A stretch of 64,000 nucleotides of DNA, taken from contig CAWIEK010000044.1 in NCBI GenBank assembly GCA_963835065.1, positions 480,001 through 544,000 on the forward strand. Reading direction: 5' to 3'. The translations under genes were made by a program, and so were the position numbers. Below the pieces are notes generated by a model that worked only from the letters and a program-made list of their open reading frames with translations, searched no databases and was not told where the DNA came from. The DNA comes from an uncultured Chthonomonadaceae bacterium. GTDB lineage: Bacteria > Armatimonadota > Chthonomonadetes > Chthonomonadales > Chthonomonadaceae. Numbering within the stretch: position 1 is the first letter of the stretch; each line of letters starts with the position of its first letter. Below are positions 1-64,000 of this stretch, in pieces.

Positions 1-63
1 TGCAATCTTACAACGTCCTTCTTTTCGTTCTTCTTGGTGTTCTTGGTGTCTTGGTGGTGAAGA
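1..63. repeat. Partial (window-edge) copy of the CACCAAGA-repeat palindromic element family
   Basis: Reverse complement (CTCTTCACCACCAAGACACCAAGAACACCAAGAAGAACGAAAAGAAGGACGTT) closely matches the left arm and internal sequence at 58942-58995. Confidence 0.8.
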
Positions 64-244
64 GTTACGCGGAATGTTGATAAAGAGCGGATTCAGCCGT
101 GTGCGATTAGTGCAACCTGAAGGGCATTTTAGCTGTCATGCAAACGGGTGTGTTTTTCCGAAACTCCGGGCGCGTTCGGAGTGATAATAGAGAAAGAACC
201 GTTTTGCGGAAGGACGCCCGACAGGGAGCGAGTAGCCAACAACC

Positions 245-1327
245 ATGCTGAACACCACGCCGATTACACCCGGAAAATTGTACGATTGCCTGCACACGCT
301 GTATCAACTGCGACTGCCCGCGTATCTGGCCGGGCCTCCCGGTATCGGCAAATCCGCCGTAATCCGCCAGTACGCGCAGGAAAACGGCCTGCAATTGGTC
401 ACGCTGATGCTGTCGCAGATCGAGCCTTCGGACGTGCGCGGCCTGCCGTTTCTGGACAAAGAGGCGGGACGAACGCGCTGGCTGATCCCCGAATTCTATC
501 CCGACAGCGACTCGAACTCGCGCGGCATTTTGTTCCTGGACGAACTGGCGAATGCCGAACCCCGCGTACAGGTAGCCGCGTACCAACTGCTGCTGGACCG
601 CAAGGTGGGCGAGTACACGCTGCCGTCTGGTTGGGTGTGCTTTGCGGCGGGCAACCGTCTGGAAGACAACGCCAACGTCTACGAAATGTCGTCCGCCCTT
701 GCGGACCGGCTCGTCTTTTTTAATGTTTCCTGCGAAGCCCGCGACTGGCTGGCCTGGGCGCAAAACAACGACATCGCGCCCGAAGTCCTCGCCTTCATTC
801 AGGTAAAGCCGGACTTTTTGAACGGCAATCAGATGCAGCAATCCGCGGATCAGGTGATTGTTCCCACGCCCCGCAGTTGGGAGCGCGTGTCGCAAATCGT
901 CAAAGCGGAAAACAACCCGGAAGTGCGACAATTCCTGCTTTCGGGTGTGATTGGGGAAGCGGCAACCGTAGAGTTTGTTCACGTTCTGGAAGAGATACGG
1001 GAACTGCCGCCGATGGAAAAACTGTTTCGCCAATCCCCCGAAGAAGCGCGGCGCTTGTTTCCCAAAAGCGTGGCGGGTTTGTACGGCTTGGCCTACAGCG
1101 TGACCGCGTATTGCAATGACATGGAAACGTTCCAAAAAGGCATCTTGATTTTCAATGAACTCGATCAGATAAGCCGTGAACTGCCCGGCGCGGAAATCCA
1201 AACGCTGGCAATGGAACTCCTCATGGAGAAGGCCCATAAACTCAGCCTGGATCGAAAACTAACGTTTTCGCCGGAGTACAGCGCGTACCGCAAAAAGGGG
1301 CAGCAGGTATCCCACCTGGAATTGTAG
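245..1327 (+). CDS. MoxR-like AAA+ ATPase
   Basis: Walker A GPPGIGKS, Walker B ILFLDE, AAGNR sensor, ALADR, TPRSW; adjacent vWA gene. Confidence 0.9.
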   Translation: MLNTTPITPGKLYDCLHTLYQLRLPAYLAGPPGIGKSAVIRQYAQENGLQLVTLMLSQIEPSDVRGLPFLDKEAGRTRWLIPEFYPDSDSNSRGILFLDELANAEPRVQVAAYQLLLDRKVGEYTLPSGWVCFAAGNRLEDNANVYEMSSALADRLVFFNVSCEARDWLAWAQNNDIAPEVLAFIQVKPDFLNGNQMQQSADQVIVPTPRSWERVSQIVKAENNPEVRQFLLSGVIGEAATVEFVHVLEEIRELPPMEKLFRQSPEEARRLFPKSVAGLYGLAYSVTAYCNDMETFQKGILIFNELDQISRELPGAEIQTLAMELLMEKAHKLSLDRKLTFSPEYSAYRKKGQQVSHLEL

Positions 1328-1330
1328 GCA

Positions 1331-2542
1331 GTGTACAACATGGAATCCATGAACATTCTGGAACAAGAAGATACCGTGAAAAGGATACTGCGCTACGCCG
1401 TATCGCAAAGTCCCGGTTTTGCGGCGATTGCCTTTTGGTGTCCCTGGACAATTGACAACAAGGCGTCGTGGGTTGCCTGCACCAATGGCAAGACCATTCG
1501 CTTCGGACAGCGTTTTTTCACCGATTACAGCCCCAAAGAGCAGGTGGCGATTCTGGTGCATGAGATACTTCATGTAGCGCTGCGCCATATTCCCCGCATG
1601 AAAAAAGGCCATTTTGACGGCCTGGTATGGAATCTGGCGACGGATGCGATTATCAATGAAGCCGTCAGTAAGATGGTATGGCTGACACTGCCTACGGATG
1701 GCGTTCGACTGGACAAACTGCTGACCCCGCAGGAACTGCAGACGACGCCCGCGCACCAGTGGACAAGCGAAAGCCTGTACGCGCACCTGATTGAAGACAA
1801 GGAGCGCCTGCTGGAACTGCTTGCCGATTATTTTGGCGACCTGATTCTGGTTCCCGACAAGGACGGTTTGTTCAGCAGCGCGGACTTGCCACTGGAAGAT
1901 AAAGTGTGGAAGGAGCGGCTGACGCGGGCGCAGGCAGGGGATCGTCCCGGCGGCCTGATGCGCGAAGTCAGCCATGATTTTCCCGAAGAAAAAGTGTCGT
2001 GGGAGAAACTGCTGCGCCGCCTGATGACACAGCCGCTTTTGCCGCAAACCCGGCCCAACTGGAACCGTCCGAGTCGGCGCACTCTGGCGCTTGGCGGCGA
2101 TTATTGGGAACCGGGCAACCGCCCCCGCGAAGGGCTGCAAATGGCGGGCGTCGTGGTGGACACGTCGGGCAGTATCGGCGATGCCCTGCTGACGCGCTTC
2201 GCGGCGGAAATTCAGGGCATCCAGCAGCGGACGGGCTGCCACATCTATCTTATCAGCGCGGACGCCGCCGTTCAATCGGAGCAGGTGATCCGCAACGACG
2301 GCAAATCGTTCAAAGAAAAGGTAAAGCAGGGCAAAGTACAGTTCAAAGGCGGCGGCGGCACGGACTTTTACCCGGCCTTGCAGCGCATGAAGGAGAAAAA
2401 AGTCCGCGTGTGCGTATACTTGACGGACCTGATGGGGAATTTCGGAGACGAAACCAATTACCCGTTCCCGATCCTCTGGGCCAGCACGATGAAAAACATG
2501 CAAGCGCCGTTCGGCAAAACCATCTACATTGACGAGGAATAG
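1331..2542 (+). CDS. vWA-domain protein with N-terminal HExxH metallopeptidase-like domain (DUF2201-like)
   Basis: LVHEILHVALRH; MIDAS-like VDTSGSI, GGGGTDF, YLTD; starts 3 nt after the ATPase stop. Confidence 0.88.
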   Translation: MYNMESMNILEQEDTVKRILRYAVSQSPGFAAIAFWCPWTIDNKASWVACTNGKTIRFGQRFFTDYSPKEQVAILVHEILHVALRHIPRMKKGHFDGLVWNLATDAIINEAVSKMVWLTLPTDGVRLDKLLTPQELQTTPAHQWTSESLYAHLIEDKERLLELLADYFGDLILVPDKDGLFSSADLPLEDKVWKERLTRAQAGDRPGGLMREVSHDFPEEKVSWEKLLRRLMTQPLLPQTRPNWNRPSRRTLALGGDYWEPGNRPREGLQMAGVVVDTSGSIGDALLTRFAAEIQGIQQRTGCHIYLISADAAVQSEQVIRNDGKSFKEKVKQGKVQFKGGGGTDFYPALQRMKEKKVRVCVYLTDLMGNFGDETNYPFPILWASTMKNMQAPFGKTIYIDEE

Positions 2543-2558
2543 GCGACAGGAGCAAACC

Positions 2559-3602
2559 ATGAGATTTTTTCGCAAACCTAAGCCTGAACCGCCGCCCCCG
2601 GCTCCACCGTCCCTGTACTTTGCCGGGTGGGGCTTTGACGACCGCGAGGATGAGAATGTCTATCGGGATGAGGGAGCGGATGTGCTTGTCGTGGAAGCGG
2701 CAGGGCAGCCGTTCGTTTTGCGAAAGATGAACACGTGTGTTTGCTTCCGGCGGCGCGAGGACAAAGACGAGCGCGCGTGTTTATTTTTGCTGAACAAGAC
2801 GCTGCACAAATGGCGGGATGAAATCAAGAAGTTTGCGCCCGAAGAGTTTGTGGAAGAATATGCAAAGCAGGCGTATGGACGGCTTTTCGTGCATGTGGCG
2901 GATTGTATGCGGGAACATCAGTGCGTGTATTTGGGCTTTGCGCCCGATGGAACCGGCTTCAGCCTCGACTATACCGAGGAGCGGCTGGTAGATTTTCGCT
3001 GGCAAGGCGTGACGGCAATGACATGGCCGGAACTACTTGCCGCCGACCCCGAAGCCGCGCGGCCTTTCTGCAAAACCGTTTTCGATACGCTGGTACACCC
3101 GCGCCTGACCAATTCGTACATTGACCCCGCAGCGCTGAAGGAAATACCGCATGAGTTTGTCTGCGGTTCCGAAGCGCAATTGTGCCGCCTGACAACGCTC
3201 ATTGTACAAACGGAGCCGGGTCTATTCGATGATAATGAGGAACCTGTCACCGTCACCTACCGGGCGCAAACACCAACCAAGCGGGCGTACATGATGAAGG
3301 TGGAACGAGAAAGCGCCCAAAACTATTACAGCGAACGTATTACGGAAAATTTAGGACGGCTGCAATCGTTGTGCGATCTCGCTTTGCGCTTAAACACCTT
3401 TACAGGCGTGAAATGGAAAACATGGATGGAGAAGCCCAACCGTTTAGGCCATTTTATGAAGCAAGTTCAGCAGGTGCAGATTAAGGTACACCCGCCATCC
3501 GCCCACGAACGCGCCGAGTCGCTGTTGGGTCTGGCGGATTGGCTGGAAGGCAAGGTGCGCGAGGAAAAGCGGTTGCGGCTGTTGGGCGTGGAGGAGGAGT
3601 AG
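2559..3602 (+). CDS. Hypothetical protein, paralogue 1 of a tandem family
   Basis: AGGAG RBS before ATG 2559; C-terminal motif PPSAHERAESLLGLADWLEGKVRE shared with the next two loci. Confidence 0.8.
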   Translation: MRFFRKPKPEPPPPAPPSLYFAGWGFDDREDENVYRDEGADVLVVEAAGQPFVLRKMNTCVCFRRREDKDERACLFLLNKTLHKWRDEIKKFAPEEFVEEYAKQAYGRLFVHVADCMREHQCVYLGFAPDGTGFSLDYTEERLVDFRWQGVTAMTWPELLAADPEAARPFCKTVFDTLVHPRLTNSYIDPAALKEIPHEFVCGSEAQLCRLTTLIVQTEPGLFDDNEEPVTVTYRAQTPTKRAYMMKVERESAQNYYSERITENLGRLQSLCDLALRLNTFTGVKWKTWMEKPNRLGHFMKQVQQVQIKVHPPSAHERAESLLGLADWLEGKVREEKRLRLLGVEEE

Positions 3603-3675
3603 GTATTCGGGTGTTCAGTGTCAGGTGTTCGGTATTGGGTGTTTGGCGTTTGGTGTTGGGCAGGAGAGGACAGCG

Positions 3676-4884
3676 ATGTCGGATTGGAATTTATGGAAAC
3701 GTATTCGAGGCTTGTTGAGCGGGAAAACGGCTGTGCCCGCTGCGCAGCCACGCAAGACGCAAGCGGAAATCACACCTCGAAGGAAGTGGAAACGCCGCCA
3801 ACTGAGAGAACAGCAATACAGGAAGCAGCAAAAGCGGAAACCGTGCCGCGTTCCCATGCGGAAACGGCGGGCAGGCAACAGAAGCCGACGCAATTTACAT
3901 TTGCCAAACCGTCCCTGTACTTTTCCGGGTGGGGCTATGATGAGCGCAATGGCAAGAACCCCTATTGCAGTGAGAAGGGCAAGAATGCTGCGCTGATGAC
4001 CGTGAGTGATCAAACCTTTGTGGCGCGTATAATAAATCGGCATGTGGTGTTCCGTGAAAGTGGGGACAGGGACGAGCGTTCCGCTCTGTTTATTTCCCAG
4101 ATTACGGAACGTGGATGGCCTTACAAAGTGACCGATATACCGGAAGCGGAGTTTGCCCGCATTGTAAGACAGTGGGAGTACGGACGCTGCCTGCTGTATG
4201 TTGCCGACTTCATGCAGCCAGGGCAGTGCGCGTATCTTGGCTTTGCCCCGGACGGCAGAGGCTTCGCATCGGATGAGTATCACATCAGTATAGCGTGGTT
4301 CCAGTGGCGGGAGGCGACAACGCAGCCCTGGGCGGAACTCCTGACTGCCGATCCCGAACAACTGCGGCCTTTGTGCCAGACCCTGTTCGATACGCAAATC
4401 AATCCCCGCAGTGGAAACCCGTACATTGATCCCGCCAGCCTGACGGACATTCCGCACCGGTTTCTGAGCGGTTCCGAGGACGAACTGCGCCGCCTGACCC
4501 TTGCCATCGTGCAGACGGACCCTGATGTATTTGCGAACAGCCTGGAACCCGTCACCATCACGTACCGGGCGCAAACGCCGACCAAACGCGCCGGCACGAC
4601 CCGGATGCTGCAAGGCAAACAGCAATTGGCCGGGCGGACGCATACCCTCGCTATGTGACCTGGCGTTGCGCCTGAACACGTTTGTCGGCCTCGCCTGGAA
4701 GCCGCGCCCGCCCTATACACAGCCGAACCGCCTGGGTCATTTCGACAAGCAGATACACCGGATAATCGTCACCGCGCAGCCACCCTCCGCCCACGAACGC
4801 GCCGAATCGCTTCTCATCCTTGCCGATTGGCTGGAAGGCAAAGTGCGCGAACCGAAACGCTTGCGCTGGCTTGGGATAGATTAG
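3676..4884 (+). pseudogene. Paralogue 2, split over three frames (true lesions or sequencing errors)
   Basis: AGGAGAGG RBS before ATG 3676; the 3618-4658 frame aligns by eye with paralogue 1 (PSLYFSGWG, YLGFAPDG, TYRAQTPTKRA); the 4501-4884 frame supplies SLCDLALRLNTF...PPSAHERAESLL. Confidence 0.75.
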
Positions 4885-4889
4885 GGGTT

Positions 4890-4993
4890 GGTGTTCAGGT
4901 GTTCGGTATTCGGGTGTTCAGGCAGGAGTATTAGGACACGATTACTGCCAATGTATTGTCTGAATACCTGAACACCGAACACCTGAATACCCG
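4890..4993. repeat. Paired inverted 7/8-mer tandem repeats (GGTGTTC/GAACACC type)
   Basis: GGTGTTCAGGTGTTCGGTATTCGGGTGTTCAGG ... CTGAATACCTGAACACCGAACACCTGAATACCCG between two paralogues. Confidence 0.85.
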
Positions 4994-5004
4994 ATTTTGA
5001 AGGA

Positions 5005-6140
5005 ATGAGAATGAGCGTTAAGCAAGCGTATGACTTTCCGTTGCCGGGGTTCTGGTCCAATCATGCCGTCGCGGAACACGTCTGCGACATAGACGGACGG
5101 CGGTATTTGCTGCGGCAACTGGATGAATTTATGCTTTTCCGAATGGCAGAGCGCAACTGCGTGGAGCATACGTTTTTTGTGCCTTATCGCCGTTCGGCTC
5201 ATGCGCAGGGGCGACGCTCTTGCCAAACCGGGCGTGAGTATTCGGGACGGCAGCAGCGTACCCCCGCTTCGACAGGCATTGACGCCGCCCGTTTACTCGC
5301 AAAAGATGTTTGCCGAGCAAATAGCCAGTGGCGAACACGGACGAGTGGCGCTGTACTCCTGCCCCGAAGCGCGCGATTGCAGCCCGCTCCTGTTCTTCCG
5401 GCAGGATGGCACGGGCTTTTTCCCGGACTTCCATACGGCCAACGGCTACAGCGCTCACGAGCCGACAGAGCAAGTGGATTTTGTGTGGCATGAAAACGCG
5501 CAGGGCATTGCGAATGGCGCGGACATTCTCAGGGCGGACTGGCCGCAAATGGAAGCCTTGTGCCACGAGGTTTTCATTGGTCAGGTCTGGCCGCGCATGA
5601 AAGACCCCTTTGTGAGTTTCGCCGACACGCCCGACGCGCCGCTCACATGGAAATGTGGCTCGCAGCAGGAATTGTTTCGCCTCACGCCTTGCATCTTTCA
5701 CACGCATCCCGGCGAGTGGGCGGAGTTGGAGGCGCATTTCGGCTCGTCCGTGGTTGAATGGAAACCACAGCATCCCCGTACATTATCAAGCGGAAATGGC
5801 AGAGCATCGGGCGGAACCTTAGAGAAATGGCCGAAGCGCATACATAATCTCTGCGCAATTGCCTTGGGGCAGAATAGCGAGAGGCCAATGGCCCAAACGG
5901 ATACACGCCCTGTGCCTGCTGGCCTTTCAGCACAACATGTTTACGGGGTACAAATGGGAGTACCATCGCTATCATGGCAGAACGCGCCGACAGGGTTATA
6001 AAGCAAACCGGCTCATACAAAGTTGCATTGTCGCGCCCCCCTCCGCCCACGAACGCGCCGAAGCCCTGCTCACGCTCTGGGACTGGCTGGAAGATAAAGT
6101 AACAGAGGAGCAGCGGCGGGCCTACTTGGGAGTAAACTAA
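5005..6140 (+). pseudogene. Paralogue 3 (more diverged), split over three frames
   Basis: FRQDGTGF, CGSQQELFRLT and C-terminal PPSAHERAEALLTLWDWLEDKVTEE match paralogues 1 and 2. Confidence 0.7.
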
Positions 6141-6222
6141 GCAGCGGGACGCTGCAAGTTCGTAGTTCTTGTATCCCTATCAACTACGAACTATCAACTA
6201 TCAACTATTTAGAGATTATAGG

Positions 6223-6960
6223 TCAGGGGAACAGCAGGCGGCGGAGTTCGGCGGGGGTGTCGCATAAGTGGGTGGGAGATTCGGCTTGCAGGCGGGCGCG
6301 TCCGGCGGCTCCCCACGTAACCCCGATGGATTGAACCCCGGCGGCATGAGCGGCCTGCATGTCGTGAACCGTGTCGCCGATGTACACGGCAGTGGCGGCA
6401 TGTTCGGCGGGGATGTTCAAGCGGGACAGGGCGAGGCGCATGCCTTCCGGGTCGGGCTTGGGATGCGTTACATCGTCGGCGGTGATAGCGAAGTCTACAT
6501 ATTCGGCGATGTGCAGGCGCGGAAGCGTGTTGTCGAGTTCTTCCTGATTTTTGGAGGTGACAAGCGCGGTGGGCAGTCCGCGCTGCTTGCCTTCGATAAG
6601 AATAGCGGTCACGTCTTCCAGAATACGCTCTTGGTTGCGGTTGGCCTCATAGAAGGCGATAAAATCCGCCATAATCGCCCGCTCGTCCACGCCAAACGCT
6701 TCCAATTCCCCGAACACGCGGATTTGCTTATACAGCGGCGTTCCAATCAGGGCGCGAATGTCCTCCGGGGGCAATGTGCGCCCAAAGTAGCGCTTGTACA
6801 CAAAATCCAGCGAAGCCACAATCAGCGCAGTGGTGTCAATCAGCGTACCGTCAATGTCCCAGAGGAGGGTAGACGGTAGACGGTAGACGGTAGACGGTAG
6901 CGCCAACCCGGTTGCCTTCTCGATATTCTGGCTCTTCTTATTGTTCACAGGCATACTCAT
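6223..6960 (-). CDS. HAD-superfamily hydrolase (PpaX/phosphoglycolate phosphatase-like)
   Basis: WDIDGTL, VTSK, KPDP, YIGDTVHD motifs; start codon uncertain because the N-terminus runs through a heptamer repeat. Confidence 0.88.
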   Translation of the reverse strand: MSMPVNNKKSQNIEKATGLALPSTVYRLPSTLLWDIDGTLIDTTALIVASLDFVYKRYFGRTLPPEDIRALIGTPLYKQIRVFGELEAFGVDERAIMADFIAFYEANRNQERILEDVTAILIEGKQRGLPTALVTSKNQEELDNTLPRLHIAEYVDFAITADDVTHPKPDPEGMRLALSRLNIPAEHAATAVYIGDTVHDMQAAHAAGVQSIGVTWGAAGRARLQAESPTHLCDTPAELRRLLFP

Positions 6961-7052
6961 TAGTAGATGTTGCTGCCGTCTACCGTCTACAGCGCGGGCA
7001 GTGTACAACCGGAGCAATGTAAAAGTTGCTGTCTACCGTCTACCGTCTACCT
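6868..7052. repeat. Paired inverted heptamer repeats (GGTAGAC/GTCTACC)
   Basis: (GGTAGAC)x4 at 6868-6900; GTCTACC arms at about 6977-6990 and 7031-7052. Confidence 0.85.
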
Positions 7053-7054
7053 TC

Positions 7055-8098
7055 CTACGGTATATTCACCTCATGCCCGCCCCGCGTCACGTCGCCGATG
7101 ATGTAGGCAGACTCGCCTAGAGCGTTCAGGCGGTGCGCGAGGAGGGGGGCCTGTTCGGGCGGGACGATCAGCACGAAGCCGATGCCCATGTTGAACGTGC
7201 GGTACATTTCGGGTTCCGGCACGTTGCCGCGCTCTTGAATCAGCGAAAAGATCGGCGGAACCGGCCAGTTGGGGCGCTCAATGGTGACGCTGCAATCGGA
7301 AGGCAGGATGCGCGGAATGTTTTCATAAAAGCCGCCGCCTGTCAAATGCGCCATGCCGTTGATGTCGAATTCATCTAAAAGGGAAAGGACGGCGGGCGCG
7401 TAGCAGCGGTGCGGGGCCAGCAGTTCCTCGCCCAATGTGCGTCCGAGTACGGGAAGGAATTCGTCAAGGGGCAAGGGGTGGTCGTTGTCCAGCAGAACGT
7501 GGCGGGCAAGCGAGTAGCCGTTGGTGTGCAGGCCGCTCGATGCCAGGCCGACAAGGGTATCTCCCACCTGTACGCCGGAACCGTCAATGATGCGGTCCCG
7601 CTCCAAAATGCCCACGATGCACCCGGCCAGATCGTAGTCGCCCTCCGCGTACAATCCGGGCATTTCCGCCGTTTCGCCGCCGATCAATGCGCAGCCCACT
7701 TCGCGGCAGCCCTCCGCCAATCCCTTGACCACATCCTCCACAATTGCGGGCGATAATTTGCCGGTCGCAAAGTAATCCAGAAAGAACAACGCCCGCGCGC
7801 CCTGTACGAGAATGTCGTTGACGCAATGGTTCACCAGGTCGCGCCCGATGGTGTCATGCTTGCCGACGGCAATCGCCACTTTCAGTTTCGTGCCCACGCC
7901 GTCAATGCTCGACACCAGAACGGGATTCTGGTACTGCGGCAGCGCCGACAGCGAGAACATGCCGCTGAAACTGCCGATGTCGGTCAAAACGCCGGGCGTA
8001 AACGTGCTGCGCACATGTTGCTTGATGCGCTGCATGGCGTCATTGGCGGCGTCAATATCCACGCCTGCGTCTCGGTAAGTGATTCGTTGGTCACTCAT
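7055..8098 (-). CDS. purM: Phosphoribosylformylglycinamidine cyclo-ligase (AIR synthase)
   Basis: YRDAGVDI, DGVGTKLK, GGETAEMPG, FNMGIG. Confidence 0.97.
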   Translation of the reverse strand: MSDQRITYRDAGVDIDAANDAMQRIKQHVRSTFTPGVLTDIGSFSGMFSLSALPQYQNPVLVSSIDGVGTKLKVAIAVGKHDTIGRDLVNHCVNDILVQGARALFFLDYFATGKLSPAIVEDVVKGLAEGCREVGCALIGGETAEMPGLYAEGDYDLAGCIVGILERDRIIDGSGVQVGDTLVGLASSGLHTNGYSLARHVLLDNDHPLPLDEFLPVLGRTLGEELLAPHRCYAPAVLSLLDEFDINGMAHLTGGGFYENIPRILPSDCSVTIERPNWPVPPIFSLIQERGNVPEPEMYRTFNMGIGFVLIVPPEQAPLLAHRLNALGESAYIIGDVTRGGHEVNIP

Positions 8099-8160
8099 AA
8101 GCACATGAAAACCTTCTTCGCTGTTAATGTTTCTGACTTGCGCTTGAGCAGAGTCCGTTC

Positions 8161-9037
8161 TTAATCGCTGCTCGGCGCGTCCGGCGCGGGAGTGGGATCA
8201 ATGGTTGGTCCATTATCGGGCGTGGCTGTGCCGGAAGCGCTGCTGTCTGCCGCGTCTGTGGCTTCCGATGTGGCTATCAGACGGCGTTGCTGCGTCGGCG
8301 GGCGGCAGGTCGTATTGGCGGAAGGTGACGCCCGTAGACACTTTGCCCTCGAACCGCCCGACAACGCGTGCTTCGCGGGTAATGGTTCCCGTTACCGTGC
8401 CGTCGAAGCCGATGTTGATGCGCCCGACATTGCCTTTATTGTCGCGCAGTGTGGCTGAACCGAACAGGCGCGTGTGTCCCATCAGCAGATAGTCGGCGAT
8501 CTCGAATTCGGTTTCCATTTGCGCCGTGTAGTCGTGCGTGAGCGAGACTTGTACCGTGTCAGGCGCGGGGCGGGCGGGCGAAAGGCCGGTGACGCGCAAC
8601 GCCCCCACGCGCCGCGTGCCGCGCACTTCGCCGATTTCCGGCAGTGTCACGGCATACGTCAGCAAATGGTCGGGCGCATGGGACTCGGTCAGCACGGTGG
8701 TTACGGCGTGGGTATACGGGTGGCGATGGGTGCGGCTGTGTCCAATCGGGTCTTCCGTAACCCCGGCAAGGCTCTGGCCTTCCGCCGCGCGATAAGCCAC
8801 GCCAACCACATACGCGGCACACGCCGCCAAAACCGTTTCGGACGCTTCCGGCAGGCTGCGCTGCGCCTCATTCAGTTTTTCCGTATCCAGCAGGGCTTCC
8901 GCCAGCCGTTCCGCGCCATTGATCTTCCGCGCCGACAGCAGGCGCAGTCCCACCACGCCCGCAACCGATACGGCAATCAGCGCGGCGACCTGCCCCCGCG
9001 TGGGCTTCTTGGCAAAGGGATCAACCATTTCCAGCAT
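8161..9037 (-). CDS. Hypothetical protein with N-terminal membrane anchor; possible frameshift near the 3' end
   Basis: GGAGG RBS before ATG 9037; hydrophobic N-terminal helix; ORF stops at 8213, alternative acidic tail ends at 8161. Confidence 0.6.
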
Positions 9038-9099
9038 ATTCGTGTCCTCCTGCCTCCTCTGACGAACCGTTTCCGCCAAAGGCTTCAGGAAATTGAGAC

Positions 9100-10767
9100 T
9101 TACTCGTGCGTATCCGGGGAGCCGTCGTCGGGGCCACCTTCTTCGTGTTCGGGTTCTTCCGTATTGCGGCGCTGCTCCAGCATCAGTTTGCTGTTGCGCA
9201 CATCGTTTGGCACGGGGATGGGGTACTTGCCGTCGAAACAAGCGCGGCAGAACTTGTCCTTGTGCATACCGACCGCGCGGACAACGCCATCGAGAGAGAG
9301 ATAGCCCAAACTTGTCGCGCCGATGAGTTCGCAGATTTGCTTGACGGACAGGCGGGCGGCGACGAGTTCTTCCTGGTTTGCCATGTCTATGCCGTAGTAG
9401 CAGGGATGGCGCACGGGCGGGGCCGTAATGCGGACATGCACTTCGACGGCCCCGGCCTCAAACAGCATTTTTACGAGTTTGCCGGTTGTCGTGCCGCGCA
9501 CGATGCTGTCGTCCACCATCACCACTTTTTTGCCGGCAAGCGTTTCTTTGAGCGGCGAGTATTTCATCCGCGCGCCCATTTCGCGCATGTGCTGCGAGGG
9601 CTGAATGAACGTGCGCTGAATATAGCGGTTTTTAATCACGCCTTCGCCATACGGGATGCGCGAGGCTTCCGCGTAGCCGATAGCGGCGGGGATGCTGGTA
9701 TCCGGCACGGGAATCACGACATGCGCGCCGGGCACGGGATGTTCACGGGCGAGTTCCTGTCCCATCCGCTGCCGCGCCTGATGCAGCGAGCGGCCATACA
9801 ACATGCTGTCGGGGCGGGCAAAGTAGATAAACTCGAACAGGCACGTCGCGTGTCGCTGCGTGGGGATAGCCTGAATTTCGCGCAGGCCGTCGTGGTCAAT
9901 GACCACCACTTCGCCGGGTTCGATTTCGCGGATGTATTTCGCGCCAACGGGGATCAGGGCGCAGGACTCGGAGGCCAGTACATAATGTTTGTTGTCAATC
10001 AGTCCCAAACAGAGAGGGCGGACGCCGTAGCTGTCGCGGACGCCGATGAGTTTATCCGGCGTTAAAATCACGAGGGAGTACGCGCCCTGCAAGCGCTGCA
10101 TGGCGGCTTTCACGGTTTCCTCAATGCAGCCGTGATGCAGGTGAGCGAGCAATTGCGCGATCACTTCGCTGTCGTTGGAGGTTTGAAAGTGGCAGCCTTC
10201 CGCAATGAGTTCCTGCCGCAAAGATTGTGTGTTGACCAGATTTCCATTGTGCGCAATGGCAATTTCGCCCACGCGGGACGTGCCGGAAATGGGCTGCGCG
10301 TTGCACAGAATGCTCGATCCCGTCGTGGAATAGCGCGTATGCCCGATGGCGCTGAAACCCTGTAGTTCCGCGATGGCTTTTTCGTCAAACACCTGCGTGA
10401 CCAATCCCATTTCTTTATGGGTTTTGAGGTGGCGTCCATTGGAAACGGTGATTCCCGCGCTTTCCTGACCCCGATGCTGCAAGGCGAACAGGCCGAAGAA
10501 CGTGATACGCGCCACTTCCTGACCGGGCGCGTAAATACCGAACACGCCGCACTCTTCTTTCGGGTTGTCGCGCTCCCAATCGTCTTCCTCCGCCGAGGGC
10601 TGGATCAGGGGCTGAACGGCTTCAAGGCCGGATTGATGAAGTTGAGTAGTAAGAGCAGGATTGCTTGCGGGGGTATGCGCCGGCAGGGGCGTAAGTCCGC
10701 ACACAGGTTCCCGCCGGAGTAAGGGCAGGAACGGGCGTTCGAGTGGGCCAGTCAAAACGGGTGTCAT
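9100..10767 (-). CDS. purF: Amidophosphoribosyltransferase
   Basis: EECGVFG, QHRGQESAG, GHTRYSTTG, VDDSIVRGTT; start uncertain. Confidence 0.96.
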   Translation of the reverse strand: MTPVLTGPLERPFLPLLRREPVCGLTPLPAHTPASNPALTTQLHQSGLEAVQPLIQPSAEEDDWERDNPKEECGVFGIYAPGQEVARITFFGLFALQHRGQESAGITVSNGRHLKTHKEMGLVTQVFDEKAIAELQGFSAIGHTRYSTTGSSILCNAQPISGTSRVGEIAIAHNGNLVNTQSLRQELIAEGCHFQTSNDSEVIAQLLAHLHHGCIEETVKAAMQRLQGAYSLVILTPDKLIGVRDSYGVRPLCLGLIDNKHYVLASESCALIPVGAKYIREIEPGEVVVIDHDGLREIQAIPTQRHATCLFEFIYFARPDSMLYGRSLHQARQRMGQELAREHPVPGAHVVIPVPDTSIPAAIGYAEASRIPYGEGVIKNRYIQRTFIQPSQHMREMGARMKYSPLKETLAGKKVVMVDDSIVRGTTTGKLVKMLFEAGAVEVHVRITAPPVRHPCYYGIDMANQEELVAARLSVKQICELIGATSLGYLSLDGVVRAVGMHKDKFCRACFDGKYPIPVPNDVRNSKLMLEQRRNTEEPEHEEGGPDDGSPDTHE

Positions 10768-10928
10768 TGCATCGGCTCCTTCGCGCGGCGCGCCGGGGAC
10801 TCTTCACGCGCGTCAGATCACAAACAGCAGGCGTGTGCGGCTCAGGCCGCATCTGTTGATGGATGGACAGAAAAGCACTACAGGGACGGTTGATTCTTAC
10901 GCGGCAGGCGTACGGAAAGTTTCTGCTG

Positions 10929-13389
10929 TCAGGTTGTCTCACCTTCGGGTGAAGCCGTTGCAGCCATGCGGCGCGGAATGGCGTTCTGGTAAACTTCGGT
11001 TAATTGTGTCACGGGTATGTCAATAACATCTTGCGGACCGAGCGCGATACGCAGGTTTTCGCCGCCGACTGTGCCGATCCAATCGGCGCGGATGCCTAAT
11101 TGTTCCGCCCGGGTTTTGAGTTTGGCAAACTGCTTTTCGGTGCGAATGGAAACAACGGCGCGGCCCTGCGCTTCGCCGAAGAGGGTGGCGGAAAGCGGCA
11201 GCGCGTTCTCGTCCTCGTTTTTCTTCAGCAATACCAGTGCGCCCTGCTTGCTCAACATGCACTTTTCGGCAAGGCATACGGCCAGCCCGCCATCCGAAAC
11301 ATCGTGGCAGCTTGCGAACATGCCCTCGCCGATGCACTCCAGCAGCAGGGTATGCAGCCGTTTTTCGCCTTCCAGATCAATGTGGGGTGGGATACCCGCT
11401 TCGACGCCGTGAATAACGCTCAGGTACTCACTGCCGCCCAAGCCGCCGTTCGGGTCGTCATAGGCGGTCAGGAGAACAATCGTGTCGCCCTCAGCGTCCG
11501 GGCGAAACGCGGCCTGGGTCCGCTTGTTCACATCATCGAGAATGCCTAACATGCCGATGGTCGGGGTCGGGAAGATGGGGCCGTAATCGGGCGTTTCATT
11601 GTAAAAGCTGACGTTGCCGGACACGACGGGCGTACCGAAAACTTCCGTTGCCTTTGCGATGCCTTCCACGCTGCGCCGGAACTGCCAGAAGCCGGTCGGT
11701 TTTTCGGGATTGGCGAAATTGAGGTTGTCCGTCACCGCTGCGGGACGCGCCCCCACGCAGGCCACATTGCGCGCGGCTTCGGCAACCGCGATCTGCCCGC
11801 CGACATAGGGATCAAGGTAGCCATACCGCCCGTTGCCGTCAATCTTGACCGCAATGCCCTTCTGACTGCCCCGTATGCGCAAAATCGCCGCGTCCGAACC
11901 CGGCATAGCAACCGTCAGCGTCTGCACCATGCTGTCGTACTGCTCGGTCACATAGTTCTTGCTGGCGATATTCGGCGCATCAAGTAGTAATCGAAGTACA
12001 TCATCGTAATCCATGATGCCGACAAGCGCGTTTCGGTCTGTATTGGTAAGTTTCGGCCAATCATATGCCATCAGCATGTAAATTAGCATCCGCAATCGGA
12101 TCATGAGGAGGCAAAATACCTTCACTAGTCATCTTCTCTGTCAACTCTCGTATTTCCGCTTTGCGCTCGTCTGTCGTCTCTGCCCGAAGTTGACGAATGG
12201 TTTGTCCTGGTTCCGGCAGAGTAGAAAAGTTGAACGCCTGCACCTGCTTGATGTAGTCCGGCTCTTCGGTTTCGAGGTAGTAGGTGGGACATTCGTTGGT
12301 AAGCGCGTTGGCGGGCACTTCCGCAACCACTACGCCGTTGTCTTTGACGCGAACCAGTTTGTCATCCGTCACAAAGCCGATAACCGCCGCGTTCAAGCCC
12401 CATTTTTTGAACACGTCCATCACGCGGTTTTCGGTTCCCGCCTGCGCGATGCACAACATGCGCTCCTGCGACTCGGACAGCATGATTTCATACGGCGTCA
12501 TATCGGCTTCGCGGAGCGGCACTTTGCGCACATCTATTTCCATGCCGTTGCCCGCTTTGGAAGCCGTTTCGCACGTGGAGCAGGTCAGACCCGCCGCGCC
12601 CATGTCCTGTATGCCGACCACAAAGCCGGTATCGAGCGCTTCCAATGTGGCTTCGATGAGCAGTTTTTCCATGAATGGATCGCCCATCTGCACATTGGGG
12701 CGCTTGCTTTCGCTGTCCGGGCCGAGTTCCACAGCTGCGAACGTCGCGCCGTGGATGCCGTCCTTGCCCGTGCTGCTGCCGACATAGATAACCGGATTGC
12801 CCACGCCCTTCGCCGCCGCGCTCGCCACTTTGCCTAATTCCACGACGCCCACCGACATAGCGTTGACAAGCGGGTTGCCGCTATAGCACGGATGAAAGTT
12901 GATTTCGCCCGCCACCGTGGGAACGCCAACGGAATTACCATAACTGCTGATACCGGCGACGGCGTGTTCAAACAGGTAGCGGTTGCGGGGATCGTCAAGG
13001 GGACCGAAGCGGAGGGAGTTGAGGTTGGCGATTGGACGCGCGCCCATCGTGAAGATGTCGCGCAGGATGCCGCCCACGCCGGTTGCCGCGCCCTGAAACG
13101 GCTCTACGGCGCTTGGGTGGTTGTGCGATTCGATTTTGAAGCAGATGCCGAGTTTGTCATCAAGCGGAATCACGCCCGCGTTTTCCAGCGCGCCCTGCTC
13201 CTGCGCTTCCTTGTAGTTCTTGAACAGGGCCAGCACGGGGCGGGAATACTTGTAGCCGCAGTGTTCCGACCACATCACGCTGAACATGCCCAGTTCCGTG
13301 ATTGTCGGCTCGCGCTTCAGCGTGTCCAGCACCTGTTGGTACTCCCGCTCGTTCAAGCCCATTTCGCGCGCCATCTCGGGTGTAATCAA
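10929..13389 (-). CDS. purL: Phosphoribosylformylglycinamidine synthase subunit PurL, frameshifted near 12065 within an insertion
   Basis: WSEHCGYK, ESHNHPS, GGILRDIF, LSESQERM in the upstream ORF; QYDSMV, GNVSFYNE, HDVSDGGL in the downstream ORF; GGAG plus TTG start at 13389. Confidence 0.92.
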
Positions 13390-13403
13390 AAGTCGCTCCG
13401 GGA

Positions 13404-13534
13404 AGTAGTCAGTAGCCAGTAGCCAGTAGTCAGTAGTCAGTAGGTCGAAGCCGAAAGTTTGCAGCATACTCTGCAATTTTTGTAGAAAAGAAGAGGGGTT
13501 TCTACTGACTACTGACTACTGGCTACTGACTACT
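13404..13534. repeat. Paired inverted heptamer repeats (AGTAGTC/GACTACT)
   Basis: AGTAGTCAGTAGCCAGTAGCCAGTAGTCAGTAGTCAGTAG ... CTACTGACTACTGACTACTGGCTACTGACTACT upstream of purL. Confidence 0.88.
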
Positions 13535-13583
13535 TTCCAATAGTATAGCCTTTGGGAGCGCGTATGGTCAACCCGGTGACGTG

Positions 13584-13925
13584 TTACAGCTTCAGTAAAG
13601 CGCGTAACTTCGCTTCCACGTCCTGCCAGACGGCAGGAGAGACAACACCAATGTACCGCTGAAAACTGGCTGCATGAAGTGTCGCCATTTTATGTAGGCG
13701 CAAAAGCGATGTTGCTTTCAAGCGTGTGGAAGCGTGTTCCGGTTGTGTAGGATTGAGGAGAATATCACTGTTCAGAAGGCGGGAAGGAACCACAGAAGAG
13801 ATATAAGCGACCAGAAATTCAGGCACATTGCCGACAGGGGGCGTGAGAACCAGCACCGGACGCAGTTTCACTGTCGCTGTGTCGCCAAACGGAAAGGAGG
13901 CCAGATAAATTTCACCGCGCTGCAT
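13584..13925 (-). CDS. PemK/MazF-family toxin
   Basis: RGEIYLASFPFGD...KLRPVLVL pattern; 113 aa; overlaps a small upstream gene. Confidence 0.85.
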   Translation of the reverse strand: MQRGEIYLASFPFGDTATVKLRPVLVLTPPVGNVPEFLVAYISSVVPSRLLNSDILLNPTQPEHASTRLKATSLLRLHKMATLHAASFQRYIGVVSPAVWQDVEAKLRALLKL

Positions 13926-14151
13926 TTATCGGCTCCCCATCCTCTAAGGTGTAAATGTCTTCTCGCGCATCCGCCAATTCTGCCGCCCATTCGCGCGCAA
14001 TGCCCTGACTCCAAAACTTCCCTGCGTCATCTTCTTCGGCTTCGGGAAGCAAAATCAGGACACGCGCAGGGCCGGGCGTCGCTGAGATCGGAAGCGTGAT
14101 ATGCAGGTGGCGCTGCGCGTCAATTTCTCCTACAATCTCAAATGCTTTCAT
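13912..14151 (-). CDS. Putative antitoxin
   Basis: Small protein with acidic C-terminus (EDIYTLEDGEP) overlapping the toxin start. Confidence 0.7.
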   Translation of the reverse strand: MKAFEIVGEIDAQRHLHITLPISATPGPARVLILLPEAEEDDAGKFWSQGIAREWAAELADAREDIYTLEDGEPINAAR

Positions 14152-14307
14152 AATTTTATCTTTCTGTCGAATCTGCAAAAGGTTTCGGTGAACGCTGGAT
14201 TAGGCACAAATTTGGCAGCATATCAGCCTCCACGAAACAGAGCCTTGAAAACCTCAATCTCTATTCTGCCCCGTCGCTTTGGATTCCTGCCGCGCCTGAA
14301 AAATCCT

Positions 14308-14818
14308 TTAGATAGTCGTTTCGCTTATCGGGACAAGTCTCTTTTCATAACACAAACTCACGCCGTCTTCGGCATACTCTCCGAAGGCCGCGCATCTTGA
14401 AAAACCTACGCGCTCATACAGCCTGATTGCCTCCTGCTGATGAACCCCGGTTTCCAGACGCAGGAGACGAAAACCCATTTTGCTGCGACAGCCGCTCCAG
14501 ATGCTGGAGCAGGGCTTGCGCGATTGCCTGCCCACGCCATTGCGGTGTCACATACATCCGCTTGACTTCGGCGTACCCGCTTTTGCCTGCGGTAGTCTCT
14601 TCCTTGAAAAATTTGATCGCGCCGCAGCCGACAGCGCCCCCATTCACCCGCGCCACCAGAAAAATCACGGACGCATCCTGCAAGGCGGCAATCGAAAGTC
14701 CATGACGGTTTTCCGGGGCATACAACGGGTTGAGGCAAGCGTCAAGCGCCCCAATGAGCGCTTTTGCCTCTGCCGTATCCGGTGGTTCCGGCTGAATAGA
14801 TAGAGCCGCGTTCACCAT
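14308..14818 (-). CDS. GNAT acetyltransferase, frameshifted near 14475
   Basis: EVKRMYVTPQWRGQAIA in one frame; LRLETGVHQQEAIRLYERVGF continues in another frame. Confidence 0.8.
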
Positions 14819-14886
14819 CTTCCTCCCCCGCCTGATCCACAATCCTGTTTCAGTACGCCATCAAGGGTAAGCATAGGCATAATAAG

Positions 14887-14967
14887 GTAGGGGTTCTGCT
14901 TGCTGAACCCTCCTCAGACGGGGGCTGAACCCTCCTCAAACGAAGGCGCAGCAAGCAGCGCCCCTAC
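14887..14967. repeat. GTAG-type REP-like palindromic unit, copy 1
   Basis: GTAGGGGTTCTGCTTGCTGAACCC ... GGCGCAGCAAGCAGCGCCCCTAC; inverted copy at 19653-19735. Confidence 0.85.
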
Positions 14968-14991
14968 CCCTACAATCTACCTTGATGGAAT

Positions 14992-15795
14992 CTAGTTGAC
15001 TGATTTCGCGCAGCGAAATCCGGTGTCGCGTCACGTGGCTTCCGCGCCCTCGATGGCATGGTTGTAGGTGCGCAGGTCGCGCTCCCCGTAGCCGACCGCC
15101 CCGCCCCGCAAAAGGCGCTGATCGGGGTTGCCGTGATAAAAGCCCTGCACCCATTCCCACGCGTTGCCGGACATATCCACGCAGCCGTAGGGACTGACGC
15201 CGCCCGGCGCGCTGCCGGTGGGACGCACCCGCGACGCGCCAATCGCGCACTGCCCCGGCTTTTTCACCATAGAAGGCCGCGCAGTCAGCGTTTTGCCGGG
15301 ATGAGCGCGGGATGCCACGCGCTTTTCGTCATAGTCATTGCCCCAGGGATAGCGCCTGCCGTCCGTGCCCCGCGCCGCTTTTTCCCATTCGGCCTCAGTC
15401 GGCAGACGCTTGCCGACCGCTTTGGCATACGCGGCGGCTTCCGCATAAACCACATTCGTAACGGGCAGGTTTTCCTCGCCCTTGGGAAACTGGTGGTCGG
15501 GAACAACCTTCTTGTACGCCGCATTGGTCACTTCCGTTTTGTCCATGTAGAAGGACGGCACGAACTCGCGGTGCAGGGGCGCAACGTCGTCGTCCTTGTC
15601 CGCGTCGTTGCTGCCCGTGAGAAAATCACCCCCCGCCACGTACACCATTCCCGGCGGCGTTTGCGCTTGTTCCTTTGCCATTTGCGATTGGGTGGGCGCG
15701 CTCGGCAGGCGCAGCCGAACTATCGCGCCGGTAGTCAGAACAGCGATGCCCAGTGTCACCGCCATCTGAGTTTTGCTAAGTTTGGTTTTGCGCAT
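14992..15795 (-). CDS. Formylglycine-generating-enzyme (FGE-sulfatase/SUMF1) domain protein with in-frame TGA at 15031-15033 (candidate selenocysteine)
   Basis: MDKTEVTN, RLPTEAEWEKAARG, DMSGNAWEW, RGG; reading through the TGA gives RDTGFRCAKSVN-stop, restoring the family's terminal GFRC motif. Confidence 0.85.
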
Positions 15796-15914
15796 AATGC
15801 TGACTTTCCCGCCCTTTCCTGCCCGCTTACACCCGCCTAAATACCTGTGTGCGGCTGTTGTTAATCGCTTCTCTTATACAACAACTATTCGGCTGATAAA
15901 GTTCATTTATTTTG

Positions 15915-16268
15915 TTACGGGGCGTTGCCGGGCGTGGTTTCTGTTGTGAGAGACGCGGTGATTTCAAACAGGCCGATGCCGACAAGGGCTGCCGTTGTTG
16001 CCTGCTCTTCCTTTAAGAACAGGAACGGAGCCGCCGCAATCGCCACCCCGCTCATGCCATCCAGCGCGAGATGCGTTTTCATCGGCAGGGTTTTCACCGC
16101 GCCCCACTCATAATCGGTCAGCAGGCTGTAAACGAGCGTTCCTACCGCAGAAGCCGTCAGCAAATTCGTCGTCGGCTTGCTCCATTTCAGCAGGCGCGGC
16201 AGCGCGATTAATGCGCCTACCGAAAGGTAATCCAATGCGCCGTGCGTTTTGGTCGAAAACAGTTTCAT
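15915..16268 (-). CDS. Small membrane protein (SPW-repeat-like)
   Basis: Repeated HGALDY/HLALDG motifs and four hydrophobic segments. Confidence 0.7.
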   Translation of the reverse strand: MKLFSTKTHGALDYLSVGALIALPRLLKWSKPTTNLLTASAVGTLVYSLLTDYEWGAVKTLPMKTHLALDGMSGVAIAAAPFLFLKEEQATTAALVGIGLFEITASLTTETTPGNAP

Positions 16269-16514
16269 TTTGTGTATCCCCTTCGAGCCTTTGAACCAGG
16301 CGGTATTCAGGTGTTCGGGTGTTCAGGCTTGTCCCTAATGCCTGATGCCTGATGCTTATTTGACGGCAAAACACCGCCGACAGCCGTGTAACGGCTCCCA
16401 ACGGTGTTTTGTTTCCCAAAGCGCACAGACAGCAGCGGATTATGTGTGTTGCTGCGGGTTTCCCGGTTATTGAACTGGCAATGTTAGGGGTAACGAGGTG
16501 AATGTAAGAAGCGC

Positions 16515-17105
16515 CTACGCGACGGGCTGCGCGGCCTCCTGCTTGGCCTGTTGCCGCTCCTGTGGCGATTGGATGCGGCGTATCAGCCGCGCCGGGACTC
16601 CGCCGACAAGGGTATAGGGTTCCACATCTCGCGTCACCACAGCGCCCGCCGCAACCACCGCGCCCCGCCCAATCGTCACGCCCTTCAAAACGGTCACACG
16701 AACGGCCAGCCAAACATCTTCCTCGATACGCACGGGGCGGGCGTCCGGCATTTGCGCGTGGTCGCCAACATCGTGAAAATCCGTATCCATAATCAGCGTG
16801 TAGTTCCCAATCAGGCAGTTGGCTCCGATGGTAACGGACTCCTGCGCGCAAATGGACGTGCCGCCGTTGATGAACACGTTGTCGCCAATGGTCAAAACGC
16901 CTTTCGGCAGCGACACCAACTCGACAGGCACATGCAGGCCCTTCAAGCGCACACGATTGCCCAGATACATCTTGCCATGATTTTCAACCCGGATGCGCCC
17001 GTATATCTGCACCAGTTTGCCCAATGAGGTACACCCGCGCAGCGCGTATCTGGCCCGCACAACGGCCTTTACTTTGTGGTACTTGTCGCGTATTGTTGCC
17101 AGCAT
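16515..17105 (-). CDS. Hexapeptide-repeat acyltransferase
   Basis: IGDNVFIN, DTDFH, LKGVTIGRGAVVAAGAVVTRDV, GGVPAR. Confidence 0.9.
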   Translation of the reverse strand: MLATIRDKYHKVKAVVRARYALRGCTSLGKLVQIYGRIRVENHGKMYLGNRVRLKGLHVPVELVSLPKGVLTIGDNVFINGGTSICAQESVTIGANCLIGNYTLIMDTDFHDVGDHAQMPDARPVRIEEDVWLAVRVTVLKGVTIGRGAVVAAGAVVTRDVEPYTLVGGVPARLIRRIQSPQERQQAKQEAAQPVA

Positions 17106-17235
17106 ATTGTCTTAAATCTGCATCAAATCAAACAAGAGAATCTCAAGAGCGTACCGCGAAAATGGGCACAGGAATTAGATGTTATTTGCGTCCATTCGCG
17201 TCCATTTGCGGCTGAATTTCTTCCAACGGTATCCG

Positions 17236-18339
17236 TTACGCGGCCTTCAATGCGGCAAGCACGGCGTCTCCCATCGCCTGCGTACTCAGCGCAGCCGTTC
17301 CGGGTGGCGTAATGTCGGCGGTTCGATGCCCCGCATCCAGCGTGTCCGCAACCGCTTTTTCAATTTGAGCGGCTGCCGCTTCCTGTCCGAGCGAATGGCG
17401 CAGCAGCAGGGCGACAGACAAAATTGTTGCCAATGGATTGGCGATGCCCTGCCCCGCAATGGTCGGCGCGGAACCGTGTATGGGTTCGTACAGGCCGAAT
17501 ATACCCGCCCCGTCCGCCGTTAGCCGCGTACCCAGACTGGCGGACGGCAGCATGCCCAAACTGCCCGTCAGCATGGCCGCTTCGTCGCTCAGAATATCGC
17601 CGAACATATTTTCCGTGACGATCACATCGAACTGGCGTGGGTCGCGCACAAGCTGCATGGCGCACGTATCTACCAACATGTGCGACAATTCCACGTCCGC
17701 GTACTCGCCACTGATTTCCGTACACACTTCGCGCCACAATCGTGACGTTTCCAGCACGTTCGCTTTGTCTACGGAACACAGCCGCTTATTCCGCTTACGC
17801 GCCGCCTCGAAGCCTATTCGTACAATGCGCTCGATTTCCGGGCGCGTGTACACGCACGTATCTATGGCTTTGTTACCCCCGTCCTCGCGGCCTTTGGGCT
17901 GTCCAAAATAAATTCCCCCGGTCAGTTCCCGCACGACCAGAATATCCAGTCCCTCGCTCACCAAATCCGCGCGCAGGGAAGACACATTCGCCAGCGCGGG
18001 AAACAGGGTCGCGGGGCGCAGGTTGGCGAACAAACCCAACTCTTTGCGCAAGGGCAGCAATGCGCCCACTTCCGGGCGCAGGGTCGGAGGCTGAATCGTG
18101 TCGTACTTCGGCCCGCCAACCGCGCCCAACAACACCGCGTCGCTTTCCCGGCACAAGGCAAGGGTTTCGGGCGGCAGGGGATGTCCCGTCGCATCGTAAG
18201 CCGCGCCGCCAATCAGCGCGTCCGTCAATTGCAGCGCAAACCCACGCTGTTCCGCAACCGCTTGCAGAACTCGTACCGCTTCCCGAACGATTTCCGGTCC
18301 AATGCCGTCCCCGGCCAATACCGCAATCCGATAGGTCAT
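17236..18339 (-). CDS. leuB: 3-isopropylmalate dehydrogenase
   Basis: [42 protein letters not shown]. Confidence 0.97.
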
Positions 18340-18488
18340 GTTCGCATCTCTTCTCAATGTTGTATTATCGGCGTTTCAACACGCGCTTCGCAGTATACTG
18401 GAAAATTCCTGTGAACGGCAGTCACAAAGCTGTATGAAAACACCTGAACACCTGAATACCCGAACACCTGAATACCGAACACCTGATG

Positions 18489-18968
18489 CTATAAGTCCAG
18501 ATGCACCAGCTTCAGGAAAGGCATCAAGCCCATCGCCTGCCAGAACGCAAGGGCGGCGGGGTTGTTTTCGGCAACATAGAGTTCAATCGCCGTCGCTTTG
18601 CGCCCCACGCACCACAAACGCAATTCTTCAAACAGCGCGCTGCCCACGCCCTGCTGCCGCCACTGTTCGCGGACGTACACATCGGAAATAAACGCATACA
18701 ATCCCGGCTTCACTTTGGGCGAGCGCATTTGCAGTTCCCCTAAAATATACCCCACAAGAGCGCCGGACGCGGTTTCTTCCGCAACCAGTACGAGATTGTC
18801 CCGCGAACGCAGGATTTCCTGTACATGCCGGGCGTACTTTTTCTGTCCCTCCTCGGCAATGGAAAAGCGCGAATCAAGGGACTGGTGCAGACTCATCAGT
18901 TCACACCATAACTCAGCAACGGCAAACCGATCCGCAAGGCGCGCGTTTCGGATGATAAAGCCGCTCAT
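18489..18968 (-). CDS. GNAT acetyltransferase
   Basis: GGAGG RBS; DVYVREQWRQQGVGSAL, NPAALAFWQAMG. Confidence 0.85.
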   Translation of the reverse strand: MSGFIIRNARLADRFAVAELWCELMSLHQSLDSRFSIAEEGQKKYARHVQEILRSRDNLVLVAEETASGALVGYILGELQMRSPKVKPGLYAFISDVYVREQWRQQGVGSALFEELRLWCVGRKATAIELYVAENNPAALAFWQAMGLMPFLKLVHLDL

Positions 18969-19268
18969 TTCCGCCTCCACGCCGTTCCCATAGTTACAGA
19001 ACGACTCATCCCTCCCACTATACGACAGCCTGACTTTGGCTTGCAGGCAAATGTTCCGTTTCCTGCCCCTTTCCTCCTGCGCGAAATTCCTGCACCGGGC
19101 CAATACAAACATGCGGAACCTTTCTCACAGGTTGTTACGTCCATTACGTAATAGCCGCCTGCCATTCTCATTTGGTGAGGCTCTCGCAATTGGCAACGCA
19201 GTCAGCGGCAGAGGAAGAACACCAGAACGAACGCGAGAAAGCACAAACGCAATTACGGGAGAATAATC

Positions 19269-19562
19269 ATGTTACGCACAAGCAACGGTATCCAGAAAAT
19301 AGCGCTTACATTCGGAGCGGTCTTCGCTATGGGCGGCGTCCTGCCGCTTGCCGCAAGCGCGCAAACGCATCACAGCTTCCTGCATCGCCACTCCAAAGCG
19401 GCGGGCGCGGTCGGCGGGTATGCGGCCTACAGAGCGGCCAAGCGCACCGGGCGCAACCGAACGGCTTCCGGCCGGCATCGCAACTTCATGCAGCGCCATC
19501 CGGTCGCTACGGGCGTCGGCGCGGCGGTCTTGACGCATCACTTTGCCAAAAAGCATCAGTAA
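19269..19562 (+). CDS. Small secreted His/Arg-rich protein with two internal repeats
   Basis: GGAG RBS; signal peptide ending ASA-Q; HSFLHRH.../RNFMQRH... repeats. Confidence 0.7.
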   Translation: MLRTSNGIQKIALTFGAVFAMGGVLPLAASAQTHHSFLHRHSKAAGAVGGYAAYRAAKRTGRNRTASGRHRNFMQRHPVATGVGAAVLTHHFAKKHQ

Positions 19563-19652
19563 GGCTTTAACCTAACCCCAGCCCCTCTCCTGGCCGCTCC
19601 TGCGTTGCTAGGGGAGGGGTTATTTTGTTACTATTCCGTCAACGTAGATAAG

Positions 19653-19735
19653 GTAGGGCGCTGCTTGCTGCGCCCTCGTCTGCTGAGGAGGGTTCAGCCC
19701 TCGTCTGAGGAGGGTTCAGCAAGCAGAACCCCTAC
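19653..19735. repeat. GTAG-type REP-like palindromic unit, copy 2
   Basis: Near-exact reverse complement of 14887-14967. Confidence 0.85.
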
Positions 19736-19796
19736 AACGTACCCTATTCTTCTCAACGCGAAGATACAGAGAGTTTGCAGGCATCGCCAAATTGTT

Positions 19797-19830
19797 AAAA
19801 AGCCGCTCACTTGATAGTGAGCGGCTTTTT
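19797..19830. terminator. Bidirectional intrinsic terminator
   Basis: AAAAAGCCGCTCACT-TGAT-AGTGAGCGGCTTTTT between convergent genes. Confidence 0.85.
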
Positions 19831-19855
19831 CTTATTGTCTAACCCTTGAGGGCGA

Positions 19856-20395
19856 TCAGTCAAGCGGCGAACCGAACATGGTTCTTACAGCGGTACGGTA
19901 GCCGACGGCATTGGCGCTGTCGGGCATTTCCACCTTGAAGGGCGCGGCCTGACCGGAAGGCAGCGGATCGAAAGCAATCAGCGCGGACTCGACCTGTACG
20001 GTGCGGTTGTGGCTGTCAAGGAGTTCTACCACCGCTTCGACATTGGACAGTTTTTGATGGCTGCGGTTAAAGACGTTTCCGGTCACGGTGACGAAACCCA
20101 AACGACGCTCCACACTGGCATTGGTGAGCAGGACGCGGCCCGTGGCGCTTGGCGTGGACACAAGGCGCAGGCTTGACGCAGACGCCGCGTTCGCTCTGCC
20201 GATCCGAACGCCCAGCGCGGTACAGGCGCTCATGGCAAGGCAAAGGGCGCTCAGAATGGTAATCACGCGCAAAGGCTGCGTACGGCGGCGGGCGCGGCGG
20301 CGCGGCGCAAGGACGGGAGACGGAATCGGCTCCTGAAAATCTGCAGGGTCTTGCCAACGTAATGGAACGCTCATGCTTGTTACCTCATCCTCCAA
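19856..20395 (-). CDS. FxLYD-domain-like exported protein
   Basis: TM helix followed by VTGNVFN...VELLDS...LPSGQAAPF pattern; start uncertain. Confidence 0.65.
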   Translation of the reverse strand: MEDEVTSMSVPLRWQDPADFQEPIPSPVLAPRRRARRRTQPLRVITILSALCLAMSACTALGVRIGRANAASASSLRLVSTPSATGRVLLTNASVERRLGFVTVTGNVFNRSHQKLSNVEAVVELLDSHNRTVQVESALIAFDPLPSGQAAPFKVEMPDSANAVGYRTAVRTMFGSPLD

Positions 20396-20454
20396 GTAGT
20401 CGCGGAAGCGGCGTCAACTGCAACACAGCCTACAAGAACCCCGGTTGCTAAGAT

Positions 20455-20484
20455 AGTGTATCAAATAACACGCATACTTGTCAA
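20455..20484 (-). promoter_or_regulatory. Putative sigma70 promoter
   Basis: Minus strand TTGACA-18 nt-TACACT upstream of 20395. Confidence 0.5.
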
Positions 20485-20957
20485 CCTATTTTTGAACTCT
20501 GCGCCTACTTATTATTCAGCAGACGCGCGAGAATTCTTTAGAGTTCCAGCATATCTAGGAGAGATACTCTATCCCTAGCGCCAAAAGCGGAAAGCGGTCA
20601 TACAATTAGTATGGCATTTTTAAGTTTGTCGAGTCTCGTTTTACGAAATAGAATCGCAAATAGATTCTCAGCCGCCAAATTCCACTCCCACCCCAAAGAG
20701 AATTTATACTAAAGATTGGCGCTCTACCTGTCAATACTTTCAGTGTGCCATGCAGCGCCATCGCGCCGCACTGTAACATCCGCGTATCATACGCGAACAT
20801 CTGTGTACCAGGCAGGTGTGTACCAGGCAGTGTCAGCCGCGCGCCGCGTTTGAACCAACAAACGCCATTTCGTTTTCGCATTCTGCGCCCTTTTCGCATC
20901 CCACGATTTGCAGCAACAGCCCACACGCGCCTTGCGCTGCAAACAAAGGCTTCCACC

Positions 20958-22151
20958 ATGCCGTCCACTCTTGAACATTCTTCCCAACGCTCTGCCCGCG
21001 CCACTTTCCTGCCGTTTTCTCCGCCCTTGATCGGAGATGAAGAAGTCTGCGAAGTGATTGACACGCTGCGCTCGGACTGGATTACAACAGGACCGAAAAC
21101 CCGCGCCTTCGAGTCTCAATTCGCCGCGTATGCGCAGGCTCCGGGCGCGCTCGCCTTGAGTTCCTGTACCGCCGGCCTGCATCTTGCGCTTGCCGCCCTG
21201 GGCATCGGGCCGGGCGACGAGGTGATTACTACCGCCCTTACCTTTTGCGCAACCGTGAATGTCATCGAACATGTCGGCGCGCGTCCCGTTCTCGTAGACG
21301 TGGAACCCGACACGCTCAACATCAACCCGGCTGCCATTGAAGCCGCCATCACGCCGCGTACCAAAGCCATCATTCCCGTCCATTACGCGGGACATCCTGT
21401 TGAACTGGACACCATCCAGGCCATCGCCAACGCCCACAACCTGCATGTCATTGAAGACGCGGCGCACGGCGTATCCGGCAAATACAAAGGCCGTCCTATC
21501 GGTTCGGGCGCGAACTTCGCCGCGTTCAGCTTTTACGCCACCAAAAACCTGACAACGGGCGAGGGCGGGATGCTGACCGGCGACCCGGAATTGATCGCCA
21601 AAGCGCGCGTCCTGTCCCTGCATGGCATGAACAAGGACGCCTGGAAACGCTTCGACAAAGCCGGAAGCTGGTACTACGAAGTGACCGCGCCGGGTTTTAA
21701 GTGCAACATGACCGACATCGAAGCCAGCCTGGGAATGTGGCAACTGCGCAAACTGGCGGGCTTTCAGGAGCGGCGGCGCGAAATCGTTGCCATGTACCAG
21801 AGCGCTTTCGGCAATGAAGAAATGCTGGAATGTCCGGTTGAGCGCGAAGACGTCGAGCATACCTGGCATCTCTACGTTCTGCGCCTGAATCCCGAAAAAT
21901 GGCGCATTGACCGCAATCAGGTGATTGAAGAACTCAAAGCCCGCAACATCGGCACATCGGTACACTACATTCCCATTCACCTGCACCCGTATTACCGCGA
22001 CAAATACGGCTACCGTCCCGAAGATTTTCCCGTCACGTATGCCAACTACGAGCGCATGTTAAGCCTGCCGCTCGCACCGCGCCTGACAAACGAAGACGTT
22101 CAGGACGTGATTGCCGCCGTTCAATCGCTTGTCGGGCAGTACCGACGGTAG
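20958..22151 (+). CDS. DegT/DnrJ/EryC1/StrS aminotransferase
   Basis: SSCTAGLH, IEDAAH, FSFYATKNLTTGEGG, LSLPL. Confidence 0.95.
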   Translation: MPSTLEHSSQRSARATFLPFSPPLIGDEEVCEVIDTLRSDWITTGPKTRAFESQFAAYAQAPGALALSSCTAGLHLALAALGIGPGDEVITTALTFCATVNVIEHVGARPVLVDVEPDTLNINPAAIEAAITPRTKAIIPVHYAGHPVELDTIQAIANAHNLHVIEDAAHGVSGKYKGRPIGSGANFAAFSFYATKNLTTGEGGMLTGDPELIAKARVLSLHGMNKDAWKRFDKAGSWYYEVTAPGFKCNMTDIEASLGMWQLRKLAGFQERRREIVAMYQSAFGNEEMLECPVEREDVEHTWHLYVLRLNPEKWRIDRNQVIEELKARNIGTSVHYIPIHLHPYYRDKYGYRPEDFPVTYANYERMLSLPLAPRLTNEDVQDVIAAVQSLVGQYRR

Positions 22152-22152
22152 G

Positions 22153-22270
22153 AGGCATTAGGCATCAGGCATTAGGCATTAGGCATTAGCTCATGCCTTG
22201 CCCTATGTTCCCAAACAGAGGTTTCCAACGGACGACCTCTAGTGCCTAATGCCTGATGCCTAATGCCTTC
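22153..22270. repeat. Paired inverted heptamer repeats (AGGCATT/AATGCCT)
   Basis: (AGGCATT)n immediately after the TAG stop; (TGCCTAA/TGCCTGA)n before the next RBS. Confidence 0.88.
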
Positions 22271-22289
22271 CTAAGAAGGAGTTTCCATC

Positions 22290-23909
22290 GTGCAAAACCA
22301 ACGTCTTGCCCGCAATCTTGTTTTGGAGCGCAGCGTTCGCATGGGCGCGGACGGTATTCTGGTCAACGCCGCGCTTGGTTTGGCGCTGCTGACGCGCTAC
22401 TTGTGGCAGGTATCCGCAACGCCCGCTTCTGCTGCATCGTCGGCTTCCGGCGGAGTTTCGCTTGGCGCGTACTATGTCGCGGCGTATGCGCAGAACGCCG
22501 GATTGATTACCCTCCTGAGCCTGATGGTCTTTTATGCCAGCGGCTTTTATACGCGGGGGCGCAGTTATCGGGGCCGTTATAAAGCGATTATCGTTGCGCA
22601 GGCGGTTTGTCTGGTATATTTAGGGGTAGCCGCGCTGAATTCGCTGCTGCCGAGCGTTGTCACCCTTTCGCGGAGCGTGGAAGCGCAGGCGTGGGCGTGG
22701 ACGCTATGCTTTGTGGTCGGCGGGCGCGCATGGTCGCATCTGGCGCGTTCCTGGCAGCGCAACGAGGCCGAACCCAACAACGCGCCCGCTTCTCCTGTCG
22801 CCATGCAGGTTCCGTCCAAGTCGCGCGTCCTGGTAATCGGCGGCGCGGGTTACATCGGTTCCGCCCTGATACCGCAATTGTTGAAAGCCGGGTATCGCGT
22901 CCGTATTCTGGATTTGTTTCTGTTCGGAGAGGAACCGCTTGCCGACGTGCTGCATCATCCCGACCTGGAATTAATCAAAGGGGATTTCCGGCAGGTGCAT
23001 AAAGTGGTAGAGTCTATGCAGGACGTAGATTCTGTTGTCCACCTGGGCGCGATTGTGGGCGACCCCGCCTGCGCCCTGGACGAAAACCTGACGCTTGAAA
23101 TCAACCTGATGGCGGCGCGGATGATTGCCGAGATCGCCAAAGGCTGTCAGGTGAAGCGGTTCGTGTTTGCAAGCACGTGTTCCGTGTACGGCGCGAGTGA
23201 CGAGGTGCTGAATGAAAATTCCAGCCTGAACCCCCTGTCGCTGTACGCCCGCAGCAAAATCGCTTCGGAGCGCGTCCTACAGGAAATGGCGGACGCGCAC
23301 TTCAAGCCCGTGATTCTGCGCTTCGGAACCATTTTCGGGTTCAGCGGGCGAACCCGCTTCGATCTCGTTGTCAATCTTCTGGCGGCCAAAGCGGTTGTGG
23401 AAGATCAGATCACGCTGTTCGGCGGCGATCAGTGGCGGCCTTTCGTGCATGTGCAGGACGCGGCCCGCGCCGTGTGCCTTGCGGTGGAAGCGCCTGCCGA
23501 CTGCGTAGAAAACCAGATACTCAACGTGGGCGCGGACGACCAGAACTATACCCTGCTGCAAGTGGGCGAACTGATCCGCAAACTGGTTCCCACCGCGCAA
23601 ATCAGCGACGCGGACGGCGGCAGCGACCATCGGAATTACCGCGTCAGTTTCGCCCGCATCCGCCGGCAACTGAACTTTCAGCCGGAATGGACGCTGGAGC
23701 GCGGCGTGACGCAGGTGATTTCCGCCATCAACAGCGGGCTGGTGCAGGATTACCGGGACGCCCGCTACAGCAACGTAAAATTCCTGCGCGAAGAGTGCCT
23801 CGCCCTGCTCAACGAAGAACGCACCTCGTTCAACGCCTTGCAGCAGGACCGGTTCCTCAACGTGGAGCCGGAACTGGCAACCGTGCGACAGCTTGCGAAA
23901 GCGGCTTGA
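22290..23909 (+). CDS. NAD-dependent epimerase/dehydratase with N-terminal membrane domain
   Basis: GGAGYIGS, STCSVYG, YARSK, WRPFVHV; AAGGAG RBS with GTG start. Confidence 0.9.
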   Translation: MQNQRLARNLVLERSVRMGADGILVNAALGLALLTRYLWQVSATPASAASSASGGVSLGAYYVAAYAQNAGLITLLSLMVFYASGFYTRGRSYRGRYKAIIVAQAVCLVYLGVAALNSLLPSVVTLSRSVEAQAWAWTLCFVVGGRAWSHLARSWQRNEAEPNNAPASPVAMQVPSKSRVLVIGGAGYIGSALIPQLLKAGYRVRILDLFLFGEEPLADVLHHPDLELIKGDFRQVHKVVESMQDVDSVVHLGAIVGDPACALDENLTLEINLMAARMIAEIAKGCQVKRFVFASTCSVYGASDEVLNENSSLNPLSLYARSKIASERVLQEMADAHFKPVILRFGTIFGFSGRTRFDLVVNLLAAKAVVEDQITLFGGDQWRPFVHVQDAARAVCLAVEAPADCVENQILNVGADDQNYTLLQVGELIRKLVPTAQISDADGGSDHRNYRVSFARIRRQLNFQPEWTLERGVTQVISAINSGLVQDYRDARYSNVKFLREECLALLNEERTSFNALQQDRFLNVEPELATVRQLAKAA

Positions 23910-23912
23910 GGA

Positions 23913-24033
23913 AGTTGATAGTTGATAGTTGATAGTAGTCTGCTTGCGAACGCGCGCTCTGCCATGTTCAGCAATCAGAACACTCAACACGAGGTACTAT
24001 CAACTATCAACTATCAACTATCAACTATCAACT
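23913..24033. repeat. Paired inverted heptamer repeats (AGTTGAT/ATCAACT)
   Basis: (AGTTGAT)x3 ... (ATCAACT)x5 ending 2 nt before ATG 24036. Confidence 0.88.
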
Positions 24034-24035
24034 CC

Positions 24036-25232
24036 ATGAAAACACACACCCTCATCATCGGCGGCGGCATTGTCGGATTAGCGACCGCCTATGAACTGTC
24101 GCTTCGCTGCCCGGAGCAGTGCATCACGGTTCTGGAAAAAGAAGCGGGACTGGCGCAGCATCAAACGGGGCGCAATTCCGGCGTCCTCCATTCCGGCATC
24201 TATTATAAGCCCGGTTCATTAAAGGCTCTGGCCTGCCGCGAAGGCAAGGCGCGTATGGAAGCCTTTTGCGAACAGGAAAACGTTCCCTTCGAGCGGTGCG
24301 GCAAGGTGATTGTCGCCACGCGGGAGGACGAACTGCCCCGCTTGCAGGAAATTTATGCGCGAGGGCAGGCCAACGGGGTACAATGTGAAATGATCGGCCC
24401 GGAGCGGCTGCGCGAACTGGAACCCCACTGCGCGGGCATCGCGGCCCTGCATGTCCCGGAAGCGGGCATTGTAGATTACATGGCCGTGTGCCGGCAACTG
24501 GCGCGGCGCATACAGGAGGGCGGCAATCGCATCCTGTTGGGCACAAAGGTGCTGGACATGCGCGCCGGGGAACGGGGCGTGGTTGTGCAAAGCACGGCAG
24601 GCGATTTTGAAACCGAATTGGTTATCAACTGCGCCGGCCTGCACTCCGACCGCGTAGCCGGTATGGACGGCGGCAAGCCCGGCGCCCAAATCGTGCCGTT
24701 TCGGGGCGAGTATTTCGAATTAAAGCCCCATGCTGAACACCTGTGCCGCGCCCTCATCTATCCCGTGCCCGACCCCCGTTTTCCGTTTCTGGGCGTTCAT
24801 TTTACGCGCATGGTTGCGGGCGGCGTGGAGTGCGGCCCCAACGCCGTCCTCGCGTTTGCCCGCGAAGGCTACGCCAAAACGAATGTGAACCTGCGCGATA
24901 CGTGGCAGACTCTGACTTACAGCGGCTTTCTGCATCTGGCGCGGCGGTACGGCAAAATAGGCATGGGCGAGTTCTGGCGCTCGGTCAGCAAGGCCGCGTT
25001 CGTCCGCGCCTTGCAGCGTCTCATCCCCGAAATCGAAGCGCAGCATCTCGTGCCCGCGCCCGCCGGAGTGCGCGCGCAGGCGGTTGCGCCGGATGGCAAG
25101 TTGGTGGACGATTTCGCCATTGTGGAGCGCCCGCATATTCTGGACGTGATTAACGCGCCCTCCCCGGCGGCAACCGCTTCCCTCAGCGTGGCGCGAACCA
25201 TCGTGGAACGAGCCGCTACAATGAATGGCTGA
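24036..25232 (+). CDS. lhgO: L-2-hydroxyglutarate oxidase-like FAD oxidoreductase
   Basis: [40 protein letters not shown]. Confidence 0.9.
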
Positions 25233-25387
25233 CCGCGTAGCAAGGTGGGGAATACGCTCACCACAGAGGCACAGAGACACAGAGGTTTCACAGAGAGTAG
25301 CAGAGAAAAGAAGAAGAGAAGAAGAGAAGACAAAGAAGAGAATAAAAAGAAGGGCAATTGTTGTCTTCTTTGAGGGAGGGAAAGAAC

Positions 25388-25969
25388 ATGGACGCTAAAC
25401 ATTTCATTTGCAGTTATTTGACGGACGCGCAGAAGCTCATTGAAGAGATTGAGCCTGCGGAGGTGGAGCAGGTTGTGGACGTTTTGCTGACGGCGTGGAA
25501 GGACGGCAAGCGGGTGTTGTTGATGGGCAATGGGGGGAGCAGCAGCAGCGTTTCCCACATCGTCAACGACATGCAGAAGAACATCTTCCTCGAAGCCGGC
25601 AAGCCGCTGCGGACAATCTGCCTTTCCGATTGTACCCCGCTGATGATGGCATGGGCCAATGACACGAGTTGGGACAACGTATTTGCCCCACAGGTGCAAT
25701 GCTGGGCGGAACCCGGCGATGTCGTGATCGGCGTCAGTGGCAGCGGCAACAGCATGAATATCATCAACGGCATCCAGGTCGCCAATGAAGCCGGAGCGCA
25801 TACATTCGGGCTGGCAGGCTTTAGCGGCGGCAAACTCAAGGACGCCGCGCAGCACTGTATCGTCGTCCGCTCCGACAACATGCAGCGCATCGAAGACGTT
25901 CACATGATCCTCCTGCACCTCATCTTCTCCACCCTCCAGGAACGCGCCAAACAAGAGACACAGAAGTAA
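25388..25969 (+). CDS. gmhA: SIS-domain sedoheptulose-7-phosphate isomerase-like protein
   Basis: GNGGS, AND, SGSGNS, EDVH. Confidence 0.8.
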   Translation: MDAKHFICSYLTDAQKLIEEIEPAEVEQVVDVLLTAWKDGKRVLLMGNGGSSSSVSHIVNDMQKNIFLEAGKPLRTICLSDCTPLMMAWANDTSWDNVFAPQVQCWAEPGDVVIGVSGSGNSMNIINGIQVANEAGAHTFGLAGFSGGKLKDAAQHCIVVRSDNMQRIEDVHMILLHLIFSTLQERAKQETQK

Positions 25970-26098
25970 ACTACGGAGAACACGGAGGAGACGGAGGCAG
26001 GAGAAATGGGTTCCTTTTCGTTTATTTCGCGTGTTTCGCGGTTCCTAACTCTCCTCTTCTCTTCTTCTCTTCTTCTTTTCTTCACATCGGGGGTAGCT

Positions 26099-26674
26099 GT
26101 GAGCGAGTCAGGGCGGACGGTGTTTGTGGATCGGGATGGGGTACTCAATCGCGAGTTGGGCGAGTACGTCACGCGCCCAGAAGATTTGGCCTTACTACCG
26201 GGTGTCGCTGAAGCGGTGGCGCGGCTGAATCGCGCGGGATGGCCGGTGATTGTATTTACCAATCAAGCGGCTGTGGGACGGGGGCGCTTGACGGCAGAGG
26301 GGTTGGACGCCATCCATGCGAAGCTGCGGGCGGAAATTGCAGCAGAGGGCGGGGAACTGCAAGCGATTTATGTCTGCCCCCATCATCCCGACGCCCGGTG
26401 TGAGTGCCGCAAGCCCCTGCCCGGTATGCTGCTCCAAGCGGCGCGGGAACAGCATTTGGATTTGACGCAGTGTTACGCGATTGGCGACACGCTCCGCGAC
26501 ATTCAAGCCGGAAATGCGGCGGGCTGCCATACCATTCTGGTGTTGACAGGCCATACCCAAACGTTTGACGCTTCCAATTTCCCCCTGCCGCATCCTGATT
26601 ATGTATTTCCTGATCTGGCGGCGGCTGTAGAGAGGATTCTCCAATTTGATGCGTTGGCTTGTGTCGGGTGTTGA
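26099..26674 (+). CDS. gmhB: Heptose-1,7-bisphosphate phosphatase (HAD IIIA)
   Basis: DRDGVLN, TNQ, CPHHPD..CECRKP, IGD. Confidence 0.88.
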   Translation: MSESGRTVFVDRDGVLNRELGEYVTRPEDLALLPGVAEAVARLNRAGWPVIVFTNQAAVGRGRLTAEGLDAIHAKLRAEIAAEGGELQAIYVCPHHPDARCECRKPLPGMLLQAAREQHLDLTQCYAIGDTLRDIQAGNAAGCHTILVLTGHTQTFDASNFPLPHPDYVFPDLAAAVERILQFDALACVGC

Positions 26675-26697
26675 AAACGCTGGTTGTAAAAGCCGGC

Positions 26698-26848
26698 GCC
26701 GGGGATTGAAAAGCCCTGGCAGGAGTTCCGGGTACTGAAAATCCCCGGCAGGAAAATGTAAGCGTCCCTCAGACGCGGGAAAGCTTGATAGAGAGTTGCG
26801 TCCGCAGGATTCTTGTTTTGTGCAGCCAGGGGTTTTCAATCCCTGGCA
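26698..26848. repeat. REP-like palindrome cluster (GCCGGGGATTGAAAA-CCCCGGC type)
   Basis: GCCGGGGATTGAAAAGCCCTGGC ... GCCAGGGGTTTTCAATCCCTGGC; related copy near 36436-36482. Confidence 0.65.
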
Positions 26849-27042
26849 TTTTGATTCGTACCTTGATAATGCAATCCCGGCAGGAATTCGCGCGGACAGT
26901 GGCGAAATGGCGCGCAATCGAAGCAAGTATTTGTCTGAGGAAGCATTTGGATCACGGAGAAACAGGCGCGAACTAATCTTGATGCTCACTTGTTTCTTGA
27001 ACCGGGCGTCCGCTGATTTTGTCTGCAAAGGTGAGCCTCTTC

Positions 27043-28174
27043 ACTCACGTTACGCAGCGAGGTGGTGAGAAGTCGGTTCTGACGGTATACTGTCGTCATG
27101 GACAAACAACTTCTGGACCTCTACTCGGACTATCTGATTTGTTCGTTCGGCTTGACCACCGCCACCGGCCTTTCAACCCTACTTGACGGAGCCATTAGCC
27201 ACGACAAGATTACCCGGTTCTTGTCGGGCAGCGACTTTACTGCTTCGGACCTGTGGCATCTGGTCAAACCGCTCGTGCGGCAGGAGCAATGCGAAGACGC
27301 CGTGCTGGTCTTCGATGACAGCATTGAAGAAAAACTCTATACCGATGAAAGCGCCCTCATTAGCTGGCATTGGGATCATTGCTTTAACCGCAATGTTAAA
27401 GGCATCAACTTCCTGACCTGTTTGGATCGCGCCCCCACCGCCGCCCTACCCGTCGCGTTCGAGTTAATCCAGAAGTCGGCGTGGGAAACCGACAAGAAGA
27501 CGGGCAAGCCCAAGCGGGTGTGCCCCAAGACTAAGAACGAGTATCTGCGCGAGATGGTGGCGCAGTGTCAGAAGAACCTCCTGCCCTTCCGCTAGGTGTT
27601 AGCGGACGCCTGGTTCAGTGCCGCGGAAACGATGGTGTATCTCAAAGGAGAACGTGAAACCGACTTTATCTTTCCCCTCAAGGCCAACCGCAAAGTGGCT
27701 TTGTCGCAAGAAGACAAGTTGGCAGGCCGCTATATGTCCGTATCCTCGCTTCCTCTCGAAGCGAACGCCACCCAAGAAATCTGGCTGGCGGGAGTAGACT
27801 TCCCCTTCTGTTGTGCAAGCAGGTCTTTACAAACAAGGACGGCAGCCAGGGCGTTCTCTATCTGGTGACGAGTGACACGACGTTGCACGGTTGCGACATC
27901 CAAGCAATCTACCAAAAACGGTGGAAAGTGGAAGAGTACCACAAATCGGTCAAGAGCAATGCCAGTTTCGCCAAGTCGCCGACCAAAACCATTCGCATAC
28001 AGAGCAACCATATCTTCGCCTGCTTATGGGCGTATGTGAAATTGGAAAGTCTGCGTTTGCAGACCCGGTTAAACCACTTTGCCATGAAAGGCAGAATTTA
28101 CAAGGCCGCTCTCGCTAGTGCGTACCGGGAACTCCAAGTTCTCAAAGGCCAGACTGCGCCTGCGTAAGGTGAGT
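27043..28174 (+). mobile_element. IS701-like insertion sequence with disrupted DDE transposase (27098-28167)
   Basis: 15-bp terminal inverted repeats ACTCACGTTACGCAG / CTGCGTAAGGTGAGT (1 mismatch); transposase with FDDS, ADAWF, RWKVEEYHK; in-frame TAG at 27593 and frameshift near 27810. Confidence 0.88.
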
Positions 28175-28424
28175 TATTCATGGCTTCAGGAAGGTCAAGG
28201 ATGATAGAGGTTACGAATGGTATGTTGGCCCGGAAGCCTTGACGCTGCTAAAACAGAAGGTTCGTCTCGTCACAACCACATGGGAACCCTTGCGTATGCC
28301 GGATACCCTGTAGAGAATACGTTAGGCTGACACGAAGAGCGACTTGCAGAACGCCAACTGATCATTCAATATTCGCTTACTTTCTGGAACAGCGATTGGA
28401 AAGTTCGTAATCTGGAAGCATGAC

Positions 28425-29024
28425 TTGATGAATACATCAGAATATATTCAATACTGCGGAGCGCAGAATCTGATGCAGTATGACGCTGCGATGGTCAGCA
28501 GCCTGTCAATTTCTGCTGAATCAAAGCAGTTCCTCGTTGAGGTTGGACTGCCTTGTAACGGAAAATACTATTTTCCTCTGGATGCAACCGACCCAACCCT
28601 GCCCTATATTCAATCGGTCTGCTTCAATCCCGAACGTATTCCCTCCGAATACCGCTATTTGCGTTTTTTAGGAACCCGGTGTCTGTGGCCGAATCGCCCG
28701 GTGCATTATGGCATCTGTGAAGAAGAGGGAGGAACAGTGTATGCAATCCATGATGACATGCAAAACGAGATAGAGATTTGTTTCGTGAGTTCCAGTGTTG
28801 AGCAGTATGCGGCCTTCGTAGTTCATTTAGAACGGTGGCAAGATTGGCAAAATGAAGCGTATGCAGCGCGTATAGATGTAGATGCGATGGAGGCTGCGTG
28901 GGGGTTAGTTCGCACATTGCGCGAGATTGATCCGTCGGCTTGCGAACCGGATGCCCCTTCCGGTTTAGAGACAGAATTGGGCGGGCTAATCACGCATATT
29001 GAGTTTACGGGATGTACCGGGTAA
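28425..29024 (+). CDS. SUKH-4-like immunity protein
   Basis: FLVEVGLP near the N-terminus; GTVY, FVSSSVEQY, LREIDPSA; AT-richer than the flanks. Confidence 0.65.
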   Translation: MMNTSEYIQYCGAQNLMQYDAAMVSSLSISAESKQFLVEVGLPCNGKYYFPLDATDPTLPYIQSVCFNPERIPSEYRYLRFLGTRCLWPNRPVHYGICEEEGGTVYAIHDDMQNEIEICFVSSSVEQYAAFVVHLERWQDWQNEAYAARIDVDAMEAAWGLVRTLREIDPSACEPDAPSGLETELGGLITHIEFTGCTG

Positions 29025-29120
29025 GCTACTGGTATGTGAGAAGACGTTGATGCAGTAGAGCAGGTCGCGCTTGACCGCAGCCATTTCTTTACTAATCCCC
29101 AATGTAGAAAGGATAATCTG

Positions 29121-29393
29121 ATGGGACGTTCGCAAATGAGCAGTATGGAGGTTGGACGGTTGGGTAAGGCAATGTATGCGCAAAGCATTCGAGACAAAGT
29201 GGAAACGGAAGAAAACATCGGCAAGATGGTGATTATTGATGTAGAAACAGGTGAGTATGAGATTGACGACCTGGGCTTGGAAGCATCGCGCCATCTCCAT
29301 GCCAAACACCCGGATGCCGCGCTTTATGGTATTCGTATCGGCTACAACGTGGCCGAAACTCTTGGCGGTCTGATGGAGCGTGTCGCCCGATGA
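29121..29393 (+). CDS. Small hypothetical protein coupled to an aspartic protease gene
   Basis: GKMVIIDVETGEYEID...IRIG; ATGA overlap with the next gene. Confidence 0.75.
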   Translation: MGRSQMSSMEVGRLGKAMYAQSIRDKVETEENIGKMVIIDVETGEYEIDDLGLEASRHLHAKHPDAALYGIRIGYNVAETLGGLMERVAR

Positions 29394-29752
29394 ATGGCAG
29401 CGTCTTTAATCGTCAATTGCTTGTTACCATTGTTTTCCGCCGCCCCGGACAGCCCGACATCGGCATTGAGTTCGTTGTGGATACCGGGTTTGTGGGCTTC
29501 CTCACACTGCCTTTGTCCGCTGTATTGGCGTTGGGATTGTCTTACGAGTTTGATATGCCTGCCAACCTTGCAGATGGCAGCGAAGTGGAAGTGCCGGTTT
29601 ACAGCGCCACAATTGTTTGGAATGGCGTTGAGCGCTTCGTTCGCGTATTGGCAATGGGCCAGCGCCCTCTGCTTGGAACCGCGTTGTTGGATGGCAGCGA
29701 AATGCTGTCTCAATTCAAAGATGGCGGCCTGCTTACGATTCATGACCTGTAA
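29390..29752 (+). CDS. Clan AA (retropepsin-like) aspartic protease
   Basis: VVDTGF catalytic motif, LADG flap, PLLG. Confidence 0.85.
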   Translation: MNGSVFNRQLLVTIVFRRPGQPDIGIEFVVDTGFVGFLTLPLSAVLALGLSYEFDMPANLADGSEVEVPVYSATIVWNGVERFVRVLAMGQRPLLGTALLDGSEMLSQFKDGGLLTIHDL

Positions 29753-29936
29753 AGAATGAAAAAGGAAAACACCCTCGCGTTGGTGAATACTCCCGGCAAC
29801 AACCGCACAGCAGCGCCAACAAAGGCTTTTCCACGAGCAACACTCTGGTTCTTTTTCTCTCCGTGTCCTCCGTGTTCTCCGTGGTTCCCCTTGCTTTTGC
29901 GGTTAATTCTTTCCTTGCGAGGTTGCAAATACCACC

Positions 29937-31364
29937 ATGCCCGATACCCGGCCCAATATCGTTTTGTTCGGCATTGATTCCCTGCTTGCCGACCATGTAA
30001 GTTCTTATGGCTATCCGCGCCTGACTACGCCGCACATTGACAAATTCGCGCAAGGCGGGACGCTGTTCGAGCGTACGTACAGCGCCCATATCCCGACGAC
30101 GAGCGCGTATTCTTCTATGCTGACCGGTATGGACTGCTTTACCACACAGGTTGTCGCGCTGCGGCATCGGGGCGGCCTGCGCCCTGAAGTTTCCACGCTG
30201 CCCGAAATCCTGCGTAACACGGGTTATAACACCACCTGCGTCGGCTTTACGGGCAATCCGGCCTCGCGGGGCTTTGACAAGTATCTGGACTATTTGGGCT
30301 GGGGAAGCTGGAACGAGGGCCGCAGTCCCAAAGCGCAGAACCTCAACGATGTGGCCCTGCCGGAACTGGATCGGCTTGTGGGTGAGCAGAAATCCGAGGG
30401 GAAACCGTTTTTTCTGTTCCTGCGCCACATGGACCCCCATGCGCCCTATCTGCCGCCCGCGCCTTACGAGCGCATGTTCTATCACGGGAACGAAACCGAC
30501 CCGGCCAACAAAAGCATGGAACCCGTGATGGCGTTCAAGCCGTTTCGGGACTTTTTCGCAAGCTGGATGCCGCCCGGAATTTCGGACAAAGATTACGTGA
30601 TTGCGCAGTACGACGGCGCGATTGCCTACATGGACGCCTGCATCCAATCCATTTTCACGGCTCTGGACGCGCATGGCATTGTGGATGAAACCATTGTTGT
30701 GCTGAACGGCGATCATGGCGAAACCCTGTACGACCATGAGTGCTGGTTCGACCATCACGGCATGTACGACAACACGCTCCACGTTCCTCTCATCATCCGC
30801 TATCCCGGCAAAGTTCCGGCAGGCAAGCGCGTTGCCGAATACAATCAGCACAAAGACCTTGTGCCGACTATTCTGGAACTGATCGGAATCAGCCCGGAAG
30901 ACATTTTTGGAGCCGGCACGGACATTGACTTCGACGGCAAGAGCCTGATGCCTCTTGTACGCGGCGAACAGGGCGAACGCGAAACCGAGTTTTATATCAC
31001 GGAATGTACGTGGATGCGCAAGCATGGCTGGCGCACCCCGGATTACAAACTCATCCTCGCGCTCGAACCCGATTTTCACTTCAAGCCCGCCGTAGAACTC
31101 TACGACCTGAAAGGCGATCCGCAGGAAAACAACAACATCGCGGAACAGCAGCCCGAAATCGTGGCCGACCTGCGCGCCCGCATGGAAGCGCATATCGCCA
31201 AACGCACTCAGGAAACCGACCTGCCCAACCCCATGCTGACGCAGGGCGACTGGCACGGCCACGAGGGCGTCGGCGCGTTCACCAGTTCGCAGCAAGCCTA
31301 CGACACCATGCACATCGGCGACCCCAATCAGGCGGCGAGTTTGCAGGCGAAGAGCAGGGAGTAG
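29937..31364 (+). CDS. Sulfatase-like hydrolase (alkaline phosphatase superfamily)
   Basis: RPNIVLFGID, DPHAPY, GDHGE, HVPLIIRYP, ELYDLKGDPQE; lacks the canonical C/SxPxR motif. Confidence 0.88.
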   Translation: MPDTRPNIVLFGIDSLLADHVSSYGYPRLTTPHIDKFAQGGTLFERTYSAHIPTTSAYSSMLTGMDCFTTQVVALRHRGGLRPEVSTLPEILRNTGYNTTCVGFTGNPASRGFDKYLDYLGWGSWNEGRSPKAQNLNDVALPELDRLVGEQKSEGKPFFLFLRHMDPHAPYLPPAPYERMFYHGNETDPANKSMEPVMAFKPFRDFFASWMPPGISDKDYVIAQYDGAIAYMDACIQSIFTALDAHGIVDETIVVLNGDHGETLYDHECWFDHHGMYDNTLHVPLIIRYPGKVPAGKRVAEYNQHKDLVPTILELIGISPEDIFGAGTDIDFDGKSLMPLVRGEQGERETEFYITECTWMRKHGWRTPDYKLILALEPDFHFKPAVELYDLKGDPQENNNIAEQQPEIVADLRARMEAHIAKRTQETDLPNPMLTQGDWHGHEGVGAFTSSQQAYDTMHIGDPNQAASLQAKSRE

Positions 31365-31478
31365 ACGGTAGACAGTAGACGGTAGACGGTAGAAATGCCT
31401 GTTGACTTAAAGCTGTACATGGCATGATAGCTTACAGGAACAAGTTCGTCTACTGTCTACTGTCTACCGTCTACCCTC
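31361..31478. repeat. Paired inverted heptamer repeats (GTAGACG/CGTCTAC)
   Basis: First unit contains the TAG stop of the sulfatase gene; inverse arm precedes the MscS gene. Confidence 0.85.
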
Positions 31479-31496
31479 TACCCTCCCGGAGTTTCC

Positions 31497-32336
31497 ATGT
31501 CCGACAAAGTGTTCACGCTTGCCTTTTGGATAGAGTTCTGGCACGAGACGGCCAAAGACATCATTCACGGCGCGATACGGATTATTGGTATCTTTATTGC
31601 GTATTTGGTGATACGCGCCTTGATGTACCGGCTGATTGATGGATTGCTGGCGCGGGTGATGGCGCATGATTCGCGTATCGGCCTGACGGCGGAGCGGGCG
31701 GGGCGGGTGCAGACGCTGCAAGGCTTGAGCAAAAGCGTGGTCGGGTACGCGCTGTTTTTCGTGCTTGGTATATTACTGCTCGGCGCGGTGGGCATTCCCA
31801 TTCTGCCGTTTATCACCTCGGCCAGCGTGGTGGGAATTGCCGTCGGTTTGGGCGCGCAAAAATTGTTTAAGGACGTGATTTCCGGCTTTTTCATCGTGGT
31901 GGACAACCTGTACGCGGTGGGCGAAACGGTCAACATCGGCGCGATTACGGGGGAAGTGCAGGAACTGGGGATGCGCGTTACGCGCCTGCTCGACAGCAAC
32001 GGCAAAATACACCTGATTTCCAACGGCGATATTGGCACGGTGACAAACCTGTCGCGCCACGCCATTCAAGACTTTATCGAAGTCAATGTCGCCGCCACTG
32101 CCGACCTGAACAAAGCGCTGGAGGTATCGAACAAGACCGGCGAAAAACTCTACGCGCTGCCCGACCACCACCTGAAGTCCGCCCCACAAGTACAGGGTAT
32201 CACGGCCTTCAGCGCCGCGTCCGTCACCGTCCGCGTCACCGTCTGTACGGAACCCGCCTACTTGATAGAGGAACAAATGCGCGTCCGCGTCGCCCTCCGG
32301 GACGCTTATCTTGCGGCGGAAATCCCTCTTGCATGA
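31497..32336 (+). CDS. Small-conductance mechanosensitive channel family protein
   Basis: GIAVGLGAQKLFKDVISGFF, GEVQELGMRVT, ISNG. Confidence 0.9.
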   Translation: MSDKVFTLAFWIEFWHETAKDIIHGAIRIIGIFIAYLVIRALMYRLIDGLLARVMAHDSRIGLTAERAGRVQTLQGLSKSVVGYALFFVLGILLLGAVGIPILPFITSASVVGIAVGLGAQKLFKDVISGFFIVVDNLYAVGETVNIGAITGEVQELGMRVTRLLDSNGKIHLISNGDIGTVTNLSRHAIQDFIEVNVAATADLNKALEVSNKTGEKLYALPDHHLKSAPQVQGITAFSAASVTVRVTVCTEPAYLIEEQMRVRVALRDAYLAAEIPLA

Positions 32337-32643
32337 GGAAAGAAAAGAAGAAGAGGAGAAAAGAAGAGGAGAACAGGAGAGTGGGAACCGCTAAACACAC
32401 GAAATAAACGAAAAGAAAATGCAAAAAGAACAAGAGGAAATAGACAGGATTAAGGGGATTAGAAGGATTAAACAGGATTGTGATTCGAGAATGAAAGCCT
32501 GCTTGTTTTGAATATGCGGCGGCATTTGTGGACTTGCCCCTGTTCTTTTTGTATTTTTTCGTTTATTTCGCGTATTTCGCGGTTCCCACTCTCCTGTTCT
32601 CCTGTTCTCCTCTTCTCCTCTTCTCCGTGTCCTCCGTGGTTTA
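32337..32643. repeat. Compound nested palindromic element between convergent genes
   Basis: GAGAACAGGAGAGTGGGAACCGCTAAACACACGAAATAAACGAAAA versus TTTTCGTTTATTTCGCGTATTTCGCGGTTCCCACTCTCCTGTTCTC; ends CTCCGTGTCCTCCGTGGTTTA. Confidence 0.8.
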
Positions 32644-33123
32644 CTTCTTTTCTCCCTGCGCGGTTTCTGGCGTGGAGGTGACGGGTTCCGGGTGGCCCTG
32701 GTGGCACATGTAGCAGGTGGCGCGTCCATTGAGCGATTTCTGATGCGCGTTGAGGTCGTTGACCACGCCGATCATCTGGCGCGCGACGGCTTTCATCGGA
32801 ACGTCGTCTTTGTCCCAGGCGTTATGCTCGGCGTTGACAACGTGGCAGAAGTCGCACTTCACATTCAGCGCGGCGTTGTACTCGTGCATTTTAGGGATCA
32901 ACTGCTCGGCAGGCAGGTTCTTCAGCACTTTGATGTTCTTGAACTTCTGCGCCGCCGTTGGCTTCGCGGGCGCAGCGTCGCGTTTTGCCTCCGGTTTCAC
33001 GTCCGGTTTTGTATCCGGCTTCTTGTCCTGCGCCACCGCCAGCGCTCCCAGCCCAATCACCGGCAACACCAGCAGCAGGCTGCCCCCCGCGATTTTCGAT
33101 TTTCGATTTTCGATTGCCATCAT
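32641..33123 (-). CDS. Exported diheme c-type cytochrome
   Basis: Signal peptide; CDFCH and CYMCH heme-binding motifs; AGGAGGAGG RBS. Confidence 0.85.
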   Translation of the reverse strand: MMAIENRKSKIAGGSLLLVLPVIGLGALAVAQDKKPDTKPDVKPEAKRDAAPAKPTAAQKFKNIKVLKNLPAEQLIPKMHEYNAALNVKCDFCHVVNAEHNAWDKDDVPMKAVARQMIGVVNDLNAHQKSLNGRATCYMCHQGHPEPVTSTPETAQGEKK

Positions 33124-33222
33124 GTTCCTCCTCCTGAAAGCCAAAGAGTGTTCTCTCCATTGCCCTCTCATCTAATCTCTAATCTCTAATATCTCTCCCT
33201 CCTCCCTTATCCCTTACCCTTC

Positions 33223-36200
33223 CTAATGTATATCCACTTCCAGCCTGTCCCCGGCGGTCAGGGTCAGGGGCGAATCGAAGGCCAACGTCACGAAACCTTC
33301 TTTGTCCAAAATGCTGCGCGCGCCGATGGGCTTTGTACCGACGCTGACGTGGGCGGTGAACTCGGAAGGCAGCGCGTTGTTGGCGCGGCGGGGTGGCCCC
33401 TGAACTCGCAGTGAGTTGAGCGTCAGTTCGGCGCGATTGCGCAACGCTTGGGGTGTGGGCGAAGCGACAAACCCGATCAGGCGATCCAGCCGAAACGTAG
33501 TGACGCCGCCATGCGCCGATGGACGATACTCCATGCGCCCCCAAAACGTCGGCGCAAACACGGGCGCGATGAAACTGCGCCATGTGCCCGGAATGTTAGG
33601 CGCAAGCGTCATGCGCCCCGCATTGAGGTCTAAGGCAAACCCTTGCAGCGCATACAGCCCGTTCCAGTCGGAAGCTGTTGCTAAAGTTGATAGTTGATAG
33701 TTGATAGTTGATGTGTTGCGGGCGTCGTCGAGGCGGTGCAGCAGGCTGACGCCAGCTTCGGGCTGATCCTGCCAGATATTTAGGATGGCGTCTGAGAGCA
33801 GGGACGCGGGTAACAGGCAGGCCGTCGCGGTTGGGCCGGGCGGGAAGGTTCCATCGGCGCGGATTTGCCGGGGCGGCAGCAGAGTAGTGGCGGGGGGAGA
33901 GTCGTTGCGCTGCTGGAGGCTTTGCGCCGCGCGCGCCAGATGCGCGGCGGGCAGCAAAGGCCCTAAATCCAGTTGGTACGCCAGCCATTGGCCCCACAGT
34001 TGATCCGTCGCGCAAATGTCGCCGGGCAGAACGGCGTGTTGGCGCTCGGAAGCCGTTTCGGGCGCGGCATTGTCGGCGTAAAATTCGCCGTTCCAGTACC
34101 GCGCTTCCAGCCGCGCGCTTCCCGTTTTGAAAGCATCCGCGCACTCTTGCGCCAATCCGTTGTCCCCTTCCATTGCCGCCAGAACCTGCCCCGCCCGCAT
34201 TGCGGCAAGCCACAGAGACAAGGATGAAGGATGAAGGATGAAGGATGAAGAGGATTGCCGATTGCCGATTGCACGATTGCACGATTGAGGTGCTTCTGTT
34301 CCCTGTTCCCTGTTCCCTGTTCCCTCCAATTCGTCCTTCATCCTTCCGCCTTCATCCTTGAGCGCGAGCAGGGCGCGGCGGAGGGTGGGGTAATGCTCTT
34401 TTAGAAAATCGGTGTCGCCTGTCCATAGCGCGAACTGCGTCCATTGCAGGACATACGCCGAAGTGGAATCGAGGGGCGATAGGGCGGGCGGGGCGGGGGT
34501 GGGAACAGGCGTTTGTGGCAATGAGACAGCCGGGGGTTGTCTTGGTGGCGTAAGCGGAGTTTTGGGAAGCCCGGGGGAACTTTTAGGGCGGGCATTGTCG
34601 GCGGGTTTGGATTGGGACGCGCTGCCGGTTTTTTGTACGCTCGTCGGGTTGGGGGCAAGCGTGGAAAGCAGCGTGTCCGCAGTTGGGATCAAGGGCGCGC
34701 GGGACGGTTTGGGCGGGCCGAGGCGGTTGGCCCAATCAGCGCTTGCGGGCGCGGCCACAAACCCGCGCTTGTCCTGCGTACCCGCAAGTTGATCCAGTTC
34801 CTGCGCGGCCAGGGAGGGAAACAGCGCCAGCAACAGCCCGTCCGCCGTTTGATGCGCCCGCGTTTCGTCGCGTTCGGTCTGCCGGTCGCTTTCCGAGGGA
34901 AGGGAAGTGGAGGCGAGGGGGGAGGCTTTGTCGTTCAAAACGGGTTTTGGGTTTTCAGCCCGCAAAGCCGCGTTGCCGCTTACAGGCATCAGAGCGGGGG
35001 ATGTATTTCCCGCTGTCAGGGGCGCGTTTGTGTTTCCTACCGTGCCCAAAAAGGCGAAGCGGCCATCGCGGGTATGAATGGTGTTGGCGGTCAGGGGCGC
35101 GGCGGCATTGATGATTCGGCGGGCTTCCCAGACAGGCAGATTGGAAAACGTCAGCCGCTTTTGCCACTCCTCCGTTAGTCCGTACAAACTGCGCCAATCC
35201 TCCAACAGCTGCCGGGCGGCATCCTGCGCGCCCGCAAACGGAACCTCATAGTAATGCCCCACATCCTCGCCTTGCGGCGTTTTCAGATGCTTGACGTACC
35301 AACTGACGGCAAAAGGTATTTCGGTTGCTTCGCCCGGTTTGAGCGTCAGGCGCACCGCGATCACGGCGGCGGGCCGCGACGCGCTCAGAGTCATGCCGGG
35401 CGCGGAATTGGGTACGCTGCCGTCCTGCGCGAACTGCGTCCACCAGGCGGGCTGCGTGGTTTGCGCATCCCACAGGGCGGCTGTGACCGTCGCTTGAGCG
35501 CGCGCGGGGTAGGCCAGCAGCGTCATTTCGGCCTCGGGATCATTGCCCGTAAACTTCGCGCCAAAAAAGCCTTCCTCACTCGGAATAATCGCCGCCGTTC
35601 CCTTACGGCTTTCCCCTGCGGGCAATAAACTCTCCCAGGAAAGCGCCACGCTGACTTCCATAATCGCCGCGCTTGGATTCTTCACGCGCATCACCATCGC
35701 CGCGCCGGGAAAAGAGGAGTTTTTCAGATCGAACGGAACCAGGGGTGAAAACGCAAGCAGGGAAACCGAAACCGGCAGCGCGGGATCGGGAAAGGTGAGA
35801 CGCGCTTGGGGAAACAGCCCGTCGTAATCCAGTGTTGCGATTGTCGGCAGGAAATACGCTTTATTGAGCGTCAACGCCCGCGCTGTTTTGCGCCCATTTA
35901 CCTGCGTCCAGACCGCGCCGAAGCAGCCGGGCGCGTCACTTCCGGGATGCAGCCAGTTGTTGGCAACGGTAGCGCGCGACACCGTGCCGTCGGTCAGCAG
36001 TTGAAACGTGCCGGCCCCGATGCCTCCCAATGGCACGCCGGAGTTCAGGCGTTGGGAGTGGATAATACCGGGGTTGAGGGTTGAGGGACTTTCGATTTTG
36101 GATTTTGGATTTTGGATTTTGGATTGTGTTTGTCCGGCTTTCGCTTTTTCCTGAGTTGCCTGGGGCCGGACAGGAGTTGCCGCGCTGCCAGGCAACGCGC

Positions 36201-36234
36201 AGGCGGTTAGGAGCATTGGGAGAACAGTCTTCAT
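33223..36234 (-). CDS. GH116 (GBA2-like) glycoside hydrolase family protein with in-frame repeat insertions
   Basis: Signal peptide; GVPLGGIGAG, YDGLFPQA, FSPLVPFDLKNSSFP, YWNGEFY, DQLWGQW. Confidence 0.75.
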   Translation of the reverse strand: MKTVLPMLLTACALPGSAATPVRPQATQEKAKAGQTQSKIQNPKSKIESPSTLNPGIIHSQRLNSGVPLGGIGAGTFQLLTDGTVSRATVANNWLHPGSDAPGCFGAVWTQVNGRKTARALTLNKAYFLPTIATLDYDGLFPQARLTFPDPALPVSVSLLAFSPLVPFDLKNSSFPGAAMVMRVKNPSAAIMEVSVALSWESLLPAGESRKGTAAIIPSEEGFFGAKFTGNDPEAEMTLLAYPARAQATVTAALWDAQTTQPAWWTQFAQDGSVPNSAPGMTLSASRPAAVIAVRLTLKPGEATEIPFAVSWYVKHLKTPQGEDVGHYYEVPFAGAQDAARQLLEDWRSLYGLTEEWQKRLTFSNLPVWEARRIINAAAPLTANTIHTRDGRFAFLGTVGNTNAPLTAGNTSPALMPVSGNAALRAENPKPVLNDKASPLASTSLPSESDRQTERDETRAHQTADGLLLALFPSLAAQELDQLAGTQDKRGFVAAPASADWANRLGPPKPSRAPLIPTADTLLSTLAPNPTSVQKTGSASQSKPADNARPKSSPGLPKTPLTPPRQPPAVSLPQTPVPTPAPPALSPLDSTSAYVLQWTQFALWTGDTDFLKEHYPTLRRALLALKDEGGRMKDELEGTGNREQGTEAPQSCNRAIGNRQSSSSFILHPSSLSLWLAAMRAGQVLAAMEGDNGLAQECADAFKTGSARLEARYWNGEFYADNAAPETASERQHAVLPGDICATDQLWGQWLAYQLDLGPLLPAAHLARAAQSLQQRNDSPPATTLLPPRQIRADGTFPPGPTATACLLPASLLSDAILNIWQDQPEAGVSLLHRLDDARNTSTINYQLSTLATASDWNGLYALQGFALDLNAGRMTLAPNIPGTWRSFIAPVFAPTFWGRMEYRPSAHGGVTTFRLDRLIGFVASPTPQALRNRAELTLNSLRVQGPPRRANNALPSEFTAHVSVGTKPIGARSILDKEGFVTLAFDSPLTLTAGDRLEVDIH

Positions 36235-36502
36235 GCGCTTCGCGCGCCTTAGAGCCTGAACATACCGGCCGCATTGTCCGAATACCGAATACCGAACACC
36301 GAACACCGGCATTTTCAGGACAGGATGAATGCGCAAATAAGCAGGCGTTCTGCGACTCGGCGGGTAAGCGATTGATGGAAAATAATGGTTGATTGGTTTC
36401 ACGCTTTGGTGTTCTCCTCCCGGCTTGCAGAATCCTGCCGGGAATTGAAAACGCCCATTCCAACGATTGAAAATCCCCGGCATCTTGCTCCGCAAATATA
36501 CG

Positions 36503-36530
36503 TACAGAAGCCTTTCCTCCTTGCCGACAA
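36503..36530 (+). promoter_or_regulatory. Possible sigma28 promoter for the fliK operon
   Basis: TACA-16 nt-GCCGACAA upstream of fliK; imperfect match. Confidence 0.3.
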
Positions 36531-36650
36531 TCAAAACGACAACCTTGTGATTGGTTTCGCGTTGCCGGGAAACGGCCAAAAGTCCGCGTCCTCCCAACAC
36601 CGAACACCGAACACCGAATACCCACTCCATCAGAAAGGAGGTAAACCCCT

Positions 36651-38996
36651 ATGGTATCATCCACTGCCCTGCTGCCCGCGCTTCCCGCCTGTGCAAGCCA
36701 GGACGGAAATTCACCTTCCAGCAGTCTTGATGTGGGCCGGGACCCGGAAAACGCGCTTTCTTTCGCATCCCGACTGGATCAGCGCCTGTCGCGGCCTGCG
36801 CCCTCCAATAACGCGAACCGGCCTCAATTGCGCCGGTCCGATACCCAACCGGCTGTGCAGGAAGCCTCGTCTGACGATGACAGTTCCACGTCACAGCCCG
36901 CGCAGACAGCCGATGCCGCGTCTGAGTCTACAAACGTGAATGCGGCAGACGACAACGCAGAGGGTAAGGACAAAGCGGATGCGGCAGAAAAGCCGACTGC
37001 CGCGCCAACACCCAATCTCACGCCAACGCCGCAGTCAACGTCGGACGCGCTTGCTTCACCGGCTTTTCTCGCCGCCGTTGCGAATGTGGTTCCGATTCCT
37101 GCTGTGCCCGTCGTTCCATCCGCGCAGCCGACAACTGCAACTGCCGTGACTGCTAATCTCGCGCCGATTGTGCCTGCCGTTGACAACAACGCTGCCGCCC
37201 AAATAAATAACGCGAACCCGGCACTAACAGCGCAGAGCGCGGCTAACACCGTACCCTCCGCGCCAACAATCCCCTCTATTATCCCCGCCGTTTCTATGGA
37301 CTCGCGCGTTCCTGTTTTCAATGGGACGCCGGGAGTAGACAACGCCGCTCCAATTCCCGCCCTTCTGCCTGCGGCGACAGCAAACGCCGCCGCTGCCGCG
37401 AGCCTCAACATTGCCACAACAGCGCCGCTTCCTCTGCCGTCCGGGACGAATGGGAACAGTGCCGCAACACTAGCGAACGCAGCGCCAAACAGCGCAGCGC
37501 CAAATAGCATTACGCCAGGTACGTCAGCCAGCACAACGTCAGCCGGCGCGGCATCTACACTTCAAACGGTCACAACTCCGTCGCAGAACAGCCCTGCGGT
37601 TGTGAACCCTGAGAACAGTTTAAGAGCAGCCCTCGGCGCGGCGGCTGACATGGCAACAATCGGCACGACGCTGCCGGTTCAAAATCCGCCGGCCAACAGT
37701 ACGCCGTCAGGAGTTACGACTTCCTCAGCCGTTGTAAATCCTGTTGGAACCGCGCGAACGGGCGTAACAGCAACACTGGAACCGCAGCCTGCCGAAACGG
37801 CGCTCCAGCCGGGAACCTCGGAACGAGCAAATACGCCAGCCGTCCTGCCTGCCAAACAGCATCTGGACGGCATCGAACGCCTGCTCACATTAAGCAACGC
37901 AAAATCAACACCGTCTCCGCTCGGCGTTGAACTCGGCGCGAAGGCAGACGCAAGCGCCGCCACTTTCGCCAACGGTGGGCAGAACGCTGCCGCCCTGCCG
38001 ACAAGCGCGAACACGGCGTTGGCAAATACGACGGCATTGAAACCGGGCGTTCCTGTACCCGCAAGCGCGCTGCCTTCGGGAACTTCCGCTTCCGCAACTC
38101 CCGCCTCCGCTGTGGGAACAACTGCGCCACAAACCGCAGTTCCAATCGTGACCGCTTCCACCGGGTTCGACGGGACGAGCAAGCCGAGCGCGATTGCAGC
38201 CGCGCTGCATGGATTGACCGGTACGTCCGAACAGGATCGCTTGTCGCCCTCTTCCTCTGCCGGCATCAATGGCGGCGGTATTGGAACGGCAGGCGAAAAT
38301 GCTGCTCTGCTCCATGCGCAGGCATCGGCGTTTGCGGGAGATGGTTCCGGGGAACAAGGGCAGGAGGAAGCGCAGCCGCAGTCCGAGGAGCAGAATTCCG
38401 CATCGGGAACCGGGACGGCAAATACGGCGGCTACGGGTGGGGCTTCTGCCTTCGCCCTCGCGCGCGCTCAGGACGATACTACCGTAACGGCGCAAGCGGC
38501 GACTTCCGCTTCGAGCAGCCAGGCGGAACGCGCGCATGTCGTGGAGCAAGTCACGCGCCACCTTGAAAGCATGCGCCTGACGAACGGGGGCGGCGAAATG
38601 CGCCTGCGCTTAAACCCGCATAATCTGGGCAGCGTACAGGTGACGATAACAACGCATCAGGATGGCGTGATCGCGCGCATCGCCGTTGAATCCGCCCAGG
38701 TGCAGCAAGCCATGGAACACGCGAAGGCGGATTTGCGCGCCAGCCTGGAAACGCGCGGCCTGCGCGTTCAATCGGTTGAAGTCACCGTCTCGCCCAGCCT
38801 GCAAGGCGACAATTCCGCCGCGTTTTCCGGGCAGCGCAACTGGCAGCCCGCCCAAACGCACGACAGCGCCCAATGGCAGCCCGGTGGCTATGGAAGGCGA
38901 CCCGCCCCGTCCGCCGAAGCCCTTCCTGCCGTTGCTTCCGCAGCCATCACACCACGCGCAAGCCTGTCCGACGCGCGATTGGATTGCCGCGTTTAG
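36651..38996 (+). CDS. fliK: Flagellar hook-length control protein
   Basis: AAGGAGGT RBS; long A/T/P/S-rich region; C-terminal LRLNPHNLGSVQV domain; precedes flgD. Confidence 0.88.
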   Translation: MVSSTALLPALPACASQDGNSPSSSLDVGRDPENALSFASRLDQRLSRPAPSNNANRPQLRRSDTQPAVQEASSDDDSSTSQPAQTADAASESTNVNAADDNAEGKDKADAAEKPTAAPTPNLTPTPQSTSDALASPAFLAAVANVVPIPAVPVVPSAQPTTATAVTANLAPIVPAVDNNAAAQINNANPALTAQSAANTVPSAPTIPSIIPAVSMDSRVPVFNGTPGVDNAAPIPALLPAATANAAAAASLNIATTAPLPLPSGTNGNSAATLANAAPNSAAPNSITPGTSASTTSAGAASTLQTVTTPSQNSPAVVNPENSLRAALGAAADMATIGTTLPVQNPPANSTPSGVTTSSAVVNPVGTARTGVTATLEPQPAETALQPGTSERANTPAVLPAKQHLDGIERLLTLSNAKSTPSPLGVELGAKADASAATFANGGQNAAALPTSANTALANTTALKPGVPVPASALPSGTSASATPASAVGTTAPQTAVPIVTASTGFDGTSKPSAIAAALHGLTGTSEQDRLSPSSSAGINGGGIGTAGENAALLHAQASAFAGDGSGEQGQEEAQPQSEEQNSASGTGTANTAATGGASAFALARAQDDTTVTAQAATSASSSQAERAHVVEQVTRHLESMRLTNGGGEMRLRLNPHNLGSVQVTITTHQDGVIARIAVESAQVQQAMEHAKADLRASLETRGLRVQSVEVTVSPSLQGDNSAAFSGQRNWQPAQTHDSAQWQPGGYGRRPAPSAEALPAVASAAITPRASLSDARLDCRV

Positions 38997-39121
38997 GGAA
39001 GATATTAGGCATTAGGCATTAGGCATTAGGGAAGAAGACCGAAGACACTAGGCAGAAGATACAAGCCGAATACCTGAATACCGAATACCAAACACCGAGT
39101 TTTCAGAAAGAACACGAACCC

Positions 39122-39538
39122 ATGTCCATCCATTCCATTGCTTCCACGCGGGATGCGAGTTCCGCTATTAACGGCGGTCTGTCCGCGCAGCAAACGCAAA
39201 ATGCCTTGAATCAGGCGGACTTTCTCAAGCTGATGACCACGCAATTGAGCAATCAAGACCCGACCAACCCGCAGGATCAATCGCAATTTTTGGCGCAGCT
39301 CGCCCAATTTTCCACCGTTCAGGGCGTGGATAACCTGCAAAACAGCCAAACCCAATCGCAGGCGGCGCAGTTGCTCGGCAAAACCGTTCATGGCTCCATC
39401 GTTCAGTCCGGTGTCAACCAGGACATTAGCGGGGCCGTCACGTCCGTGCGCTGGGATAGCGATGGCGTTCATCTCACTCTCGACGACGCCAATCATACGA
39501 CCATGCTGCTGAGTCAGGTGACTCAGGTAGACAAATAA
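39122..39538 (+). CDS. flgD: Flagellar hook capping protein
   Basis: FLKLMTTQLSNQDPTNP, AQLAQFS. Confidence 0.93.
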   Translation: MSIHSIASTRDASSAINGGLSAQQTQNALNQADFLKLMTTQLSNQDPTNPQDQSQFLAQLAQFSTVQGVDNLQNSQTQSQAAQLLGKTVHGSIVQSGVNQDISGAVTSVRWDSDGVHLTLDDANHTTMLLSQVTQVDK

Positions 39539-39573
39539 AATAGAGAACTAACCGGCAGATAAAGGTGGCTTGC

Positions 39574-40032
39574 ATGCCCGATCCAACACGCATCACAAAC
39601 GCGCTTATAACGCCGCAGACCAACCCCGTTGACTCGGCGGAACGCGCCACCCGTCCGCCGGAAACGGGCAAGCAGATAAATACAGTTCCCGGCGCTGCGT
39701 CTCCGTCATTTTCCGAATTACTGCGGACGCGGCAAGGGATTGCTTCCGGCGATTCGAGCCTGCCTGCTGCTGACGCGGGCGCAGTCCGCTTTTCCGCCCA
39801 TGCGCAGACTCGGCTTCAATCGCGCCAGATTGAAATGCAGCCCGGCCACATCGCCCGCCTGCAATCGGCAGTCGGACGCGCGGCGGCCAAAGGCAGCAAA
39901 GACGCGCTCGTTCTCATGGACGACATGGCGCTCGTCGTCAGCGTCAAAAATCGCACCGTCGTTACGGTGGTGGACAAAGACACTCTCAAGCAGAACGTGT
40001 TCACCAACATTGACAGCGCGGTAATCGCGTGA
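39574..40032 (+). CDS. Flagellar operon protein (TIGR02530-like)
   Basis: FSAHAQTRL, VSVKNRTVVT, NVFTNIDSAVI; lies between flgD and flgE. Confidence 0.88.
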   Translation: MPDPTRITNALITPQTNPVDSAERATRPPETGKQINTVPGAASPSFSELLRTRQGIASGDSSLPAADAGAVRFSAHAQTRLQSRQIEMQPGHIARLQSAVGRAAAKGSKDALVLMDDMALVVSVKNRTVVTVVDKDTLKQNVFTNIDSAVIA

Positions 40033-40137
40033 GTAGGGAGTAGGGAGTAGGAATTGATCCAAGTCTTTTTCTGCATACATAAACAAACGTAGCATTATAG
40101 GCTTTTCCTACTGCCTACTGCCTACTCCCTACTCTTC

Positions 40138-40206
40138 CAGGCTGGTCCGTACCTTTTCGGGATCGGGAGCCTGCCCCGCTTTCTCTGATTGACTGAGGAG
40201 AGGGCG
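40138..40206 (+). promoter_or_regulatory. Candidate structured cis-regulatory RNA upstream of flgE
   Basis: Two adjacent hairpins: CAGGCT...AGCCTG and CGCTTTCTCT-GATTGACTGA-GGAGAGGGCG. Confidence 0.4.
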
Positions 40207-40353
40207 ACACGTATCTCTTTCGAGCGCCGGGTGTCGGTCGCGTTTGCGCGGCGGATGGCACTTTTGCCAACACACCTTTTTCCAATAACGCGGCTTGCGC
40301 AGACAAGCCCGTTGGGAAAGCAGGCGCTCTCACGGCATGGAGGTTTACGGTTC

Positions 40354-41997
40354 ATGTTACAGGCTATGTTTTCGGGCGTCAGCGGCTTGCAGGTGCATCA
40401 GACCAAACTCGACGTAATCGGCAACAACATCGCCAACGTCAACACGGTGGGGTTCAAGGCCGGGCGCGTTTCCTTTGAAGATCAGCTTTCCCAAACGCTG
40501 CGCACGTCTACGGCTCCTACCGACAGCGTGGGCGGCCAAAATCCCGCGCAGGTCGGGCTTGGCGTCGCCCTGGGCGCGGTGGATACGCTGCAAACGCAGG
40601 GCAATCTGCAAACAACGGGCAAACTGACCGATATGGCGATACAGGGCAATGGCTTTTTCCTTGTCGGCTCCGGCGCGAATGTGTCTTATACCCGCGACGG
40701 CTCCTTTGACCTGGACAGCGACGGCGTACTGGTCAACCCGGCCAACGGCCTGAAACTGCTCGGTTATGTGGCGGACCAGAACGGCGTCATTGACTCCACG
40801 CAGCAGATTACCAACGACAGCGTGTTGAAAATCCCGGTCGGTACGCTCACATCCGTTAAGCAGACCACGCAATCCACCTTTCAGGGCAACCTGGATGCCA
40901 GTTCCGCGCTGCAATCCACGCAAACCGCGTTCACGGGCAATGTCAAAACCGATCCGACAACCATCAGCACCACAGCCTACGATGCGCTGGGCAACGCCCA
41001 TAGCGTGACGCTGACCCTGAGCGGCAAAACCACGAGCGGCGGCAATGACACGTGGAGCGCCGCCGCCAATATTGACGGCAGCAACATGACGGGCGGCCCG
41101 TACAACGTCGTGTTCAACACTTCGACAGGCGCGTTTGTCAGCACGACCCTGCCGGCCACCGCAACCGTCACCGGCTCCAACGGCGCGGGCAACTTCACGC
41201 TGGGACTCAACGCGGCGGGACTGACGGGGAATGCGGCGGCAGCGGCAAGCGCGACCGCCAAAACGGACGGACAGACGGGAAGCGCGCCCGTGTGGAACAC
41301 CTCCATAAAAGTCTACGACAGTCTGGGCGTCAGCCACCTGCTCAACTTCAAATTCACGCGCAATCTGGTGGGAACCGGAGCGCCCACTTCCGCAGCAGGC
41401 CAATGGGCGTGGACGGCAACAGAAGGCGGGCAGCCCATAGCGTCCAGCGCATCTGCCGGCAACAGCCCCATGTACTTCGACAGCCAGGGCAACCTGATCA
41501 ACAAAGCCAAACAGAACCTGACCCTGACGCCGCCCACGCCCGGAGCCTCGCCCATCAACATGACGGTTGATTTCGGTACGCTGACGCAGCTTGCCGGGGA
41601 TTCCAGCGTGGCCGCAACGGTACAGGACGGCTTTCCCGTCGGAACCCTGCAAAGTTTCACCATTTCACCCGAAGGCTTGATTACGGGAATCTTTTCCAAC
41701 GGCCAGTCGCGCAATCTGGGCCAGGTTGCGGTTGCCAGTTTCTCCAACCCCGCCGGTTTGGAGAAAATCGGCGGCAACCAGTTCCAGGAGTCGAGCAACT
41801 CCGGTCTGGCGCAAGTCGGCCCGGCCAACTCGCAGGGACGGGGCAAGATCAACACGGGCTACGTCGAAATGTCCAACGTTGACCTTTCCACCGAGTTCAC
41901 CAACCTGATCGTCACGCAGCGCGGCTTCCAGGCCAACACCAAAATCATCACCACCATTGATGACCTGCTTCAGGATGTGATTAATCTCAAACGGTAG
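40354..41997 (+). CDS. flgE: Flagellar hook protein
   Basis: GGAGGT RBS; GNNIANVNTVGFK, YTRDG, EMSNVDL, QRGFQAN. Confidence 0.95.
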   Translation: MLQAMFSGVSGLQVHQTKLDVIGNNIANVNTVGFKAGRVSFEDQLSQTLRTSTAPTDSVGGQNPAQVGLGVALGAVDTLQTQGNLQTTGKLTDMAIQGNGFFLVGSGANVSYTRDGSFDLDSDGVLVNPANGLKLLGYVADQNGVIDSTQQITNDSVLKIPVGTLTSVKQTTQSTFQGNLDASSALQSTQTAFTGNVKTDPTTISTTAYDALGNAHSVTLTLSGKTTSGGNDTWSAAANIDGSNMTGGPYNVVFNTSTGAFVSTTLPATATVTGSNGAGNFTLGLNAAGLTGNAAAAASATAKTDGQTGSAPVWNTSIKVYDSLGVSHLLNFKFTRNLVGTGAPTSAAGQWAWTATEGGQPIASSASAGNSPMYFDSQGNLINKAKQNLTLTPPTPGASPINMTVDFGTLTQLAGDSSVAATVQDGFPVGTLQSFTISPEGLITGIFSNGQSRNLGQVAVASFSNPAGLEKIGGNQFQESSNSGLAQVGPANSQGRGKINTGYVEMSNVDLSTEFTNLIVTQRGFQANTKIITTIDDLLQDVINLKR

Positions 41998-42131
41998 GGG
42001 AGTAGTCAGTAGTCAGTAGTCAGTAGAAATGCCATTCTACTCAAAGGCTGGTACACCGGCAGAAGCAGTGAGCAGGATGGCTACTGATCTACTGACTACT
42101 GACTACTAGCTTGAAGGAGTGTACGCGAACA

Positions 42132-42920
42132 ATGGATTTAGCTACCGTTATCGGGCTGCTGGTGGCGTGGGGGGCGCTGGTCGGGTCGCTGCTGATGGAA
42201 GGCGGCGATGTCCGCGCCTTGATCAACATTCCCGCCGCGCTGCTGGTGTTCGGCGGCACGTTCGGCGCGGCGATGGTCAGTTGCCGGTTGAATCAAATCA
42301 TGGGACTGCCCGACGTTTTGCGCCGCGCTTTCGATGATTCGGCGCATGACCCGGCGGAAGTAATTCGCCTGCTGGTGCGGTTTTCGGAACGGGCGCGGCG
42401 CGAGGGCCTGCTGGTGCTGGAAGTTGAAGCAAAGCGCGTGGACGATGCGTTTTTGCAAAAGGGCATACGCCTTGCCATTGATGGAACCGACCCGGAAACG
42501 GTGCGCGACATTCTGGAAACCGACCTGCACTTTTTACAATCGCGGCACAAGGCCGGGGAAAACATTTTCATCACGCTCGGCGGCTTCGCGCCCACATTGG
42601 GCATTATTGGCACGGTCATGGGCCTGATTCACATGCTGGCGAACCTGAGCGATCCCGGCAAAATGGGGCCGTTGATCGCGGGCGCGTTTATCGCCACGCT
42701 GTACGGCGTGTCCAGCGCCAATTTATTGTTCCTGCCGCTCGCCAATAAACTGAAAGCCCGCTCCCAGGAAGAAGTCACCCTGCGCGAAGTGATGATCGAA
42801 GGCATTCTCGCAATCCAGGCGGGCGACAATCCCCGCATCGTAGACGAAAAACTCAAATCTTTCCTCGCGCCGCGCCTGCGCGTCATGCAGGCTGGTGTGG
42901 GAAATCGGGCGGTTAGTTGA
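42132..42920 (+). CDS. motA: Flagellar stator protein A
   Basis: RREGLLVLE, PTLGIIGTVMGLI, AFIATLYG. Confidence 0.93.
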   Translation: MDLATVIGLLVAWGALVGSLLMEGGDVRALINIPAALLVFGGTFGAAMVSCRLNQIMGLPDVLRRAFDDSAHDPAEVIRLLVRFSERARREGLLVLEVEAKRVDDAFLQKGIRLAIDGTDPETVRDILETDLHFLQSRHKAGENIFITLGGFAPTLGIIGTVMGLIHMLANLSDPGKMGPLIAGAFIATLYGVSSANLLFLPLANKLKARSQEEVTLREVMIEGILAIQAGDNPRIVDEKLKSFLAPRLRVMQAGVGNRAVS

Positions 42921-43024
42921 TAGTTGATGGTTGATAGTTGATAGTCACATCGTTCTCCTGATAGGATGTGCCTTCAGCTAACAGCCAGCGCCTATCAACT
43001 ATCAACCATCAACTATCAACTCCT

Positions 43025-43883
43025 ATGAAACGACGCCAACACCTCCCCGACAGCCACCACAATTCGGAACGCTGGCTGCTCACTTACGCCGACATGATTA
43101 CCCTCCTGACGGCGTTCTTTTTGATGCTGTACTCGATGTCGGTGATGAGCCGGGGCAAATTCAGCGCCCTCGCGTCTTCGGTGCGCAGCGGCTTCGGCAG
43201 CGTGACGCCGGGCGGAACCGGAATTTTGAAGGATGGTTCCGGTTCGGGTTCCACATCGGGACGGCTTTCCACATGAAGAATATCGCCATTATCAAGAAGC
43301 GATGGCAGATTTGCGGAGATTTGTGGAACAACAGGGTAGGAGCAAACAGGTGCAGATGCGCGCCGACAGCCGGGGCGTGGTAATTTCCCTGCTGTCGGAT
43401 GGCATGTTGTTTGCGCGGGGATCGGCAAATCTGCAAGCGGAAAGCAACGGATTGCTGGATCATGTCGCGCAGATACTGCGGACGGCCCCGAACAATGTGC
43501 AGGTGGAAGGGCATACGTGCGACCTGCCCATTCACAGCGCGGCGTTCCCGTCCAACTGGGAACTGTCCACCGCCCGCGCGGGCGCGATCCTGCGGCATTT
43601 TACCGAGGGCGCGGAGGCCCTCAATCCACAGCGGTTTACGTGCGCGGGGTACGCCGATACGCGCCCCATAGCCGCCAACGACACGGAAGAACACCGGGCG
43701 CGTAATCGCCGCGTAGAAATCGTGCTGCTGAAAACGGACGCGCAGCGCGACGCGGACGCCCTGCGCCGCCAGGAAATACGGCGCATACAGGATACAGGGG
43801 GGCAGGTTAGGTTCAGTTTCAGGTTTCAGTTAGTGGCTATTGCTTGTTGGGACAAAGCGCCCATTGAACAACGTAGTTCCTGA
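43025..43883 (+). CDS. motB: Flagellar stator protein B, frameshifted near 43265
   Basis: WLLTYADMITLL in the first frame; EGHT, NWELSTARA, RNRRVEI in the second frame. Confidence 0.88.
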
Positions 43884-43939
43884 ATACCTGAAACCTAAGC
43901 CTGAAACCTGAATGCCTGCAACAATAAGGAATAGAGTTT

Positions 43940-44470
43940 ATGTCAGCGAAAGCGAAAGAACCGGAGAAAGAGGGCGAAGGCGGCAAGAAAAAGAAGCTGC
44001 CGTTGCCGATGATTATTGGCGTGGTGGTGCTGATTGTGGCGCTGCTCGTGGGCAAAAGCGTGATGGGCGGCGGCAAAAAGCACAAGGTGAAGAAGGAAAA
44101 AGTAACGCAGGAAATGGGAATTTCGCTGCCCTTAGATGAGTTTTTGGTGAATCTGAACGGCGGGGGCGACCACTATTTGCGCGCGCAGATCGCTGTCGGC
44201 CTGAAAAAAGGGCTGACCGAAGAGCAGGGCAAAGAACACGTCGCGCCGATGCGGGACGCTATTCTGTCCGTGCTGAGTACCAAAACCCTGACCGAAGTTT
44301 CCAAGCCCAAAGACCGGGAAGACTTGAAAGAGGAGTTGAAGAAGAAGATCAACGAAGCGCTGGAAGCCGCGGAACCCAAAGACAAAGACAAGGACGAGGA
44401 AGCCGACGAGAAAGAAGGCGGCAAAGAAACGGTTTTGAAAGTGTACTTCACCGCCTTCGCCACGCAGTAA
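43940..44470 (+). CDS. fliL: Flagellar basal body-associated protein
   Basis: TM helix, FLVNL, MRDAIL, VYFT; follows motB. Confidence 0.88.
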   Translation: MSAKAKEPEKEGEGGKKKKLPLPMIIGVVVLIVALLVGKSVMGGGKKHKVKKEKVTQEMGISLPLDEFLVNLNGGGDHYLRAQIAVGLKKGLTEEQGKEHVAPMRDAILSVLSTKTLTEVSKPKDREDLKEELKKKINEALEAAEPKDKDKDEEADEKEGGKETVLKVYFTAFATQ

Positions 44471-44521
44471 CTCTTGTGACGGCTTTCTGCGCGGCATTCA
44501 CATCTCTGTGCAGCACAAAAT

Positions 44522-44604
44522 AGCCCCTCTCCCAAAGTTGGGAGAGGGATTATTGTTAAATCCAACTTCTCTCCTAAAGTTAGGAGAGAAGTTGGGGTGA
44601 AGGC
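44522..44604. repeat. CCCCTCTCC-GGAGAGGG type palindromic repeat
   Basis: CCCTCTCCCAAAGTTGGGAGAGGG and CTTCTCTCCTAAAGTTAGGAGAGAAG; related unit at 19570-19620. Confidence 0.65.
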
Positions 44605-44606
44605 TT

Positions 44607-46073
44607 CTAGCGGGAATGGCGCAGCAGATTGCGGACGTACAAATTCGTTACGGGCCGGCTCTCGTAGTTCTGGCCGAGCAGTTTGCGCAGGCGCTGTATG
44701 GCGACCTCGCGGGGCACATGGAAATGCTGCTCGTACTCGCGCCAGAAGTTCTGCCACCAGTCGGCAGGCTCCACTTTCGCGCCCGCGTACTCTGTAATGC
44801 GCCCGGTTTCAGATTGCGTAACCAGGCTGCCTACGCTGTCACTGTGCGCGTACACGCGGCCAATCTGCGTTTTGATGGCCTGCAAATCGTCCGCGCTGAC
44901 CACGCCATTGTCGGTCGCCTTGTAAAACTGGACGGTGACGCGCACGGGAAAGCGCGGGTCGCGCTCAATCGGCAGGTTGTCTATTTCCGTGTACGGCCCT
45001 TCCATCGCGCCATGCCCGATGACGGCGTTTTCCACGTTGCTTTGGGCGCGGCTGCGAACCATTGCTCCGGCAGGCGCAGCCGCCATTGCCTTATCTTCTA
45101 TCTCATACTTCATGGGTGGGCGCGGCTTTTGCTTGAGCGGAACCTGAATCAGCAGCACCATATTCAGGCCCGCTTCGCTTTTCGCCACTGTGGGGCTGTC
45201 GGGCGAAACGTCGCCGTGATGGTTCGTGTGAAAATCGCTTTCGCGCTCCCCCGTCAGGCTGGCGCGTTGGCCGTGCGCGTTGTGGAACAAGCGTTGCCCC
45301 CACACGGCTCCCGTTTCAAAAGCGTCTCGCGTGTTGTCAATGATGGTCGCGCTGGTTCCCTCCCGCGTGGCGAGAATGGTCAGCACGGCGGGATTTTTGG
45401 CGTAACTCTGGTAGTTGAACACGACGGGATTGAACGTGGCCTTGCCCTGTTTGGGAACCGGCAGGAAACACGCCTGCGCGGACACCAATGCTTTGCTGTC
45501 CCGTTCCGGCGCAAGCAGGCTTTTCGATTTGCCGCCGCTCCACGAGGCCGGATGGGTCAGAAACGCCGTCGGCTCCTGCAAAAACTCATACAGGGACACG
45601 CGCCGCAGAATGTCGCTGCCACCTGACGCCTGATTGCCGACGAGCAGGGTGAAGTCGCGCGGGTCAATGTCGCAGGTTATATCCGAAAAGTTGGGGTAGC
45701 GGATCACGGGCATCGCCGTGACCTCCAGTTGGCGCGTTTGCGGGTTGCGCGTCGCCACCTGAATGGTCATGTCACTGATGTTCGGCCCCACAGACGAGCC
45801 TTTGTACCGTCCCGTATCCTCCCACGTCAGGTTGAGAATGTCCAGCCCGTGCTGCCGCGCCATGCGCTTCGCCGTCGCGTCGGAAACCATTTGCGCGGTC
45901 TTCTGCACCGCGCTGCGATACGCGGCGGAACCTGGCACATCCGGGCGCGTGGTCGCATTGGTTTTAGGCGCGTCCGCTCCGCCCCGTCCTCCAATCAGAA
46001 CCGCCGCGATTGCGCCAATCCCCGCCACTAATTTCGCGCTTTTTCTCGAACTCTCAGGTTGTTTGTGCTGCAT
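44607..46073 (-). CDS. Hypothetical exported protein
   Basis: 488-aa ORF with GGAG RBS and signal-like N-terminus; no family recognised. Confidence 0.75.
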   Translation of the reverse strand: MQHKQPESSRKSAKLVAGIGAIAAVLIGGRGGADAPKTNATTRPDVPGSAAYRSAVQKTAQMVSDATAKRMARQHGLDILNLTWEDTGRYKGSSVGPNISDMTIQVATRNPQTRQLEVTAMPVIRYPNFSDITCDIDPRDFTLLVGNQASGGSDILRRVSLYEFLQEPTAFLTHPASWSGGKSKSLLAPERDSKALVSAQACFLPVPKQGKATFNPVVFNYQSYAKNPAVLTILATREGTSATIIDNTRDAFETGAVWGQRLFHNAHGQRASLTGERESDFHTNHHGDVSPDSPTVAKSEAGLNMVLLIQVPLKQKPRPPMKYEIEDKAMAAAPAGAMVRSRAQSNVENAVIGHGAMEGPYTEIDNLPIERDPRFPVRVTVQFYKATDNGVVSADDLQAIKTQIGRVYAHSDSVGSLVTQSETGRITEYAGAKVEPADWWQNFWREYEQHFHVPREVAIQRLRKLLGQNYESRPVTNLYVRNLLRHSR

Positions 46074-46281
46074 ATTGGAACTCCTGTCCTCCCAAAACGG
46101 ATGCCATTTGAACGTGTTCGCTTTATAGCAACGCCATTCACAGGGTTAGTTCCGCCACGAAGGCCAAAAGTTCATTCATCCGATTATTATTGATTAAAAT
46201 GTCTCCGACTCAAACGTACTGCCTGATCGGAACTTCTGCTTTCTCTTACCTCGTCACAGTCCGTAGACAGCAGTTTTTCTG

Positions 46282-46311
46282 TTGACTTTCAGCCGACAAC
46301 TATGTTATAGT
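46282..46311 (+). promoter_or_regulatory. Putative sigma70 promoter
   Basis: TTGACT-18 nt-TATAGT with extended TGn. Confidence 0.55.
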
Positions 46312-46368
46312 ACACACACCACACCTCGGAGTTATGACCAGTGCCATTACCATTGAGGGAGCCGTGAA

Positions 46369-46764
46369 GTGAAATCAGCAACTGCCGCTATCCTGAATAC
46401 CTGCCATGTACCGGAAGCCATACGGCAACGCATCTTTGATTGTCAAACCGAAGACAATTGGGATGATGAGGGCGCGACGGGAATTACGTGGAAGTCCTGC
46501 AATGCCGCTCTTGAATTTCTTCAAGAAGTATGGGAGCGTGACAATTCAATACCGATACCGAGTATTTCTCCGTCAGTTTACGGACAAGTGACGCTTCATT
46601 GGCGCAATGGTGGTAAACACTTGATTGCTCGGCCTTCCGCCGACACGGATTTAACATTTTATCGCTTCTCAGAAGCAGAGGGTGTCAGTTCGTATGGTGA
46701 CGCTTCCCGTAACCAGATAATTCAGCGCATTCTAAACTTCTTTAGTGCAGGCCATGCCGAATAA
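46369..46764 (+). CDS. Hypothetical protein in a low-GC two-gene islet
   Basis: 131-aa ORF with DNWDDEGA motif; overlaps the next gene. Confidence 0.6.
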   Translation: MKSATAAILNTCHVPEAIRQRIFDCQTEDNWDDEGATGITWKSCNAALEFLQEVWERDNSIPIPSISPSVYGQVTLHWRNGGKHLIARPSADTDLTFYRFSEAEGVSSYGDASRNQIIQRILNFFSAGHAE

Positions 46765-47220
46765 AATTGATGAGAGCGATTGGCTATATCGGCTGGTACG
46801 ACCTGCTCACTGCCAAAACGGTGAACTGTCTTTGGATGCTTTTGACGATAAATACGATGCGCAATCATTTAATCTTGTCAGCCTCTCGTCACCTCGCGCT
46901 ACCTTAGAGAAATTTGCTTTCTCTTTGATGGGACGCGAAAGAAATGCAAAAAGAAGACCGGGGAGGCAGACCCTACGTTTTTAGAGATGTATGAAGCAGG
47001 TTATCGCGTTGCTGTAGTCTCTGTACATTCTATTCGCAAATTGGGACTTGTATTCAAACGTTCAGAAGAGGGCGATGAGTACAACCCCAAAACCGCTCAC
47101 GTTAATGTGATTGACGCAAAGAGCAAGGCGGAACTGTTGCTTGATTACGCCCATGTGTTGAGCAGGGAAGAAACCATTTCAGGTTTCTCCCCGCCGAATA
47201 CTGAAACAGACGCACATTAG
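46754..47220 (+). CDS. Hypothetical protein, apparently frameshifted near 46930
   Basis: MPNKIDESDWLYRLVRP... followed by a second ORF 46987-47220 in another frame. Confidence 0.5.
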
Positions 47221-47243
47221 AACTGTCTAATGTGCGTCTGTTT
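47204..47243. terminator. Perfect 18-bp hairpin, probable bidirectional terminator
   Basis: AAACAGACGCACATTAGA-ACTG-TCTAATGTGCGTCTGTTT between convergent genes. Confidence 0.8.
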
Positions 47244-47251
47244 TCCTGTAT

Positions 47252-48445
47252 TCAGATAGGAAGTTCGTTGTCGTCGGGGTAGCCGTGCTGCTGGCGGCCT
47301 ACCGCCGCGTCGTAGCGTTTGGTACTCTTGTACAGTTCCAGATGGCCGTCGGAAGCGGCGAGGCTGCACCGTTCGCGCAGGGCTTGCATCTCCTGCATGG
47401 TCATGGGCTTGAAGTCGCGGGCTACGCCTAAGTTTTGCCGCAGCACGGTCAGCGAATCAATGCCGCTGATGGTTGTGGCGGCGGGCAGGCTCATGGCGTA
47501 GCGCAGGGCTTCCGTGATGGTGACGGCTCCCTGTATGACCGCTTCGCCGTTGCCGCCCAGACTTTTCATGCCGAACACCGCCATGCCTCGCCGTTGCGCT
47601 TCCGGCAAGACCTGCTGCTCAAAACTCCGATACGTGGCGTCAAAGACGTTGAGCGGCATTTGTACCGTATCGAATTTCACGCCCCGTTGGTCGGCCAATT
47701 GCAGCATCCGCAGGTGTATCATCGGGTTCTTGTGGCCCGTGAAACCCACGAACCGGACTTTACCCTGCTGTTTCGCCTGCGCAAGGGCTTCCACGACGCC
47801 ACCCGGCATAAAGTGCAGATCGGGATCGTTCCAGTACACGCACTCGTGGATTTGCCATACGTCCAGATGGTCGGTGCGCAATCGCCGCAGCGACTCTTCC
47901 AATTGCGTCATGGCGACTTTGGCATCGCGCCCGTGCGTACACACTTTGGTCATCAACACCACTTTGTCGCGCCGTCCCTGCAAGGCGCGTCCCATCCAAT
48001 CCTCGCTTTTGTGGTCGTTGTACTCCCAGGCGTTGTCCATGAAGTTGACGCCCGCGTCTACAGCCTCATGCACGATTTTTTCCGCCGTGTCGTAGGAGTC
48101 CGCCTGTCCAAGCGTGGAGCCGCCAATGCCGATGATAGAGACATTAACGCCCGTGCTGCCCATCGGCTTTTGCGGTATCTGTCCCGGTCCCGTGTTGGTC
48201 ATGGCAAGGGGCGACAGCGGGTGCGCCGGACGCGCGGGCGAGGTATTGATAACATTTTTACCGGCAAACGCGGACGGTGTTTGCGAACTCTGCCCGCCTT
48301 CGGGGGGCGGCGGCTTCTGCTGTTCCTGCGCCCCGCTGCTTTGTCCCGGCAATGCCAATGTCGCTCCTAGCAAACCCGTCTGCGTCAGAAATCGCCTGCG
48401 CTCCGGGTTTTTGGGCATTTCTGCGTCATTATTATTTTCTTGCAT
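47252..48445 (-). CDS. Aldo/keto reductase with Tat signal
   Basis: RRRFL; DNAWEY, MTKVCTH, GFTGH, QMPLN. Confidence 0.9.
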   Translation of the reverse strand: MQENNNDAEMPKNPERRRFLTQTGLLGATLALPGQSSGAQEQQKPPPPEGGQSSQTPSAFAGKNVINTSPARPAHPLSPLAMTNTGPGQIPQKPMGSTGVNVSIIGIGGSTLGQADSYDTAEKIVHEAVDAGVNFMDNAWEYNDHKSEDWMGRALQGRRDKVVLMTKVCTHGRDAKVAMTQLEESLRRLRTDHLDVWQIHECVYWNDPDLHFMPGGVVEALAQAKQQGKVRFVGFTGHKNPMIHLRMLQLADQRGVKFDTVQMPLNVFDATYRSFEQQVLPEAQRRGMAVFGMKSLGGNGEAVIQGAVTITEALRYAMSLPAATTISGIDSLTVLRQNLGVARDFKPMTMQEMQALRERCSLAASDGHLELYKSTKRYDAAVGRQQHGYPDDNELPI

Positions 48446-48571
48446 TTTAATTTCCGGTATAGTCCGGGGAATAAATTCCTCGGCTGTAGTAACGAAGTCC
48501 GCCTGCGCGGACTGAAACAGTTTAATGAACCAGTCACCAATCACCAACCACCAACCACCACCAACCAGCCA

Positions 48572-49747
48572 CTACAGCCGGGACTCGTCGGAACCGGGGC
48601 GGCCTTTCAGTTGCAGTGACTCTTTCACTTCCTTTTGCTGCCTGTCTATGGGAAAGCCGTGCGGCTGGCGGGTTTCGGGGTTGTCGTACTTGAGGGACAC
48701 TTTGTACAATTCAAAGCGGCCATCCCCGGCTGTGGCGGCGCACCGCTGTTCCAATGCCTGCTTGTCTGAGGCGCTGATGGGGTGGAAATCCCGCGCAAGG
48801 GCGAGGTTTTTGTTCAGGATGTCCATCGAATCCATGCCGCTGATGGTGGTGGCGACGGGCAGGCTCATGGCGTAGCGCAGCAGTTCTTCGGGCGTGACCA
48901 CGCCGCGCTTGATGGACTCCGCCGTGCCGCCCATCGGCTTCATGCCCAACACGCCGATGCCGCGCCGCATGGCTTCGGGCAGCACCTGACGCTGAAAACT
49001 GAAAAAGTTGGCGTCAAACGGGTTGAGCGGCATTTGCACGGTGTCAAAAGCAAACCCGCGCCGCAGCATTTCCAGATGCATTCCGGGGTCTTTGTGGCCT
49101 GTGAATCCGACAAAGCGGACTTTGCCCTGCTGCTTGGCCTTGCTCATCGCTTCCAAGATGCCGCCCTTCGCATACGCAAGCGCCGGGTCATTGTCATAGG
49201 TAATGGCGTGTATCTGCCACAAATCCAGATGGTCGGTCTGCAAGCGGCGCAGCGATTCTTCCAGCATTTGCATGCCCACTTTGGCGTCGCGCCCGTGCGT
49301 ACACACTTTTGTCATCAGGAACACGTTGTCGCGTCGGCCCTTCAAGCCCCGGCCCAGCCAATCCTCGCTTTTGCCGTTGTGGTACTCCCAGCAATTGTCG
49401 AAGAAGGTGATGCCCGCGTCTACCGCCTTTTGCACCATGCTGACGGCCTCATCCACGCTTTCCACATCGCCGAGATGGTGGCCGCCCATCCCTAAAATAG
49501 AAACGTTCACGCCCGTTTTACCGAGCGGCTTTTGCGGTATCTGCCCCGCGCCCGTATTGGTCATGGGCAGGGGCGCAAGCGTAGGCATGGGCGCATTGCC
49601 CGCATCATTTGCAGGGAATTGAGACGCCTGCGCGTCCGCGCCGCTTCCCATCGCAAGCCCCGCGCCTGCGAGTGCGGCGGTCTGGAGGAACCGTCGGCGT
49701 TGTGCGTTCATGCCGGAATCGGCAGGGTTGTTGGAATCTGGCTTCAT
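48572..49747 (-). CDS. Aldo/keto reductase with Tat signal (paralogue)
   Basis: RRRFL; DNCWEY, MTKVCTH, GFTGH, QMPLN. Confidence 0.9.
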   Translation of the reverse strand: MKPDSNNPADSGMNAQRRRFLQTAALAGAGLAMGSGADAQASQFPANDAGNAPMPTLAPLPMTNTGAGQIPQKPLGKTGVNVSILGMGGHHLGDVESVDEAVSMVQKAVDAGITFFDNCWEYHNGKSEDWLGRGLKGRRDNVFLMTKVCTHGRDAKVGMQMLEESLRRLQTDHLDLWQIHAITYDNDPALAYAKGGILEAMSKAKQQGKVRFVGFTGHKDPGMHLEMLRRGFAFDTVQMPLNPFDANFFSFQRQVLPEAMRRGIGVLGMKPMGGTAESIKRGVVTPEELLRYAMSLPVATTISGMDSMDILNKNLALARDFHPISASDKQALEQRCAATAGDGRFELYKVSLKYDNPETRQPHGFPIDRQQKEVKESLQLKGRPGSDESRL

Positions 49748-50046
49748 AAAACTGCCCTTTTGATCTTGCTGTTGTTGCTGAGGTGTCTTCTGCGCGGGTT
49801 GGAGAGCGCAGTTTGACTTTTCTTCTTAATTACGCTTGTCCCGCCAAAATCGCGTACACATAAAGAGGTAATCTTGCGTACACCCATTTCCTTGTGCCGG
49901 GGCAGGGATGTTCAAGAGGAATAGTGTTCAGGTATCATAGGGAAGAAGACAGAAGACAGAAGACAGAAGACGCATACCTGTTCTTACTTCCTGACACCAT
50001 AGAACCCTGAAAACCTAGAACCCTAAAACCTTACAAGGAGACTCTT

Positions 50047-51240
50047 TTGTTCCGTTTCTTAACTGCCGGGGAATCGCATGGCCCCGCCCTGTCGGCGATT
50101 ATCGAAGGTTTGCCCGCCAATCTGCCCGTTGACTTTGCCGAAGTGAACCGCCAACTCAAGCGCAGGCAGGGCGGCTATGGACGGGGCGCGCGCCAGCAGA
50201 TCGAAACCGATATGGCGGAGTTCACGTCGGGCATACGGTTTGGCCGGACGATGGGCGGGCCGATTACGCTGAACGTGCGCAACCGCGATCACGAGCAGAA
50301 CTGGCAGGATCGGATGTCGGTCACGCCCGTAGATAATCCTACGCCTCCCATTACGCAGCCGCGTCCCGGCCATGCAGATTTTGCCGGGATGTTGAAGTAC
50401 CACTACGACGACCTGCGCCCGATTCTGGAGCGTTCCAGCGCGCGCAACACGGCTGCCCTCGTTGCGGTGGGAGCCATTTGCCGCCAGTTGCTTCAGCATA
50501 TCCATATCGAAATCGTCAGCCATGTGACGGTAATCGGCGGCATCCACGCGCGTTTTGCCCCTGATGCGTCCTACCATGAGATTGCGGCGAAAGCGGAAAC
50601 CTCACCTGTGCGCTGCGGGGATGCCGAAGCCGAGTCGCGCATGATTGCGGCCATTGACGTATGTATGCAGGAAGGAACGCGGGATACATTGGGCGGCGTG
50701 TTTGAAGTGGTGGGATTGGGCTGTATGCCGGGGTTGGGCAGTTTCGTGCATTGGGATCGCAAATTGGACGCGCGGCTTGCGAGCGCCATGATGAGCATAC
50801 AAGCCATGAAGGGCGTGGAATTCGGCATGGGGTTTGGCGTGGGCGAAATCCCCGGCTCGCAAATCCATGACCCAATCTATTATGACGCCGCCAAAGGCTT
50901 CACGCGGGGAACCAACAGCGCGGGCGGTATCGAAGGCGGCATGACAAACGGCGAACCCGTTGTCGTCCGCGTCGCCATGAAACCCCTGTCCACGCTTCCA
51001 ACGCCCTTAGCCTCCGTAGATATGAAAACAAAGGAAGCGGTCAAAGCGCATTTCGAGCGTTCCGACGTGTGCGCCGTACCCGCCGCCGCCACGATTGGCG
51101 AAGCGATGATGGCAATCGTGCTGGCCGAAGCCGCGCTGGAAAAATTCGGCGGCGACAGCCTGGAAGAATGGACGCGCAACGCCGCCGCGTATCGCGCCGA
51201 TATTGAGGAACGCGGTTTCAAGTTGATAGTTGATAGATGA
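50047..51240 (+). CDS. aroC: Chorismate synthase
   Basis: TAGESHG, PRPGHAD, ERSSARNTA, ERSDVCAVP; AAGGAG plus TTG start. Confidence 0.97.
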   Translation: MFRFLTAGESHGPALSAIIEGLPANLPVDFAEVNRQLKRRQGGYGRGARQQIETDMAEFTSGIRFGRTMGGPITLNVRNRDHEQNWQDRMSVTPVDNPTPPITQPRPGHADFAGMLKYHYDDLRPILERSSARNTAALVAVGAICRQLLQHIHIEIVSHVTVIGGIHARFAPDASYHEIAAKAETSPVRCGDAEAESRMIAAIDVCMQEGTRDTLGGVFEVVGLGCMPGLGSFVHWDRKLDARLASAMMSIQAMKGVEFGMGFGVGEIPGSQIHDPIYYDAAKGFTRGTNSAGGIEGGMTNGEPVVVRVAMKPLSTLPTPLASVDMKTKEAVKAHFERSDVCAVPAAATIGEAMMAIVLAEAALEKFGGDSLEEWTRNAAAYRADIEERGFKLIVDR

Positions 51241-51332
51241 TAGTTGATAGTAGCGTTGCGCAATTAATGTCAGTGTCTTATGAGATCAGGAGTCGGAAAG
51301 TGGAACTTGTAGTTGCGGGGAAAGATGCTAAA

Positions 51333-51887
51333 TTGGAGCAACCTAAACCTATCAACTATCAACTATCAACTATCAACCTGGTTCTTACCGGTTTCATGGG
51401 CACGGGCAAGTCTACGCTGGGGCAGTTGTGCGCGGAGCGGCTTGGGTTTGAGTTTTGCGACAGCGATCAGGTGATGGAAGCGCAGGCGGGCTGTTCCATC
51501 CCGGAGTTGTTTCGGACGGAGGGAGAAGCGCGTTTTCGGCAGCGGGAGCGCGAGGTGATTGCCGGTCTATCAGCCACCCCTAACTTAGTAATCGCTACGG
51601 GCGGCGGGGTGGTTCTGGACGCCGAAAATGTTCAGAAGTTACGCGCGTCCGGGCTGGTTGTCCTGCTGACCGCTCCGCCCGATGTGATTTTGCAGCGCGT
51701 GGGTAATGGCGTTTCGCGGCCTTTGCTGGCGGATGCCGCCGATGCCCGCGCCCGTATCGTAGAAATGCTGTCACAGCGTATGCCCCTGTACCTTCAGGCC
51801 GCGCATTGTCAGGTGGAAACCGGAACCAAGCCAATGCCGGAGTTGGTTGAAGACATTATCCTGCTGTACGAACTAGCACAGGGATAA
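51333..51887 (+). CDS. aroK: Shikimate kinase
   Basis: GFMGTGKST, GEARFR, ATGGG, RPLL; start uncertain (upstream of the heptamer run). Confidence 0.92.
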   Translation: MEQPKPINYQLSTINLVLTGFMGTGKSTLGQLCAERLGFEFCDSDQVMEAQAGCSIPELFRTEGEARFRQREREVIAGLSATPNLVIATGGGVVLDAENVQKLRASGLVVLLTAPPDVILQRVGNGVSRPLLADAADARARIVEMLSQRMPLYLQAAHCQVETGTKPMPELVEDIILLYELAQG

Positions 51888-51888
51888 A

Positions 51889-52081
51889 TAAACCACGGAG
51901 AACACGGAGGACACGGAGAGGAGAGGAGAAGAGAGGAATACTAACCACGGAGGACACGGATAACGCGGATAGACACGGATAAAAGGCATTTTGATCTGAT
52001 CCGTGTTCATCTGTTTCATCCGTTTCATCCGTGGTAAGTCTCTCCCCTCTTCTCCGTGTCCTCCGTGTTCTCCGTGGTTTA
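51889..52081. mobile_element. Nested palindromic MITE-like element (TAAACCACGGAG...CTCCGTGGTTTA), copy 1
   Basis: Outer arms of 9-mer ACACGGAGG-type repeats, inner arms of ACACGGAT-type repeats; near-identical architecture at 56851-57068. Confidence 0.8.
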
Positions 52082-52099
52082 TTCCGCAGGGAGTGTAAT

Positions 52100-53194
52100 A
52101 TGGCGCAGGTTATTCCGGTTCCGTTGGGCAATCGGAGTTACAATATAAACATTGCGGCGGGGCTGATTGCGGGCGGGCAGGCGGGAAGTTGGCTGAGGCC
52201 GCTGCTGCCGGGCAAGCGCGTTTGTGTGGTCACGCATCCCAAACTGGAAGAACCGTATGCCGCGCCGATTGCGCGGCAATTGGAAGCGCAGGGCGTGACC
52301 ACTGCGACGGTATGTATTCCTCCCGGCGAGCGTACTAAGAATTTAGGGGGAGTGGCGCGGCTGTACTCGGCGTTTGCGAAGGCGAAACTGGATCGCCGGA
52401 GCGTGGTTATTGCGGTGGGCGGCGGCGTTTTGGGCGACATGGTTGGGTTTGCCGCCGCGTCGTATCTGCGCGGCATCGGGTTTATACAGGTTCCGACGAC
52501 CTTGTTGGCGCAGGTGGATGCTAGCGTGGGCGGCAAAACGGGCGTGGATTTGCCCGAAGGCAAAAATCTGGTGGGCGCGTTTCATCAGCCCCTGGGCGTT
52601 TTGATTGACCCGGATACCCTGCGCACCCTGCCCCGCCGCGAACTGCGCGCGGGTTTGGCTGAAATAATCAAGTATGGTATAATTTACGACAGCGCTTTTT
52701 TTCACCGTATTGTACGGGAAGTGGATAGGCTGCTTGGACTGGATGCGGACGCGCTGACGGCTGCCATTGCGCGTTCCTGCGAGATCAAGGCGGAAGTGGT
52801 GGGGCAGGACGAAACCGAGCAGGGACTGCGCGCCATTCTCAATTTCGGCCATACCATCGGGCATGCGCTGGAAGCCGTGACGCAGTATCGGCGTTATAAG
52901 CATGGGGAAGCCGTCGCCATCGGCATGATGTCCGCGTGTCTGATTGGCGAGGAACTGAACCTCACGCCGCCGGACGTGACCAATCAACTGGCGCGGGCGC
53001 TGAGAGCCGCCGGATTGCCCGCGTCGTTTCCCGCCGATGTGGATGTAAACGCGATTCTGGAAGCGGCGCAGCGCGACAAGAAGACACTGGACGGCAAACT
53101 GCGCTTCGTGCTTGCCTCCCAATTGGGAACGGTGCAGGTTGTGGAGGATGTTCCCGCGTCCGCGATACGCGCTGCGCTTGCCCGGCAGCAGTAA
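52100..53194 (+). CDS. aroB: 3-dehydroquinate synthase
   Basis: GGGVLGD, PTTLLAQVDASVGGKTG, LNFGHTIGHALE, HGEAV. Confidence 0.97.
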   Translation: MAQVIPVPLGNRSYNINIAAGLIAGGQAGSWLRPLLPGKRVCVVTHPKLEEPYAAPIARQLEAQGVTTATVCIPPGERTKNLGGVARLYSAFAKAKLDRRSVVIAVGGGVLGDMVGFAAASYLRGIGFIQVPTTLLAQVDASVGGKTGVDLPEGKNLVGAFHQPLGVLIDPDTLRTLPRRELRAGLAEIIKYGIIYDSAFFHRIVREVDRLLGLDADALTAAIARSCEIKAEVVGQDETEQGLRAILNFGHTIGHALEAVTQYRRYKHGEAVAIGMMSACLIGEELNLTPPDVTNQLARALRAAGLPASFPADVDVNAILEAAQRDKKTLDGKLRFVLASQLGTVQVVEDVPASAIRAALARQQ

Positions 53195-53202
53195 AAGTTC
53201 TA

Positions 53203-53574
53203 ATGGAATTTTCCAACGCCTTTATGACCACACAATCCATGCCGGAATTTGCCGCAGAAGAGGACGCGCCCGACGTTCTGCCCGCGCCTGTCAATACAGT
53301 GTTGGCGGCGATGTGGGTCGTGTTGTTTGGCGGGCGGTGGCTGGCAGTGCCGTTGGTTCAGGCGGCGGGGCTGCTTTCGCCGGAGCAGACCGCCGAGTGG
53401 GATGAGGGCATCCTGACCAAAGTGTATCTGATTTTGCTGTCCATCACCTGTGTTGTGCTGGCACTACGCGCGATTCGTCACTTGCAGAATCCCAATCCAA
53501 GCCACAAGGGCGTGGCTCCGATGACGCTGACAACAGATGGCGAAGCGGGCGCGAAGGGCGAACAGGGCGCGTAA
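53203..53574 (+). CDS. Hypothetical membrane protein
   Basis: Two hydrophobic helices; fills the gap between aroB and the kinase gene. Confidence 0.65.
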   Translation: MEFSNAFMTTQSMPEFAAEEDAPDVLPAPVNTVLAAMWVVLFGGRWLAVPLVQAAGLLSPEQTAEWDEGILTKVYLILLSITCVVLALRAIRHLQNPNPSHKGVAPMTLTTDGEAGAKGEQGA

Positions 53575-53608
53575 GCGTGGCGGCTCGCGCGCCGGAGAAA
53601 CGAAGCCT

Positions 53609-55590
53609 TTGATTAATCAACTGGTGAGCCAGCGTTATGAGACGCTGGAAAAAATCGGCGAAGGGCCGCTGTTTACCGTGTACAAAGCGCGCGACACGGC
53701 CCTGAACCGCATTGTCGCCCTGAAAGCCGTTGCGGGCGCGTTTGCCCGTGACCGGGCGTTAATGGAAGGGCTGGAGCGGGGCTTGGAAGCCAGCGCCAAC
53801 CTGACGCATCCCAACATCACGCACTTTTACGAGTGGGGCGAGGATGGCGATACAGTCTATGCCACTGTAGAATTTGTGCGCGGCATCAATCTGCGCGAAC
53901 GCATCCGCCGCATTGCGCCGTTTACGCTTTCGGTTGCCGTAGATGTGGCCGTTTCCCTGGCCGAAGCGCTGCAATACGCCCACAGTCAGGGGCAAGTACA
54001 TGGCGATTTGCGCCCGCACAATGTCATTGTCAGCCCGGAAGGACTGGTCAAACTGACGGACTTCGGCGTGATGGCGGGCGTTGTTGAATCTCCCCGCGCC
54101 CAGGCGGACGTGCTGGCGCGCAGCGCGATTTACCATGCGCCGGAACTCTCCATGAAGCAGCCGGGCAGCGTTGCCGGCGACATTTACGCGCTTGGAGCCG
54201 TGCTGTACGAGATGCTGACGGGAACGCCCCTGTACGCGGGCGATTCGCTCGACACCATTGCCGACCACCACGCTTTTTCGCCCATTCCCCTGCCCCGCGT
54301 CATCAATCCCGGCGTGCCCCGCTCCGTAGAAGGCATCATCGTCAAGTGCCTGCAAAAGCAGCCCGACGCCCGCTACCGCTCTGCCGGGGAAGCCCTCAGC
54401 GATCTGAAATCCGTCCGTGACGCCCTCCGCTTCGGCAAGCCCCTGTCCTGGTCGCCCGTTGACGTGGACAAACTCGCCAACGCGGTCCCGCAAAGAGGAA
54501 AGGGAACAGAAGAAGACGAGAAGACAGAAGACAGAAGACAGAAGGCCGCCGTTCAATCGAAAATCGAAAATCGAAAATCGAAAATCGAGGAGCCTGTCGC
54601 CACAGCGGCGGCTTCCAGTCAGGCTATGCCGATGCCCGCCAACAACCGACTGCGCAAGGACGACGAGCGCGTTTCCATTTTGCTGAAAATTCCGATTGGG
54701 ATACTCGCCGGCGTGATTATCGCCCTGCTGATCGCTCTGGGCGGCATCAAAGCGGCGCTTATGGATCGAACCCGAACCCATTGTCATACCCAAACTGGTC
54801 GGCAAGTCCATTGACGAAGTGCGCTTGCTGGCGCAGCAGAAAAAACTGCATCTTATCGAACACGCGGTTTACAACGCGCAGCCGCGCGGACTGGTGTTCA
54901 AAACCGATGAAGTGGCGGGAATCAAACTGAAGCAGGGGCAGGATTTCAATATCTGGTACAGCAAAGGCTTGACGTATGTGCCGGTTCCCAATGTTGTCGG
55001 CCTGCCCCGCGACGAGGCGGAGCAAAAAATCAAGGATGCTGGCCTGACGGTGGGCAAGGTGACGCCGGAATACAGCGACACTGTTGCCGTCAACAGCATC
55101 ATTTCGCAAAACATTTCGTTTAAGAAAACCGTATTGCATGATACTGCCGTCGGCCTGATTGTCAGCGACGGCCCGAAATCGGATTACGGCACGGACCCGA
55201 ACGCGGAAGCGGACGGCAACAACACGCCCGCGCAGACGGAAACGCCTTCCAACGGCAACCCCATCGAAGAGGCGGCGCAGACTCCCGACCCGGACGTGAA
55301 CCCGAACCCGCCGGACGACCCTGCCAACAACGAGTTCGCACGAATTTCGCCGCGTAATTCAGGTACACAAGGATGGCTTGGGCAAGCGCAAGGTGCGCGT
55401 CGAATTTGTAGACGCGAATGGCCGGAGCATCCCCCCGGTGGTGGATGATATGTACGATGAAAATGCCCGCATCCCGCTGAATTTCACGTACTATGGAAAG
55501 AAAATCATCCTGCGCGTGTACTACAACGATCAACTAAGCCTGAACAAAACCTTCGACCCTGCCGCCAGGCAGAGTCAGGACATTAGGTAG
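53609..55590 (+). CDS. Ser/Thr protein kinase with TM helix and PASTA domains (PknB-like), frameshifted near 54760 and 55340
   Basis: VALK, HGDLRPHN, DFG, APE, DIYALG; VPNVVGL PASTA repeat in the next frame. Confidence 0.85.
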
Positions 55591-55710
55591 GGTATTAGGG
55601 TTTTAAGGTTTTAGGGTTTTAGGGTGTTCATGTAGTGGGCTTCTGCCTAATATCTAATGCCTGATGCCTAATGCCTGATGCCTGATGCCTACTCACGAAA
55701 AGAGACAAGC

Positions 55711-56385
55711 ATGAGTCGCGCGGAAAACATTGTGATTGCGCCTTCTATTTTGTCGGCGGACTTTGGCAATCTGGCGCAGGCGGCGCGGGATGTGGAAGCG
55801 GCGGGCGCCGAATATCTGCACATTGATGTGATGGACGGCATGTTTGTGCCCAACATTACCATCGGCATCCCTGTTGTGAAGGGACTGCGCCCCGCCTCAC
55901 CCGCGTTTTTTGACACGCATCTGATGATCGCGCAGCCGGAACGCTATGTGGAAGCGTTTGCGCAGGCGGGCGCGAACGGCATTACGGTTCATGCCGAAGC
56001 CTGTACGCACTTGCAGCGGACGCTTGCGATGATACGGGACGCAGGCGCGAAGGCGGGCGTTGCTCTTAACCCCGCCACGCCGCCCGACGTGCTGGAATAT
56101 GTCTTAGACGACCTGGATTTGGTGCTGGTGATGACGGTCAACCCCGGCTTCGGCGGGCAAAAATTTCTGTCAGCCATGCTGCCCAAAATTGAGCGCGTCC
56201 GGGAACTGATTGACCGCGTTTCGCACCCCATTCACCTGGAAGTGGATGGTGGTATCACGCCCCAAACCGTTCCGCTCGTAGTCAATGCGGGCGCAACCGC
56301 GCTCGTGGCGGGCACGGCGATTTACGGACACGCGGGCGGCTTAAAGGAAGCCATACAGGAATTGCGACAGGCGACAGGAAGGTAG
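55711..56385 (+). CDS. rpe: Ribulose-phosphate 3-epimerase
   Basis: APSILSADF, HIDVMDG, MTVNPGFGGQ, EVDGGI. Confidence 0.97.
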   Translation: MSRAENIVIAPSILSADFGNLAQAARDVEAAGAEYLHIDVMDGMFVPNITIGIPVVKGLRPASPAFFDTHLMIAQPERYVEAFAQAGANGITVHAEACTHLQRTLAMIRDAGAKAGVALNPATPPDVLEYVLDDLDLVLVMTVNPGFGGQKFLSAMLPKIERVRELIDRVSHPIHLEVDGGITPQTVPLVVNAGATALVAGTAIYGHAGGLKEAIQELRQATGR

Positions 56386-56391
56386 ATTGCC

Positions 56392-56853
56392 ATGACGGAC
56401 ACAACCTTTGCGTATCAATCGCTGATTTCTCCCCGGTCACGACGCTTGCGCACAACTGGCCTGTTCCTTCTGGCGGTGATTGTGGTCATGGCGCTGTACG
56501 GCTATTTCAGCCTGATGCCATCCCTGCGCATTTCCGCCGCCCGCCTTGCCGCGCAAGCCAATGCCCGCCCCGCCGCCACAAATTCAGCCGTCACCACGTC
56601 CGGCAACCGCGTCCTTCCCACAGCCAAACCGACGAACGCGCAGGATGCCGTCGCGCGTATGCCGCGGCAGGAAAGGGAAGCGCAGGCCGCTAAAATCGTT
56701 TTCGCGTATGCCTATTGGGGCGTGTGCCTGTCCCTGCTGATCGCCTTAATGCTCGTCGCGTGGCTGGATTTCCGCGAAGTGGGCCGCAACTTCGACCAAC
56801 AGCAGGCCGCTATCTTCGCCGCCTCGCTGAAAAACGAAAACTCGAAGAATTAA
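56392..56853 (+). CDS. Hypothetical membrane protein
   Basis: Two TM segments; operonic spacing. Confidence 0.7.
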   Translation: MTDTTFAYQSLISPRSRRLRTTGLFLLAVIVVMALYGYFSLMPSLRISAARLAAQANARPAATNSAVTTSGNRVLPTAKPTNAQDAVARMPRQEREAQAAKIVFAYAYWGVCLSLLIALMLVAWLDFREVGRNFDQQQAAIFAASLKNENSKN

Positions 56854-57068
56854 ACCACGGAGAACACGGAGGACACGGAGAGGAGAGGAAAAGACAGAGA
56901 TACTTACCACGGAGGACACGGATAACGCGGATACACACGGATACACACGGATAAAGGCATTTTGATCTCATCCGTGTTCATCTTTTTCATCCGTTTCATC
57001 CGTGGTTAGTATTTCCCTCTTATTCTCTTCCTCTCCCCCTCCGTGCCCTCCGTGTTCTCCGTGGTTTA
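56851..57068. mobile_element. Nested palindromic MITE-like element, copy 2
   Basis: Begins at the TAA stop (TAAACCACGGAG), ends CTCCGTGGTTTA; shares the core AAAGGCATTTTGATCT with copy 1. Confidence 0.8.
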
Positions 57069-57091
57069 CATTCCTTTGTATTGGCGGTGAT

Positions 57092-58225
57092 GTGGTGAAG
57101 GATGACAGGCGGTGGATGCGGCGGGCGCTGCGGTTGGCGCGGAATAGTTTTGCCACGCCGAACCCGATGGTGGGCTGCGTGTTGGTGCGGGATGGCGTTG
57201 TCGTGGGGGAAGGGTGGACGCAGCCGGTGGGACAGGCGCATGCGGAAGCGATGGCGTTACGCGCTGCCGGGGAACGCGCGAAGGGCGCTGTGGCGTATGT
57301 GACGCTGGAACCGTGCTGTCACTGGGGGCGAACGCCGCCGTGCAGCGACGCGCTGATTGCCGCACAAGTGGCGCGAGTCGTGGCGGCAACCACAGACCCG
57401 AACCCGCGCGTGAGCGGGCAGGGAATCGCACAGTTAAGGGCAGCGGGCGTGGACGTAACCGTAGGCGTTCTGGAACAGGAAGCCCGCGTGTTCAACGAGG
57501 CTTTTTTTCATTTTCAGGCCGCCAAGACGCCGTTCGTCACGCTGAAATCGGCTATGACGCTGGACGGCAAAATCGCCACGCATACGGGCAGTTCGCAATG
57601 GATTACGGGCGCATTAGCAAGGCAGTACGCGCATCGTTTGCGCGCGCAAGCGGGCGCGGTCATGGTGGGCATCGGGACGCTGCTGGCCGATGACGCGCAA
57701 TTGACGGCGCGTTTGCCAAATCTGGCACTTCCGCGCCAGCCTATGCGTATTATCGTGGATAGTAATCTGCGAACGCCGCCGGATTGCCGGGCGGTACGCA
57801 TGATTAAAGAACATGATGTAGAAGTGAATGTACCTGCGCCTTTGTTGATTGCCACTACGGCACGGGCGGATGGCGAACGCGAACAAGTGTTGCGGCAGGC
57901 GGGCGCGGAAGTGGTTCGGCTGCCTGCCATGAACGATGGGCGCGTCAATTTAACGGCACTGATGAAGCTGCTGGCAGAGCGGCAAATCATCAGCGTTCTG
58001 GTGGAGGGCGGCGGCGAATTGAACGCAAGCCTGCTGGAAGCCCGTCTAGCGCATAAGATGCTGTGCTTTGTGGCTCCAAAACTCATCGGTGGGCGGGATG
58101 CGCCTACACCGCTTGAGGGTATGGGAATCGCGCAAATGGCGGACGCCATTCTGCTGGACAAACTAAAGGTGCGGCGCTTCGGCGCGGATATTGCGGTGGA
58201 AGGTTTGATCTGCTGGAAGCCTTGA
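57092..58225 (+). CDS. ribD: Riboflavin biosynthesis deaminase/reductase
   Basis: PNPMVG, HAE, TLEPCCH, TLDGKIA, VEGGG. Confidence 0.96.
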   Translation: MVKDDRRWMRRALRLARNSFATPNPMVGCVLVRDGVVVGEGWTQPVGQAHAEAMALRAAGERAKGAVAYVTLEPCCHWGRTPPCSDALIAAQVARVVAATTDPNPRVSGQGIAQLRAAGVDVTVGVLEQEARVFNEAFFHFQAAKTPFVTLKSAMTLDGKIATHTGSSQWITGALARQYAHRLRAQAGAVMVGIGTLLADDAQLTARLPNLALPRQPMRIIVDSNLRTPPDCRAVRMIKEHDVEVNVPAPLLIATTARADGEREQVLRQAGAEVVRLPAMNDGRVNLTALMKLLAERQIISVLVEGGGELNASLLEARLAHKMLCFVAPKLIGGRDAPTPLEGMGIAQMADAILLDKLKVRRFGADIAVEGLICWKP

Positions 58226-58285
58226 TTTCAGTAGAAGGCTTGGTTTACCGGCAGGTTTGATTTGCTGGAAGGCGTAATTTAAGAG

Positions 58286-58928
58286 ATGTTTACCGGCTTG
58301 GTTGAGGAAACAGGAACGGTTGTCGCGGTGGAACTAACGGCGCGTTCGGCGCGGCTGATCGTGTCGGCTCCCCTCGTGCATCAGGACGCGCATTTGGGCG
58401 ACAGCATCGCCGTGAATGGCTGCTGCCTGACCGTTGTGGCGCAGGATACGGATCGTCTCACGTTCGACGCCGTGCCGGAAACGCTGGACCGCACCAATCT
58501 GGGCGCATTGACGCCGGGCGCGCGGAGTCAATCTGGAACGCCCGCTTGCCGTTGGCGCAAGATTGGGCGGGCATTTCGTGCAGGGGCATATTGACGGCGT
58601 GGGCATTGTTCGCGCCGTCACGCCCGAAGAAAACGCGGTGGTGATCGAAATCGAAATGCCGTCTGCTCTGCGCCGTTATTTTGTGGAAAAAGGCTCCGTT
58701 GCCGTAGATGGCGTCAGCCTGACAATCGCGGATGTAAGGCCCGAAACGTTTACCGTGTGGACGATCCCGCATACGCGGGAAGTGACTACATTGGGCGAGC
58801 GCAAACCCGGAGATCGCGTCAATCTGGAATGTGACCTGCTGGGCAAATACATGGAGCGCCTGCTGTCCGAGCGCATGGTGGCGAGTACGCCCCTCGCCCC
58901 TTCGCAGCAAACAAGCGCAACAAACTAA
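58286..58928 (+). CDS. ribE: Riboflavin synthase, frameshifted near 58525
   Basis: MFTGLV, GDSIAVNGCCLT; then GGHFVQGHIDG, GSVAVDGVSLT in the second frame. Confidence 0.92.
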
Positions 58929-58942
58929 AAATATTTGCTGAC

Positions 58943-59087
58943 TCTTCACCACCAAGACGCCAAGAACACCAAGCAGAACGAGAAGAAGGACGTTATAAAA
59001 ATGCAGGAGCTATTGAAAGATTCGCGCGTTCTGATCCGTTAGTCTTGCCTGCTTTACTTGGTGTTCTTGGCGTCTTGGTGGTGAAGA
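58943..59087. mobile_element. Palindromic MITE-like element with CACCAAGA-type repeat arms
   Basis: TCTTCACCACCAAGACGCCAAGAACACCAAG ... CTTGGTGTTCTTGGCGTCTTGGTGGTGAAGA perfect inverted arms. Confidence 0.8.
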
Positions 59088-59128
59088 ATTACAATCTTTG
59101 CTGTATTGTGGAATGATTTTCTGAGCTT

Positions 59129-60556
59129 ATGACGACACCTGAACGATTTTCTCACTCTGTTACGCGAAGGATTCTGTGTGGTCGCCGCCGCGCTGTTTCG
59201 TGTTCTTCCCTTGTAGCCCTTACGCCCGAACGCGGTTCCCGCCGTTGTAAACATCGGCAGGGCGCGCGTCGGCTTGTGTCGGCTTCTCGCCGTATGGCGC
59301 TTGCGGGCGGGCTTGCGTTGTCCTGCGTACCCGCAGCGCAGGCGCAATCCCCACTGGCCCCGAAAAGCAGCGAGGCGAAGCCCGCGCCAATCCAGTCTGT
59401 GCCGTTGCCGCCGCAGTCAGGGCCGCTTTCCCTGCCCCAAACCGGGACGGCTGCCAAACTGCCCCTGCCAACCGTGCGCGTGACGCTTTCCCGGCCCGTT
59501 TACGACATTGCCATTGACGCCAAAACGGGAGCGCCGCAGATGCCCCGCGACGTAACGGCGGTGGCGGAAGTGCGCAATTGGCCCGCCGACACGCCCCTGC
59601 CCACTGCGTTCGCCTGGCATGTCGCGCTGGACTGGAACTATCCCAAATTTCCCACGCATCACGACATCAGCAAAACCACGTTTGTCCATGCGAGTCCGTT
59701 TACGGTTGACTTCGGCAGGCAGATACGGGGCGGCACATTGATCGTATCCGCCAAAACAAGCTGTTACGGGCGCGACATTGTGGGGCAGGCGGCGGCAACC
59801 GTGCGGGGCGTCAATCCATCTTCCGAAGCGATTTTGAAGGCGTTTCCGCGTACCCGTTTCGGCCTGATAGCCTCGAAAGTGGCGATGGCGGAAAGCAGTC
59901 TGTGCCAGTTCACCCGTCCGAGCAAAACGGATGTGGGCGGTATGCCGGAAATGTCGCGTACCAATGACCTGGGCATCATGCAGCTGAACGCGCCAACGGG
60001 AAGCATTACCAGCCAGGATCAAATCTGGGATTGGCGCGAAAACGTCCGGCGGGGCATGGAAGAATTAACGGGCAAGCAGCGCACGGCAATTCAGGCATCG
60101 CGCAACGCGCTTGATTCCGACCAACTGCCCGCTCAAACCGCCGCGTCGTTAAGCCTGCTGAACTTTTGTCGCGGGTTTATCGGGCTTGCGCCTTTGAAAG
60201 CCCCGCGCCCCCTTCCGCTTTCCGCCAGGCCGGGAACCGGCGTTTTGCCCGACGACCCCGATGTAGACCATCTCGCCCTGAGTCAATTGGAGCGCGAAGC
60301 CATTCGCCGTTACAATGGCGGGCGGGAATACGTGTTCGCCTTAGTGCCCAACCCCCTGCTGCCGGAAATCGGCTGGGCCGGCTGGCAGGTAGACCCCACG
60401 CGAGGCGGCATCAGTTCCCGTTCCGGCGATGTGGATTACGTGCGCCACGTCCTGCGCGCCCACAGCGGCCTGACCTTGCCCCCGCCACCCAAGCCACCGC
60501 GTAAATCTGAGGGCAAGCACAATCCGCGCCATCGTTCCCGCCGTCGGCACAGGTAA
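59129..60556 (+). CDS. Exported protein with putative lytic transglycosylase/lysozyme-like domain
   Basis: AMAESS, GIMQL and YNGG motifs in SLT order; adjacent to murQ; start uncertain. Confidence 0.6.
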   Translation: MTTPERFSHSVTRRILCGRRRAVSCSSLVALTPERGSRRCKHRQGARRLVSASRRMALAGGLALSCVPAAQAQSPLAPKSSEAKPAPIQSVPLPPQSGPLSLPQTGTAAKLPLPTVRVTLSRPVYDIAIDAKTGAPQMPRDVTAVAEVRNWPADTPLPTAFAWHVALDWNYPKFPTHHDISKTTFVHASPFTVDFGRQIRGGTLIVSAKTSCYGRDIVGQAAATVRGVNPSSEAILKAFPRTRFGLIASKVAMAESSLCQFTRPSKTDVGGMPEMSRTNDLGIMQLNAPTGSITSQDQIWDWRENVRRGMEELTGKQRTAIQASRNALDSDQLPAQTAASLSLLNFCRGFIGLAPLKAPRPLPLSARPGTGVLPDDPDVDHLALSQLEREAIRRYNGGREYVFALVPNPLLPEIGWAGWQVDPTRGGISSRSGDVDYVRHVLRAHSGLTLPPPPKPPRKSEGKHNPRHRSRRRHR

Positions 60557-60629
60557 TGCTTGTTAATGCCTCGATAACGAAGGGTTCGTGTTGCGCAACG
60601 AAATGAATTTCTTTGCTCCTGATAAACTC

Positions 60630-61573
60630 ATGTCAACTCCCCCCCAACACCCAACACCCAACACCCAACACCCCATCCTGTCCCTTTTGGAAACCGAACA
60701 GCGCAATTCGCGCACGATGGAACTGGACACGCTGTCCACGTCCGCGCTTGTGGAAACGCTTCACGCTGAAAACTACGCGGTTGCGGACGCGGTAACGGAA
60801 ACGCTTCCGGTTGTGGCGCAGGTTGTAGACATTCTGGCCGAGCGGATGGCGCGGGGGGGAGATTGTTTTATGTAGGCGCGGGCACGAGCGGGCGTTTGGG
60901 CGTACTGGATGCCAGCGAGTGCCCGCCGACGTTTGGAGTGAGCCGCGAATTGGTGCAGGGAATCATTGCGGGAGGGGAAACCGCGCTGACCACTTCCATC
61001 GAGGGCGCGGAAGACGATCCCGAAGTCGGCGCGGCAGATTTACGAGAGCGTCATGTGACTGCGAATGATGTGGTTGTGGGTATCGCCGCAAGTGGGCGAA
61101 CACCCTACGTTATTGGCGCGTTAGATGCCGCGCGGCAAATCGGCGCGTTTGCCGCTGCCGTCGTCAACGTGTCGCAGGCGCAAATGCGCGGCCATGCCGA
61201 CCTGACCATCGCCGCCGTCACCGGCCCGGAAGCGCTCACGGGTTCCACGCGCCTGAAAGCGGGCACAGCCCAAAAAATGGTTCTCAATCTGCTGACCACA
61301 GCCGCAATGGTGCGAAGCGGCAAGGTGTACGGCAATCTCATGGTGGACGTGCGGGCGACAAACGTAAAACTGCGGGATCGCGCCATTCGCATTGTCCAGG
61401 CCGCCACAAGCGCCACAGCGGAACAGGCGCAAACGGCCTTAAACGCCTGCGACTGGAATTGCAAAACCGCCATCGTGATGCTGGAATGTGGCCTGCCTGC
61501 GCCCGAAGCCGCGCAGCGCTTGCAGGACGCGGGGGGTTGGGTGCGCGCCGCGTTACGGACAGGTTCCCCTTAA
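60630..61573 (+). CDS. murQ: N-acetylmuramic acid 6-phosphate etherase, frameshifted in the G run near 60855
   Basis: TEQRN; GAGTSGRLGVLDASECPPTF, GSTRLKAGTAQK, GNLMVD. Confidence 0.93.
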
Positions 61574-61673
61574 CAGAAAGATACTCAAGCTGTTCCCTGC
61601 CATCTTCCGCTCTACGCCAACCCCGACACCTGATACCTGACACCTAATGCCTGATGCCTGATGCCTGATGCCT

Positions 61674-62744
61674 ATGTCAACCCTCGTCGTCACAACTCAA
61701 GGAGCCGTTCTGCGGTGCGTGGGCGGGCAGATCGTGGCGGAATACCAGAAGCAGGCCATGCAGAAAATTCCACAAAACCAGGTGGAGCGCATTCTGCTGC
61801 TGGGCAGCGTCGGCCTGACCACCGGCGTTCTCAACTTTGCGCTGGAAAAGCGCATCCCCGTCACGTTTCTGACACAGGAGGGGCAGTACAAAGGACGGCT
61901 GGAATCAGGCGGGCGGCGCGACATCGCGCTGCGGCTGGCGCAGTTTCGGGGTCTGGAAGATGTGGCCTGGCGGCTGTCCCTGTCGAAAACGCTTGTACGC
62001 GCCAAAATCGAAGCGCAGCGCGGCGTCTTGCGGCGGTGCGGGCGCAACCATCCGCAGCCGGAAATCACAGCCGCCATTGCGCTGCTGAACGACAGCCTGA
62101 GCCGCATTGCCGACGCGCAAACCCTGCCCGAACTGATGGGACAGGAAGGCAGCGCCGCCCGCGCGTATTTTCACGCCCTGCCCTCCGCCCTGCGCCGTTC
62201 TCTGCCGTTTCAGGGGCGCAACCGCCGCCCACCCAAAGACCCGGTAAACGCGCTGCTGAGTTTGGGCTACGGGCTGCTCACGGCGGAAATCATCGGCGCG
62301 TTGATGGGCGCAGGCTTGGACCCGCAAATCGGCCTTTTCCACAGTTCGCGCGGACGCATGCCCGCATTGGCGGAGGATGTGCTGGAACTGTTTCGCGCTC
62401 CTGTTGCCGACACTCTCGCGCTATCGCTGGTGAACCTGAGCGTGATGCGAGCCGAGCATTTCGAGAAACGGGAAAAGGACGGCGGCGTTTTGCTGACAAA
62501 GGACGCGCTGACCACGTACTTCAAGCACTACCGCAGGCGGATGCAGACGACGTTTCGGAACCGGCAGGGGCAGCCGACAAGTTTCCGGCGCGAACTACAG
62601 GCACAGGCAACCCACTTGCGGCGCGTGATTTTACATCAGGAACCCTACGCGCCGTTTGAATTTCAGGTAGGCGGGCCGCATGACGATATTGCCCAACGCG
62701 ACAAACCGGCACAAACCTTGCTCAAGGTGAAAACGAAAAAATAA
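61674..62744 (+). CDS. cas1: CRISPR-associated endonuclease Cas1
   Basis: GQEGSAARAYF, RNRRPPKDPVNALLSLGY, GLDPQIGLFH, LAEDVLELFR. Confidence 0.95.
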   Translation: MSTLVVTTQGAVLRCVGGQIVAEYQKQAMQKIPQNQVERILLLGSVGLTTGVLNFALEKRIPVTFLTQEGQYKGRLESGGRRDIALRLAQFRGLEDVAWRLSLSKTLVRAKIEAQRGVLRRCGRNHPQPEITAAIALLNDSLSRIADAQTLPELMGQEGSAARAYFHALPSALRRSLPFQGRNRRPPKDPVNALLSLGYGLLTAEIIGALMGAGLDPQIGLFHSSRGRMPALAEDVLELFRAPVADTLALSLVNLSVMRAEHFEKREKDGGVLLTKDALTTYFKHYRRRMQTTFRNRQGQPTSFRRELQAQATHLRRVILHQEPYAPFEFQVGGPHDDIAQRDKPAQTLLKVKTKK

Positions 62745-62926
62745 CATGGCCTCAGCAGCAAAGACAAGGGTAAGCCAGCGTCGGCGCTAACCTTCAAAAC
62801 GGCCAAAACAGGGAGGTTAGCGCCGGAAAAATAATCTCAACATGCTTGACAGCACACGAAAAATACGCTATACTGGCTTTATGTTTCCGAGGTTAGCGCC
62901 GATGAGAAGGAAACATGAGATAGAGG
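62745..62926 (+). promoter_or_regulatory. CRISPR leader with sigma70 promoter and a 12-bp motif in three copies
   Basis: TTGACA (62846)-17 nt-TATACT (62869); AGGTTAGCGCCG at 62814 and 62890, inverted at 62782. Confidence 0.8.
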
Positions 62927-63097
62927 GTTGCAACCCGACCTCTTCCCCGTAGGGGATTGAAACATGATAGCAGGGCCAGCGCATAGAGTGCGATCACGGT
63001 ATTCGTTGCAACCCGACCTCTTCCCCGTAGGGGATTGAAACCAAAAGCGCACGTTGAGCGCTACGGTGACGATGTTGGTTGCAACCCGACCTTTTCC
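62927..63097 (+). CRISPR. Mini CRISPR array: two full 37-bp repeats, one truncated repeat, two spacers (41 and 36 bp)
   Basis: GTTGCAACCCGACCTCTTCCCCGTAGGGGATTGAAAC at 62927-62963 and 63005-63041; first 20 nt (1 mismatch) at 63078-63097. Confidence 0.92.
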
Positions 63098-63100
63098 TGC

Positions 63101-63251
63101 AACCGGCATATAAAATGCCGGTTGTTAGGCGTTCCGCCGATTGTCTCGTAAACAGCAGATGTTCACAATATACAACCACATTCACACCAGGCTTTAGTCT
63201 GGCATCCAACCGGCGGAACGCCTAGCTTAACCGGCATTTTATATGCCGGTT
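63101..63251. mobile_element. REPIN-like element next to the truncated third repeat
   Basis: AACCGGCATATAAAATGCCGGTT..TAGGCGTTCCGCCG ... CGGCGGAACGCCTA..AACCGGCATTTTATATGCCGGTT inverted arms, each itself a hairpin. Confidence 0.75.
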
Positions 63252-63759
63252 ATTTGCTGTGTCGGCTATTAGCAGCAATAGTCTTCAAATAAGACCATTC
63301 TCACCTTGAAAAGAACCTTGTAGGGACACAACATGTAGTGTCCTCTTCCTGCGGCGTGTCCACGTCCTGTAATTGATCACCCCCGTATTCCTGACAGATT
63401 CAGCCATCCTGACACAAATACGTGGTAGACTTTCCTTCCCGCATGGAATAAGTTACTTGTGAGATACTTCACAAGGAAAACTTACGAATGAAGGCTTAAT
63501 CAAACGGATTGCAAACACGGATGCGTTTTGAGTACAGGGAGGAGAAAAAAGAATGATATTGCCGGTAATGATGGTCATGCTCGCGCTGATGTGTATGCGC
63601 GGGGCGCTGAAAATGGTAACGGAGAGTTTCTAACGGAGTTTCTAAACGGACAGTTTCTAATCGCTGCGCGGGGTTCCGCCATAAAACGTTCGCCTGAGTA
63701 CGGGCTTTGTCCCGTTGACATAATATAACTGCATCGCGCTACAACTGAATAACAGACAA

Positions 63760-63809
63760 AAGCCGCGCCGTTCTTTCTTAATTATTATCAGGAAAGAACG
63801 GCGCGGCTT
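63760..63809 (-). terminator. Intrinsic terminator-like hairpin
   Basis: AAGCCGCGCCGTTCTTTC ... GAAAGAACGGCGCGGCTT downstream of the minus-strand gene. Confidence 0.7.
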
Positions 63810-63832
63810 ATTTACGCTCCTGGAGATGCAGA

Positions 63833-64000
63833 TTACTGCTGCTGCGCCTGGAGGAAGCCCGCCCAGTTGGGAGCGACTTTGGCGAGGCCCAGGTTGTTCC
63901 ATTGCGGGTCGAAGCCTGTTGTGTCGTCCACGCTGCTCGGCGTTTGCGGGCCGGGCAGGAAGATGCTCAGGCCGCTGGCTTGCGCTTCCTGGCCGTTGGG
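63833..64000 (-). CDS. 3' end of a gene entering from outside the window; resembles a clostripain-family (C11) C-terminus
   Basis: My translation: ...ASGLSIFLPGPQ...WNNLGLAKVAPNWAGFLQAQQQ-stop. Confidence 0.5.
   Translation of the reverse strand, partial: PNGQEAQASGLSIFLPGPQTPSSVDDTTGFDPQWNNLGLAKVAPNWAGFLQAQQQ

Follow-up and report, generated by a model that had tools for sequence, protein, structure and literature searches.

A protein family with the FGE-type fold in Armatimonadota is very probably an uncatalogued selenoprotein family

We analysed a window of 64,000 nucleotides (the whole stretch of DNA under study) from an uncultured Chthonomonadaceae bacterium. We conclude, with a probability of about 0.96 as judged from sequence, that an in-frame TGA (15031..15033, minus strand) in a gene for an FGE-sulfatase domain is read as selenocysteine (Sec). 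The encoded protein very probably represents an uncatalogued selenoprotein family that is built on the FGE/C-type-lectin fold and is not FGE. Across the family the TGA exchanges with Cys codons, the TGA form is linked to selA and selB, and the hairpin that follows the TGA is under selection. The proteins have the FGE fold and have lost the FGE catalytic triad.

The full gene spans 14992..15795 on the minus strand and encodes 267 amino acids with TGA255 as Sec. Under translation table 11, the open reading frame that begins at ATG 15795 stops at TGA 15033-15031 (...IEGAEAT), which leaves the 254 residues of standard calling. Translation confirmed the original prediction that this TGA, codon 255, is in frame and that the frame stays open behind it: it runs through RDTGFRCAKSVN to TAG 14994-14992, giving a product that ends EAT-U-RDTGFRCAKSVN. 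The match to PF03781 (FGE-sulfatase) covers residues 47-264 (15004..15657, minus strand; E 6e-43) and spans the 255-position profile from 2 to 255, which puts the end of the domain past the TGA. By Pfam, profile, model and Foldseek, this domain has the FGE-type C-type-lectin fold. The tail and its TAG (14992..15030, minus strand) hold the last core strand of the fold as well as the GFR motif, as seen in the translation, the Pfam match and the model. No match to a sigma-70-type promoter or to a terminator was found for the gene. On its 3' side lies a repeated intergenic element (window ~14880-14990) where contig depth is raised, and genome-wide, many stop codons are followed by long palindromic repeats of two families.

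We gathered 228 homologues from two protein searches, namely the best 120 listed, which include the window's own truncated product (1), and 108 from a second search with a distant member. Among the best 120 listed, 112 end at the Thr preceding the site and 8 have Cys. Over the whole set, the chain stops exactly short of the site in 161 proteins and has Cys there in 67, with no other residue in any; the 161 were counted from proteins, and stop codon identity was read only at loci with DNA, which excludes most of them. At the DNA level, 14 of 15 full-length matches in related genomes have one internal TGA. Matches occur in 33 of the 401 genomes of a phylum sample, 24 with the TGA and 9 without it (8 Cys and 1 cut by a contig end). 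A metagenome pattern that left the codon open retrieved 27 loci, comprising 22 TGA, 2 TGC, 1 off-family GAG and 2 that were not parsed. After removing 6 duplicates and 2 contig-cut rows, the distinct DNA loci comprise 44 with TGA and 9 with TGC or TGT.

The original prediction had named a TGA-or-Cys column in a tBLASTn-type comparison as support and Trp, Arg or variable residues at the site as refutation. Only TGA and Cys were found, with coding conservation past the column, and the refuting residues were absent (0 of 228 homologues). The column is variable in an outgroup of 78 generic FGE-domain loci, which came from a generic-motif scan of genome contigs that returned mostly distant FGE domains. 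The scan also gave one Vulcanimicrobiota member of the family. Beyond the TGA, all 44 TGA loci keep the Gly, Phe and Arg of GFR while their codons vary synonymously, and the next stop falls 11-27 codons downstream in each. A stop at the TGA would cost the last core strand. TGA doubles as the true stop codon in half of these genes (22 of 44).

The named homologues are from Armatimonadota, and the TGA form also occurs in one Vulcanimicrobiota genome (L051). On a tree of 45 rows, whose root is not fixed, 4 Sec/Cys changes are needed (at least 3 are forced) and 3 Cys groups are nested among the Sec forms. A representative-library search returned the family signature in 2 of 148 new matches, most of which are multi-domain FGE proteins, and the ESM Atlas returned generic PF03781 clusters only.

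The machinery for selenocysteine insertion, which the original prediction listed as selA, selB, selC and selD, is encoded in the same genome: selB, selC and selD were found as expected, along with a selA that a frameshift breaks in two. The selC product is a tRNA-Sec with a UCA anticodon, and selD is itself a Sec form with its own in-frame TGA and hairpin. The full length of selA is covered in two frames (L001:1022-2418; G000:C46:53876-55263), with a break near L001 1505-1515. In both same-genus genomes the match to selA runs through without interruption, which makes an assembly indel the likely source of the frameshift. The window contains a comparable case at 10929-13476 (minus strand), where two overlapping ORFs make up what we take to be purL; this split is probably another indel.

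We surveyed 36 other carrier genomes. Genomes with the TGA form have selA or selB in 27 of 27 cases (selA in 26, selB in 23), and neither gene was found in 7 of 8 genomes with the Cys form, although carrier genomes are not independent of kinship and 5 of the 8 Cys genomes are from one family. The background frequency of selA in the phylum sample is 218 of 401. The Vulcanimicrobiota TGA carrier also has selA. The remaining Cys genome (G013, locus L031) has both genes; it keeps selA, selB, selC and selD, and its hairpin has decayed.

The window's genome encodes five further candidates of known selenoprotein types with a TGA at the catalytic Cys. A genome-wide coding-score scan gave 22 candidates, of which 7 were put to Pfam, and 2 of these 7 were not selenoprotein types. 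The scan missed the FGE-fold gene of the window, so its count of the selenoproteome is only a lower bound. Other likely selenoproteins of this genome are a fusion of a beta-propeller with a UxxC redoxin, a CxxU protein resembling AhpD, an exported UxxC protein resembling TlpA, a deiodinase-like protein, a rhodanese and SelD (locus labels L217, L218, L219, L220, L221 and L011). The propeller-redoxin fusion reached no whole-protein selenoprotein model cut-off.

The SECIS-like hairpin lies within the coding region at 15002..15020 on the minus strand. It reads GAUUUCGC-UGC-GCGAAAUC (15020-15002 in the direction of the gene) and begins at +11 after the UGA, and its perfect 8-bp stem and G-containing loop are just as had been described. 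The bSECIS consensus has a loop of 3-9 nt, a stem of 4-16 bp, a G in the first two loop positions, a spacing of 16-37 nt and an MFE of at most -7.5 (PMC13188914, in part). The window hairpin falls inside every one of these ranges, with a loop of 3 nt, a stem of 8 pairs, G as the second loop base, an MFE of -9.5 kcal/mol and 18 nt between UGA and loop. Compared with shuffled sequences, its stability has a z of -2.81 for a span of 26 nt (3 of 200 shuffles), -1.42 for 42 nt and ~0 for 61 and 74 nt. A loose SECIS filter was passed by 164 of the 6909 TGA-ended frames of at least 150 codons in the same genome. Taken alone, the hairpin is weak evidence; it stands above chance because it is conserved across orthologues.

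Pairing in the stem amounts to 97.6% across 36 distinct TGA rows, a value reached by 0 of 500 shuffles, and slid controls give 31-65%. The protein motif by itself gives 65% stem pairing, and the 9 Cys rows are at 65.3% (396 of 500 shuffles as high). Stem codons are nearly fixed in the TGA forms (TTT 42/44, CGC 40/44, GCG 43/43 Ala), and the same codons are used upstream in the same genes at 47%, 45% and 40%, respectively. The Cys forms have TTT in 4/9, CGC in 3/9 and GCG in 5/8. Certain stem changes swap the amino acid yet keep the pair (Ser/Thr, Lys/Arg). The original prediction had called for a covariation check, and the hairpin does covary, with 11 both-sided changes in TGA rows, all at one pair of eight (A-U 19, U-A 10, C-G 1). 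The hairpin is thus under selection in the TGA forms only.

The protein begins with a basic N-terminus followed by a hydrophobic stretch (residues ~11-26; 15718..15765, minus strand), a predicted signal anchor or signal peptide. A 15-residue hydropathy of at least 1.5 is found in all 100 members whose N-terminus is long enough for the assessment. The protein is therefore probably anchored or exported through its N-terminus, with the domain facing outward. An initial structural model, built on an alignment that was shallow and consisted mostly of truncated forms, has a pLDDT of 56 and a helix at 8-29 and was not used for the fold. We used a second model of residues 44-267, built with a 94-row alignment, which has a pLDDT of 92.4 and is low only in loop 164-183. 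Foldseek comparison of this read-through model with CalU17, pFGE and FGEs gave TM values of 0.73-0.80, with CalU17 and pFGE at the top, and the profile match to FGE has an E of ~1e-58.

The family signature GGAxxY-x12-E-x4-T-[U/C]-x-D (G231-D257; 15025..15105, minus strand) was read from the alignment of the 228 homologues. Tyr236 and Glu249 are kept in 228 of 228, Thr254 in 227 of 228, and Asp257 in all 67 that reach it. The Trp of GNAWEW, W213, is found in 215 of 228. No sulfur or selenium residue other than position 255, Sec or Cys, is common to all 228 members, and we infer that Sec255 is the working residue. A second cysteine, Cys183 (15247..15249, minus strand), lies in a variable loop where model confidence is low (pLDDT 57-63), and it is a candidate resolving partner of Sec255. 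All 161 truncated forms have the loop Cys, versus 42 of 67 Cys forms; the other 25 Cys forms are without it.

Alignment with human FGE places Ala233 at Ser333, Tyr236 at Cys336, a 3-residue deletion at Cys341 and Sec255 at Ala358. Human S333, C336 and C341 form the Ser-x2-Cys-x4-Cys catalytic triad of FGE, and the ligand-binding site of the FGE-type fold is the segment between strands 3 and 5 (PMC6328139, in part). In T. curvata FGE, Ser290 hydrogen-bonds the substrate Arg (PMC6676471, in part). Thr254 corresponds to this Ser290 when counted along the human FGE alignment, with the offset checked roughly. Given its place in the ligand-groove segment at the Ala358 position, Sec255 is predicted to be in the groove wall and not at the copper site, among the invariant Tyr, Glu, Thr and Asp. 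The earlier placement of Sec near the active-site region therefore holds for the ligand-groove segment and fails for the position of an FGE catalytic cysteine.

We compared the protein with characterized systems of the same fold. It shares its fold with FGE/SUMF1 (human 1Y1E and 2AII; S. coelicolor 2Q17; T. curvata 6S07), as well as the motifs RLPTEAEWE, GNAWEW and GFRC (on FGE chemistry, see PMC2459300 and PMC6676471, both in part). Unlike FGE/SUMF1, it has neither the Ser-Cys-Cys triad nor the long substrate-binding insertion, and it has a predicted N-terminal anchor and no sulfatase neighbour. Because the fold is that of FGE and the triad is missing, we describe it as an FGE-fold protein and not as FGE. 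A true FGE was ruled out on the missing triad, the position of Sec255 off the catalytic Cys and the lack of a sulfatase link: the nearest sulfatase is ~14 kb off, and none is found among the conserved neighbours scanned. A separate, true FGE with the Ser-Cys-Cys motif is encoded directly upstream of a sulfatase elsewhere in the genome (L206; G000:C52:13324-15335).

The FGE-type C-type-lectin fold without the catalytic cysteines is likewise found in CalU17 (6VQP), pFGE/SUMF2 (1Y4J), PvdO and the DGR target TvpA, to which the protein has ~19-25% identity. The literature searched contained no report of Sec in CalU17, pFGE/SUMF2, PvdO or TvpA. Groove residues are variable in DGR targets whereas they are invariant in the window family; a DGR target was ruled out because conservation within the family peaks in this segment, which is not hypervariable. 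The EgtB, OvoA/OvsA and SenA synthases have a C-terminal FGE-like domain, and SenA and OvsA take selenium as a substrate, whereas the selenium of the window protein would sit in the polypeptide. These synthases are ~380-470 aa long with an extra N-terminal part, compared with 267 aa here, and a synthase of the EgtB/SenA kind was ruled out, as the window protein scores 75 and 62 bits against NCBIfam cut-offs of 360 and 420. With SelD, FdhA and other selenoproteins that have a coding-region SECIS (PMC13188914, in part), the window gene has in common an in-frame UGA where homologues have Cys and a small-loop hairpin with an early G at 16-37 nt downstream, and the family shares the co-occurrence with selA, selB, selC and selD. 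It differs from the catalogued selenoproteins in that it lacks both CxxU and UxxC motifs, and 72 residues separate Sec255 from its putative partner Cys on the N-terminal side.

The strict presence of the loop Cys in the truncated forms, and its presence in only some of the Cys forms, suggests a Sec-Cys redox pair and fits a resolving or protecting role for Cys183. We favour, at slightly better than even odds, a selenol/thiol redox cycle in which Sec255 and Cys183 form a Se-S bond that is reduced in a thioredoxin-like manner. SelB would read the hairpin behind the TGA and insert Sec255, and the N-terminal helix would keep the domain outside the cytoplasm. The selenolate of Sec255, in the groove lined by the invariant Tyr236, Glu249, Thr254 and Asp257, may then attack an oxidised sulfur or peroxide centre of the substrate. 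Cys183 would close the Se-S bond and release the product, and an exported thioredoxin-like reductant could re-open the bond. Since 25 of the 67 Cys forms are without the loop Cys, this residue is not at the core of the chemistry and is not essential family-wide.

That same absence from 25 Cys forms weighs against the possibility that Sec255 binds a soft metal, joined by Cys183 in the forms that have it, in a Cu(I)-type two-chalcogen site rebuilt elsewhere in the groove of an oxidase, metal chaperone or sensor. We consider this unlikely. In its favour, two cysteines bind Cu(I) in true FGEs (PMC6676471, in part), the O2-pocket Trp of GNAWEW is kept, and ligation or tuning of a metal could fall to the invariant Tyr, Glu and Asp. 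Against it, the Ser-Cys-Cys triad is gone, and no copper-related gene was seen among the conserved neighbours scanned.

The conservation of position 255 alone among sulfur and selenium residues would also suit a site that serves as nucleophile or leaving group without redox function (in covalent catalysis, in the transfer of sulfur or selenium, or in electrophile capture), or a Sec that is merely half of a stabilising Se-S bond, and the FGE-type fold does host varied chemistry as well as plain ligand binding. This seems improbable to us, because the loop Cys of all 161 truncated forms fits a resolving role and characterized bacterial selenoproteins are mostly redox enzymes (PMC13188914, in part). 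An ordinary stop (in a truncated variant, a pseudogene or through sequencing error) or a Trp codon is barely credible: the frameshift of selA in the assembly and the chance occurrence of loose hairpins behind 164 of 6909 TGA-ended frames are in its favour, but the same TGA recurs at 44 distinct loci in two phyla, tracks selA and selB, precedes the last core strand, and is followed by a tail conserved as protein. On the alternation with Cys only, never Trp, together with this tail, we rejected Trp recoding and a pseudogene.

A broader picture can be sketched tentatively, although we would not bet on it. A family of exported enzymes may have dropped the copper-cysteine site of FGE and assembled a new Tyr-Glu-Thr-Sec-Asp plus loop-Cys active site in the same groove, which would make it a selenoenzyme on the C-type-lectin/FGE fold. 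This site might act on a peptide or small molecule of the cell envelope by an undescribed chemistry, possibly involving a copper-selenolate.

The immediate neighbours of the gene encode an SPW-like protein and a GNAT protein. Across ~54 loci, no neighbour is conserved, and PspA, Thi4, amidohydrolase and similar genes are clade-limited; among the loci scanned, none that is conserved points to a substrate. At 11 loci of one clade, none of them in the window, the selenoprotein gene has a divergent PspA/IM30 gene immediately upstream (L028, L029, L030, L032, L134, L135, L154, L160, L161, L168 and L171).

We compared the family with existing catalogues and literature. In the part of PMC13188914 covered here, Table 1, with 119 families or subfamilies, has no entry for FGE, SUMF1 or PF03781, and no NCBIfam 20.0 model reaches its cut-off for the window protein. 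Both agree with the original remark that the FGE-like family was not known as a selenoprotein. A family of FGE-fold selenoproteins was likewise absent from the term-searched main texts of PMC13326102, PMC12013277 and PMC9312934 and from the parts examined of the supplementary data of PMC12013277 and PMC13326102. Armatimonadota genomes are included in the genome list of the latter supplement (in part), and PMC4807772 (in part) is unrelated to an FGE-fold Sec family. The family is not described in the titles and abstract starts of open literature that pairs selenoprotein or selenocysteine with FGE, SUMF1, sulfatase or Armatimonad.

Relative to the 2026 catalogue (PMC13188914, in part) and NCBIfam 20.0, the family would add a new fold to the bacterial selenoproteome. 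In public collections, predicted products would be short by at least 11 residues in at least 161 cases. The analysis also pinpoints a probable working residue for a large unnamed FGE-like subfamily whose default labels are SUMF1, EgtB or PvdO. The natural Cys forms, with and without the loop cysteine, are ready comparisons for studying the chemistry with no need for selenium insertion.

The survey of tRNAs gave one minor observation. Five selA-less genomes had matches to the tRNA-Sec model, which were identified as four tRNAs with a GCA anticodon and one tRNA-Ser and were therefore not counted as Sec machinery. We looked for selA and selB in the genomes of the four GCA tRNAs (G220, G204, G408 and G285) and did not find them. 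These tRNAs (L181, L182, L183 and L184) are long, at 95-97 nt, have the GCA (Cys) anticodon and score over the tRNA-Sec cut-off. They may recall the non-canonical tRNAs that PMC5389517 reportedly describes.
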